Below are positions 1 to 64,000 of a stretch of DNA of 64,000 bases, piece by piece; the first letter of the stretch is position 1; each line of letters opens with the position of its first letter. Under the pieces are notes generated by a model. The model was not told where the DNA came from. It did not search any database and was given only the letters and a program-made list of their open reading frames with translations. The stretch covers positions 26,970,001 through 27,034,000 of the forward strand of contig OX597823.1 in NCBI GenBank assembly GCA_951406725.2, given 5' to 3'. Origin of the DNA: Octopus vulgaris. Taxonomy: Eukaryota. The translations under genes were made by a program, and so were the position numbers.

Positions 1-127
1 AACATTTATTCCATTCTCCTCTATTTTTCTAATATATATATATGTTTGTTTTGGATGTGTATCAGTATGCATATACTCACACGTATATACATACTAACAT
101 AAACGTATATGCATATATACATGTAAA

Positions 128-159
128 TACACACACACACTCATACACACACTCACACA

Positions 160-235
<76 letters not shown>
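128..235. repeat. (CA)n/(TA)n microsatellite
   Basis: Direct inspection. Confidence 0.95.
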
Positions 236-819
236 CACGCAACATGCATACATCGATATATGCACACATTAACTCTTATATATTAGGAAACAAATAAATA
301 TATACCTATAGGTATACATAATCATACACACAGATAGACACAAAATATTTTATATATACATATACGAATACCTTAAATAAATTTCGCACACCATTACATA
401 TACTTTTACTTACATATACATATATTTAAAGACAAATACATACTCATACTTACATGCTAAAAGATAAAAGAAAAGAATATATTGAAAAAAATATATATAT
501 ATATTCGGAAGATAGCAGCAATTTTCAGACTATGAGCGCTGATAGACACTTTTAAAAATAATTTAACGAATTTTCTCTAAAACACACGAAGGTTGTTAAT
601 ATATACAAATAAACAATACAAAGTTTTTAATGTGTTTGTATATAGAAAGACGCATACACACGCACATACGCTCGCCTACACACAGACCCAGACATGCATA
701 GGCATGTACAGACGTGCAAAGGCGTACTTATATATATTTGAGTAGTTATAGAAATTACGTAAGAAATTAGAAAAATTAGAAATTTTAACGGATAATTTTG
801 AAACAAAATTTGCATTGTA

Positions 820-2232
820 CGTGGTCTGATTAATAAATATCCGGACTGTTGCTATAGTAAGGATGCAAAAGCACTGAAATTAAAGCTGCTTGGCACAGAT
901 TGAGCTTGAATGTTGTTGTGCATGCGCACTAAGTTTTAATCTTCTAGCTTGCTTCTGCTGTTTAAAACAGTACTTGGAAGGATGGTGAGTAGCGTGTGAT
1001 CGTGTCATTTGAAAGAAGGCGTGTAGCGTGTGAATTGACAATGACAGAGAAAGTTGAGCAGAGAATCTGCATCAAATTTTGCCTAAAGCTTGGCGATACC
1101 TGCTCAGAGGCCTACGCAAAGTTTTCAAAGGGTTTTCATCGTTCTCGACACAATCAACGAGATCTTGTGCAATTGAAACCCGAGTATCTTTTTGGTCAGC
1201 TGAAAGCGGTTTTGGCACAAACTTGGCAGACACGCGTCTCATACCCAAATCTTCAGTGATAATGGACTGAACTGAATCGTAACTAATCTGCACATCCTCT
1301 GATAACTCACAGATGGTGATTCGACGATTTCCCCCTCAAAGCTGCACACACATCTGTGATGTTTTTCTCGGTTTTACTGACTGTGAGTCTCCTAGAAGGG
1401 TCATCAATATCGAGATTTTATCGGCCATCTTGGAAACATATCTAAACCATTCGTACTCTTGTATGCAGCTCATACACTCCTCTCCATACACTTTCTGCAA
1501 CTTTACAAAAAAAGTCCGGACACAGTGAGAAGAATAGCGGAAATGAAGGGACTGGTAAGTGCAAGGCTGTCGGGAGACACTTTTGACTCAAATGACGGCG
1601 GTATTTTGGGACCTGCGGAGAGTTACCGACAAATTCATGGAGGGCTTCGCAAAGAACATAAAACTGGTGAAATGGTGTCGACTACATGAAAGCCCACCTA
1701 CCATAATGAACTATGAGAGACTAAAAAGGAAAATTCAATTGTAATTTTTGTGAAATTCATTTATGAGAAAGGAAAAATTGTCGAAATGTAACCACTCGAC
1801 TTCGGAGGTCGAGTGGGCATTGCGCCTCATTTGTATCTTTTCATATTTTCATTCGTTTTCTTCAATTTTTTCGTCTTTATTCATTATCTTTTTGTATTTT
1901 AAGTTCCCCGAGTTTATGTTTGTCTTGTTTGTATTGTCCCATTGTGTGTATAGCCCCTTGTGGGTGAAAAAAAGTCAACTTTCTGCAACTTTAGGAAGGC
2001 CTCTACGCAGGTATCGCCATGGTAGCTTTCTCTGTCATGGTCACTGCGACGATCACACGGAACACACGTTCATTCCAAGCACTACTGTAAACAGCGGATG
2101 TGAGCTAGAACGTTAAAACTTAGTGCATATGTACAGCAAAGTACAAGGTCAATCTTTGCCAAGTGGCTTCACTCTGCGTGCTTTAGCTTTGTTACTATAG
2201 CCATAGGCCGGATACTTATTGATCAAACCTCT
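820..2232. mobile_element. Mariner-derived foldback element built from two inverted 5' ends of a mariner, with TA target duplication
   Basis: TA at 818-819 and 2233-2234. The left terminus cgtggtctgattaataaatatccggactgttgctatagtaa matches the reverse complement of 2192-2232. The + arm encodes the mariner N-terminus MTEKVEQRICIKFCLKLG. The - arm encodes HTH-region sequence up to SAKFVPKPLS (WVPHEL-like). Confidence 0.85.
1506..1977 (+). mobile_element. Retroposed insertion (probable LINE 3' end) with 16-bp target-site duplication inside the mariner
   Basis: actttctgcaacttta occurs at 1490-1505 and 1978-1993. The insert ends in a T-rich 3'UTR-like stretch and a short A run. Confidence 0.7.
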
Positions 2233-2560
2233 TAGTTGTTGTGTAAAGTCGGTTCTAGAAAGAGGCAGAACGTGATATGAGAACAAACTGCAGGGAGTGT
2301 CATACATTACAGGTGCAGATGTTTCTCTTCCTTACGGAGACGCATATAATGCTACTCTAACTAAACTGTATTGTTATATAAGTAAACGAAACGGCAAGTA
2401 AAGAAAAATCATCTGAAGAAAGGCATCTGCTTTATAATACATGACAATTGTTTGTAAAGCAACTCACTTGTAATAAACGGGTGCATGATGAGTCGAAACG
2501 ATCGTAGTGGTTCTGAATAAAGAGTCTCGTAAATTCCATTTAAATGTCTCCCATCGTTTT

Positions 2561-2659
2561 GTATATGTATGTAAGTATGTATGTATGTATGTATGTATGT
2601 GTATGTATGTATGTATGTATGTATGTATGTATGTATGTATGTGTATGTATGTATGTATG

Positions 2660-2706
<47 letters not shown>
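2561..2706. repeat. (TATG)n/(TG)n compound microsatellite
   Basis: Direct inspection. Confidence 0.95.
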
Positions 2707-2710
<4 letters not shown>

Positions 2711-3139
2711 ATTTGTGTGCGTAATGTTTGAAGGAAAAAAGATGTTTTTCCAAACTTATTTGTTTTTTGTAGCCGAATTTATGGTTTGTCCAAATTACAC
2801 CGTACGAAACATAGGGCCGGTTTCCCGGTTTCTCTGGCGAATGTATTCCTCCCTGGACGAGACGTCGGTCCTCCACTAATTCAACTTAGAGTATTGGCAA
2901 ATATTTCGGTCAGGTTTCTTGCTAATGAGAACGTAATGCGAGAGATTGGGCGAGTGAGAAATGTTTATTGTTTTTTATCAGTGATTGTGTTTTTATAAGT
3001 GATTCTGTTTTACGGACAAATATGTTGTGAATGTACGAGATGAACATGCAAAGGGAGGCCGACTGGTAGTGGGGAGTCCTAAGTATATGCGTACAAGCCT
3101 GAAAGTTGGTATCATTGATTAAGTATGTGTCTATAAAGA

Positions 3140-3462
3140 GCACTCCGTCGGTTACGACGACGAGGGTCCCAGCTGATACGATCAACGGAACAGCTTGCTC
3201 GGGAAATTAACGTGCAAGTGGCTGAGCAATCCACAGACACGTGTACCCCTAACGTAGTTCTCGGGGAGATTGAGCGTGACACAGAGTGTGGCAAAGCTGG
3301 CACATTGAAATACAGGTACAACTCATTTTTGCTAGCTGAATGAACTGGAGCAACGTGAAATAAAGTGTCTTGCTCAAGGACACAACGCGTTGCCGGGAAT
3401 TGAACTCACGACCTTACAATCATGAATCGAATACTGTTAATCACTGAGCCATGAGCCTTCAC
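3140..3462 (-). mobile_element. tRNA-derived SINE with CORE-like body
   Basis: Minus strand reads tggctcagtga (A box), gttcaattccc (B box), then tgtgtccttgagcaagacacttt. A related copy is at ~15425-15658. Confidence 0.8.
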
Positions 3463-3742
3463 GATGTGTCTATATGTATATGTGAATGTGCGTCTAAGTG
3501 TATTGGTTGAAGAAACTAAACAAATGCTTGTTTTTATTACGTTAAACCTGTTTACATACGAAACCTCACAACAACACACAATTACACACACACGCACACA
3601 CGCACATACACACACACACACACACACGCACACGCATACACACATATTCTTTGTTTTGTTCTGTATCGCCCATAATGTTTTTCTTTATGTAAACCCTTTG
3701 AGATCAATAAAGAAATGATAATCAGTAGTATCATTATTACGA

Positions 3743-3890
3743 TCTAAGTTCAAATTCTCTTGATATGGACCTTGCCTTTCATCTTATGGGCTCGATAAAA
3801 TAGTTACCAGTTGAGCGCTGGAGTCAATGTAATCCCTCGAAATTTGCCTATCCCTCGAAATTCTTGGCCTTGTCCCAAAATTTGAAACCG
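3743..3890 (+). mobile_element. Partial copy of the abundant tRNA-derived SINE (gttcaaattc...gcctttcatcc...gataaa...taccagt family)
   Basis: Shares conserved blocks with copies at 29284, 40646, 62635 and elsewhere. Confidence 0.7.
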
Positions 3891-4167
3891 TTATTATTAT
3901 TATTATTGTTGATGTTGCTTCTCTGGTTTCTCTGGCGAACGTATTCCTCCCTGGACGAGACGTCGGTCCTCCACTAATTCAACTTACAGTATTGGCAAAT
4001 ATTTCGGTCAGGTTTCTTGCTAATGAGAACGTAATGCGAGAGGCTGGGCGAGTGAGAAATGTTTATTGTTTTTTATCAGTGATTCTGTTTGTATTATTAT
4101 TATTATTGTTGTTGTTGTTGTTGTTGTTATTATTATTATTATTATTATTAATATTATTATTATTATT

Positions 4168-4628
4168 GAGTGAGAGAGCAGTGCATGCCATCAAAGTGAC
4201 ACTGGGGTAAAATATACGAAGCCCAGTATACCCATCATGACTACCCGTCTGATAAAGGTACACCAGGCACATGCATCACAACCATATGTGCGCGACATGG
4301 TGATCTCATATCAAGATAAACAGCACATGACCTTGCAGGTGGGGCCCAGTTAGAATTTTCTTCAGGTCGAGTAGCCCATCCTGCTCAAAAGGTCCCTGAA
4401 TAAGGGTTGCTTTAGGATGTTGAACGAAACACCTATGTTTCCAGAGGTGAATTATTCAAACTCCAAAGAATCCCTCTCAACACATGGCTATGATGCTCCC
4501 CCACTACTTCTGCTCGTGATCAGAGATGCACGTATTGTCAGCCACTAAGGGACATGCTCAACTGGTTACGGTCAAACAACTGACAAGCAAATCTGTGGTA
4601 TTGAGCAGAATATTTGCTGTAGCCCATC

Positions 4629-4632
<4 letters not shown>
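4168..4632 (-). mobile_element. ~555-bp non-coding retroposon in (AAT)n, 5'-truncated copy
   Basis: Same sequence as the copies at 19174, 47596 and 62020. Flanked by (ATT)n on both sides. Confidence 0.85.
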
Positions 4633-4678
<46 letters not shown>

Positions 4679-4684
4679 GTTATT

Positions 4685-5243
4685 CTATGTTTGAATTTTG
4701 CTTTATATTTGTACAAGTTGGCTCCAAGTCTCACCCAAAGACCTCAAGAGACAACAGGTTGGAAGTTCACGTTGTTGTTATGCCTAGTGTGCCATATACT
4801 TGGTTGTTTTTGTTTCGGTGTTGTACTAGTGGATGTCTTAAAAAAATGTTTGTTCTAAACCTTGAGATTACATAGAAAGTATTTTGCGTAGGATATGAGC
4901 AGTTCCCATGAGCACTATCTTTTGAATTTCTGCCATTTTTGGGTTTTCTGGTATCTGAGTTAGGTAGCAATCAGCCCTTTTGCTATCATTCCCAGGGCAC
5001 CTATGACAACAGGTATTGTTTTAGTCTTCAGGTTCCACATTTTGCTGATTTCTATTTCAAGATCTTTATATTTGCTCAGTTTTTGGTAGGTCTTGACAGA
5101 TACGTTTATATCGATTGGGACAGTCATATCAATGAGGGAGGCATGTTCTTTGTTTGAAGTCTTTCAATATGATGTCTGGCCTATTTGCATCTATCTTCCT
5201 GTCAGTTTGAATGGTGAAGTTCCAGAGGAGTGAGATGTGGTCA
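4685..5243 (-). mobile_element. Dong/R4-type LINE 3' end (family B): restriction-like endonuclease domain plus 3'UTR
   Basis: Minus strand encodes LLWNFTIQTDRKIDANRPDII...DMTVPID...KLSKYKDLEIEI...GTAHILRKILSM with frameshifts. Flanked by (ATT)n. Confidence 0.85.
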
Positions 5244-5263
5244 TTATTATTATTATTATTATT

Positions 5264-7316
5264 CAGTAGTTTTATTTTTATTTTTATAGCGTGCTTTCGC
5301 TTCACTACCGAGCGCAGCTCTGTGTGCCTTGGGTATGTGCTGTGATTTGTTGTGATGCTCTGATGGTTATTGTATGGAAAGTGTTCTGCGTAGGATGTGG
5401 GCAGTGCCTAGTAGTGCAATTTTCTGTATGTTATATGTGTTTGTAAGTCCTGGTGTTTTTGTTATGTATTTGTCTGAATATTTTTTTATCATGCCTAATA
5501 CACCTACTATGATAGGAATTGTTTCTGTTTTCAGATTCCACATTCTAGTTACCTCTATTTCCAGGTCTTTGTATTTTGAGAGTTTCTCCATTTCTTTTAG
5601 AGACACGTTGTCATCTGCCGGTATTGATACATCAATTAAAAAGCATTTTTTTCTTCATGATCTCTGACAACTATATCTGGTCTGTTGGCCTTAATTTCTC
5701 TATCTGTGTGTATCGGCATATCCCAGAGTATGGTTGCTTTCTCGTTTTCTGTGACCTTTTCTGGTGTGTGCCTATACCATCTTTTTTCTGTTGTTATTCC
5801 ATAATGTTGGCATAGCTTCCAATGTATGTAGGTTCCAACTCTGTCATGTCTGTGAATATATTCCTTCTTAGCCAGGACTGGGCAGCTAGAGATAATATGA
5901 TTTATTGTTTCTTGTCCATCTCCACATATTCTGCAGTTACTTGTAATATTTCTTTTCATTACATGTTTTTGGTAATTTCTGGTGGGGAGGCTTTGGTCTT
6001 GTGCTGCAATTAAAAATCCCTCTGTTTCTGCTTTGAGTCCTGAGCTTCTCAACCATTGCTGGGATTTTTCATTGTCTATTTCTTTTGCGTTTAGTTTAGT
6101 GCAGTATTTACCATGAAGGGGCTTTTCTTGCCATCGTTTTATCATGGTTCGTTGCTGTTCTGTTTTTAGTTTGGATTTCATTTGTTTTATAGCTTTTGTT
6201 GTTTCTTCATCTTCTTCTTCTTCTTCATGTTTATTAGGTGGTATGATTTCTTGTTTGTATTTGTCAGCTTCCTTAAATACTGAGAACAGTTTTTTGTTTT
6301 GCTCGTGTTTTGCCGCTATCTGGATCAGTTTTCCTTCCTTCTGAAGTAGATATTTTTGCAGTCCTATGGTGGTTATCTTATAGTAGTTTCCCAGCTGTAT
6401 AAGGCCTCTACCACCTTCTATACGTTGTATATATAGTCTTTCTATGTCAGATTTTGGGTGATGCATCCTAGATCCTGTCATTATTTTTCTTGTTTTCCTA
6501 TCTATTTTGGTCAGTTCATTTCGTGTCCAGTTAAGGATATTGTAGCTGTAACTTATAACTGGGACAGCTAAAGTGTTGATACCTATTATCTTGTTTTTAG
6601 CATTGAGCTCTGTGTTTAGTATTGATCTAACTCGTCTATAATATTCTTTTTTTATTTTCTCTTTCATTTGTGTGTGTTGTGTCTTATCTAATTCATGGAT
6701 TCCTAAGTATTTGTAAGTTTGGCTTTGGTCTAATTCTTTTATTTCATTGGTTTTATCTAGTGTGATGTTGTTACTCTTAACTAGTTTTCCTCTTTTCATG
6801 GTTACTTTGGCGCATTTTTCTAATCCAAATTTCATATCTATTTCTTTGGTAAATCCATGAACTGTCTTTAATAGTGTTTCCAGCTGTTTGTCATTTGCAG
6901 CGTATAGTTTTAGGTCATCCATATATAAAAGGTGGCTGATCGTTTTGCCGTAACATTTATATCCGCATCCAGTTCTATTTAGCATATCAGATAGAGGTGA
7001 CAGTGCCAAGCAGAAAAGGAGTGGAGAGAGCGTGTCTCCCTGGAATATTCCTCTTCTAATGGGGATGTCTTTGGTTTTCATGAGTCCCTCTTTTGTTTGG
7101 AGGTGTAGGACTGTTTGCCATTTATTCATAGAGTGCTCTATGAATTTTATGATTGTTGGTGCTACTTTGTTAATGGCTAGTGTTTCGAGGATCCATGTGT
7201 GGGGGATGCTATCAAACGCCTTTTTGTAGTCAATCCAGGCCATACTGAGGCCTTTCTTCTTTCTGTGGCTGTCTTCAGTTATGGCTTTATTAATCATTAG
7301 TTGATCTTTACAGCCA

Positions 7317-7317
<1 letters not shown>
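5264..7317 (-). mobile_element. Dong/R4-type LINE (family A), 5'-truncated, with RT, CCHC zinc motif and REL endonuclease
   Basis: ORF 5636-7297 has WIDYKKAFDS, QGDTLSPLLF, YMDD, CRICG...HIISSC and RPDIV. It continues after one frameshift in ORF 5367-5606. (ATT)n on both flanks. Confidence 0.95.
5367..7297 (-). pseudogene. LINE reverse transcriptase-endonuclease coding region, single frameshift near 5645
   Basis: ORF-track entries 5636..7297 and 5367..5606 are contiguous parts of one protein. Confidence 0.9.
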
Positions 7318-7389
<72 letters not shown>

Positions 7390-7949
7390 TTGTGGATTAG
7401 AAGTAAGGAGGGGGCTAAGAGGTGATGAAAAGTCTGAAAAAGGAATAGCAAAAACAGAGAGAAAGAAAGAGAGAGAAATAGAGAGAGAAGGAGAGAGAAA
7501 GAAAGAAAAAGAGCGAGAGCGAGAAAGAGAGAGGGAGAGAATATTCTATTTATTTTTGAATATTGCTTTATTGTTTTCCACCTAAAATGATGGGTGTAGG
7601 AAGTAATGTTTTTAGTGTAAACATTGGTGTAGTTTTGCCTCTACATATCTGTGTGCGCAAGTGTGTGGGTGTATGTGTGTGTTTATGTACACACCTACAT
7701 AAACATGAAAGACTATTAACTGAAATTGCCATGAATACTATCAACATTAGTGTTAGTCACAGAAGTGTCATCGCTGTTAAATAACTGGTTAGTCTCTACT
7801 AATGTGTTTATTCGAATCCGTAGTGATATCCGTGTCATCCTTGTATTTCTCCATGAATAGATTAGCTTCAAACATTTCTGTATACAGCATAAATCGAAAT
7901 AAAAAAACAAAACAAAATCGAAGGCAAAGATTAAAAAAAATAAAAAATA

Positions 7950-9090
7950 AAAAATGGCAATGAAGAATTACCGAAGGAAATCATCAAAAACTTTGAACAG
8001 AATCTTAGTAGTTATAGTCATGGAAGAAACGGAAAGAATAAAACACAAACACTTATAGCCGCGAACTCAACAAGAACTTGTGTAATTGGTATAAATTGTC
8101 GAAGAAAGAGCGACTGTATGGACTACATGTAAAAAAATGAAAATATGCCTGGACAAACTTCACCCAGATCTTATTTATTTCAAGAGAAGTAATTTCCCCC
8201 ACAAATAAAACTCGTTAAATGTACAGGGAGAGTTTATGATTGAAATGGTATTCACAAAACACTGATGAGTGGAGAAATAACTGACACAGACATCCTTCTA
8301 GAACACAAACGCTTAGAGTAAGGAAGACTTCATATCATAAGAGACATAAGACTGGCAGCCAGTCATTTAACTTGTAAGTTTGATTGCCAGTATTTAATGG
8401 CTACTCTGTAGTTGTCAGAAGGACAATAGAAGTAGTCACAATCCTATTTGTATTTACAAGCTGCGAGAGAGAAGGATTAAAAACATTTATTCCCTGTGAT
8501 ATTTTATGAGGAAATAATATTTAGTTTCAAAAAATATCCAAACATTCTTTCTTTTACAAGAGTTGATAAGTAAACTACTAATTTGACGTTACTTATACTT
8601 ACTGATATCAAGTGTGAATATTCACAACACGGTAATGTCTCTTCATTTTTGGTAAATAAACATTCACCAGTTTTGATTCAGTCCTAACAAATGCTAGAGT
8701 ACTATTTAGAAATACTATGATGGATTTGAAAGTAGGGGAAGAAGTTCTAAATATTTTTGTTGCGGGGCGTAAGCTCCGATGTTTCCAGTGTGGCCAACTG
8801 GTCACATTAAAAAATATTGTAAAGAAGGTGTAGAAGAATCAGACAGCGAGGAGGAAGGAAGAGAGAGAGAGAGAAAAACAGAAGGAAAAATAAACAACAA
8901 AGGAAAATGGAAGGCTCGAACCAGCAAAAACAGAGCGAGCCGAGACCAAAAAGAAAAAAAAAACAGCCAAGAGAGACAGACCGAGGATGGTGGTGGGGGT
9001 GACGAACAGAGGAATAGCTGCACTACACAGCAAAAACGAAGGGAGATAAAAACTAAAAAATCAGCAACTAGATTAATTGAATATTAAAAC
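7950..9090 (+). pseudogene. Degraded L1/Tx1-type ORF1 (gag-like, zinc knuckle)
   Basis: GRKLRCFQCGQL-(frameshift)-GHIKKYC at ~8762-8820, followed by an E/K-rich tail, upstream of ORF2. Confidence 0.6.
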
Positions 9091-9269
9091 TATGAATTTT
9101 ATGAATTGGACGAAAAAACGTATATCTTGTTTAACATCTAGAAAATCGGCCTCAACATTGAGACTTGATTTTCACCAATCTATGTCTGAAGGCTTGCCAT
9201 CGCCGACCCTAAGTCAAGAAAAGGTAGAGAGTCCCTCTCCACAGGACGCCCCGATCTACAAGGTAAGTC

Positions 9270-12200
9270 ATGTCTATTCACATTGGCTATATAAATGTTT
9301 GTGGCCTGATGTCGCGTTGGAAGCAAGGGCTCTTTCTAAATGACATCAGGTCGAGAAATTTGGATGTAATTGTTGCAACGGAAACCCGGGTGAAGGGGCT
9401 AAGAGAACTGCTCCCCCTCCTGAACGGCTACGAGAAATACGTTTCTCCGAGTAGGGCGGGAGGTAAGGGTGGGGTGTTGGTCCTTCTGAAAAGAAACCGG
9501 GTTACCGAGAAAAAGTTGTTTTTTTTTTCTGACCCAGAAGGCAGGTTGGTCGTTCTTGACCTGACATTCAGTTGTGGCAAGATACTCAGGCTAGTCGCTA
9601 CTTATGCACCCAACATTATGGGCGCGCAAACTGAATATTTTCGTCATTTGGGCAAGTTCCTAGCCATGTCGCATTCGCTAGTATTGTTAGGAGAATTTAA
9701 TACAATATGTGAAGCACACACATATTGTGTTGGCTCGAACGTGAACAGAAAATGGAACCCAGACTTATGATATCTGCTAATTCAATTTCAGCTAGCAGAT
9801 ACATGTAGGTTGGCACACCCGAGCACTCCACAGTGGATGAGGTCAAATAGTGATGGGTCTTCTAGAACATATCTAGAGAGGATTTTAATTAGAGAAACAG
9901 ATAAGTCCATAGCCGAGTGTCCACAGTTTTTTCTAGTCAGCTACAGTGACCACAAGATGGTTATCTGTAAACTGACGGTAGATAAGTTGCATAGTCACGG
10001 ATCTGGCTACTGGAAACTCAATACTTCCTTTTGGTGATTGAGGAGTACAGAAAGCGGATCAAAATGTTAATACAGAGGGCATTAACAGGTGCCATCATTA
10101 ACAAATGGTGGTACGCCCTAAAAAGAGCCATCAAATATGAGTCTGTTAGGTTTAGCATAAGTTTAGCTAAGAAGGAGATGGTCTAGTTAAGGAACTAGAA
10201 GAAGCCTAGAGGACTGGTAGTGCGGACCAAGCGAGGGTGAAAAGACTGGAGTTAAACCAGTATCTTGGAGCCCAACACATGGGAAGTATTGCCAGAGCTA
10301 AGTTACATGCGATGGGAAGTGAAGGAATCAAGGCCGCTGGATGGGCCCGAGTGGTGGAAGCTCAGCAAGGAAATAGTTTCACTATTCGGTTTTTGATGAA
10401 TCAAAATGGTGCCTCGGTAAACGAACTCGAGAAAATGTGTGAGGCCTTTCGGGAGTACTTCGTCCAGCTGTTCGGGGGTGACGGCGGTCCTGGTGGTGGG
10501 AGAGACCTTGAGGACTTTCTTGCTGGGCTGCCGTGTCTCTCGGGGTCGGATGCGGAGTCTTGCGAAGGGTCAATCACGCCTGTGGAGGTTATGGAGGCTT
10601 TGGCCGACTGTAAAGCGGGTAAGTCGTCGGGACTTGATGGTCTTCCGTACGAGTTGTATAAATGTATACCAGACTTGTTCGGGCAACTACTGGCTGACGT
10701 GTACGCGAACTGGCAACAGAATGGGTTTATCCCTAGATCTGTGCGCCGGGGAGTAGTGACTTTGGTCAGAAAGGACCCGGACAAGTGGGACGTTTTAGAG
10801 AATTTCAGGCCCATCACTCTCTTAAATGTAGAAGTGAAGATTTTGGCCAAGGTCTTAGCAAAGAAGTTGGCGCGTGTCGCGAATGGTATAGTCGGGGAGA
10901 CACAAACATGTGCCATCCCAGGCTGAACCATTCAAGATACCCTCCATCTTATTCGCTATACTATATAGATGGTTGGTAATAAATCGGGCAAAGGTGGGGC
11001 ATTGGTACATTTAGACCAGACTAAAGCTTTTGATAGGGTTGACCATCGATACCTGGCGACTGTACTTGCGCGGTTCGGCCTGGGCCTTGGCTTCCTCAGG
11101 TGGTTTATCGCTTTGTACCACAACATTGACTCGATAGTTCAGGTGAACGGTTTGCTTTCGAAGCCGTTCTGCATCAGACGCTCGGCTCGTGAAGGATGTC
11201 CGCTCTCACCACTTTTGTATGTGATGGCTCTCGAGCCCCTACTGCGAAGGTTGAGTGGCATCCCGAGAGAACCAGGTCTAGAGGAGTTTGTTACGGTTTA
11301 TGCGGATGATACCAATATCAGCGTAACCTCAGTAGCACGCCTGCACGAAGAGGGTAAGACTATTGAGGCTTACGAAGAGGTGGCAGGAGCAAAGAATAAC
11401 CGGGAAAAGTCGGTCGACTTGCAGCTCGGCACCTGGGCTGGCAAGTCGATGCCTTCAGACAGCGTTGTTGGGTGCTGGACGGAGGGACCGGTTAAGTTCC
11501 TGGGAATTTGGTTTGGACCAGGCCTCAAGATAGAGAAGAACTGGACGGAGGTATTGAGCAGGGAGGCTGCAGTAGTCAACACCTGGTCTTGGCGGTCGGT
11601 GGATATCCCTGAAAGGGAGGGCAGAGGTGGCCCATGTGTTTATCGCATCGGTCATTACCTACCACCTGACCGTCTTGCCCTGTCCTGATTCGTGGTTCAT
11701 CAGGTTGCAGAGACAGCTCTTTCGCTTCTTGTGGAAGGGCAGGTCGCCACTTGTGAAACGCTCTGTCTGCTGTCAAAAGCCTTTAAAGGGAGGTTTAGGG
11801 ATGCCTTGGTTAATGAAGCGCAGACATGCGTTGAGGTTGAGGCACCTCTGGATTCTCCTGGATAATGAACGGGTGTGATCTCCGCCTGCCAGACAAATGT
11901 TCCCCGAGTTCAAAAGTTTTTGCGAACAAGAAGCCTGGTGTTCTCGTAGACCAAGGTCGAGTAAGTGGCAGAAAGAGTGCCGTAAGGCCCTCTTGCTATT
12001 CCGTCGTTCGGGCAACGCCAGCGGTGAGGGTTTCACGCGGATTTTATATAGTGGGTTGGTAGAGTCTGAATGCGACGATGGCCTGGGGGCGGCTCTAAGT
12101 CTCGGGTTTATTCAACTGGACAGCCTGTTTCACTGTACATTCGGGTTGAGAACGTTGGACAACTTCCAAAAGTCCTTAACCTGATAATGCTACAGAGGTG

Positions 12201-12470
12201 CCTTCCCCGTTTGGGATAAGCTCGCAAGACACGGTAATCGTCAGTCGCCGACCTGTCCACGATGCGGGGTGGGGTGGGACGGGGATACCGTCCCTCACGT
12301 AGATAACTGAAATGTGGGCTTATGCTGAATACCTGTTGTCCGGCGAAGGAAGAGTACAGCTGTCGACCGAGTTAATTATAAAAATTGACCCACCGGGAGT
12401 TCTAACGAACGAAGGTAAGAACTGTTTTCTCACGGTTGTAGCAATAGCGAAAGAGGCAGTATGGAAGACT
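9270..12470 (+). mobile_element. L1-clade (Tx1-like) LINE ORF2, disrupted: APE endonuclease plus RT
   Basis: YINVCGL, ATETR, ATYAPN, SDHKMV, GYWKLN (endonuclease); GLDGLPYE, FRPITLLN, LDQTKAFDRVDH, EGCPLSPLLY, YADD, GGLGMP (RT). Multiple stops and frameshifts. Confidence 0.92.
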
Positions 12471-14199
12471 TTCGGGGTCGATAAATAAAGTACCAGTTGC
12501 GTACTGGAGTCGATCTAATCCACTGTCCCCTCCCCTAAATCTTTTGGGCCTTGTGCCTAGTGTAGAAAAGATAATTTGAAAGAGTAGTTATCAATGAAGA
12601 AAATTAATTTTGAGACCGCTTAATTGATGGACTTTATGCTTAAAGGATTTTTTGAAGAAGCAGTGTTAACTGAATAAGTTCTCTTCATATAGTTTTATTC
12701 AATATCGGAACCAATGGAATTTGTAAGGGTTTCACTAGTGAAGTATGGCACTAAGCTGATGGTCATTTTTCGTACACAAATCATCATCGGATAATGTTAT
12801 TTAATCATTCAAATCAAAATTATGACACAGTTTCGATTAAAGTTCAACCGAATTGATCTCCTTTTAAATATTTATTATGCCATCTAGGAAACCATCGGTA
12901 TCAGCAACATTTTTTCAGCCGTGTTAGAAAAAAAAAGAACAGAAAAAAAGAAGAAAGAAAAAAAAACTCAAAGAAACGATATATCTTAAGGATCCTAACG
13001 AAATTTCTTAAAAAATCAATTTTCCAATAAATGTATTGATTTGAAAAGGCACCAACATAAATTATAAACCTTAATGCTTTGTTTTCCTTTTCTTCTCATT
13101 TCTTTTATACAGTTGTTATAGTTTGTTCTTTTCCTTTTATCCTTCTTCAATCTCGTCGCAAGAATAAACTTAAAACATTTGTTTAGTAAATAAATACTCA
13201 AATTTCTATTGAGAACAATACCATTCAGTATACAAAACCTATTGGGAGTAACCTCTGAAGAAACGCTTCAATCAATATCTTTTTTTTATTATGATTGGTT
13301 TTGATGTTGTTGTTATGGATTTTATAGTTACTTTTGTGTATCTAAGAAATTTATAAACACCTTTCTTTCAGTCACGTATACACAGAAACCCAAATGTACA
13401 CAGCAAAGATACCTAACGGTGGCAAAATCCAGTCAGTTTTCATTTCCTCGACCAATTTCCGACTGAGACCGAACGTGAAAAATACTTATCTATATTTCTT
13501 TTCTCTACCTTCTGAGCCCAAATCCTATCTGAAGTCTTGCTCTGTTGATTTTTCCCTTAGGGCCTGCTAAATATGTAAGCGATTCCATTTTCTATTTATT
13601 TGTCAAAGGATTCTTATCTAACAAGGCAGTATAACACAAGTAAGTAATCTTGTTTCTTTGAAAGGGGCCAATAACTAGTAGACCCCTACCTAGATTAGAT
13701 GACACGCAAGGAAGTCAAACACAATGTGCACTGGGTATTTAGTTTAACTCCCGCTTGGATAAATTTTGATACTCAGTCTCCCGTAGTCGGTAAGTAACAG
13801 TTACAGTACTGGTGTTGATATAATTGACTATAACCATTGTCCTGATTTGTAGCTTTGCGTCTATGTTAGAAATATATAATTTATAATCGGTAGGAAGGCG
13901 GAATGACAAAATCGATAGAGCAATCTGTCGGATTGTGTTGTAGCATTTAGTTGCTTTCCTTTGTATCCTCAGCTGAAATCTTATTGATGTAGACATTGCC
14001 TTCATCTTTCTAGAGTCAATTATATAAAGTATCAATCATATACGGGGTCAATTTAATCGATTTCATCGTGAGGCATTTGGTAACTTGATCACTGGTATGG
14101 TTGTGTCGTTAAGAAACGCACTTTGTCACTACGTTATTTCCGGGTCAGTCACACTAAGCAACACCACAAGTAAGTGTCCTCTAGTATAGGACTGTGCCA

Positions 14200-14480
14200 A
14201 CAGGTGACTTGGGATGCGTGGGCCCAAAGCTATTCTATATTTTTCCAAAATGACTGAGAGACCTACATGGTGTGATGTAAGTGCTTTTCAAACGAAACTT
14301 GATTTCTTCTTGTCAAGGGTTCCAGAGGAGCCTACCTTACGACAGGAAATACATGAGAGCAGCGGTATTAAACTTCCTCATTGATTAAATGCCGCATTTC
14401 AGAGGAGGTTTCAAATAATGGTGTAGCAAAGTCAACGTTGGTGCCCCAGTATGACCGCAGCTTTGAAACTGAAGCATTTC
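14200..14480 (+). mobile_element. CR1-like LINE 3' fragment
   Basis: Similar to the 3' ends at 54120-54385 and 58600-58920 (gggccc...ggtgccccagnatggccgcagc...ctgaa). Confidence 0.65.
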
Positions 14481-14560
14481 AAGAATTTATATATGGATAT
14501 ATATATATATGCATTTATTATTAATTATTTAGATATATCTCGATTTCATCTATTTCATCA

Positions 14561-14923
14561 TCTTCTGGTCGAATGGCCAATCCCGCTCAAAAGGTCCCTG
14601 AATAAGGATTGTTTAAGTATGTTGAATGAACCACACATGTTTCTAAAGGTGAATTATCTAAACCTCCAAGAATTCCTTTCAACACACGGCTATGATGCTC
14701 CCCACTACTTCTGCTCGTGATCAGAGATGCAGATATCGTCAGCCACTAAGGGACATGTTCAACTGGTTAAGATCAAACAACTGACAAGCAAACCTGTAGT
14801 ATTGAGCAGAATATTTGCTGTAGCCCATCTTTTATACCAAGACAAAACAATGTACATGATAACACTTCCAATCAGTTAAGATCAGAAGCCATGAGAGCCA
14901 CTGTCTGGTGTTGCATCAGGGCA

Positions 14924-14924
<1 letters not shown>
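14561..14924 (-). mobile_element. ~555-bp (AAT)n retroposon, partial copy
   Basis: Matches the family; followed by (ATT)n. Confidence 0.85.
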
Positions 14925-14992
<68 letters not shown>

Positions 14993-15204
14993 ATATTAGC
15001 TGGGGTTAGCTCATCATATATTCATATATATATATCTAATATATATATATACATATAAGTTTTTGCTATGAGTTAACTAGAATTCTTAGCCAAGGAAAAT
15101 AATACTTTTTTCATGACAATAATAATAATAATAACAATAATAACAATAACAACAACAACAACAACAATAATAACAATAACAACAACAACAACAACAATAA
15201 TAAC

Positions 15205-15242
<38 letters not shown>

Positions 15243-15289
15243 TAATGGGGAAAGTACGTGATATAAATAAGACTGAATAATCATTTCTG

Positions 15290-15658
15290 CTATAGTCACA
15301 ATGCCTGAAATTGTGGGAGAGAGAGTTAGTCAATTACATCGAGCCCCATTACGTAACTGGTACTTATTTCATCGACCCCCGAAAGGATGAAAGGCAAAGT
15401 CGACCTTGGTAGAATTTGAACTACGTCCGTGACGACGACGAAGGTTCCTATTGATCCGATCAACAGAACAGCTTCCTCGTAAAATGGACGTGCATATGGC
15501 CGAGAGATTCCGCATGACATAAGGTGTGACAGGGCTGGCACTTTCAAATACAGGTACAGCTCATTTTTGTCAGCTGGGTGGACTGGAGTAACATGAAATG
15601 AAGTGTGCTGCTCAAGGACACATCGCTTCGCCGGGAATTGAACTCATGACCTTATGAT
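15290..15658 (-). mobile_element. Two adjoining tRNA-derived SINE fragments of different families
   Basis: 15290-15420 matches the 40646-type family; 15425-15658 matches the 3140-type family. Confidence 0.75.
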
Positions 15659-15689
15659 ACTGCCCAAGACTTGCTTCTCATTGAAATGG

Positions 15690-17130
15690 ACTTCTACCAC
15701 TACTAGAAGGAAATATACTAGGTGAACCAGGAAAAACAAAGGAAAATAACTTCTCGGCCGCCGTAGGCGGAAAATTTAATGAAGAAGAAAACCAACAAGG
15801 AAAACAAGAGGAAATAAAAAGAAGCAGCTTCTCGACCGCCATAGACAGGAAATTTCAGGAAATCAAAACCACCAAAGGACAACTATTGAAGTACAGAAAT
15901 ATGGTAAAAAAAAAACAGGGAACGAAACAAAATTAATACCACCAAAAGAAATAATACAGAGTTTGGCGGAGAAAACAGTTGTATATAAGATATACAACAG
16001 AAAGGAAAAAAGAATAATGTCAATGAAAAATGACATTATCGAAAGATGCCTCGCCCCCATATGGGAAAAAAATACGCAGGACGCAGTCCTAGAATAGTGA
16101 CAGTAGCGGCACAGTTCAAAAGTGCCGACATTGCAAAAGAAATCTCAACAGAGACACTAAGAACGGAACAAGTAATGCTGTTACCAACATACCTAGGTCA
16201 GAGAGCTGCAAAAATTGTAATTGAAGAGAATCCGACCGGGTATGACCGGATAACGGGAACAGTCATATACGACGCAAAAAAAGAAATAAATATACTAAAT
16301 ATACTAAAATGGAAGCAATTAACTGGAAGGATCAGGCGCTCGAATTGTTGGTTCAAGCGTCAAACGAAACATTAGAAACGAGGCCCGATAGAATATTTAC
16401 AGGAGAGGGACTTAGTGCAAGAGTGTCGGGGGGAAGGCGTCGACCCAGATGCTTCAAGTGTGGAGAAAAGGATCGCGTCCGTTCCGAGTGCGAAAAAGTA
16501 AAAAAAAAAATAATAATAAACAATAAACAACTGAAGTCCCTCCCAAACAAGAGGGAAAACCACAGAAGAATAATAAACAATAAACAACTGAAGTCCCTCC
16601 CTAACAAGAGGGAAAACCACAGAAGAATAATAATAAGGAAAAGGAAACAGGAAAAATACAATAAACAAAAGAAACAGAGAAAGAACAAGAAGAGACAGAA
16701 GGAAAAGAAAACACGGATTACACATTGGTAACCAACAAAAAAAACACCCCCGTCCTAGACTCCCCTCCTCCAAACAGAAAAAAAGAAAAAACAACGCAGA
16801 ACACAAACAAAAAAAAACAGTCCCATCCACTTCCAAACGAAACCCTCCACAAGGTGAAAAAATAATTACATTTAATACGAATAACATAGTTATACAAACA
16901 TTAATACAAGAGAAAATATATGCAATGTGGGGACCGATAGAAGGGAAACCGCCACATTTATGGGTGGCAAGATTGAGCATTAATGACTTTAAAAGTTTTT
17001 AAAATAGATATCCGGAAGTTATTTTAGATGTAAGTGAGAGAATAGATAAAGAAAAAATTGTGCTGAGACCAGCAACTGCACCGGAAGGAGGAGGAAAGGA
17101 CGACAATAGTCGTACGGCACCTCCTCAAGA
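15690..17130 (+). pseudogene. L1/Tx1-type ORF1 (gag-like) relic with no adjacent ORF2
   Basis: LLPTYLGQRAAKI, then GRRPRCFKCGEKDRVRSEC zinc knuckle and a K-rich region. In-frame 57-bp tandem duplication at ~16512-16630. Confidence 0.7.
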
Positions 17131-17900
17131 TTAAAAATAATCGTTGCCCACCTTTCGTTTTCGTTTTTTCGAGGAGGTTTTCACATTCTCTCCCTCCAGT
17201 GAGGGAGCAGGGAGTGGTGCTTGTATTAACTGCTCCATGACCCTATTTTGGCCCTTGGGGCAGCTTTTCTTGATGCGGCTGGTTTCCAGGCACAGGTGAT
17301 ACTTGTGGGGGCGTCTCTCGAGTATCACCGGATACCTGGATCCAGTCATCCTAAAAAACTCTGGAAAAACCAGACTTTCGGCTGATTGGGTCCATAGGGT
17401 CAAAACAGCTTTTGACCCCTTCCCAATCAGCCGCAGGCAAAACTTTAACATTGAGCAAATTGGTACTGCTACCACCCAAACCCTGGCGGATAGAATCCTC
17501 TATCCATTCGGGCTCAATTCCGGGTGCCAACCGCAGCCCCAAGTCCTCGTCAACCTCTTTCCACAATAAGTGGGAAGGAACAGAATTTCATTGCCCACCA
17601 AGCGAAATCGCAAGCTTCTTGTGGGGAGTCAAATAGCAACCAGACCGTTATATATTTGAGCCCCCGTGAAATGTATTTAATAGCTGACATGTATTCTGCC
17701 ATCTCTTTTTAATTAATGGCTTTCGGGAAGACGGCTATGGTAACGAGCGACTTGGAATAATTCCTCAACACCACCGTCTTCCTTTCAAACTCTTTAATCT
17801 ATGTCTTGGGAGGTGTCAACACCCATTCTATCAATTCCCTTGCTATTTCAACAAAAAGTCCAAATAAAATTCACAAAATTTTTTTTAAATAAAGAAAGAA
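17131..17900 (-). pseudogene. Second ORF1/gag-like relic, convergent with the previous one
   Basis: YPVILERRPHKYHLCLETSRIKKSCP (decayed CCHC). Homologous to 30600-31440. Confidence 0.65.
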
Positions 17901-18900
17901 ACACAAAAAAGAAAAACTCAACAGAAGGGAAGAAAAAATATAAGTAACGGTTCAATACAGTTTTTGTTTTCAACTAAATTATAGATGCAGAGAAGAGTTC
18001 AAATAATAGCAAAGAAAAGTATTTTCGGCCGTAAGGTACTCCTGGCCAATCCCTTGTGTAACCCACGCAGGCACAGTTCTTGAAAGTAGAGAATTAAATT
18101 CTGAAAAACAATTTGCAGAAAACTCCACGCAGAAGTTCTCACAATGATGTGAGAAAACACACATACATTTCTACCTCCGGCAGACAAAAGCTCCGAATCC
18201 AGTAAGGACTCCTTGCTTGTACAAAAAACCCCTCAGCCACCAAATCCCACTGGACTCAAAGAGCAAAATGTCTTACCTTACTGTAGAGCGTCTTTCAAAT
18301 CAACTTTCGTCCGCTTCACACCAGCGTGACGACTTCAAAGGTACAATGAAGAACTCTAACGACTGTAACCGGAAGCAAGCTTCTTACCACACAGCCATTC
18401 CTGCATCTATATGTACTGTCAGTAGACTACCTTTTTTTCTTCAGCTTCAACTGTAATTGTAAGTGAGAGCTAGGCAGCATTCATATTTTGGGGGTGGAAT
18501 AGGGTCCATTCCATTGGAGGTTTTCAAGTTGGTCTCCAGTCTAATGATAAATTTCTTACCGGCCATAGCGTCCATCGTCTAGAACAAAAGTTGACAAACT
18601 TCTTAATGAGCAGGCTGAATTAGAACTGCTTTTTGCCTTAAAAGGCCATAAACATACGAGACAAATTTTTTTAAAAAACTTTCCTGTTACATAACAGAAA
18701 AATTGCTTCATTTGAATCACCTGCAAAAATATCAATGTACTTTTCATTGCTGAAATTTTGTACATCATGTGTTTATTGAAGTCAATTCGATGGATGAAAT
18801 GAGGCTACTAGCAGTAGCTAGCCAACATTTTCTCTTGACTGAGTCATGAATAAAGTATTATGTTCCTGGGCTAAGAATTCTATTTAGCTCATAGTAAAAA

Positions 18901-18939
<39 letters not shown>

Positions 18940-19021
18940 AATATATATTTATATGAATATATGATGAGCTAACTCCAGCTAATATTATATAACAACAAGA
19001 ACAACAAGAACAACAACAATG

Positions 19022-19727
<706 letters not shown>

Positions 19728-19761
19728 AATAATAATAATAATAATAATGATAGTAATAATC

Positions 19762-19824
<63 letters not shown>

Positions 19825-20095
19825 TAATAATAATAATAATAATAATATGATATTATTATACTATGAGCCTTCCATAGTTGCTTTCCGCGATTGTTTGCAA
19901 ATATATACTTACATACATATACATATTAAATACATATATATATATATATATATATGTTAGATATATATGTATTAAATATATATACATATATATATTAAAT
20001 ATATATGTATATATGTATTATATACATATATATGCATTATATATATGCATCATGTATATATATATATGTCAAATATATACTCTAATATAGGGAAC

Positions 20096-20742
20096 AAAAT
20101 ATTCAAAAAATGTTATCAGTGGCCAGCATATTAAAAAATATATTTTAAGGTGAAAATTATAAACAACTTATAGATAAGGCAAAAGAAAAAATTCCTATGC
20201 CAAATATACGGAGAATAGACTTTAAATCGTCAATAACCACATATAATACAACACTTCGAAACGTGTGTTTATAGTGATAATTTATATGTGGTTATTGACG
20301 ATTTAAATTCTATTTTCGGCATATTTTGCAAAGGAATTTTTTTTATTTATCAGTTGTTTATAATTTTCACCTTAAAAGGTATATTTTCTTATGCTGGCTA
20401 CTGATAAAATTTCTTGAAAATTTTATCTTCTATTAGAGATGGTAAATTTATTACCATTCACTTCCGCACTGTCACTTACTCTATGAGGATTTTCAATCTG
20501 ATAGGACCTGTCTCGAGGTGTATTGCAAAATTTGTATTTGGATATATTTAGGACACTTAAGTGTACACATGACTTTGCCTCTGCTTCTTCCATGGGTGCA
20601 AGTGAGTATTTCATTTATTTCTTGACGTATTCACCGGTGATGACGAGAAGATTCTTTATGAATTAACTCAGAAATCGGACAGATTCGGTAATAACGGAAT
20701 TTTTAGAAATTTCTGTCAGCTTGCTTCGAGACGCGAGTCTTT

Positions 20743-20745
<3 letters not shown>
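20096..20745 (+). repeat. Non-coding repeat starting with a ~150-bp-arm palindrome, embedded in TA-rich microsatellite
   Basis: 20096-20246 is an imperfect inverted copy of 20282-20424. The element ends at (TA)n at 20746. Confidence 0.65.
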
Positions 20746-20812
<67 letters not shown>

Positions 20813-21897
20813 TATATATATAGATTGAATATACATATATGTATATATATATACATATCTATATATATATGCATTATATATATATATATATATATATTTA
20901 ATATATATATATTAAATATATATATATATTAAATATACATATATGTATATTAAATATATATATATGTGTATATCAAATAAATATATATGTATGTATATAT
21001 ATATATATATTAAATATATATATGTGCATATTAAATATATATATATATATGTGTATGTTATATATATATATATAAATATATATATTAATGATATAAATAA
21101 TATATACATATGCATATAACATACGTATATGTATATGTATATGTATATGTGGGCACGGGACGTCACGAAATGTGTACAACTAAAAATACGAAGCACGAGT
21201 ACATGGAAAATGAACTATTCTTTCGAACACCGAAAGACACAAATGGAAAACAAAACCAACAACGTTATGAATGACCCTTCATCAGTTGTTGGCTGTTTCG
21301 TAATCTCGTATTTTGAGCAGTTAACAACAATATACGCTTTCGATAAAACAGTTGCTCCCACAAAGCAAACTAAATAAAATTTGGGATTTTGCGGAGGGTC
21401 AAAATTGGTAACACAAACAGTACGGTAAGACCAAGCAGGAAAGACAGCTAAGCCTAAACGGTGTTGTGGTGGCGAATGTGTAAATGAAGCTTGGACAGGA
21501 GACAAACGCGAACACGTCCTTCTTGTTCAAGCTACAACAGAGACAATGAAAGAAACACGTTAGAAGAAGAAAGAAAGATGGCCGATGGTCACGTGAGAGC
21601 CACGTGCGCAAGGGAGGGGGAGTGAGGAAGAGAGAGTGACAGAGTATTAGGATACAATAGTGGGAGAAGAGGAGGCCAAAGAATAAAATAGAGAGAGAAA
21701 ACGAAAGAGCGAAAAGATCATATAGAGTGCGCATCAGAATTATTAAAGGTAACACATACATGGAAGAGGATGCGTGGCGTTCAGTCATATAATAATACAA
21801 ATTATATACATAAATACATACATATATATATTCATATATATATATATATATATATACATACATATGTACATACGTATATGTACATACATCTATACGC

Positions 21898-21931
<34 letters not shown>

Positions 21932-21944
21932 ATATACATATATA

Positions 21945-21990
<46 letters not shown>

Positions 21991-22033
21991 TATATATGCA
22001 GCCTTCGGGCTAAAACATTTTTAAAGATTTAAG

Positions 22034-22078
<45 letters not shown>

Positions 22079-22175
22079 CGGGAAGCTTTATGAAAATAGA
22101 CAAAAGACGAAGGCAGGTGGAAAACAAACGAACAATTGTATTAGTATGGCGCTCAGGAAATATAAATAAAACAAG

Positions 22176-22213
22176 TCTTTAACGTTTCGAGCCTACGCTC
22201 TTCAACAGAAAGA
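22176..22213 (-). ncRNA. Minimal type I hammerhead-like motif (A6U core variant)
   Basis: Minus strand: UCUUU CUGUUGA A GAGC-GUAG-GCUC GAAAC GUU AAAGA. Confidence 0.65.
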
Positions 22214-22956
22214 TACACAGAGAGAAAAAAACACAGAAAGAAGGAGAGAAAAAATGCGTGCAGTAGCTAACGAATCAACATGGCGATCTGATTTCGGCCA
22301 GAGGTCAAAGATCAAACATGAGACGCGAGAGCGAAATAAGGGGAGATAATAGGGTTGATAATATGGTTGAAGGACCAGCTAATAGTGCGTAGGAGGGGTC
22401 TGGACGTGTGTATGTATAGGGTTGGTGTATGTATTAGTATGTATAAGGGTGTGTGTGTGTGTGTGTGTGTGTATGAGAGAGTATTAGTGCGTAGGATTGG
22501 TGTGGACGTGCGTATGTATGGGGTTGGTGTATGTATTAGTATGTATTAGTATGTATTAGTACGTATTAGTATCTATAAGTGTGTGTGTGTGTGTGTGTAT
22601 GAGAGAGTATAAGTGCGTATGAGGGGTCTGGACGTGTGTATGTATTAGTATGGCACATCATATATGATGTGATGTGTGAAGTCGTGTGGTGTAGTGAGGA
22701 GAAGAGGGGGGAAGGGGGGAGGGGGAAGAGGAGAGGATGGGCGAGAGAGAGGAGGGGGAGAAGGAAGGGGAGGAGGGGGAGGAAGGAGGAAAGAGGGAGA
22801 GGGGGAGTGAGGGAGCAGAGGGAAGGGGAAGAGGGAAGGAGGGAGGGAGAAAGAGGGAAGAAGGGAAGGGGAGTAGGGGTGAAAGGATGAAGGACTGAAG
22901 AAGTAGGGGTCGGGGGGAAAGGATAGGTGAGGAGGGGGAGAGGGGGGAGATGGGGG

Positions 22957-24408
22957 TTAGATGAGGAGGGGGGGAGAGTTGAGACCAAATGGCGTATAAG
23001 AGCGAAGAGAGAAGATTAATTCCTGTTCACGGCGCAAACAGGAATCCGGATGGCCTCTGTGTAAGGACAAACCGAACACAGATAGGTGTTGCAAGGAGTG
23101 ACCGGTGGAGCGGAAATGGCGTGAGACCGGTGTGTCGTTCGCAAGGTGGATGTCACGAAGGTGTTCCGCGAACCGGTCAGCCAAGCGGCGTCCCGTTTGT
23201 CCGATGTACAAGGAATTGCAGAGAGAGCAAGAGATGCAATAGATAATATTGCTGGAGGTGCAGGTGAAGGAGTGGATGATGGGATAGGGTCGATGGTGGG
23301 TGCTAGTGAGGCGGGTGGTGTTGGAGAGGTAAGGGCAAGTGCGGCAACGTGGGCGGGAGCAGGGGAACGAGCCGGGTTGGGAGGTAGGGTCAGGGAAGGA
23401 GCTATGGACCAAAAGGTCTCGAAGGTTGTGGGCTCGTTTGAAAGAGGGGAGGGGTCGGTTAGGGAAGAGGTGTGAAGTGGACGGGTCGGGCTGGAGATGA
23501 CGGAAAGCTCGAAGAATGGTGCGTTGGAGACGTAGGGTCGTGGGGTGGTAAGTGAGGGGAAAAGGGAGGCGGGAGACTACAGGGCGGGTTCGGGGAGAGA
23601 GAGCAGATACACGGTCCACGGACCGTGCTCTGGCAAGGGCGGTGTGGATAGTGGTGAGGGGGTATCCACGTAGGGTGAAGTGGTGAGCCATACGTTGAGA
23701 CTGAGTCTCAAAGTCATGGTCGTCACTACAGAGCCTACGTAGACGGAGGAATTGGGAATAGGGGATGGAAAGCTTGGTGTGTTCTGGGTGGGAGGAAGAG
23801 AAGTTGAGGTATGAGTGTGAGTCTGTGTGTTTGTAGTGAATGGAGGTGGTAAGAGTGGAGTGAAGAATGCTAACCGAAATGTCGAGGAAGGAGACAGAGG
23901 TGTTGGAGATAGTGGAAGTGAAGTGGAGGGCTGGATGGAAAGATTGGACGAAAGAGAGGAAGGAATCTAGATGTTCGCGGGAGAGTGAGGTGGCACCGAT
24001 AATGTCGTCGATGTAACGACCATATAGTTCGGGAGTGGGACCAGTGAAATTAGAGAATATTTTGGCCTCAACATAGCCAACGAACAGGTTCGCATAGTTG
24101 GGGCCCATTCGCGTTCCCATGGCCACTCCTGAGAGCTGATGGTAGAACTCGCCCGCGAACGAGAAGCAGTTCAGAGTAAGGACAAGTTCGGCCAGACGAA
24201 TGAGTGTGGAGGTGTCAGGTACAGGGTTAGAGCGGAGGTCAAGAAAGTGTCGAAGGGCCTGCAGTCCTTCGTGGTGAGGGATAACAGTATAGAGGCTTTG
24301 GATGTCCATAGTAAAAAGGATTATTGAGGAGCCGGGAGGAAAGGAGAAAGAGTTGAAAAGCCGGAGAGCATGGTTGGTATCGTGGATGTGGGAGGGAAGA
24401 GATGCCAC
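22957..24408 (-). CDS. Penelope-like RT plus GIY-YIG endonuclease (uninterrupted 483-aa frame, N-terminally truncated)
   Basis: TMDIQSLYT, GVAMGTRMGPNYANLF, RYIDD, FLD (RT); CSRPRCRTC linker; IIYCISCSLCNSLYIGQTGRRLADRFAEH (GIY-YIG). Confidence 0.92.
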   Translation of the reverse strand: MASLPSHIHDTNHALRLFNSFSFPPGSSIILFTMDIQSLYTVIPHHEGLQALRHFLDLRSNPVPDTSTLIRLAELVLTLNCFSFAGEFYHQLSGVAMGTRMGPNYANLFVGYVEAKIFSNFTGPTPELYGRYIDDIIGATSLSREHLDSFLSFVQSFHPALHFTSTISNTSVSFLDISVSILHSTLTTSIHYKHTDSHSYLNFSSSHPEHTKLSIPYSQFLRLRRLCSDDHDFETQSQRMAHHFTLRGYPLTTIHTALARARSVDRVSALSPRTRPVVSRLPFPLTYHPTTLRLQRTILRAFRHLQPDPSTSHLFPNRPLPSFKRAHNLRDLLVHSSFPDPTSQPGSFPCSRPRCRTCPYLSNTTRLTSTHHRPYPIIHSFTCTSSNIIYCISCSLCNSLYIGQTGRRLADRFAEHLRDIHLANDTPVSRHFRSTGHSLQHLSVFGLSLHRGHPDSCLRREQELIFSLRSYTPFGLNSPPLLI

Positions 24409-25911
24409 TAGGGGGGCAAGGACACGGTCGAGGTATTTAGAGGTCTATGCTAGACGTAGATGTCAAATAACTACAATCCACTCTAAAAGTTGCTCTCTAA
24501 ACTCAACCACAGGTACGAACACGAAGGAATGAGCAAGAAAATATACCAGATTATGGATAATTCTTTACCTCAAGATTTCTCGCTTGGCAAAAAATTTCTC
24601 TGAGATCTTCAGTAGAAATATACCAATTAATATATTAACGAGAATTATAGGTACACACCGGTAAATTTACCCGCAGATACCAATGCATACACACATTTAT
24701 CACGTATACATTTCATCTTTCAGCCCATCTCGATCATGCGGTTGATGTCAGAATAAATACGGGGTAAATGCAATCCCGCATTTTCTACTGAAGGTCGCTG
24801 AACAGTTTGCAGATCGTGAAATATCGAGGTGTATATATATATATATACTTTCCTATGGCGGCTTTTGTTTTAAACCTTAAGCTTTCTCTTAGGTTATATT
24901 ATTTTATTTGGCTTTTTATCTGAGTAAGGGATAATATAATGATTCAACGTCACTTATACGAAAGTGTTATCATTATACCTAAAACCCTGACTACAGTTAT
25001 AACGTCATAGAGACATATACGCATGAAACGCTATATTAACGACATGTATGTCGAATATTTTCTTCGTGTCCTTTAAACCGCTATAAGAAAACATAATCAA
25101 GGATTTCAGAAATGCATACTTATTTATGCTCAGTTGAAAAACAAACGTGAAGAGAAACATTTTCTTTTTAATTATTTTTATTATATAAATATAACATTTT
25201 ATATTATTTACAGTAGGAAAGATAACTTTGTCGTGAAGAAGAACTATAAATTCATTAACTAATTTCTTTAATACATTAACCAACAAGTCAAAATAGATTT
25301 GTGATTAACTTAGACATGGCATGACAATTACCGATGTCTCCAAAAGAGTGAGTGTCGTGGAGTTCAGTGACATCCAACAAACACTGATATTTTCCCCAAA
25401 ATCCAGGGTTTTTATAACTGCTCAACTTGACTTAAAATAATCGAAATCCATGACAAATATTCTTTACGAAACTTTTAGAATCTTTATATGAGCAGATATA
25501 TCAACCAATGGAAAAAACGAAAATGATAATTCTTCGGCAATACGACATTATGTCATATTGCCAATTCGCGCCACATTTCAAAATGGCTAAAATGGTTATT
25601 GCTACAATACATATGCGTGTATGTGTATATATGTATGTGTGTCTGTATTATCGCAACTTTGAGCTGAAGTCGATAAAAGAATGCGTATAGATACATTATT
25701 ATATACATACATAAATATGATACACACATATATATATATGCATCTCCTGAAGGCAATAGTGTACCACTGCAGGAACGTGGAGGGTACTAAATAATACAGT
25801 GGAGACACGCACGAGCTGTTAAAATAACATGATGATGATGATGTTGACACCGTTGATGGTAAATAAATAAATAATAGCGTTTCGAATTTTGGCACAGTAG
25901 CTATAGGGGAG

Positions 25912-26074
25912 CTTCAGACAAATACATAACAAGAACACCAGGATTTACAAGTATGTATAACATACAGAAAATAGCATTACTAGGATGTGTGCACCGCACG
26001 CATCCTACGTAAAACAGTTTCAATACAATGAAAATAAAGCACCACAACACATACACAAGACTCACAGACTACTG
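25912..26074 (+). mobile_element. Dong/R4-type LINE 3' end, diverged relative of family A
   Basis: SDKYITRTPG...YNIQKIALLG, ending actactg plus (AAT)n. Confidence 0.75.
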
Positions 26075-26105
26075 AATAATAATTAATAATAATAACAACA
26101 ACAAC

Positions 26106-26213
<108 letters not shown>

Positions 26214-26600
26214 GCTAGCCAGATGTATAAGATGATGAGCAATGAGATCTGGGCGACAACCGCCATGAAAAGAAGTAGAATGGTATTATGTCAGAAGGAT
26301 TCAAATGTAGCAAATATGGTGGGGAATTTTCGGCGAATATCTTGCTTGCCGCTTATTGATGGCGAGCATTATTAAAAACAGCATTTACAACTATCTAGAA
26401 AAGAATGAGTCACTTGCAGTGGAACAAAATATCTGTGGACGCATGGGTACAGAGACTAAGGATCAGATTGTTTTGGCTACAAGAAGGGATAAAAATATTT
26501 GGCCTTTGTATGGATGGATTACCGAAGCGTACTTCGCGGTCCCACACTCGTGGATTGCTTGAGGGCAGTAAAGTGGTTAGCGTCTCTGATAATATTTTGA
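26214..26600 (+). pseudogene. Decayed non-LTR RT fragment
   Basis: Remnants of NFRxISCL, IYNYLEKN, KDQ and VPHSWI motifs. Confidence 0.6.
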
Positions 26601-26790
26601 AGTTTTAAAATATTTTTCACCCGTGAAGTATACGCACTATATTACCCAATATGCCATTTTTTCTTTAAGATGTTCATGTGTAATTTGTGTCAATCAGTTG
26701 TTTATTCTAGCTGGTCGAATGAACACATACAGGCCCCAACACTGACTCATATAATATATAGTGGTTTATTAATTTGAATTAATTTAGCCC

Positions 26791-26843
<53 letters not shown>

Positions 26844-26927
26844 TAGTCTCTGACTATTTCCTCTTTCTCACTAGACCGCTGGTGGCAAAATAATTTCTAT
26901 TGAATTTTTTGCTACTCTAATATTGAT

Positions 26928-27014
<87 letters not shown>

Positions 27015-27016
27015 GC

Positions 27017-27057
<41 letters not shown>

Positions 27058-27848
27058 TGCGTGTGTGCGTGCGACTTGTGGATATCAAGAGTAGTCCTAC
27101 TGATAAAGAAAACGAGTGTGTATTCTGGGTAGGAGAAATATTTAATTTGTTGTTACTAATTAAGAATTCTAAAACCATTATCAGCAGCAGTGGTAACCAT
27201 CAGATCGTTTATGTCAGTATCCAAGTTTGCTTTGAGACTCTTACCTGAGTTCACCAATGTGAAAATTGTTCACTCTGAGATCAGTGACTGTAATTTTCTA
27301 TCGAAGTCATTACTTACTGAGAAACAGCCTCGTGGCAAGCGACTCACTCACAATATTCAGATGGACATTGTTAAACGTAAGTTAAACTTATTAAATATTG
27401 CTTCCTAATCATATCATAATCATTAGCTGTAGTAGCTAAAGTTGAACACGTTGATGATGTTAAACTGCTGATGAAATTATTTAGGAAGGTAAGGTATTTT
27501 AGTCATAAAGGCTGAAAGCTAATAATGAGGAATTATCACTTTCGTTCAATGTTACGCCTATAAAATGACATAATTAAATATTAGTCCTCAGAACTGCCTT
27601 CGAGTCTTCAGAACTGTATTCTTGAAATTCTCCAGCTCTCCACAGATACTGAGTGTTTACTGAGATCTGCAATAGAATAATATTCACACATCTATTATAC
27701 ACTCGGGCACCATAGGCCGCATGAATATATATATAGTAGTAACAGAAAACAGAGATTTCGATTATCCCCGCGTCGCGAGTTGTAATGTATATAAGAAATT
27801 AAAAAAGGAAAATACGCACACTTACATAGTTTTAATATAATTTTTAAT

Positions 27849-27883
27849 ATATCGACCGGTTTCGCTATCGCTATTCATGATAT
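27849..27883 (-). ncRNA. Minimal type I hammerhead-like motif with A3-U8 core pair
   Basis: Minus strand: AUAUC AUGAAUA GC-GAUA-GC GAAA CCG GUC GAUAU. Confidence 0.6.
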
Positions 27884-29283
27884 TATGTTTTACTTATTCG
27901 AATATGTATTTTTTCTTAAGAAGAAATTTTGCCCATGAAATTCACGAGTGAATGAATTCACAAATAGATAAATAAATGGAGGTAATTGGTTATTGTTATT
28001 ATTGTTATTGTTGTGAGTAAGGGAGATAACTGTTCGGTAGTCGGTGAATATGTTCTTATGGTCAACTTGCAATTATTCGCGAGAACGTCTAGGCATTCTC
28101 ACTAATTCAACTCCCAACCAAATTGAAAGCAACTTTTTTTTTAGCAATTATGGTCCAGTGTTTTGAAATCAAATTATTGAAATTTCATTCATTCAAAAAA
28201 GAATTAGGTCAAAGTATGCGAGGTCAAAAGTGGGAGAGTCAGACAAAAAACTTGACTTTGAATCAACATATCTCAGTTATCTTAAGGGAAAAGTATAGAT
28301 TAATTGATTCTAAAAGAAAAAAAACGTGCTCATTAAGAAGAATATTTTGGTGGAAACGTTGTTAAACAAGATCAGTTAGGAAAAACGTTGTGTGGCTTTA
28401 AGTGACGAAAAATATATGGTAATCTCCAAAATTGAATTTGAATCAAAATATCTCAGCCATTGTTAAGATAAACCACAGAATAGTTCTGTTCAGATGAAAG
28501 AGCTCTATGAGATGAATCTTATGGTGGATACATGATCAAAAAATATCAACTACAAAAAAAGTGATGTGCTTTGAAGTGAGAGACAAAAAGGTGGTATTTT
28601 TGCCCTTTTAAGATATTTAGCATTATAAAATACAGTACTTGGTGTGAAGAGTTGCTTATCATAATGACGTTTCGTGCTTTTCTGGAATTAGAGATGTAAA
28701 TGATTCTCTGTAGCGGCTTGCTAGTCTTTTTTCCGTTTCTTAATGCTATTTACCTGATCTTTTAAGCTATTTTCATAGTCATTCTGCGTTCGAAGTTTTC
28801 TTTATTTTCTGTAAAATACCAACTGACTAGGCTTTCAGTGTTTGCTTATAAAACTGTATCATTCACCCACGGTAGAGAACTTTTAGTCACCTGCAAGCAT
28901 TCCTAAGGCTTCATCACTAAATCAGTTATCTTAAGTTAAGCTAATATTTTCAATCTTAATATTTCTTTGTATTAAGCATATTTTTAGTGTTACTAGAATG
29001 AAAACTATAATGGTAAATATAATTAATTATAATTATAGAAGCGGTGCCTGCAACGGAAGTCGATTAGAACGAATGAAAGATTATTCTTAAGTATTGAACT
29101 TAAAATATAGCTGCTGAAGTCAGAATTTAAAATGAAAAATAGTTATAAATACCCTTTTACGCATTTTATTTTCACTTAAAAGTTTAAATCAAAATACTCA
29201 AGATGTTATTTATTTTCAATTATAGTGAAAAGACTGATTACTTGCAAGTTTACACATGAACATTTAACATTTCAAATTTAGAA

Positions 29284-29795
29284 GACGGCGAGCCGGCAGA
29301 ATAGTTAGCCCGCCGGACGAAATGTTTAACGGTATTTCGACAGTTTTTAAGTTCTGAGTTCAAATTCCGGCGGGTTCGACTTTACTTTCCATCCTTTCAG
29401 TATCGATAAAATAAGTACTAGATGAGAACTGGGGCCCATGTAAATGACTTATCCCTCTCACCCCGAAATTACAGCGACTTTTTTCGTTGCACCCCGAAAC
29501 TGCTAACATTTTCGAAGGATGAAAGGGGAAATCGAGCACGGCGTAATTTGAACTCAGAACGTGAAGATCGACAAAATGCCGCTAAGCATTTTGACGTCGG
29601 CGTGCTTACGATTCTGCCAGGTCGCCATCTTACTCATAAATATAATATTAAACTCATATGTTGCGGCGAGCTGGTAGAATCGTTAGAACGTCGGGTAGAA
29701 ATGCTTAGCGGTAAATCATCGAGCACTAGATCGATGTAATCGACTCACATCTTCGCCTGAAATAACTGACCTTGCGCTAAAATGTGAAACCAATA
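29284..29795. mobile_element. Cluster of three tRNA-derived SINE copies in mixed orientation
   Basis: ggcggcgagctggcagaa...gttcaaattcc heads at ~29284 (+), ~29625 (-) and ~29663 (+). Confidence 0.75.
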
Positions 29796-30599
29796 TCAAA
29801 GACATATTAAGCCGAATATTGAGCAGTGCAGTTTTCGATGATCTATTAAAAATAGTATTTGTATTATAAAAAGTCAGTTACTCATTTGCTGAATTTTATA
29901 TTCTTTAAGCGCGAAATTGTATTCCAAGGATTCTAGCATGGTGTTACAGTTTTAAATTGATGTTCGATTTCACACTTCATGCTTTATGACAGCCAGTTTA
30001 TAAGTAAACAGGTTTTTCTGCTCTCTGAATAGTCCAGGCTATTATATGTAATTGCAATACGCTGCCGTCTTACTAGACAGAAATAGTATAATTAAAAAAC
30101 AAGCAAACTATAAAACAAAGAAATAGGAAAAAAGTAGGAATTGCATAGCCAAAGGGAAAAAAAAAACAAACGAAATAGATTTTAATGGATGAATATTATA
30201 TCGTAATTACTTGGGACAGTTTAAATTTTCTTCACGTCGATTAGCAACGCCGAGAAAGTAAACTGAAACACTGAAGCGGATATTGAAACTCTGTCACGAA
30301 ATCGGAAAGCTGTCGTCCCACCTGAAAGTCTCTCAGCATTATACAATAGCTTTCAATAATTACATTGTTACAGGAAGAAACATCTGTAACGGAAGAATAC
30401 AATGGACGGAATCAAGTTTTACACAAGACTGTAACTTCTTTTATTAACCTTGGAGACATGAAAGACAAGAGTCAAGCAGTATTTGAACTTGGAAAATAAA
30501 TACTATAATCTATAATCTTACCCAAGCTGCCACGCAGTGGGAGTGAACTCGGAACCATGTGGCTGGTAAGCAAACTACTTTATTTCATTCGATTTGCCA

Positions 30600-31440
30600 T
30601 TAAGGCATTACACAGAAAGAGTAGCTGCGGGCTAAGACCTCCGCAGTTAACTGTGGAGGCCAATCCGAGTCTTCAGTCCAGGGAAAGGTTCCCTCCCTCC
30701 GGCCCTCCAGCTTCTTTACAAAGCTGTGTATCACCCCTCCCTTATGAAAGAAGATAACAAAATCATCCGTCATCGCACTGGGAGGGGCCACAGTTTCCTC
30801 CGTCGGTGGCACAATTTCCATCGATGAGGTTTCAAAACATGCCGGCAGTGTACTACCAACCGCCGGTAATATCCCATTCGTTGTTACTTTTCTTTTTTTC
30901 CTCCCTTGTGCTACGGGAAGGTGTGGTACCTCCTCTTTATCCGGATGATCTTCCCTCCCTCTCGCAGCTTTAGGGTCCTTCGGTGGACAGCCATTGTTGC
31001 CCACCTTCTTTCTTTTCTTTTTTTTTTCGAGGAGGTCTCCGCCTCCTTGACTGCCTCCATCTCTCCCTCCAAAGGAGGAACGAGGGTGCTACTTTTATTA
31101 ACTGCTCCAGCACCATACTTTGATTTTGAGGACAGTGCTTCTTAATATGGCCCGGTTCCAGGCAGAGGTGACACTTGTGGGGAGGGGTGTCCCTCAAGAA
31201 TCACCGGATACCTAAAACCGGCTATTTTCAGAAAATCTAGAAACACCAGATTCTTGGCTGATTAGTCCACAGGGTCAAAAGCCCTTTTGACCCCACCCAA
31301 TCAGCCGCAGGCAAACTTTGACAATGAGGAGCTTGGCTCCGCTGCCACCCCACAATAGTGGGAAGAAACAATATTTCTTCGCCCTCTAAGGGCTGACTTG
31401 CAAAATTGTGAGTCTCTTCAGGGGTGTCAAATAGCTTTTA
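30600..31440 (-). pseudogene. ORF1/gag-like relic with intact CCHC knuckle
   Basis: PPHKCHLCLEPGHIKKHCP. Nucleotide similarity to 17131-17640. Confidence 0.7.
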
Positions 31441-31689
31441 ATTTATGTGCGTTTGTTGGGGTCTAATGTCACTCAAACACTCTGATACCCTCCACCCGTA
31501 TGCAAGAGGACTAATAGTTGAACTAATGACTTTTCAGATGATGTAAAACTTGCTGCCATTGTATACTAAGAATATATTTTAACTACTGTTTTATTTTTCA
31601 TGGGTGCATGGTAGTCTCATTTTCATAAAATGTGCTCAGCAATCCATGCTATGTAAGTGCAAATCCCAGCGCTTTGTGGGTTAAGAATA

Positions 31690-32525
31690 TTCTAAGATTC
31701 CGTCAAGCTCCACTTTGCCTTTCATCCTTTCGAGATCGATAAAATAAGTACTAGTTGAGTGTTGGGGTCCATGTAATCGACATATTGCACTCTCCACCAA
31801 AATTGCTGGCATTGTGCCAAAATTTGAAATAAATATTAAGCCAGTAAGCCGTGCAAAATGCTTAGCGTCATTTTGTCCGTATCTACTCCCTGAATTCAAA
31901 AGTCAACGAGGTTGACTTTATTTTTCATCTCTTTTCTTAGTCGAATAAGTAAGTATCTTCTTCCTCTTCAAATTCCAGGCTTTGTGCCTATAGTAGAAAG
32001 TATTATTATCACATTTGTTATTAAAGGAAGCGAGTGTGCATAGTTGTTAGTACGTCAGACAAAATGCTTTTCATCATTTCTTTCAGTGCTTTACCTTCTG
32101 AGTTCAAATCCCGCCATGATTAACTTTGGGGTCGATAAAATATCGTATTAGTTAAGAACTGGCTTCAATATAATCGACTTGTCATTCCACTCCAAAGCTA
32201 CTGGCCTTGTACCAAAATTTGAAGTAATTATCATTATTATTATTAAGGCGGCGAGCTGGCAGAATCTTTAAGCACGCCGGTAGAAATGTTTAGCGGCATT
32301 TTAGGGTCGATAAATTAAGCACCACTGAAACACTAGGGGTCGATGTAATCGGCTAGTTTCTGCCCTCAAAATCTCGGACCGTATGCCTTTAGTAGAAAGG
32401 ATTATTATTATTGTTAAGGCGGCGAGCTGCTAGAACTTCTTCAGTGTCGGACAACATACAAAGCTATATTTCTTCAGGATCTTTTACATTCTAAATTTAA
32501 GTACTTGTGCCAAACTTTGAAACCA
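31690..32525. mobile_element. Cluster of decayed tRNA-derived SINEs
   Basis: Repeated ctttcatcc / ggggtcgataaa / ccaaaatttgaa blocks and ggcggcgagctg heads. Confidence 0.7.
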
Positions 32526-34609
32526 TTATTTGTAATAAAAACACCATCTCAATAGCCGCTACACCCGGGGAAATTCGAACGAACGGAGTAAATGCAACGA
32601 TGCACCAATGCCATTATTACCTCACAACATCGTCCTCACAATCGCTACCATTACAGGCATAAACAACATAAACACAAGCACATTCTCGCACACACACACA
32701 CACACACACACACGTACACCGAAATTTTGTGCATCACCCCAATACGAACAAAAAAGACAAAACAGAAAATGAATCACTTACTGCAAAGTCATGAACACTA
32801 ACAGATTAATGAATTACATCAGCATACAAACTCTCGAGACGACAACTTATATCACACTAATAGCATACCGACAGATAATAATCACCCAAGTAGTAGAAGT
32901 GTGCTACCTTTAGATTGGGTTTTTGAACCATAATTTCTATTAAATATCTCCGGAGACCAATATTTAAATGGATTTAAGCTTAGAGTAAAAAGAGTTTTAT
33001 TTTCTTTGTATTGCAATAATATGTAGAAAAGTACTGCCACTACGAACTGTCACCTGTCTTCAACGGCGAATATTAATGAGACTATCAACATAATGCCTAT
33101 ATATCGTAATTCAAGTCGCTTTAGTGCTGAGCTCCTATGTGAAATGTTTATGCATTAATAATTCTGAGATGTAAAGGAAACCGTAGGAACACATTCCTTC
33201 ATTCTGAAGCAGCTATGACATTACTTTTGTGACAGACAGCCATAAAAATTATATCAAACCAAATGACTTGACAGGATATCAAATCTCGATGTGGCATATC
33301 TAAAGCCTGTTGATTCAGCAATGTTAACATCACACAATGGGAAGATTCAAGATTGACCGAGTGTGTAATATGATGTCATCTTTGCTGACCACACTTTTCT
33401 ATTTCTGATGTGTTAAAAAAAAAAAAAGATAAGGGAAAATAAACTTGGCTGATCCAATCATATCAAAGAAGGTGGGAGAAGAAAGAGAAAGCGATAAAGA
33501 AATACGATTATGTATTTTTGCCGATTATTAGCCCCCATCTTTGTGATTATGACAAAAATTTCAATATTCACATCTAATCTGTCTCATCTCCGACCATTAT
33601 TGTTCAGAAGGGGTACAGAATACCAAACCGAATTTGAATAAAACATTTGTTTCTAATCTAGAAGTAGCACGTGTGCCGGTGGTGTAATATATAAGAACAT
33701 TATTACACGTAGTTTAGAGTTATATTTTCTTAGCTCAAATCCAAACTAGAGCAATTTACGCTGCCTTTCATCCTTTCGGGGTCGATAAAATAAGCACCAG
33801 CTGAGTACTGAAAGTCTATGTAATCGAGTAACCCCTCCCCCGAACTTGCTGGCCGCGTGCAAAATTTTGAAATTATTATGCAGGTAGTTATTGGTTGTAT
33901 TCTCACAGTTAAGTAGTAGCTGTTCATAGCAATGAAATCAAGTGGAGGTAATAACAAAACAACTTAGCAGTGGAGGTAATGATAATAGCTTGTAGAGATT
34001 TTAATGTACTTCGAATTGATTCTGTTCACGTAGAGGGCGCATGGCTTAGTGGTTACACTTACGATCTCTAGAGCCTTGTTTCAATTCCTAGACCGGGTGG
34101 TACATTGTGTTCTTGAGTAAAACACTTAATCTCACCTTGTTCTGTGATTACTGCGACACTTCATGCGTGGTAGACCTGACCTTACACTTGTTCAGATAAC
34201 GTTTGATGGAGAGAGTAAGCTAATTGATTTTTTTTTTTTGGCTCACAAGGGTGCAACATAGAGGGGACAACACAGTCTGATTTGGGGACATACACACGAA
34301 TGAGAACAACATAAAATGGGTTTAAAATAAAAATAAATATAAAATCGGATGATAGGACAACAACATAAGACAATACAAATGGAGTGGGAAGACGGGTTTA
34401 GCTTGGATACCACAAGTCACGTTTCGCCACTGATACCTGGAGTAAGTCTTTTATCGTATTCATGTAGTTACATTCATTCGAAACATCCGTGCTACATTCA
34501 TCCATCGACTATTGAACATTTTCGCCGAGAGGCATCTTCTCTCTAACCCTATTTTTCTTTTCAGGTGAAAAGTGAAGAAATTCAAATGCATAACAATCAC
34601 GCAGCATCT

Positions 34610-34850
34610 TTCCACAATGGTTCTGGTTGACTTTCTGGTGTTTGTACTGATTATTTCTTGGATTTCCCGAACTAAGTTAAGTTTTCTAACAGTATTAGGA
34701 CCGTGTGCATGTGTTTCGCGCTTGGCTGCTGAAGATGGATCCCCGTCATTTGCTTCCAGCTCCTTTCAAATTTTGACAACCAAGGATCGAGCAATAGTCA
34801 GGAAGTGAGCTATCTCTATGTCACTAAGCTGCCCTTTTTTAAGTCATCGA
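34610..34850 (-). pseudogene. IS630-Tc1-mariner (maT-like) transposase N-terminal fragment
   Basis: Minus strand reads DIEIAHFLTIARSLVVKI*KELEANDGDPSSAAKR...VREIQEIISTNTRKSTRTI (HTH-type). Confidence 0.55.
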
Positions 34851-36143
34851 TTACAGTGTGTCTTTTTTATTTGCTGAGAGAACCTAGTGTCTGACATTAT
34901 TTATCTTAAAATAAATTAAGGTAAAAAAATAAATAACTTAGAAGTAAGCTAGAGCTCTCGAAAGAAGTATCCTCAAAGACTGACGCACACTATATGTGCA
35001 CATTTCTTGAAATAATAACCAAAGTAAAATGGCAGTTAAACGTGAATGAAATCAACAAATTGATACAATAAATTGCAGTAGGTAAACGTATTAAATCATC
35101 TACAACGATGAGAAATGTGCCTGTGTTTCGAATAATGCAATTTTGGCAGCATAAGAACTTTCAAGTAAGCAATAATTTTAATTAAAATTAACGGTTACAT
35201 AACGTTCCACCTCTCATCAAAATCTAATCTCTGTTGCCAGAATATATGAAAACTACATTTCTCTTCTCTTGAAAACTAATTCTATATTCCGTGACTTCAA
35301 GGAAACACTTCTAATTGCCATTACCTCATGTAGTACAAGTACTAATATATCTTTGTGCTGCAAAACTGGTAGCTGGTTGAGAGAAAGAATTCAGCGCAGA
35401 ATTTTTATTAAATGTTTTTAAACTGAGCTCGTGAACCGTACAAGGCTTCAAAACTTCTGGTACGAATGCTTGTAACATAGTAGACTCCTCGAAGGCACCC
35501 AAGATGCCAAGTGGCGATGCGAAACCAGGAGACGGGTTAAGTCTAGCACCCAAGAAGGTCGTGTTGGGATTTCAACTCAGAACACAAAGTGCAATATAAC
35601 GCATCCTACGTTCTCACAGTTCCTTCACCCCACCGCCTTGGATTGATATTTTTATCGACACCGAAAGGATATCAGACAAAGCTCACTGCGGCGAGATTTG
35701 AACTCAGAACTTAGGGAGTGGGAACAAATGCTGCGAAGCAGTCTGTCAGATGCTCTAAGTGTTTCATCAATTTGCCACCCATAACAAAATGCATTAAATT
35801 TGCGTTATTCCTTAATCGCTTTGCAAGTAAATTCGTGTTATACCTTTGTATATTTGTGGTAGACATATTTTATGTCTATGATATTTTTGTCTGCAGTGTT
35901 GAGGAAATTAACGTATTCTTTTTATCGTGACGATTCCTAAACAAGTATTCCATTAAATCGTTGAATAGCTTTCCTCACTGATAGCGCATGGCCGAGAGGT
36001 TAAGATGCTCAGCTTAAAATAATAAAGTCACGGTCTAATTCTCAGGCAGGGCAGCATGTTATGCGCATCATTTCACATTGCTTCACTCTGCTGAGCTGTT
36101 ACATCCTGGATATACCGCTAGATCAAAATTGAGTGGTCTAATA

Positions 36144-37441
36144 CGAGGGGTGTTCATTGAAGATTTCCCCCTGACCCACTTCCCAAGAACTGTGATAAAC
36201 GAAACTTGGCATAATCATTAGTCCTTCTCTATATAGCCACCACCAATGGTGACATCTCCCATCACTTTATGTAGCTGTGAAAACCTCGTCCGTACAAGTC
36301 GGAAGGTTGGGTCTGGGGTCAAGACTTTATTTCGGAAATAAGTTCATCATCATCCGAAAAGTGATTCCCCTTCTAAAAAGACTTCGTGTTTCGCTAGAGG
36401 CGGAAGTCAGGTGGTGCGAGGTCGGGAGAGTAAGGGGGATGAGGAAGGATTTCATTGCTGCAGGGGAGTGCTTTCATCTGGGCAACATGCGCATTGTGAA
36501 CTGGGTGTTGTCGTAGAGGAGGCGGACTCATTTAGTCAGCACGTCACATCAATCTGCCTTGATGGCGTCCCGCAATTTCTGCAGCAGAGAAGGATAATAT
36601 GCCCTGTTAACTGTGGTGCCCTTCGCCAGAAAACCCATCATCACTACTCTACACTGGTTCCAAAAGACTGTGAGCATCACCTTGCCTGCTCAGGGTTGGA
36701 CACGAGCCTTCTTTGGGGATGATGAGTTATTATGCTTGCATTGCTTTGACTGGACTTTAGTCTCGGGATCATAGTGATGGAATTAGTGACACATAATTCA
36801 TCCTGTGTGATATGTCTGCCCCCAACTCCTCCTCGTTTTCTTGGTACATTGCCAAAAGATCTTGGGAGCAATCGACTCGTTCCTGCTTCTGAAAAGGTAT
36901 GAGCATTCGGGGACTCCATCATGCTGACAACTTCCGCATGTGCAAATGGTCGTAAATGATTTTTTTCCACGGACGCTACACTTATCTTCATTTCTTGGAC
37001 TAGTTGCCGAATAGTTACGCAGCGATTCTCCAAAACGGCGACTTCCACTTTATGGGTGCTGTCGTCATCAATAGTAGAATGTGGTCGTCCAGGAAGAGGA
37101 GTAGTTTCCACCGATGCCCCACCACATTTGGACTGATCATTCCAGCACTTGGCTATGTCGTATGATGGTGCATTGACATTATAAACTTCTTTCATCTCAT
37201 CGAAAGTCTCTTTTGGTGTACGACCTAACAAGTATAAGAACCTGATCACTGATCTGCATTCAACTGCCTCCATTATAACACATTAGTCCACTTCAGCAGC
37301 TGTAAATGACAAACGAATACTAGTAGAAAGCTGTAATTTACAATGTGACATATAGAGACATGTATGATTATACCTGTACAAGTTCCGTTTCCTGCAATAA
37401 CCGGAAGGGGGTCGAGAGAAATCATTAATGAATACCCCTCG
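36144..37441 (-). mobile_element. Full-length (1298 bp) decayed mariner transposon with TIRs and TA TSD
   Basis: TA-cgaggggtgttcattgaagatttc ... gaaatcattaatgaatacccctcg-TA. Transposase from ATG 37273 (MEAVECRSVIRFL), with PHPPYSPDLAP near 36410-36445. Frameshifted. Confidence 0.92.
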
Positions 37442-38949
37442 TATGTTCGCGACTAAATAAATACCTAGAACAACTGGTTAACATGCCACCAAGCTTTTTC
37501 TCGCGCAAGTGGCATCTGTCTATCTAAATCCTTGTCTATTGTACAGATTTACTAGATGCAGCCCAATAGCTGTGTTTACTCCTCTTCTCGAGTCTTCTTT
37601 GTTTCGTCATTCTTTAAGTGGCTGACGTTCTCTTTATTTTCACGTTGTTTGCGTGAAGATAGATGTTTCTGCATTCTTAACTAATGATTGGCTTCTGGAG
37701 ATTAATCTTTTCTTTCGATATTTCTGCAAATATTTCATTAATTAATTTGTTCGTTCTGATATTATCATTGTTCCGACTGCTTTCAGTATTTCTACAGTTG
37801 CGTCATTTCATTGTCACTATTTTATTATTAAGTTCTGTCTTGCGGATGTTATTAGTTAGTAGGCGGTCCTTTTCATTCTTTAACAATAGTCACTTTAAAA
37901 TTATTTTTATAATCCTACTTTTTAGTTTTAAGTCTTTATTTTTCTTCTACAGCAGAATTACAGCAGAATTATTTTTGCATGATGCTACGCAGTAACTGCA
38001 TAAACATAAACATTCAATTAACGCTAGAAACATAACCTCCTTTAGATCATAGGCAAATCTAATATTTCAAATTTCAAATATTATCACCGATAAATAAGAC
38101 AAAAGAAATGGGGATTATCCACATAAAAGTATAGCAGTCATATATAAGCATCATTGCAGAATGTTGTTTGTTATAACTACACTCCGCCATAGAAATTATA
38201 AAATAAACAAATGTCGTATGACAAAACCCTATTCAAATGAAAATACTTTCTAAGATAACATGAACTTAGCAGAAGAACCATGTTCTACGGCTTAATTAGA
38301 AGCAAAGAACATAACCCTAATCCTAACCCTAACCCTTCCAGGACTTTCAAAGGCATTCAGTAGAGTAAAACCGACATAACATAAATTACTGAGCAAGGAA
38401 AATAAAAATACCAGAACATTAAATTATTCTAGAGTGGAATCCTGATTCAAATGATTACAATAGCAAAAATATGGCGGTGGTTTTAAAGATGGAGCTAAAT
38501 TAAAATTATCAGCACCACCACCGCCACTCAAAAACAGGTACAGTATATACCGAGGTGTTTCGCAGTTTCTGTGTGCTTCATTTTACTCACAATACTCTAG
38601 CTATTGTAGAAGTCACGTGTCAAATGTATTACACTGTCAAATCGAACCAAGATCCAAGTGACTGCCGTGTGAATTTAACCAATCAACTTATACCAATATG
38701 CGTGTTCGTGTGTTTTGTGATAATGTGAAAGCCTAATGTTTCGGACAAGGGTGATATCGAAGAAAATAACATGCTATCGGTCAACTCGAACCAAAGATCT
38801 AATTCTTATAAATGAAACACACTATGTTTGTAGACATTAGTCAACAAACAATACGTGTAGCAATTGAAACAATACTTACATTGGTAAAAGACAACGTTGC
38901 ACAAAATGATAACTCAGCAAGAACTAAGAAATACAGCATTTTGCTTTCT

Positions 38950-41140
38950 AGTGATATAGTATAACAGTCAACAGCAACTGAGAACACACAAATTCTAAAC
39001 TCTATCGCATGAGTTAATCATCAATACTGTATCCTTCAGGCTTCCATCACTGAGTGTCGGAGTAAATACTCTAGCTGAGATTTCTGTTATTGCTGGGTAA
39101 ACATGTGAAGTAATAAATCCTCCAAAACATTATCTGTCTGTGGAGATTTCTCCGCAACTGTGGTATCTTTATTAAAAGACACAGTACTCTTCTGATTTAA
39201 TTCAAATCAGGACGTGACACCAAACTACGAAAAGGGAGTGACGGTGAAAATGAATGTAACTTGATTTAGTTTTCGAGAGCTCAAATTTGCCGTTGCAAGC
39301 GTTATTATTTTTAGGTCAGTGAAATCATGTTAAGAATACATGACCTGAATTTATTAACCATGTTAGGAGAATGGTAATTTGGAAGAACTTTTTAGGAAAT
39401 CTGAAAAATCGCTCACTTGGAGTTTTATTGGTGGCTTTGCAAAGCAATGGTAGATTTCCAGTAGTAGAGATTCCCATTTACTTTCAGGAACACAATGTAA
39501 CTCGGTCTTCCATATAATGACTGCTCCCTGTTGCATAGTAACGTGTGGTTTTACTAGATGACACAGCTTGATAAGATAGATAATTTTTCACGTCACGCGA
39601 CTGTTGTAGTTGTAGTTATAATTTTTCAGGGATTAGTAATAACGAACTTGGAATATTCCTAAACAGCAGTAAAAATGGATGTACTGCTCGAGGAATATCG
39701 AAGAGCATCTTCGAAGTCAATGCTCACTGTTTCTATTGGTTGTAAAGTTTTGATTAGGACATACACACTTATCTTGTAAAACGGGATGGTAGGGTTATAA
39801 CTGTCAAGGGCAACCGCCACAATGTATTCAAAATATCAAAGACTGTAAATAATTCTTAGTGTAGAAGAAATGTTATAGAACTCTGTAGAAAGGACTCGAT
39901 TTATGAGAAAACGGCGGAATCCACCTGGCGCAATAAGCGAACTTTCTAGGCAGCAGTTGAACGAAATGCAGGTAGCTACAATTCCAGAAGTGGCTTCAAC
40001 CGCTCAGGATCCATTCTCAGGTTGGTAGCTTTGATGGTCACCAAAAGTTGAAGGTATAACAGATTTTGATTCATTAAAAATCAATTTTATCTTTTCAGAA
40101 GCATATAGAAACTTTTCTACGTTCGAATAATAGGCTCCCTGATGTTGACAACCTGCAGCAATGCTGAAAGGATCACGGAAGATCGCCTCTTCTACAAATT
40201 TATTTATGGCTCTTTCGAAGCGATTACACTGGAAACTCCAAATGGCCAAAGAGTACACAGATAAACTGTTAGATTCACTTCAAACAAAGGAAAAGACTAC
40301 TAAGAAGTATTAATACAGAACTGGGGATATGTATTCTTAAAATGAAAAATTGAGAACATATATGTTGCTGAACATTTCGGCCATAGTTTTACAACGAATA
40401 TGCACGAAGTCGAGTATAAATGCACCATAAAAGTGGTGTACGTTTAAAAACAAGGCCAGCAATTTTGAGAAGTGTGGTTAGTTGATGACATCCATCTCAG
40501 TACTTTAATACTTAAGTTTATCGACTCGGAAAGGAAGAAAGGTAAAGTTAGCGAGGGTGGAAGTTGAACTCAGAATGTAAAGAGGTGGAAAAAATATCGC
40601 TAGGCAACTGTCCAATTGTTTAACGAGTCTTTCATCTCAACGCCAGACACAAGGCCTGAAATGTTTGGGGAGAGGGCCAGTCGATTAGATCGACTCCAGT
40701 ACGCAACTGGTACTTAATTTATCGACCCCGAAAGGCAAAGGCGACCTCGGCGGAATTTGAACTCAGAACATAAAGACAGACGAAATACGGCTACGCATTT
40801 CGCCCGGTGTGCTAACATTTCTGCCAGTTCGGCGTCTTACTGTAAACGTATAATAGACGCGCAATTGCTTCTATATCATTTACAGTCTTTGCTTAAAGTC
40901 ACCACCTTTGCACACCGCCGAGATTTATTTAGTTCTGCAATATTCTTCAGAATATAACCGCTGAATTTCTTGAGACATATATTCTTGATCAACAGGATCG
41001 AAATTCTTGGATTTAGCAGCTTTATTAAACGTTTGATATTTTTCATAATGGAATGATAATGGATTATGGTGAGGGCGTATAGAAGGAAATTTAAAAGCGG
41101 ACAATGTTACTTCCATTTTACATGCCTTTCTTAGAGTCAA
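38950..41140 (-). mobile_element. Heavily decayed Ty3/gypsy pol relic (RT to integrase), interrupted by SINEs
   Basis: QEYMSQEIQRLYSE, NVEKFL...IFNESKSV and DPERLKP-like RT segments. Integrase-like SKTTRYY/IIWKT remnants near 39500-39560. No LTRs seen. Confidence 0.55.
40646..40839 (-). mobile_element. tRNA-derived SINE, near full length
   Basis: Minus strand gacgccgaactggcagaaa...gagttcaaattccgccgaggtcgcc...ggggtcgataaattaagtaccag. Confidence 0.85.
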
Positions 41141-41174
41141 TCATTAAGCAAATAATTATTTCATCTGATCTGAT

Positions 41175-42893
41175 AATTAAGTTATCTTCGTTTATTGCTC
41201 AAGGACTCAGGACTCCTTTGCAGATAAGGAGAAAGACTATGCAACTCAAGAACCAAAGATAGCAACTTTTATGGATTACCTAAAGTTCATAAAAGCTCTG
41301 AAATACAGAGAGCTATACTGGAACAGTAGAACCACTATATAAGAATACAAAGGCCCGCAGACCTCACAATGGGACCAATAGTGGCAGGGCCCCAGGTGCC
41401 AACACAACAACTAAGTCACTTCATAGATGTACTTCTCAAACCTTTATGCCCACAGATACCAAGCTACATAATGGAAGACATAGACTTCCTCACACACATT
41501 GCAAATACAGTTCCGAAAAACACCATACTTGCAAGCTTCGATGTCATAAACTTATACACGAACATACTACTCACCCTGGGTCTGGAAGCGATAAAACAAT
41601 CGGTAGAAAAATACAGGGAACTCATAGATAAACGTTTCAAAACAGACTTTATCACCAAAAGCCACTCAATTAATACTTGAAGAAAACACATTCTCATTCA
41701 ACAACAAGACATACCGACAGATAAAGGGCACGGCTATGAGTACAAAATTCGCACCTTCATATGCCAACCTGGTAATGGGTTTCTTTGAGAACAAACTATA
41801 CGATGAAATAGGGAAAGTCTTCGAACACGACTTTCAAGAAAAAGGAGAAATGCTACCTCGATGACTGCTTCATATTTTGGAACAGATCAGAAGATCTACG
41901 AACATTCCACAACATCTTCTACCCACTGCACCCATCTATCAACTTCACAATAGATACCAGCTACAACGATCTCCCCTTCCTAGACATCAACATCAAGGCA
42001 CACAACTCCATCATTACAACAGACATCCACTACAAAAAAAAAACGACACACACCAATATTTAAATTTATACTCCTGCCACCCATCCCACATAAAAAGAAA
42101 CATCCCATATAGTATGGCAAGACGCATATGCAGCATAGTAACCGGCTCACAAACACGCCAAATGAGACTAGATGAACTTAAAACTTCTTACTAGAACAAA
42201 AATACCCCCTCAAACTAATATAAAATGGAATCTCAAGTGCAATGAAACTGGACTTCTCACAACTCAGAACCCCCAAAACGAAAAACAAAGACATTATCCC
42301 TTTTATAAACACACACAACACTGGAGTTACCAACATGTTTCAAATCATACATTCAAACCTACCAATAGTCCTACAAAGCCCCAAAATGGGAAAAATATTA
42401 AACAAATATTGCATAAAAAACAGTAGACGACAAGACAAAAAACCCGAAGAAACAACTAAGAGCGAAATTCTCATCAGAACCTAAAACTGAATTCTTTGTA
42501 AAAGAGTGCGGAGATAGTAGATAAGGAATCTGCAGTAACCCCACCTACAAATATATAGAGGGAGACAAAGAAATGAAATTTAAGAGTTGTCACATATTCA
42601 AAGTAAATGCAGACATGAACTGCAAGACACAGAACGTAATATATTGCATAACCTGCCCCGCATGCAAAGAGAATTATATAGGTGAAACTGGAAATTCTTT
42701 ATGCCAAATAGCCAGAATTCACCGACAACATATCCGACAGGAGGAACTACGCAAGATTCCACTGAGTAAACACCTAGACACATGTGGAGAAGGAAAATTT
42801 AAGATCTTTTCCTTCTACAAATGTCCAAAGAATGACACGTCCTTCAGGAGGAATATGGAAAAATATTTCATAACAAAGTTCTCCCCAAATTGA
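41175..42893 (+). mobile_element. Second Penelope-like element (Neptune-type, AT-rich family), frameshifted RT plus GIY-YIG
   Basis: FYGLPKVHK, ASFDVINLYTNI, KGTAMSTKFAPSYANL, YLDDCF, PFLDI, NVIYCITCPACKENYIGETG. Confidence 0.9.
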
Positions 42894-43143
42894 ATGGCTG
42901 AAAATATTTCTATAAGTTGTACTAGATGAAGGACCAAATTTGTAAAGTAAATTGTATTAAACACACACACACACACACAGTAATACACATATGTACATAT
43001 ACATAAATTAAAACCATCTTTAATCCAGATTCTCCATCCCATGTCAGCACAGGAATCAAACATTGGATTGAAAGAACTGAATAGCGGTATAAATATCAAC
43101 ACAATTATATCTTCTTCCCCTCTTTCTTCTTTCTTCTGTCCTC

Positions 43144-43186
43144 CAGATACACAGGCACCCCCACACACACGCACATACACACAAAC

Positions 43187-43279
<93 letters not shown>

Positions 43280-44340
43280 CTCACAAAACACTGATAAAAA
43301 GAAATCCAGACAATTTTTTGAGAAGTGATATTTTACCCCCCTTGAAGTGGCCAGCTAAGTTTGCCAATTTCTAAAAACCAAAATTCATTTACTGACCTGT
43401 TGCAAAAGTATAAACACACTTTTTTTCTCCTTTCTGTCCTCCTCCTTCCTTTCATTCCCCTTTCCCATTTAACACTTCTTTCAGATACACAGACACCCAC
43501 ACACACACACGCACATACACACATACACACACACACTCTCTCACAAGACAATGATAAAAAGGAAATCCAGACAATTTTTTGAAAAGTGATATTTTGGACC
43601 CCGTTGGAATTACCAGCTTGATTTACCATAGCTAAAAGCCAAGATTTATTGACAAACAGACCAGATGCAAAGATATCAACAAAATGTTTTCTTATTTCTC
43701 TCCTTCTTCTTCTTCATTTCCTTCTCACTTTTTCTCTAACAATCCTTTCAGATACAAAACACACACACATACACATACACACACTCACGCACACACACAC
43801 ACATACACACACACACACACACACACTTTCCCAAGACAATGATAAAAAGAAAATAAAGACAATTCATTGAAAAGTGACATTTTGCCCCCTCCTTGTATTA
43901 AACAGCTGATTTTGCCATCACTAAAATCCAAGAATTATTGACAAACTGACCAGATATCAACAAAATTTCTCTTCTTCTTCCTTTACTTCTTTTTCTTTAA
44001 CATCTCTTTCAGATACAAACACACACACACACACACACACACACATGCACATACACACACACTCTATGACAAGACAATGATAAAAAGGAAATCCAGACAA
44101 TTTTTTGGAAAATGACATTTTGCCCCCCTTGGCGTAAACAGCTGGATTTGCCATTACTAAACGCCAAGAATCAAGTATTATTGACAACCTAACCAGCTGC
44201 AAAGAGGTCAACAAAAGTTTTTTATTCTTTCTCTCCCTTTTCTTCCTTTCCTTCTTTTTCTTTAACACCCCTTTCAGATACAAACACACACACACATACA
44301 CACACACACGTACACACACGCACACGCACACATACTCTCT
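43144..44340. repeat. Tandem array of ~265-340-bp units, each containing a (CA)n tract
   Basis: Unit marker cagatac at ~43144, 43482, 43749, 44010 and 44275, with recurring tgataaaaa...aaatccagacaatttttt...gtgatatttt. Confidence 0.85.
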
Positions 44341-44619
44341 CTCTCACTTTGTCGCCATTCATCACCCTTTTGTACTATCTTATATCTCTCCCCACCACTA
44401 CACACTCAATAATGCTATAAAAAGAGTCAAAATTCCTGCAAAAGCTTAGTTCAATTTGAAGACTCCACTAGAATGGACCAAAGCGCTAATATATGATATA
44501 TGATATATGATGTATAAAAACATGTAACATACTAATAAATATATGTAAATATAAAACCATCCGGATTTCTGAGTACCTCATTTCTTCTAATATATAATAC
44601 CTGTATTTCATCTCCAAAC

Positions 44620-47595
44620 ACGATTTTCAGCTCTTTCTGTAGGGATGGTAAGCCTGGTATCATTTTCAAATAGGTTTTAGTACCTTTTTCTTTATCATTC
44701 CTAGAGATCCTACAATCACTGGTACTGTAGTCGCCTTGAGATGCCACATTTTTTCCAATTTCTATCAGCAAGTCTTTATATTTACTAATCTTGTCAAACT
44801 CTTTCGCCGCTATATTGTGATCGCAAGGAATAGTCATGTCAATTAATAAACACATCGTTTTTTTCTGATCTTTTATGATAATATCCGGTTAATTAGCTTT
44901 TATAGTTTTGTCGGTATGTACGGAAAAGTCCCAGAGAATCAACACATTTTCTCCCTCAGTCATAGCTTCTGGATGGTGTTTATAGAATTTGTCAGCGGTT
45001 TTGATTTTATAATGCCGACATATTGTCCAGTGTAAATACTGGCCGACTCTGTCATGTCTTGCTTTATATTCTACAGGTGCTAAGACTCTACACCCTGAAA
45101 TTTGGTGGTCTATTGTTTCAATCTCATCGTTACAGAATCGGCATTTTGGGTCAGCTCCATTTTTTATCACATTGGCTTGGTAGTTCCGGGTTAGTAAGCA
45201 TTGGTCTTGAGCAGCTAATATGAAACCTTCACTCTCCGCTTTTAGCCCTGAGCTTCGTAACCATTGGTGCGTGTGTTTCTGGTTGACATCAGCTTGTTTG
45301 CTACGGGCCACATACTTGTCATGCAGAGGTTTCTGTTCCCATCTGCTAGCTAATTTTTCATGCGCTTTTGTCTTTGCAATCAATTTTATTTTCTTTGCAG
45401 CAGCAGTTGGCGTATTTCCTTCAACCTTATCAATCTGGTAGGTATCTAAGAGATCAGTAGCGAATTTTTTGCTCTCTTTCAGAATAGAGTGAAGTTTTTT
45501 CGGTCTTTCATGTTTTTCAACAAGTTTTAGCATCCAATCGTTGGTTGTTTCAAGGCCAGTCCAATTGTGGTGGTTTTGTACGTAAGTTCAAGCTGGATCA
45601 AGCCTCGACGTCCCTGAGCTCTGGAAAGGTAAAGACGATCCACGTCTGCCTTTGGTTGGTGCATCTTATAACAAGTCAGTAGCTTGCAGATTTTTCTGTC
45701 AATTTTCATTATTTCACTGGTATTCCAGTTAAGCACATTGAAGCTATAAAGAACAACTGGTACTGCTAAGGAATTTATGGCTAACACCTTATTATATGCA
45801 TTCAGCTCAGACTTCAGGACTGCTTGAACTCTTCTATGATATTCCTTCCTAACATTCTCTTTCATGCTTGTATGCTGGATACCAGAGCCTTCATTTATTC
45901 CGAGGTATTCATAGGTTTGTTCCTGCTCAAGTTCCTTTATTACTCTTTCGACATCAAATTCGATTGAACTTGACTTTACCAATTTCCCTTACTTAAAAGT
46001 GGCTTTGGCACACTTTTCAAGGCCAAACTCCATCAAGATATAATCACTGAATCCTTTCACAATTTGTAAGAGTCCTTGAAGCTCTTCATCATCTTTGCCA
46101 TATAGTTTTAAGTCATCCATATAAAATAGATGGCTTATTTTCCTGTTGTCAATTTTGTAGCCATACCCTGTTATATTCAGTTCACTTTAGAGTGGTATTA
46201 GTGCTATGCAGAAAATTAGTGGTGAAAGTGAGTTATCTTGGAAAATGCCACAGTTTATGCTAATACTGTTTGAGCGCAACACTCCATTAGAATGATATAA
46301 TTGGATCTTCGTGTTCCATAGTGACATATTATACTTTAAAAAATCTGAATTCACAGGAGAAATTTTGAAAATGTCCAGCAATTTCAGAATCCACGAATGT
46401 GGTATGCTGTCAAAGGCTATTTTGTAATCAATCCACGAGGAGCTGAGATTTCTGCGCTTGTTATGGCAGTTCTCAAGGATCATGCGATTAATTAGGAGCT
46501 GATCTTTGCATCCGTATGAGCCTCGTCTGGAGCCTTTTTGTTCTGTGGGAAAGAGGTTATTCTCTTCCATAAACGTATGTTTTCTCCGCTAGAATAGATG
46601 TCAAAATCTTATAGGTAGTAGACAAACATGTTATAGGCCGGTAGTTTTGGGGATCTTTCGTTTCATTATTTTTTGGGAGGAGGTAAGTAATACCATTTGC
46701 CATCCAATGGGGAGTTTTTTCTGGGTCTTTCATAATACTATTTAATAGTATTACTAACATTTTGTGTGCGGATGAGAGTGATGAGTGTCAGAAATTTGGT
46801 ACTCTATCAATAACAGGGGATTTCCAATTATGAACATTCGTTAGTGCCCTCCTTTTTGTGGGGCGCAGTTGAGAATAACATAAAGTTCTCTCTTTGCAGT
46901 ACCAAGGCGGAGATGGTGGCTGCGATCAATGAGATGTTTGAAGATCTGCCCAAGAACACTGTCAGGGACGCATGCGCCAGATTCTGTAACCATCTTGAGA
47001 TTGTGGTGCTAGCTAGGGGCTTCTTTGATTATACTGTTATCCCTCATTGTATTGTTTCTCATCACTCCAGATCTCTTTCCAAAAGTTTTCAATTTCTTCC
47101 ATTAGGGGTGGATTTTCAATGGTTATTTTTTCTTTCCCTATTTCCCTGTAAAATGATTTGGCATTGGATTTGAACATCTTATTTTGTTTGTAGCATTTGA
47201 TTCTTTTCTCAAATCTGCGTATTCTCTGAGCTTTTGCCTGAACTTTTTGTTTAAGTCTTTCTTTCGCTGAGATTAGTTCTTCTCTTGTTGAGGGTCCTTA
47301 TTTTCTCACAATCTTCCTGCCTTTTCTTGATCTTACACCATTTCCTGAGATTAGCTCAGTGAATATTGATATCTCCCTTCGCAATGATTCAATTTCAGTT
47401 TCAAGCCTACTCCTCCAGTTTGATTTTCTTTTCGAATTTGGTACTGTTGGCTTTTTGGGCATTAAACAGCGTCTTTCGATTACCTTAGCAAGAGAGTAAC
47501 TAATTTCATTTAACTTAATAAGATCGGGTTTTAGTTGTTGTATGATTTCTTGTGTAACGCAGTTGCCAATTTTTATTTGTGTTTTATGTTGGTGT
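44620..47595 (-). mobile_element. Dong/R4-type LINE (family C), frameshifted, with an internal deletion and insertion
   Basis: NYRPITCLSTTYK, GCKDQLLIN, WIDYKIAFDS, GIFQDNSLSPLIF, YMDD, CRFCNDEIETIDH, RHDRVG, DMTIPCD. Confidence 0.92.
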
Positions 47596-48143
47596 GAGCA
47601 GTACATACCATCAAAGTGACACTGGGGTAAACTATACAAAGCCCCGTATACCTATCGTGACTACCTGTCTGATGAGGGCACACCAGGCACATACATCACA
47701 ACCACATGTGCGTGACGTAGTGATCTGATATCAAGATTAACAGCGCATGACCTTGCAGGTGGGGCCCAATTAGAATTTTCTTAAGGTCGAGTAGCCCATC
47801 CCACTCAAATGGTCCCTGAATAAAGATTATTTAAGGATATAGAATGAAACACCCATGTTTCCGAAGGTGAGTTATCCAAACCCCAAAGAATTCCTCTCAA
47901 CACATGGCTATGATACTCCCCCACTACTTCTGCTCGTGGTCAGAGATGCACATATCGTCAGCCACCAAGGGACATGCTCAACTGGTTAAGGTCAAGCAAC
48001 TGACAAGTACATCTGTGGTACTGAGCAGAATATTTGCTGTAGCCCATCTTTTTTACTAAGGCAAAACAATGTACATAATAACACTTCCAATCAGTTAAGA
48101 TAAGAAGCCATGGGAGCTGCTGCCTGGTATTGCATCAGGGTAT
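47596..48143 (-). mobile_element. ~555-bp (AAT)n retroposon fused directly upstream of the family C LINE
   Basis: Family sequence lacking its last ~8 nt and tail. It abuts LINE coding sequence with no microsatellite in between. Confidence 0.85.
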
Positions 48144-48175
48144 ATCATTATCATCATCGTTATTATTATTATTAA

Positions 48176-48253
<78 letters not shown>

Positions 48254-48299
48254 AAGAAACAGTTCATGTATTGGTGAATAGTTAACCGTATATGGTAAG

Positions 48300-49067
48300 T
48301 CTAAATGTTAAAGTTGCTAGTGTAAATAAACAAAGTAATTAACTGATATGGAGGAATTATGCGTATCAAGATAATTCCCGCCAGGTATCAAAATGTCGAC
48401 ATCACGATTACAGCTCAATGCTCCCTGAACACTTCTAAAGTCTGTTAGATGTGACATGGGAACTGCAACGGAGACTACGAAGCCGTGGCCAGCGGGAAGG
48501 GACTAACCGTATTTCTGACTGCGTTCGTTTGCCGAAATTCACCACCTTAATTTTGAACAGAGCCATATACTCAATTCAGCCGGCTATGTTAAGCTGCTGG
48601 AGATTGTGGTCAAATTCTGGTTGAAGAGGTTTGCTGCCGGTAGTCCATATGTGTGACAGCAGGATTAGGCACTTTGCCATATGTCCGGATAGGGACATAC
48701 GTGGTTGTCGGAAAATTTGTACGATTTCGCCAGTCCCAATTTCTGGCCTTCTTATTTTTCGATTGTAATTCCATTAAGTACTTTTTGTGGGGCGCAGTTG
48801 AGAATAACATCAAGTGTTCTCTTTGCAGTACCAAGGCGGAGATGGTGGCTGCGATCAATGAGATATTTGAAGATCTGCCCAAGAACACTGCCAGGGATAC
48901 ATGCGCCAGATTCTGTTACCGTCTTGAGATTGTGCTGCTAGCTAGGGGCTTTTTTGAGTATACTGTTATCCCTCCAGCCATAATCTAGTCGATATTTTTA
49001 CATTTCTTAAAATGTTTTCGATTTTTTCTTTTATGCAGACTGTCAAATGTAGCTCGAATACTTTATA
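48300..49067 (+). mobile_element. Deleted maT-like (IS630-Tc1-mariner) transposon relic
   Basis: WLSENLYDFASPNFWPSY (WPPxSPD-like), YFLWGAVE, CARFCYRLEIV...GFFE C-terminal motifs. Confidence 0.65.
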
Positions 49068-49100
49068 CATACGTACATACATACACTCACACACATACAA

Positions 49101-49167
<67 letters not shown>

Positions 49168-49214
49168 CTTATATACATAGATACACACATTCACGCATAT
49201 ATAAATACATGGTA

Positions 49215-50025
49215 GAAGCCAAAGCCGCTCATAATGAAAGGGTGTACTGGTAAAATGTTTCAGTGAAACCTCAATAGAATGTAAACACAATAAACCTGAA
49301 AATAATGATTTGGGGGTTGATGTTGTTTGTTCTTTCTCCAGCCACACCTGGCTCATAAGGCCGGTTTACCAGTTTCCTTGGCGTATAGGTTCCCCACCTG
49401 AACGGGACGCCGGTCCGTCGCAGGTGAGCTGCAAGATGCAGGAGGAAAGAGTGAGAGAAAGTTGTGGAGAAAGAGTCGCCAGAAGTTCGCCATTACCTTC
49501 TGCCAGAGTCGCATGGAGCTTAGGTGTTTCGCTCATAAACACACGCATCACCCGGTCTGAGATTTGAACCTGCAATCCCTCGACCGCGAATCCGCTGCTC
49601 TAACCACTAAGCCATGCGCCTCCACTGATTTGGGGATAGAGAAGAGAAACTGTGTGCAGATGTGTAAATCGGCTGCCCAGTGGATGCTAATATGAAGCTG
49701 AAGATCAGTGAAAAAGAGAATATCTACGCTTAACTATTGCGAGATATGCAATTACTCTATCCAGATTACACGTTCAGGTTTATATCTGTAGTTATTGGGA
49801 CACTGAGTTATGTAGCACTCTGCCTATATATTTTGAGAAATTAGGCTTCTCGAGACCAAAAAAGAGAAAGCTGGTTCGAAGACGACAGATCCAATCCATC
49901 AGGGGAGATGTAAAAATGTGTAAAATTTTCCAGATGTTTATCATTTACGTATATATGAGCATGTTTAGTTATGAAAGTATATGTATAACAAGACATTCAT
50001 AAAAGAAAACAAAGAAGTCTGCACG
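49215..50025 (+). mobile_element. Decayed 3' end of another REL-endonuclease LINE, interrupted by the SINE and ending in (CA)n
   Basis: CKHNKPE-IMIW / DREEKLC...IGCPVD...KISEKENIY...MQLLYPDY remnants. Confidence 0.55.
49316..49625 (-). mobile_element. tRNA-derived SINE (V/Meta-domain-like body) with 10-bp TSD
   Basis: A box tggcttagtgg, B box ggttcaaatct, cctgcgacggaccggcgtcccgttcagg block. TSD tgatttgggg at 49306-49315 and 49626-49635. Confidence 0.88.
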
Positions 50026-50336
50026 TTTACACACACACACACACACACACACATACATACATACATACACACATACATACATACATACATACACACATAC
50101 ATACATACATACATACATACATACATACATACAAATATACCTTGTTGTTTTTTCTTCATCGAGGAAAAAAGGGTTTTGTTGAGCGAAATTGCGAGGATAA
50201 TCTGGTGCTTAACTGAGGAAAGAAAACTTTGAATGACCCGTCCTTGTTTTCTTTGTTTCGTCTGTGTGGATGTTTTGTTGTCCCTTTTTGTATCACCTAG
50301 CTGTCCGGATGTTTTGCGTTCTTGTCCCATCGTGTA

Positions 50337-50375
<39 letters not shown>

Positions 50376-50653
50376 TATATACATATATATAAACCAATTT
50401 CAACGGATTTCGCCCAAATTTGACGTCGCTGTTGCTTAGTTTGGTTTGAAATAAAGAACTTGATTAGCTTAAGAATCCTAACTTAATCCCGGGTAAAGCC
50501 GTGTTATACTGTTAGTTATATATATGCCAAACATAAACTTGGAAATATATAATAATGCTACCCGGACAGTATTGAGTAATTCTGAGGATGGACGAGCTTT
50601 ATATTGTACTCTGCCACATTCCTAACGCAATGTACCATAACTCTCTCTCTCTC

Positions 50654-51707
50654 TCTCTCTTCGCTCTTATACGCCATTTGGTCTCAACTCTCTCCCCCTC
50701 CTCATCTAACCCCCTCTCCTCCTCCTCACCTACCTTTCCCCCGACCCCTACTTCTTCAGTCCTTCATCCTTTCACCCCTACTCCCCTTCCCTTCTTCCCT
50801 CTTTCTCCCTTCTTCCCTCTTTCTCCCTCCCTCCTTCCCTCTCTCCCTCTTCCTCTTCCCTCTGCTCCCTCACTCCCCTTCTCTCTCCCCCTCTCCCTCT
50901 TTCCTCCTTCCTCCTCCTCCCCTCCTCCTCCCCTCCTCCTCCCCCTCTCCCCCTCTTCTCCCCCTCCCCCTCTTCTCCTCTCTCCACACTACACCACACG
51001 ACTTTACACATCACATCATATATGATGTGCCATACTAATACATACACCAACTAGTACATACTAATACATACTAATACATACTAATACATACACCAACCCT
51101 ACACATACACACGTCCAGACCTCTCATACGCACTAATACTCTCTCATACACACACACACACCCTTATACATACTAATACGTACTAATACATACTAATACA
51201 TACTAATACATACTAATACATACACCAACCCTATACATACACACGTCCAGACCTCTCATACGCACTAATACTCTCTCATACACACACACACACACACATA
51301 CCCTTATACATACTAATACACACACCAACCCTATACATACACACGTCCAGACCTCTCATACGCACTAATACTCTCTCATACACACACACACACACACACA
51401 CACACCCTTATGTTGGAGCTGGTCACTCAACCCTATTATCTCCCCTAATTTCGCTCTCGCGTCTCATGTTTGATCTTTGACTTCTGGCCGAAATCAGATC
51501 GCCATGTTGGTTCGTTAGTTACTGCACGCATTTTTTTTCTCTCCTTCTTTCTGTGTTTTTTTCTCTCTGTGTATCTTTCTGTTGAAGAGCGTAGGCTCGA
51601 AACGTTAAAGACTTGTTTTATTTATATTTCCTGAGCGCCATACTAATACAATTGTTTGTTTGTTTTCCACCTGCCTTCGTCTTTTGTCTATTTTCATAAA
51701 GCTTCCC

Positions 51708-51709
<2 letters not shown>
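50654..51709 (+). mobile_element. 3'-terminal copy of the Penelope-like element at 22078-24442
   Basis: Reverse-complement match to 22078-23012. Identical hammerhead-like motif at 51574-51611. Ends at (TA)n. Confidence 0.92.
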
Positions 51710-51754
<45 letters not shown>

Positions 51755-52439
51755 TGCCTGTGTACGTGAGTGTGTGTTTGTGTGTGTGCATCATTTAAAA
51801 TATTTATCTACGAAATATTTCACGAAAAATATAAATACATCTTATGCCTATTGTATATCTTCGATATTCTTCTACTTTTCACCAGTTTTACAAATTATAA
51901 GCGTTGCATACATAAAAGATTGCTTCGCTGCAGTTCCATAATCTAGTCGTCAATTGTCTTACGAATTAAACAAATCTCGTACAAACAATTGAGACATCTT
52001 CGACGTCTTTCAAAAAATTTTCATTAAACTATCATACGAAAGATATCATTGTTCTGCATAACATGAATACTATCTCATTTTGTTATATAGCTCAAGTAGT
52101 GTTTGTTCAACGTGTTACATATCTAGAGAGAATCAGTTAATGATAGTTAAACTATTATTCTATAAAATGTCCGGGTTAGCAAGAAAAATATAGACAGTCT
52201 TTGAAAATAAATCACGTAACTATTATGTTTCTTCGTTTAAGTATTTCTTTTTCATCTTAATTAATTACTAGACTTACTCCTCATAGATGATGTTCTTTCT
52301 TTAGAGTATACATACATACATGTACTTCAACGTCCCTAATGTTGCATGGCCTTGAGGGCCACCTTCTTTCAGGTATGTCACCGCATAGCCAGAAGCAAGC
52401 CGAACCTCTGCTCAGTCTCATAAACCTATTGTTCATGGA

Positions 52440-54385
52440 AAAAAATAATGCTCCACCCAACAAAGAATGTTCTGGATCTCTACTTCACAAATAATACGGC
52501 GCTTATCCATAATCTTATGGTGACACTGACTATTTTCTCGGACCATAACTTAATAGAACTAACGATGCGTGGTCCACAGAAAACTTCAGACATGCAGGCT
52601 ACAAGAAAACCCCAATGCTTCGTCAGCCTAAACTTTCATTAAGCAGATTGGTTGGGTATTCAGAAAGAGGTCAGAGAACAAAACTGGTCAATCAGTCTCT
52701 CTACGCAATATATTAACATAACGTTGTAGCCTTCTGAAGATTTGCGAAAGTGTCTGTTTCTGTACTATACAAGACAGGGCTATTGTTTGAAGAAAATGGC
52801 TCACCGACTGCAGATCTCCAGAAGATAGGTTAAATACTGAATGTGCAATGCAAAAATGTTTCTACTTTTTCTACTCACTATTTGGGACACTTGCAAATAG
52901 CTGTGCCTGATGAGTCCTTCGGTAAGACAGTTCTACATAAAGAGATTGCAATTATTGATAACATCATAATATAGGAAAATGGTGTAATATCTGCCATTGA
53001 TGAAATGAGATCAAACTCAGCCACAGGCCCTGGTGGAATCTCAACAATCCTCCTAAAAAATGTAAAAGGGCTCTAACAAGACCACCACTGATCCTCTTCC
53101 AGAGCTTCCGCGCAAATGGAAGACTTGCTGACTCTCTAACCTCCCATGGTAGCAAATTCATGGAACGCATTGTCTGGAGTAAACTGATCGCGTTCTAGAA
53201 GATAATAACTTGCTTCCTGACATCCAGTATGGCTTCTGCTCAGGAAGAAGCTGTCTTACACAGCTTCTGCAGCATTATGACTGGATGTTTATACAACTAA
53301 TGAATTGCTCAAACATGGATGTGATATATCTTGATTTGGCAAAGGCTTTTAATAAGGTTCGCCATGGGATGATATGTCACCCGGTACAGCGACTCAGCAT
53401 AGTTGTAAAACTGGGAGAGTGGTTACATAGCTTCTTAAAAGACAGAAGCAGGCTGTGGCAGTCAATGGAACCAAGTCCGAGGAGACAACATTAGCGAGTA
53501 GAGTGCCTCAGGGGGCTATCTTGGCTCCGCTGCTGTTTATTGTGGCTCTTTCTGACATGCCATCAGTTACATACATAGTCACACTTACTATGCCGACAAA
53601 TATTCAAGAAACTTTCCGATGCTAATATTCTACAGAATGACATAATAGTTGCCATATATAGATGGGCTGAAGAAAACGACATACAATGTAATGCAGGGAA
53701 ATTCCAAGCCATCTGCTATCAGCTAGCCAGTGCTTACATACTGCAACAACGATACTTTGAACCAAAAAGATCAGCTATCCCACAGTGAATGATTTGGAGA
53801 TTGATATGAACAACGACTGCTCGTTTCACGTATATATCATCAAGATGGTGGAAATGTGCAGGCGAATGGCTGGATGGATTCTGAGAATCCAGTGCTACAT
53901 CAGGAGGATTGCATCAATGGAATAGCTGAGCTATTAGGAGAGACTGAAAGAACTACGATTCTACTCCCTGGGGAGAATGTGTTCGAAGTATGTAGTGATA
54001 TGTATATGGAAGATCCTGGAGAGGTTGACTCCAAACTTTGGTATCGAGAGCTATACGAACCTTCGAACTTGACGTCATTGCACTGTTCCAAAGTTCCCAG
54101 CTATGCTGTCTAGAGTGGGTACCATGCACTGCAGTAGCTTGAGATTGAAGGGCCCACAGGTATCTTCATGGAATAGAGGAATATGTTTACAAAAAACAAC
54201 TTGATCCTCTGTTATTGAAGGTCACAGACAAACCTATATCACGGCAAGAAGCTCAAAAGAGAGCAGCTTTGTCGAACTCCCGTCTTCATCAAACGCCAAT
54301 CGCATATGAATGTCCACTGAAAAGGCGATTACATTGGCGGTTCTCCAGCATGGCCGCAGCCTTTCGACTGAAACACATAAAAGAA
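52440..54385 (+). mobile_element. Decayed CR1-like LINE (APE plus RT remnants and 3' end)
   Basis: NVLDLYFTN...SDHNLIE, QYGFCSGRSCLTQLL, YLDLAKAF, VPQGAILAPLLF. Confidence 0.85.
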
Positions 54386-56155
54386 ATATTTGTGTATATA
54401 TATAAATATATCTTTGTACATGGATGTGAATGTATTTATATAGACGTGTACGTATGTGTGCATATATATATACAAGAGTATATGTATGTGTAACGAGTTT
54501 GGTAGGTCAAAATATTCCATATACCTTATTCTGGTCCGTAGTAATCGAGGGTCCCCCATATAATGCAAATACCTCTCATACCTCTCTACATACCTCAGTA
54601 ATCTCTCTCACTCACTGAACCAGTCAACTTATTTCCCTCAAATAATGGCCATTCCGCTTTTCACTATCTCAACCATTAATTCTATAGCCTTCATCGCAAA
54701 CTAACACAAAGGACTACTATTCACATACTACATAAACTACCATCCCCTCTTCCTCTTACTTTCCACCTTTATTACTATAACTCCTTACTAGCCTCCTTAT
54801 TAACTCCTAGCCCTCGAAATTTATTCTCTCTTCTCACTATTCCCTATCTGAATCTAATGCACCCGCAATTCCCCTCACTCTGGCGAAAATAAATTGAAGA
54901 CAGATGATAAAAGTTCTATTTCTTACAAAACATTTTGTTACTAACACCATACAAATCATTTTTATCTTTTACTCCTTATGCAGGATTTATTGCTCTTTCG
55001 AATGTTGCAGACAACAACTATTTTTATACAACTTGAAGAATTCTAATGCTAAATTAATATAAATGTTTCAAATTTACCGGCAAAATTAATTTAAGACCAT
55101 GTAATATGTATGCAAATTTTTTGCCAAAATGGGTGGTCACACAAGTAGCCTAACTGCACTATATAGTGTTATAATTTAACGTTATTATACAATTGATTAA
55201 TAAAGGGAAAACAACGTAGCCTCAGTCCAGTCACGAGAACAAAAGTCGTATTACTCCACCAGCAAAAAGTCTCCTTTACGAACATCAGCAAGCAACTAAA
55301 GTGCAGTAAAACGGCTTGCGTGCAAGCGTGGAAGTTATACTCGGAGACTGGTCAATATAGAGATCGGCAAAAGACTGGCGCTCCAAGAAAAATGACGGCG
55401 CAGTTGGACTGTTGAATCCACCGACTTTTGGAAGGCCACCGAATGCTGACAACCGTTGACATTTGTAAACAATTCTCCAACAAGAATGGTGTTATTTTTA
55501 CATCACAAACCGTCCGCAACCGTTTGAGAGAATTTGGACTACATGGACGAATCGCTAGGAAAAAGTCAGTATTATGCCTTAATTTCGCAAAAAGCCATGC
55601 TCAATGGACTGCCAAAGATTGATGCAGGGTCCTTTGGAGTAACGAGTCATGCTTCTGTAAAACATACGTAAGACGTCGCCCAACCGAGGAATTCCATCCG
55701 AAATGCGTGAAAAAGACGGCACAAGCGAGGTGTGTGGATGTGATGGTGTGGGTGGAATTTAGTAGCTTTGGTGTTGCCCCTCTAGTTAAAGTTGATGGAA
55801 AGCTAAATAGTGTAGGTTATATGAATCTACAAAAGGATAATGTGGTGCCATATTTGACTCACGAAATGCCTCCGGCGGCTATTTATCAGCAGGACAATAG
55901 TTCTGTGCACAAAGCCAAAAAGGTTATGGAATTTTTCGATCACCATAATATTGATGTAATCGAATTGCCTCTCCAGAGCTCGGACCTGAATCCGATCGAG
56001 AACTTGTGGAATGATGTTTCCAAAAAAAGTCCATGCAAAAAAACCATCTAATCTAAAACAATTATTCGATTATATTAATGAAATATGGCAAAACATTTCC
56101 ATAGAATTTTGTAATCACTAAGTGAGTTCAATGCTGAGACGTTGTGCAGCCGTTA

Positions 56156-56384
56156 TCTCTTATTATAAAAGGCAGATTTTATCTGCCTCCCTTTGTCTCT
56201 TATAGAAATCTACAATATAGGATTTCTTCAATTACAATTTACCTAGCATTTTTAAGAGTAGAATAAATCGGGTCGTGCCAGGTCCAGTTTTTAAAATTTC
56301 AACCCCAATTAAGCAAAATTTAGAGAAAACTCACATTGTCGTGTGTTAGTCAAGTGCTTTTCTTAGTGTGGGCTATAGCACTCG

Positions 56385-56415
<31 letters not shown>

Positions 56416-57642
56416 AGCGATCTGATTCACTCACGCTATCACTCTAATTTCTACGACTTTCTCTTTGCAAGTTTGCAACGATTAAAGTGAAAACAGTGAA
56501 TCCGAGAGCTCCGACAGCGATAAAGAAAATGAATTGGCACCCGAATGGAGTGAAAATTTAAAAACTGTTTCTTTCGGTGATTTTTGTGAAGAAACTGGAC
56601 CAAGCCACAGACTTTCCCAGAAGAGTAAAGCCTTAGACTATTTCTTTTTACTTTTTCGAGTGAGCCTATTTGAAATCATTACGGCGGAAACGAACTGTTA
56701 CGCTAAACGTAAGCAAAGCGAAAGAAAGGATAGTTTGTTATTTCCCACAACCTTAAATGAAATTAAGGCCTATTTTGCCATAGATATAATTATGGGTATC
56801 AGAAAGTTACCCAGAATAACAAATTCTATCGTAATATTTTGTCGTATACCCAATTGAATATTAGCTAATAACCCATTTTCTATAGTGATGTTTGAACAAA
56901 ATTTTAATAATTTTATATATTGTTGAATTTACCTGTATCTACCTGCAATTAGAGTCACTTTGTAACAAAAATTATAGTATAGAATTGGTTGAGAACATTT
57001 CATTAAATTATCTTCCAAAATTCATGTTAATATATTGATAAATAAAAAGGTTATAGTTGTTTAATGAAACCAGACTAAATTTATGATTACGTTAGAAATT
57101 AATTGAAACACATAAGGGGTGTATTTTGGTCAGAAATATAGTAACGAAAGGGTTAAGAAAAACCAAAAAATATTTTATTCTTTATAAATGTTATGTTCAA
57201 AATAACATTTTCTTTTAAGAATGTGTATATAACAAAGTATTTTTATATAACTACGTGGCTTATATCTTTATATATAAAAGTGAAGTTGTGTGTCTGTCTC
57301 CTACGATTTAGATTCCTAACTACTCCCACATTTTGCGGTGCAGTGTAACCAAAACCGGGTATCTTATAGTCGTGATTCATATCGAGCCCTTCTGGGTATC
57401 AGCGCGCGTCTACGATGAGTCTACGATTTAAAAAAAATTACCATCATATTTTTTCGCTATTATATAAGGGAAGTAACTCTCTAAAAATATCTACGATGTG
57501 TCAACGATTTAAAAAAAAATTTACCTTAATTTTTTTTCCATTTTTAATGCATTTTTTTGCTATTTTTTTGCTATAACTCTCTAAAAATGCTTATATAGTT
57601 ATTTCCCTTACAAACCCGAGCAACGCCGGGCGATACTGCTAG
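56156..57642 (+). mobile_element. Composite non-autonomous Helitron inserted between A and T with no TSD
   Basis: 5' TC at 56156. 3' hairpin cccg-agcaacgc-cggg then CTAG at 57639-57642. Second internal TC-type 5' end at 57265. Removing it restores the Tc1 frame. Confidence 0.85.
56530..57156 (+). pseudogene. piggyBac transposase fragment plus a piggyBac-type terminus inside the Helitron
   Basis: ALDYFFLLF...IITAETNCYA...EIKAYFAIDIIMGIRKLP (PGBD N-terminal motif). The segment ends aaagggTTAA. Confidence 0.75.
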
Positions 57643-58379
57643 TTAAGAATAAAGGCTACGACTATGTATTTCGTTCTTGTTCCTCATTTTTGCTACAATA
57701 TTAAGCTTTAATTAAAATTATAAAGATACGGTCTTAAACTAATTTTGCCGGTAAATTTGAAATGTTTATATTAATTTAGCATTAGTATTCTCCAAGTTGT
57801 ATAAAAATAGTTATTGCCTGCATCATTCGAAAGAGAAATAAATTCTGCATAAGGTGAAAAAGATAGAAATAATTTGTATGGTGTTAGTAACAAAATATTT
57901 TGTAAGAAACAGAACTTTTTTCATCGGTCTTAAATTTAGTTTCGCTAGTGTAGCTCTCCACAAAATTGTTCCATCTTTCAACTTCTTTCTGTCAACACGT
58001 CAAATTTAAGATCATTTCCCTGAAGACGGAAGCTCGTCTCATCCAACGATGGAATCAATTTACAAATATTATTTTGGACCACCGAGCCCCGAGACACAAC
58101 TGTTGGATTTGTAATACTTTACCTCGATCCCTTCAGTTCTTGATATCATTTCCATTCTGTGTAGTCGGGCCTTTTTAAGTGTTAATGAATATATAGATTT
58201 TTTGTAGTTCATATATTTAATATACGTTGTATATTGACCTGCCTAACTCGCTTATCCTTACATTCACTTTTCTATATGTGTGTGTTCGTGTTGTGTGTGT
58301 GTGTATGTGTGTGTGTGTGTATGTGTGTGTCTGCGCGCAAACGTGTATATTTATATAATGAATTTTTATAGCGTTCTGT

Positions 58380-58920
58380 ACTGACCAGGATGATAGCATC
58401 ATTGGATCAGCTGAGCTACTGCGAGAGACTAAAAGAACTACGGCTCTACTTCCTGGAGCGAAGACGGGAGATATATGCAGTGATATATGTGATATATATA
58501 TAGAAGACACTTGAGGGGCTGGCTCTAAACTTCGGAATTGCGAGCTATACCAGCCCCTGAACGGGACGTTACTGCACTGTTCCAAAGTTTCCAGCAATCC
58601 CGTTTAGAGTGAGGAATTTATACTGCAATTGTACTGCAATAGTTTGAGATTCAAGGGCCCACATCTATTTAATACCTTGTCAACACATCTGAGTGATCTT
58701 CATGGAATTGAGGTAGCTATTTTCAAGAAACAACGAACTTCCTACTGTCCAAGGTGAACCTACATCACGACAAGAAACTCAAAAGAGGGTAGCAAATCGA
58801 ATTCCATCCTTCACCAAAATCCAATCGGGTAAGAATGGTCATTGGAAAGATGATTACACTGGCAGTGCCCGGAACCGGCCACGGCCATTGGGCTGAAACG
58901 CCGAAAGAATAAAAGAATAA
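58380..58920 (+). mobile_element. CR1-like LINE 3' fragment
   Basis: Homologous to 53900-54385. Confidence 0.8.
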
Positions 58921-58922
58921 AG

Positions 58923-58956
<34 letters not shown>

Positions 58957-59258
58957 TAAGTTGAAGACGGGAAGGATGACTTCCCTTTGCAAATACTGAC
59001 AGGACACAGAAAGTGTGTCTATGGCCAGCTGGAGGAGTGTGTCCTCCTGGGGCTAAAAACTACAGTAGCATCCACCCTTAGGGGTAGCCATATTGAGATG
59101 GCAAATATACGTCACGATGTGTTACCGCTACTGTATATAACTCACTTTGATATTTATCATTGTTTGATTTCACTTTTTCAATATCAGCGACAGTGGACGC
59201 TGGAAAAAGTATAAGTATTTGTGAAGGAGATCTAATTCTCGCCGACAACTGTGATTGT

Positions 59259-59303
59259 CACACGCTGACGAGAGGTCAATACCTCGAAACTCGAGTCCGT
59301 GTG
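59259..59303 (+). ncRNA. Type I hammerhead ribozyme, copy 1 (predicted cleavage after C59297)
   Basis: CACACG CUGACGA GAGG-UCAAUA-CCUC GAAA CUCGAG UC CGUGUG. All core nucleotides and stems I-III are present. Confidence 0.92.
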
Positions 59304-59610
59304 TATCATAAGTTGAAGACGGGAAGGATGACTTCCCTTTGCAAATACTGACAGGACACAGAAAGTGCGTCTATGGCCAGCTGGAGGAGTGTGTCCTCCT
59401 GGGGCTAAAAACTACAGTAGCATCCACCCTTAGGGGTAGCCATATTGAGATGGCAAATATACGTCACGATGTGTTACCGCTACTGTATATAACTCACTTT
59501 GATATTTATCATTGTTTGATTTCACTTTTTCAATATCAGCGACAGTGGACGCTGGAAAAAGTATAAGTATTTGTGAAGGAGATCTAATTCTCGCCGACAA
59601 CTGTGATTGT

Positions 59611-59655
59611 CACACGCTGACGAGAGGTCAATACCTCGAAACTCGAGTCCGTGTG
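59611..59655 (+). ncRNA. Type I hammerhead ribozyme, copy 2 (predicted cleavage after C59649)
   Basis: Identical to copy 1, 352 bp downstream. Confidence 0.92.
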
Positions 59656-59815
59656 TATCATAAGTTGAAGACGGGAAGGATGACTTCCCTTTGCAAATAC
59701 TGACAGGACACAGAAAGTGTGTCTATGGCCAGCTGGAGGAGTGTGTCCTCCTGGGGCTAAAAACTACAGTAGCATCCACCCTTAGGGGTAGCCATATTGA
59801 GATGGCAAATATACG

Positions 59816-59879
<64 letters not shown>

Positions 59880-59886
59880 TATTTAT

Positions 59887-60105
59887 GCGTATTCTGTTGT
59901 GTCTGGGGAGAGTCATTCTCATTTAGTGCTTTATAATTTAACACACCCACCGGTAAATGAGTCAAAACTATTGAAAGAGTTGCAAGACGCAACGAAAATT
60001 TTTAAAAAATAGAGAAACAGAAATGAGTGAAAATTTTACCGGTGAGTCTGTTAAATTATAAGGCATTAAAAGAGAATGACTCTCCCCAGACACAACAGAA
60101 TATGC
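59887..60105. repeat. Inverted repeat with ~70-bp arms and ~78-bp spacer
   Basis: attctgttgtgtctggggagagtcattctc...accggtaaa versus tttaccggt...gagaatgactctccccagacacaacagaat. Confidence 0.85.
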
Positions 60106-61504
60106 TTCAACAGACGAACTCACATAAAGAATCTTGCAAACCAAATCCAAAAACGAAATATTCATGCATAATAATTTATACAAACGTTCAACCATTTCCT
60201 AAAATAGTACTCGGTATAATTAAGAAGAGAATAACATTTTAAAGATGGAATACGTTACACACGCACACACACACACACACACATACACCCATCCACACAC
60301 ACATACACACACACACACACACACAATCACTAAAATTTATGACTGCAAAAATGCAGAACGAACCATTAGCTAATAATTCCAAAATTGTAAATGCATGCTC
60401 CAATGCTGCAAGCATTTTCTTAAATTTTATCAATGAGCGGCATTTCATCAACCCCCATATATCATAAGATATTTGATAGTAGCAATAATTTTAAAATGAG
60501 CTACAGTTGTATTCAACACTGCTGCATTTATACCTAGGAGAAAGGAAAGAAACATATCAAGCATGAAAGCAGTAAATTATTCTACTCTATGTAACTACTG
60601 TAGCCAAATCTCATATTTTTCCTCTCGGCATTATGGTTATTTCTAAAAGATTAATTCCATTGAGCTAAGATCTTTACTGAAGGAATACAGTGAAACAAAA
60701 GTAAATCAGAACATTCTAAAATTTCTTTTAAAACGAGTTTCTCATAATATGCATACATTTAGATACTACGAAATACCATTAAATACTTCCCTATTCAAAT
60801 ATATTTGGAATTTAATTAATATTATTATCAGTTATAAAATCGATCGAGTTTTTGTAGAACATGCGTCCCTTTATCTGAAAAGTTCCTTAAGTATTCTTAT
60901 TAATATAATAGAATTACGTTATACATGCAGCCATTTCTAAATCTATAGATACAAATTTAAAGGTAAAATCTTAGGAGAGACATTATATATTTTGCACACC
61001 CACCCAATAAAAAACAAGAACCAAAAATGTGTTCGATGCTCAGGGGATTCTTTCAAACAAATTCCCCAATACGAAAGGGAAGAATTAGAGGATAAGTTAT
61101 ATAGTTACCTAATAGCCACCAAAGTATTTAACTAGTACTTTTTTGATACACAGAGAAATAATTTAAGGCAAAATCAATTTAAAACCAGAATACAAATGGA
61201 CATGGTCCAATGTCATTTCATTTTTCTTTCGAGGATCTGCGATTTTGCTAATTCGCTTGCATTTCAAGCTGTAATACTTATCCTGTACACAAGTACTAGA
61301 TTAAAAACTAAGGAGGAATTAGTTCACCAAACTATAGAGAGTAAAGCTAGTAACTTGTTATATCGCCTCCGGTAAGATAACAGTTTAGGCTCCCCTCAGC
61401 AGGTTTTCAAATCCTAACCCGAGGATCCGAAACAAATAGACAAGGCATTAGATCCAATGCTCCAACGATTCTGCATATTTATCGCTCGAACTGAAAAATA
61501 ATAA

Positions 61505-61531
61505 ATGATGATGATAAAGATGATGATGATG

Positions 61532-61609
<78 letters not shown>

Positions 61610-61615
61610 CTAATG

Positions 61616-61672
<57 letters not shown>

Positions 61673-61730
61673 GTAATAATAATAATAATAATAATGCTAA
61701 TGATGATAATAATAATAATAATAATAATAA
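61505..61730. repeat. (AAT)n microsatellite
   Basis: Direct inspection. Confidence 0.95.
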
Positions 61731-61939
61731 CTGGTACATCACACGTATTGAGAAGAGCATTGTCGATGTGAGAACTGTTGCTGCTCATGTATTTTAATTT
61801 AACTTAAAAAAAAAAAAAAATGAACGAACTACTGAGTTTGGTTTAATGGCCTACCAATATACACTGAGTTTCTTTGCCCTAGGAGTCGGGAAGACACTCG
61901 GCAAGAAATGGAAGAAAATTTGAAAGAAGAAAAAAAAAA

Positions 61940-62006
<67 letters not shown>

Positions 62007-62019
62007 TAATGATAATAAA

Positions 62020-62563
62020 GCCCTGATGCAGTACCGGGCAGTGGCTCTCATTGCTTCTGATCTTAACTGATTGGAACTGTTATCATGTACATTGTTTTGT
62101 CTTGGTATAAAAGATGGGCTACAGCAAATATTCTGCGCAATACCACAGATTTGCTTGTCAGTTGTTTGATCTTAACCAGTTGAGCATGTCCCTTAGTGGC
62201 TGACGATATGTGCATCTCTGATCATGAGCAGAAGTAGTGGGGGAGTATCATAGCCATGTGTTGAAAGGCATTCTTAGAGGTTTGGATAATTCACCTTTGG
62301 AAACATGGGTGTTTCGTTTAACATCCTTAAAGAACCCTTATTCAGGCACCTTTTGAGCGGGATGGGTTACTCGACCAGAAGAAAATTCTTGTTGGGCCCC
62401 ACCTGCAAGGTTATGTGCTGTTAATCTTGATATGAGGTCACCATGTCGCGCACATATGGTTGTGCTGCGCGTACCCGTATCAGACGGGTAGTCATGATGG
62501 GTATACTGGTTTCGTATATTTTAACCCAGTGTCACTTTGATGGTATGCACTGCTCTCTCACTC
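62020..62563 (+). mobile_element. ~555-bp (AAT)n retroposon, near full-length copy
   Basis: Family sequence between (AAT)n tracts. Confidence 0.9.
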
Positions 62564-62582
62564 GATAATAATAATAATAATC

Positions 62583-62632
<50 letters not shown>

Positions 62633-62634
62633 CC

Positions 62635-62844
62635 TCTCTATTATAAGCACAAGGTCTGAAACTTGGAGGAGAGGGATAGTGTATTACATCGACCCTAGTT
62701 CTCAACAGGTACGTAATTTATCGACCCTGAAAGGATGAAATGTTAAGTCGACGTCGGCGGGATTTGAACTCAGAACGTAGCGACGGACGAAATACTGCTA
62801 AGCATTTTTTCAGCACGCTAATGATTCTGCCAGCTAGCCGAGTT

Positions 62845-62889
<45 letters not shown>

Positions 62890-63102
62890 GTTTCAAATTT
62901 TGCCACAATGGCAGCGATTTTGGGACAGCGGAAGAGCCGATTACATCGAACCCACTGGTCAAATGGTACTTATTTTATCGACCCTGATTGAATGACACTA
63001 AAGACGGCCACGGCGGAATTTGAACTCTGAACGTAGCGGTGGGCCAAGTACCGCTAAGCATTTCGTCCAGCACGCTAACGATTCTGCCAAGGTGGCCGCC
63101 TT
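62635..63102 (-). mobile_element. Two tandem tRNA-derived SINEs separated by (AAT)n
   Basis: tttgaactc (reverse B box) at ~62763 and ~63020, with conserved atcgaccc blocks. Confidence 0.8.
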
Positions 63103-63109
63103 TTTAAAC

Positions 63110-63160
<51 letters not shown>

Positions 63161-63164
<4 letters not shown>

Positions 63165-63469
63165 TAAAAATACGAAAACCTGGAAATAGAGGTAACCAGA
63201 ATGTGGAATCTAAAAACAGAAACAATTCCTATCATAATAGGTGCATAAGGCATGATAGAAAATATTCAGACAAATACATAACAAGAACACCAAGACTTAC
63301 AAACACATATAACATACAGAAAATTGCACTACTAGGCACTGCACACATCCTACGCAGAACACTTTCCATACAATAACCATCAGAGCATCACAACAAATCA
63401 CAGCACATACCCAAGGCACAAAGAGCTGCGCTCGGTAGTGAATTGAAAGCACGCTATAAAAATATACTA

Positions 63470-63472
<3 letters not shown>
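63161..63472 (+). mobile_element. Dong/R4-type LINE family A 3' end
   Basis: High identity to the reverse complement of 5264-5585. (AAT)n on both sides. Confidence 0.9.
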
Positions 63473-63565
<93 letters not shown>

Positions 63566-63610
63566 TAATGATGATAATGATGATGATGATGATGATGATA
63601 ATAATAATAA

Positions 63611-63709
<99 letters not shown>

Positions 63710-63722
63710 TAATGATAATAAA

Positions 63723-64000
63723 GCCCTGACGCAGTACCGGGCAGTGGCTCTCATGGCTTCTGATCTTAACTGATTGGAACTGTTATCATGTACATTGTTT
63801 TGTCTTGGTATAAAAGATGGGCTACAGAAAATGTTCTGCTCAATACCACAGATTTGTTTGTCAGTTGTTTGATCTTAACCAGTTGAGCATGTCCCTTAGT
63901 GGCTGACGATATGTGCATCTCTGATCACGAGCAGAAGTATTGGGGTACCTTCATAGCCATATGTTGGGAGGGATTCTTTGGGGTTTGAATAATTCACCTC
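63723..64000 (+). mobile_element. ~555-bp (AAT)n retroposon, runs off the window end
   Basis: Family sequence after (AAT)n. Confidence 0.88.

Follow-up and report, generated by a model that had tools for sequence, protein, structure and literature searches.

Metazoan non-LTR retrozymes, in the accessible text of the papers that describe them (Cervera and de la Pena, 2020, PMC7229834; Li et al., 2026, bioRxiv 10.64898/2026.07.22.740005), have a non-coding unit of 150-450 bp with one type I hammerhead each, occur as dispersed short arrays, are associated with target duplications of more than 4 bp, and have Penelope-like elements (PLEs) as their proposed partner. The first of these studies defined the animal retrozymes, demonstrated circles, and named PLEs as strong candidate partners; the second, in the portion available, uses phylogeny to argue for an origin from PLEs, with the mechanism left open. 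Mobilization of retrozymes by PLEs is already proposed in print. The reasoning in the accessible sections of those papers proceeds from shared ribozymes, co-occurrence, and phylogeny, whereas the evidence added here lies at the level of junctions. A literature search, conducted outside most subscription papers and Repbase, found no paper with mapped retrozyme insertion ends.

Endonuclease-bearing PLEs represent the second described system with which the present family can be compared. The available text of Craig (2021, PMC8557442) and Arkhipova (2013, PMC3846280) reports inverted copies, an optional tail on one side, target duplications, and a TA bias. The family described below likewise forms head-to-head, 5′-truncated arms with a tail at one end, duplications, and microhomology at the joints, and it shares the bias of the Hydra clade for (TA)n and the use of two internal start sites; it differs in having no ORF and in having a tail of 46 nt rather than 30-40 nt. 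According to the accessible part of Frangieh (2024, PMC11167929), both strands are nicked and extended in vitro by a PLE protein, with synthesis initiated at a pair of internal RNA positions that delimit the genomic 'tail'; hammerhead cleavage is dispensable for this activity. The route by which animal retrozymes enter DNA and the way in which PLE inversions and tails are formed are both posed as open questions in the portions of the published work that were available.

The window that we analysed, a 64,000-nucleotide stretch of Octopus vulgaris DNA, contains at 58952-59819 (plus strand) a tandem array of a 352-bp unit. Numbering the unit from the first base that follows the predicted ribozyme cut, the array comprises unit positions 7-352, 1-352, and 1-170 (2.47 copies), and a tandem-repeat measure gives a period of 352, 2.5 copies, and 99% matches. 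A type I hammerhead is present in every full unit, so that two consecutive ribozymes lie on the plus strand: one at 59259-59303, with an intact core and a predicted cut after 59297, and another at 59611-59655, with a predicted cut after 59649. Both are matches to Rfam Hammerhead_1 (RF00163) with an E-value of 7.8e-06 and a score of 32.2 bits, slightly below the Rfam gathering score of 34 bits. Stem III is short and palindromic, the core is complete in the alignment, and cleavage is predicted to follow GUC. The complete cut-to-cut monomer (59298-59649, plus strand) is predicted by folding to reach -119.1 kcal/mol, with a z score of -5.5 relative to 100 shuffles. Rfam matches to miRNA, pestivirus, and Plasmodium families were rejected as noise arising from the TA repeats.

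The array is a single arm without an inverted partner, and it lies between two TA target tracts, (AT)15 at 58925-58954 (for which strand is not applicable) and (TA)29 at 59820-59877. Both of its ends had been placed correctly by the initial annotation, which put the start at 58952, 6 nt past 58946, and the 3′ end in mid-unit at 59819, fused to (TA)n. Position 58946 is the equivalent of the first base past the cut, as follows from the predicted cuts after 59297 and 59649. The trinucleotide TAT at 58952-58954 fits the left tract and the unit equally well, and because of this ambiguity the 5′ joint is assigned to unit 7-10, with C58955 as the first unambiguous base. The 3′ end corresponds to unit position 170, a fixed family site (E1, the shorter of two) that directly abuts the right tract. 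Any target duplication would be masked by the TA repeat and is unreadable in this copy. As context only, the degraded 3′ terminus of a LINE, which we take to be CR1-like and which carries a short, A-rich tail of repeats, occupies 58405-58924 (plus strand) and adjoins the left tract.

The length of the unit falls within the tandem size class of described retrozymes, and coding capacity was judged to be absent by its shortness, as a transposase would not fit. The family is dispersed and multicopy: two motifs return 2012 and 547 exact matches across the genome searched (2.8 Gb, 227 contigs), and reversed controls return none. On all of the sequence features examined, the element is a non-LTR retrozyme, and the copy at 58952-59819 is a young, ordinary member of its family. 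Identity as an autonomous PLE was rejected, as the sequence returns to its own start after 352 bp, and no PLE ORF was found joined to retrozyme arms in frame or in tandem in the checked loci.

Insertions were sampled in three ways. Set A, comprising 51 insertions, was drawn from the best 40 of 3144 candidate loci together with 10 loci from a pattern requiring the same 3′ joint, and is accordingly skewed to long copies and to the 3′ end of the present copy. Set U derives from the first 100 of the 547 exact matches to a 20-mer at unit 142-161 (58 regions, mostly from an older sister family that is 80-85% identical), and set V from the first 100 of the 2012 matches to a 24-mer at unit 115-138 (59 regions). 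Because both patterns lie upstream of the two 3′ sites defined below, sets U and V do not select the 3′ end. Loci shared with set A were counted once, and the duplicates L172 and L179 and the secondary amplification L073 were dropped. The pairs L171/L172 and L177/L179 are identical insertions with identical flanks on one contig (C1) and appear to be segmental or assembly duplicates; at L073 (2920-3870), a 119-bp piece consisting of a retrozyme end and TA underwent sevenfold tandem amplification subsequent to insertion.

Sets U and V contain 176 outer 3′ ends, of which 85 lie at E1 (unit 163-180) and 77 at E2 (unit 211-222), such that 162 ends are within windows totalling 30 of the 352 nt; the 14 ends located elsewhere, which count against a strict two-site scheme, include two LINE joints. 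In the young family, the exact ends at E1 are mostly 170 (21) or 171-173 (17) and those at E2 mostly 215-216 (14) or 219 (11), each site having a minor site 3 nt further on. The same two sites are used in the sister family of approximately 80-85% identity. Internal copies of E2 (unit 215-219) are present within the array at 59160-59164 and 59512-59516 (plus strand), and the site serves as the 3′ end in sister insertions. The informative end of these insertions is the 3′ end, which lies at one of two fixed start points, a position far beyond chance. The view that array junctions record the insertion mechanism is correct in this respect, although they do so via the 3′ end and not via the 5′ end.

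TA tracts follow 28 of 30 young 3′ ends, 41 of 62 intermediate ends, and 28 of 84 ends in the old family (sets U and V), relative to 5.0% of random positions (642/12822). A TA flank is thus present far beyond chance, which is the flank preference that had been suggested as a check on the original proposal. The end positions, the TA flanks, and the duplications found in the family support an RNA-mediated, target-primed insertion into (TA)n, as originally proposed.

Head-to-head insertions account for 58 of the 118 insertions sampled in sets U and V. Fifty of these combine an E1 arm with an E2 arm, eight have an off-site end, and none joins like with like. With set A included, 69 of 80 inverted insertions are E1/E2 and the remaining 11 have an off-site end, with no E1/E1 or E2/E2 insertion. 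Neither PLEs nor an inverted second arm nor this pairing of ends figured in the initial annotation. In the accessible text of the PLE papers the tail is optional, whereas there are no homotypic exceptions to the 69 short/long retrozyme pairs. Counted against a strict pairing rule is the available in vitro result of Frangieh (2024, PMC11167929), in which start-site use does not differ between strands. The E1 arm reaches further 5′ in 46 of the 69 pairs and the E2 arm in 23, and because either arm can reach further, neither is a nested copy of the other. Divergence between the two arms of an insertion amounts to 1.55%, which exceeds that among the units within an arm and is partly due to messy joints.

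In LINE-1 twin priming, both target strands prime cDNA synthesis, resulting in a head-to-head inversion with microhomology; the first start is at the poly(A) end, and the upstream position at which the second primer anneals is variable. The retrozyme family differs from this arrangement in that both starts are fixed and internal and in that either arm can be the longer one.

Duplications of at least 10 bp flank 24 of 25 inverted insertions at non-TA targets, compared with 27 of 300 mismatched pairs. The duplication lengths of 10-18 bp include microhomology at the ends. Only 5 of 20 single-arm insertions at non-TA targets have a duplication, and this is counted against the explanation by PLEs. 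Of the 52 ungapped inversion joints, 31 have arms that overlap by at least 3 nt, relative to 5.5% in simulation, and 18 more joints are gapped. Young single arms fused to TA share at least 1 nt with the tract in 17 of 19 cases and at least 2 nt in 8 of 19 (16% expected); this is a strict count, which replaces a lenient one (14/24) that was inflated by alignment overrun. Microhomology of the same type, the TAT at 58952-58954, accounts for the 5′ joint of the present copy.

We consider it very probable that these insertions represent a retrozyme with two fixed 3′ sites, placed in TA-rich targets and likely inserted by a PLE protein acting in trans. A GIY-YIG nuclease would make a staggered double nick in (TA)n or AT-rich DNA, leaving approximately 10-15 bp between the two nicks, and from each of them reverse transcription would be primed within the RNA, at E1 for one and at E2 for the other. 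The two cDNAs, which would stop at largely unrelated points, could then anneal together to yield an inverted insertion; alternatively, one cDNA could anneal to the far end of the target to yield a single arm. For the copy at 58952-59819, synthesis would have started at 170, proceeded for 868 nt with two read-throughs, and ended with capture on TAT.

Candidate enzymes for such a reaction reside in the same genome, which holds intact PLEs with a hammerhead, (TA)n insertion, and the Hydra-clade motifs RWK, DKT, and CxCX5C in the ORFs of both families examined; the assignment to the Hydra clade was made by motifs and features rather than by a tree. A Pfam search of PLE family 1 gave no match. The youngest Hydra-type family (L234-L253) contains many intact 727-aa ORFs and frequent head-to-head pairs, and all 150 of its scored matches are at 97% or more. 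Its ends lie approximately 40 and 110 nt past its own cut, and each of the 14 head-to-head loci retrieved combines a short end with a long one and lies in (TA)n; these loci had been chosen as opposite-strand neighbours among the matches, irrespective of their ends. Of three older PLE pairs encountered incidentally, one fits the pairing rule, another carries an odd short end, and the third (L059), counted against the rule, has two short ends. A second Hydra-type PLE (L149-L162) encodes approximately 840 aa with an Asn-rich insert and ends approximately 100 and 200 nt past its own cut, in (TA)n.

Two comparisons with these PLE families count against the explanation by PLEs. The spacing between the two ends is about 70 and 100 nt in the families and 46 nt in the retrozyme. 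No likeness to the retrozyme was detected in the terminal repeats of the two families (14 and 20 regions; scores of 20-23 relative to shuffle means of 22-28), whereas the accessible retrozyme literature reports pLTR similarity to PLEs for 24 of 57 Xenopus families. No autonomous partner PLE was found among the two families compared, which have no sequence detectably in common with the retrozyme; the genome contains further PLE families. A sequence common to the upstream regions of three arms was considered as a partner PLE and rejected, as it belongs to a LINE of the Tx1 type that has inserted into the retrozyme. The young retrozyme family offers exact start coordinates (170 and 216, one per strand, with a stagger of approximately 10-15 bp) and a short substrate alongside intact candidate enzymes.

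One possibility for the RNA template is that the same PLE enzyme acts but that every array is produced by rolling-circle copying of a monomer circle. Circles or a monomer bottleneck are favoured by the sequence variation, which amounts to 0.75% between the units of one arm and 2.1% between insertions, and by 12 variants, each confined to a single insertion among 70 young ones, that are fixed in all covering units (up to 6/6) and in both arms. Arms cross as many as 6 cut sites, although the crossing of 2 is limited to 6 of the 158 arms sampled, and circles have been shown for other animal retrozymes in the accessible text of PMC7229834. In four insertions (L032, L033, L038, and L184), in contrast, a variant is present in only some of the units and is shared by both arms, which requires a multi-unit template or gene conversion. 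In L134 and L139, a LINE fragment is followed by an intact hammerhead, with no retrozyme sequence before the LINE. Moreover, 13 first-pass 5′ ends accumulate at unit 291-300, relative to 3.55 expected, while later passes contribute 1 relative to 1.82. We regard an exclusive origin from monomer circles as unlikely. The template would have been an uncleaved or re-ligated RNA, probably drawn both from linear transcripts that escaped cleavage and from circles. The multi-unit circular or multimeric template envisaged in the initial annotation is upheld insofar as the ribozyme site was passed repeatedly; either type of template may have given rise to the copy at 58952-59819.

Sequencing runs X1-X20, which are filed under several organism labels, contain the family, and the four examined cover the unit, mostly with 90-99% likeness; none of the runs listed with the family is recorded as RNA. 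The head-to-tail unit joint is present in contigs of four runs, and since tandem DNA yields the same joint, it is uninformative with regard to expression or circular RNA.

The first-pass pile-up at unit 291-300 in sister copies (59236-59245 and 59588-59597 in the array, plus strand) has a scan-corrected P of 0.005, or 0.053 with two two-arm insertions counted once; over all passes it is not significant after scan correction (P 0.14). This suggests that unit 291-300 is likely a transcription start. The motif ATCAG (unit 238-242; 59183-59187 and 59535-59539, plus strand) lies 58 nt 5′ of this putative start, which is also a Tx1 target, and it recurs 57-61 nt 5′ of 11 of 12 U2 genes (L222-L233), an offset suggestive of an snRNA-type promoter element. 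A weight matrix derived from the regions upstream of the U2 genes, taken unaligned, failed to single out the candidate promoter, which was indicated only by the ATCAG offset. At the twelfth U2 gene (L227), a Tx1-like 3′ end abuts the U2 start.

A more far-reaching version of our preferred reading can be offered tentatively, at somewhat less than even confidence. PLE insertion would be an obligatory, asymmetric double priming, which retrozymes would exploit in trans without homology, mainly as promoter-driven uncleaved transcripts; ribozyme cleavage would be uninvolved, and circles would account for long arrays only. One ribonucleoprotein would use two internal RNA starts on opposite strands of a staggered break, tail and inversion would arise in a single event, and the transcripts would come from the retrozyme's own snRNA-type promoter.

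Inverted arms might instead arise from fold-back self-priming of a single cDNA, as Arkhipova (2013, PMC3846280) proposes for PLE inversions in the text available, followed by trimming at the second site. A single haplotype is common to both arms of an inverted insertion, and the 5′ ends of paired arms lie within 15 nt of one another in 14 of 69 pairs, compared with 5.1 expected; none of 5000 permutations reaches 14. However, the 5′ ends are more than 100 nt apart in 38 of the 69 pairs and more than one whole unit apart in 16, either arm can be the longer, and single arms use both ends (33 E1 and 22 E2 of 60). As a general explanation, fold-back is improbable. Two independent primings fit most pairs, and a minority may be explained by fold-back or by a template end common to both arms.

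The initial annotation interpreted the 5′ end as the mark of the ribozyme, with reverse transcription halting at a self-cleaved 5′ end or a ligation junction. The present copy does end 6-9 nt from the cut, and two long-array arms that stop at unit 1-10 (0.66 expected; P 0.14) are the sole trace in its favour at the family level. The 5′ ends of the family as a whole contradict it. Across 205 arms, 9 ends fall within unit 346-12, where 11.35 are expected after correction for exposure (that is, for how each arm was found), and the narrower window 352-3 contains 3 relative to 2.28; no enrichment at the cut, which had been proposed as a check, was observed in any of three windows tested. The same arms cross the cut site 151 times. 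Passage through the site is free of scars, with 165 of 176 crossings letter-identical to the present copy and an indel in 1, relative to 8.9 expected from the average rate. The end of the present copy also stops short of the cut, on TAT, and is a case of the microhomology described above for young TA joints. Its nearness to the cut is no more than chance, and an arrest at the cut is highly unlikely. The ribozyme cut leaves 5′ ends unmarked in the young retrozyme family.

Mobilization by a LINE (CR1, RTE, or Tx1) in the manner of a SINE, or an origin of the ends in unequal crossover or microsatellite recombination, is the least credible of the readings: a LINE 3′ end does adjoin the present copy, Tx1 elements are physically tied to the family, and L073 documents secondary tandem amplification at the DNA level, but E1 and E2 lack an A-rich or repeated tail, Tx1 inserts into the retrozyme with a duplication of its own, and paired fixed internal ends, head-to-head arms, and duplications, which constitute the described layout of PLEs, are unexpected from crossover, a source that the initial annotation had also discounted.

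The Tx1 association is itself of a specific kind. A young LINE of the Tx1/L1 clade inserts at one site just 5′ of the hammerhead, at unit ~293-313 (59238-59258 in the array). Sixteen of 18 exact matches to its 3′ end (L131-L148) run at this site into retrozyme units, which represent several subfamilies, and the remaining two are followed by a target-like motif and then by other sequence, which in one case is another LINE copy. Duplications of approximately 14-20 bp accompany the Tx1 insertions at L105 and L200. The same literature search found no paper on Tx1 insertion into retrozymes. Immediately to the right of the TA tract that bounds the present copy, an inverted repeat with a MITE-like structure occupies 59882-60110, with 76-nt arms that are 89% complementary.
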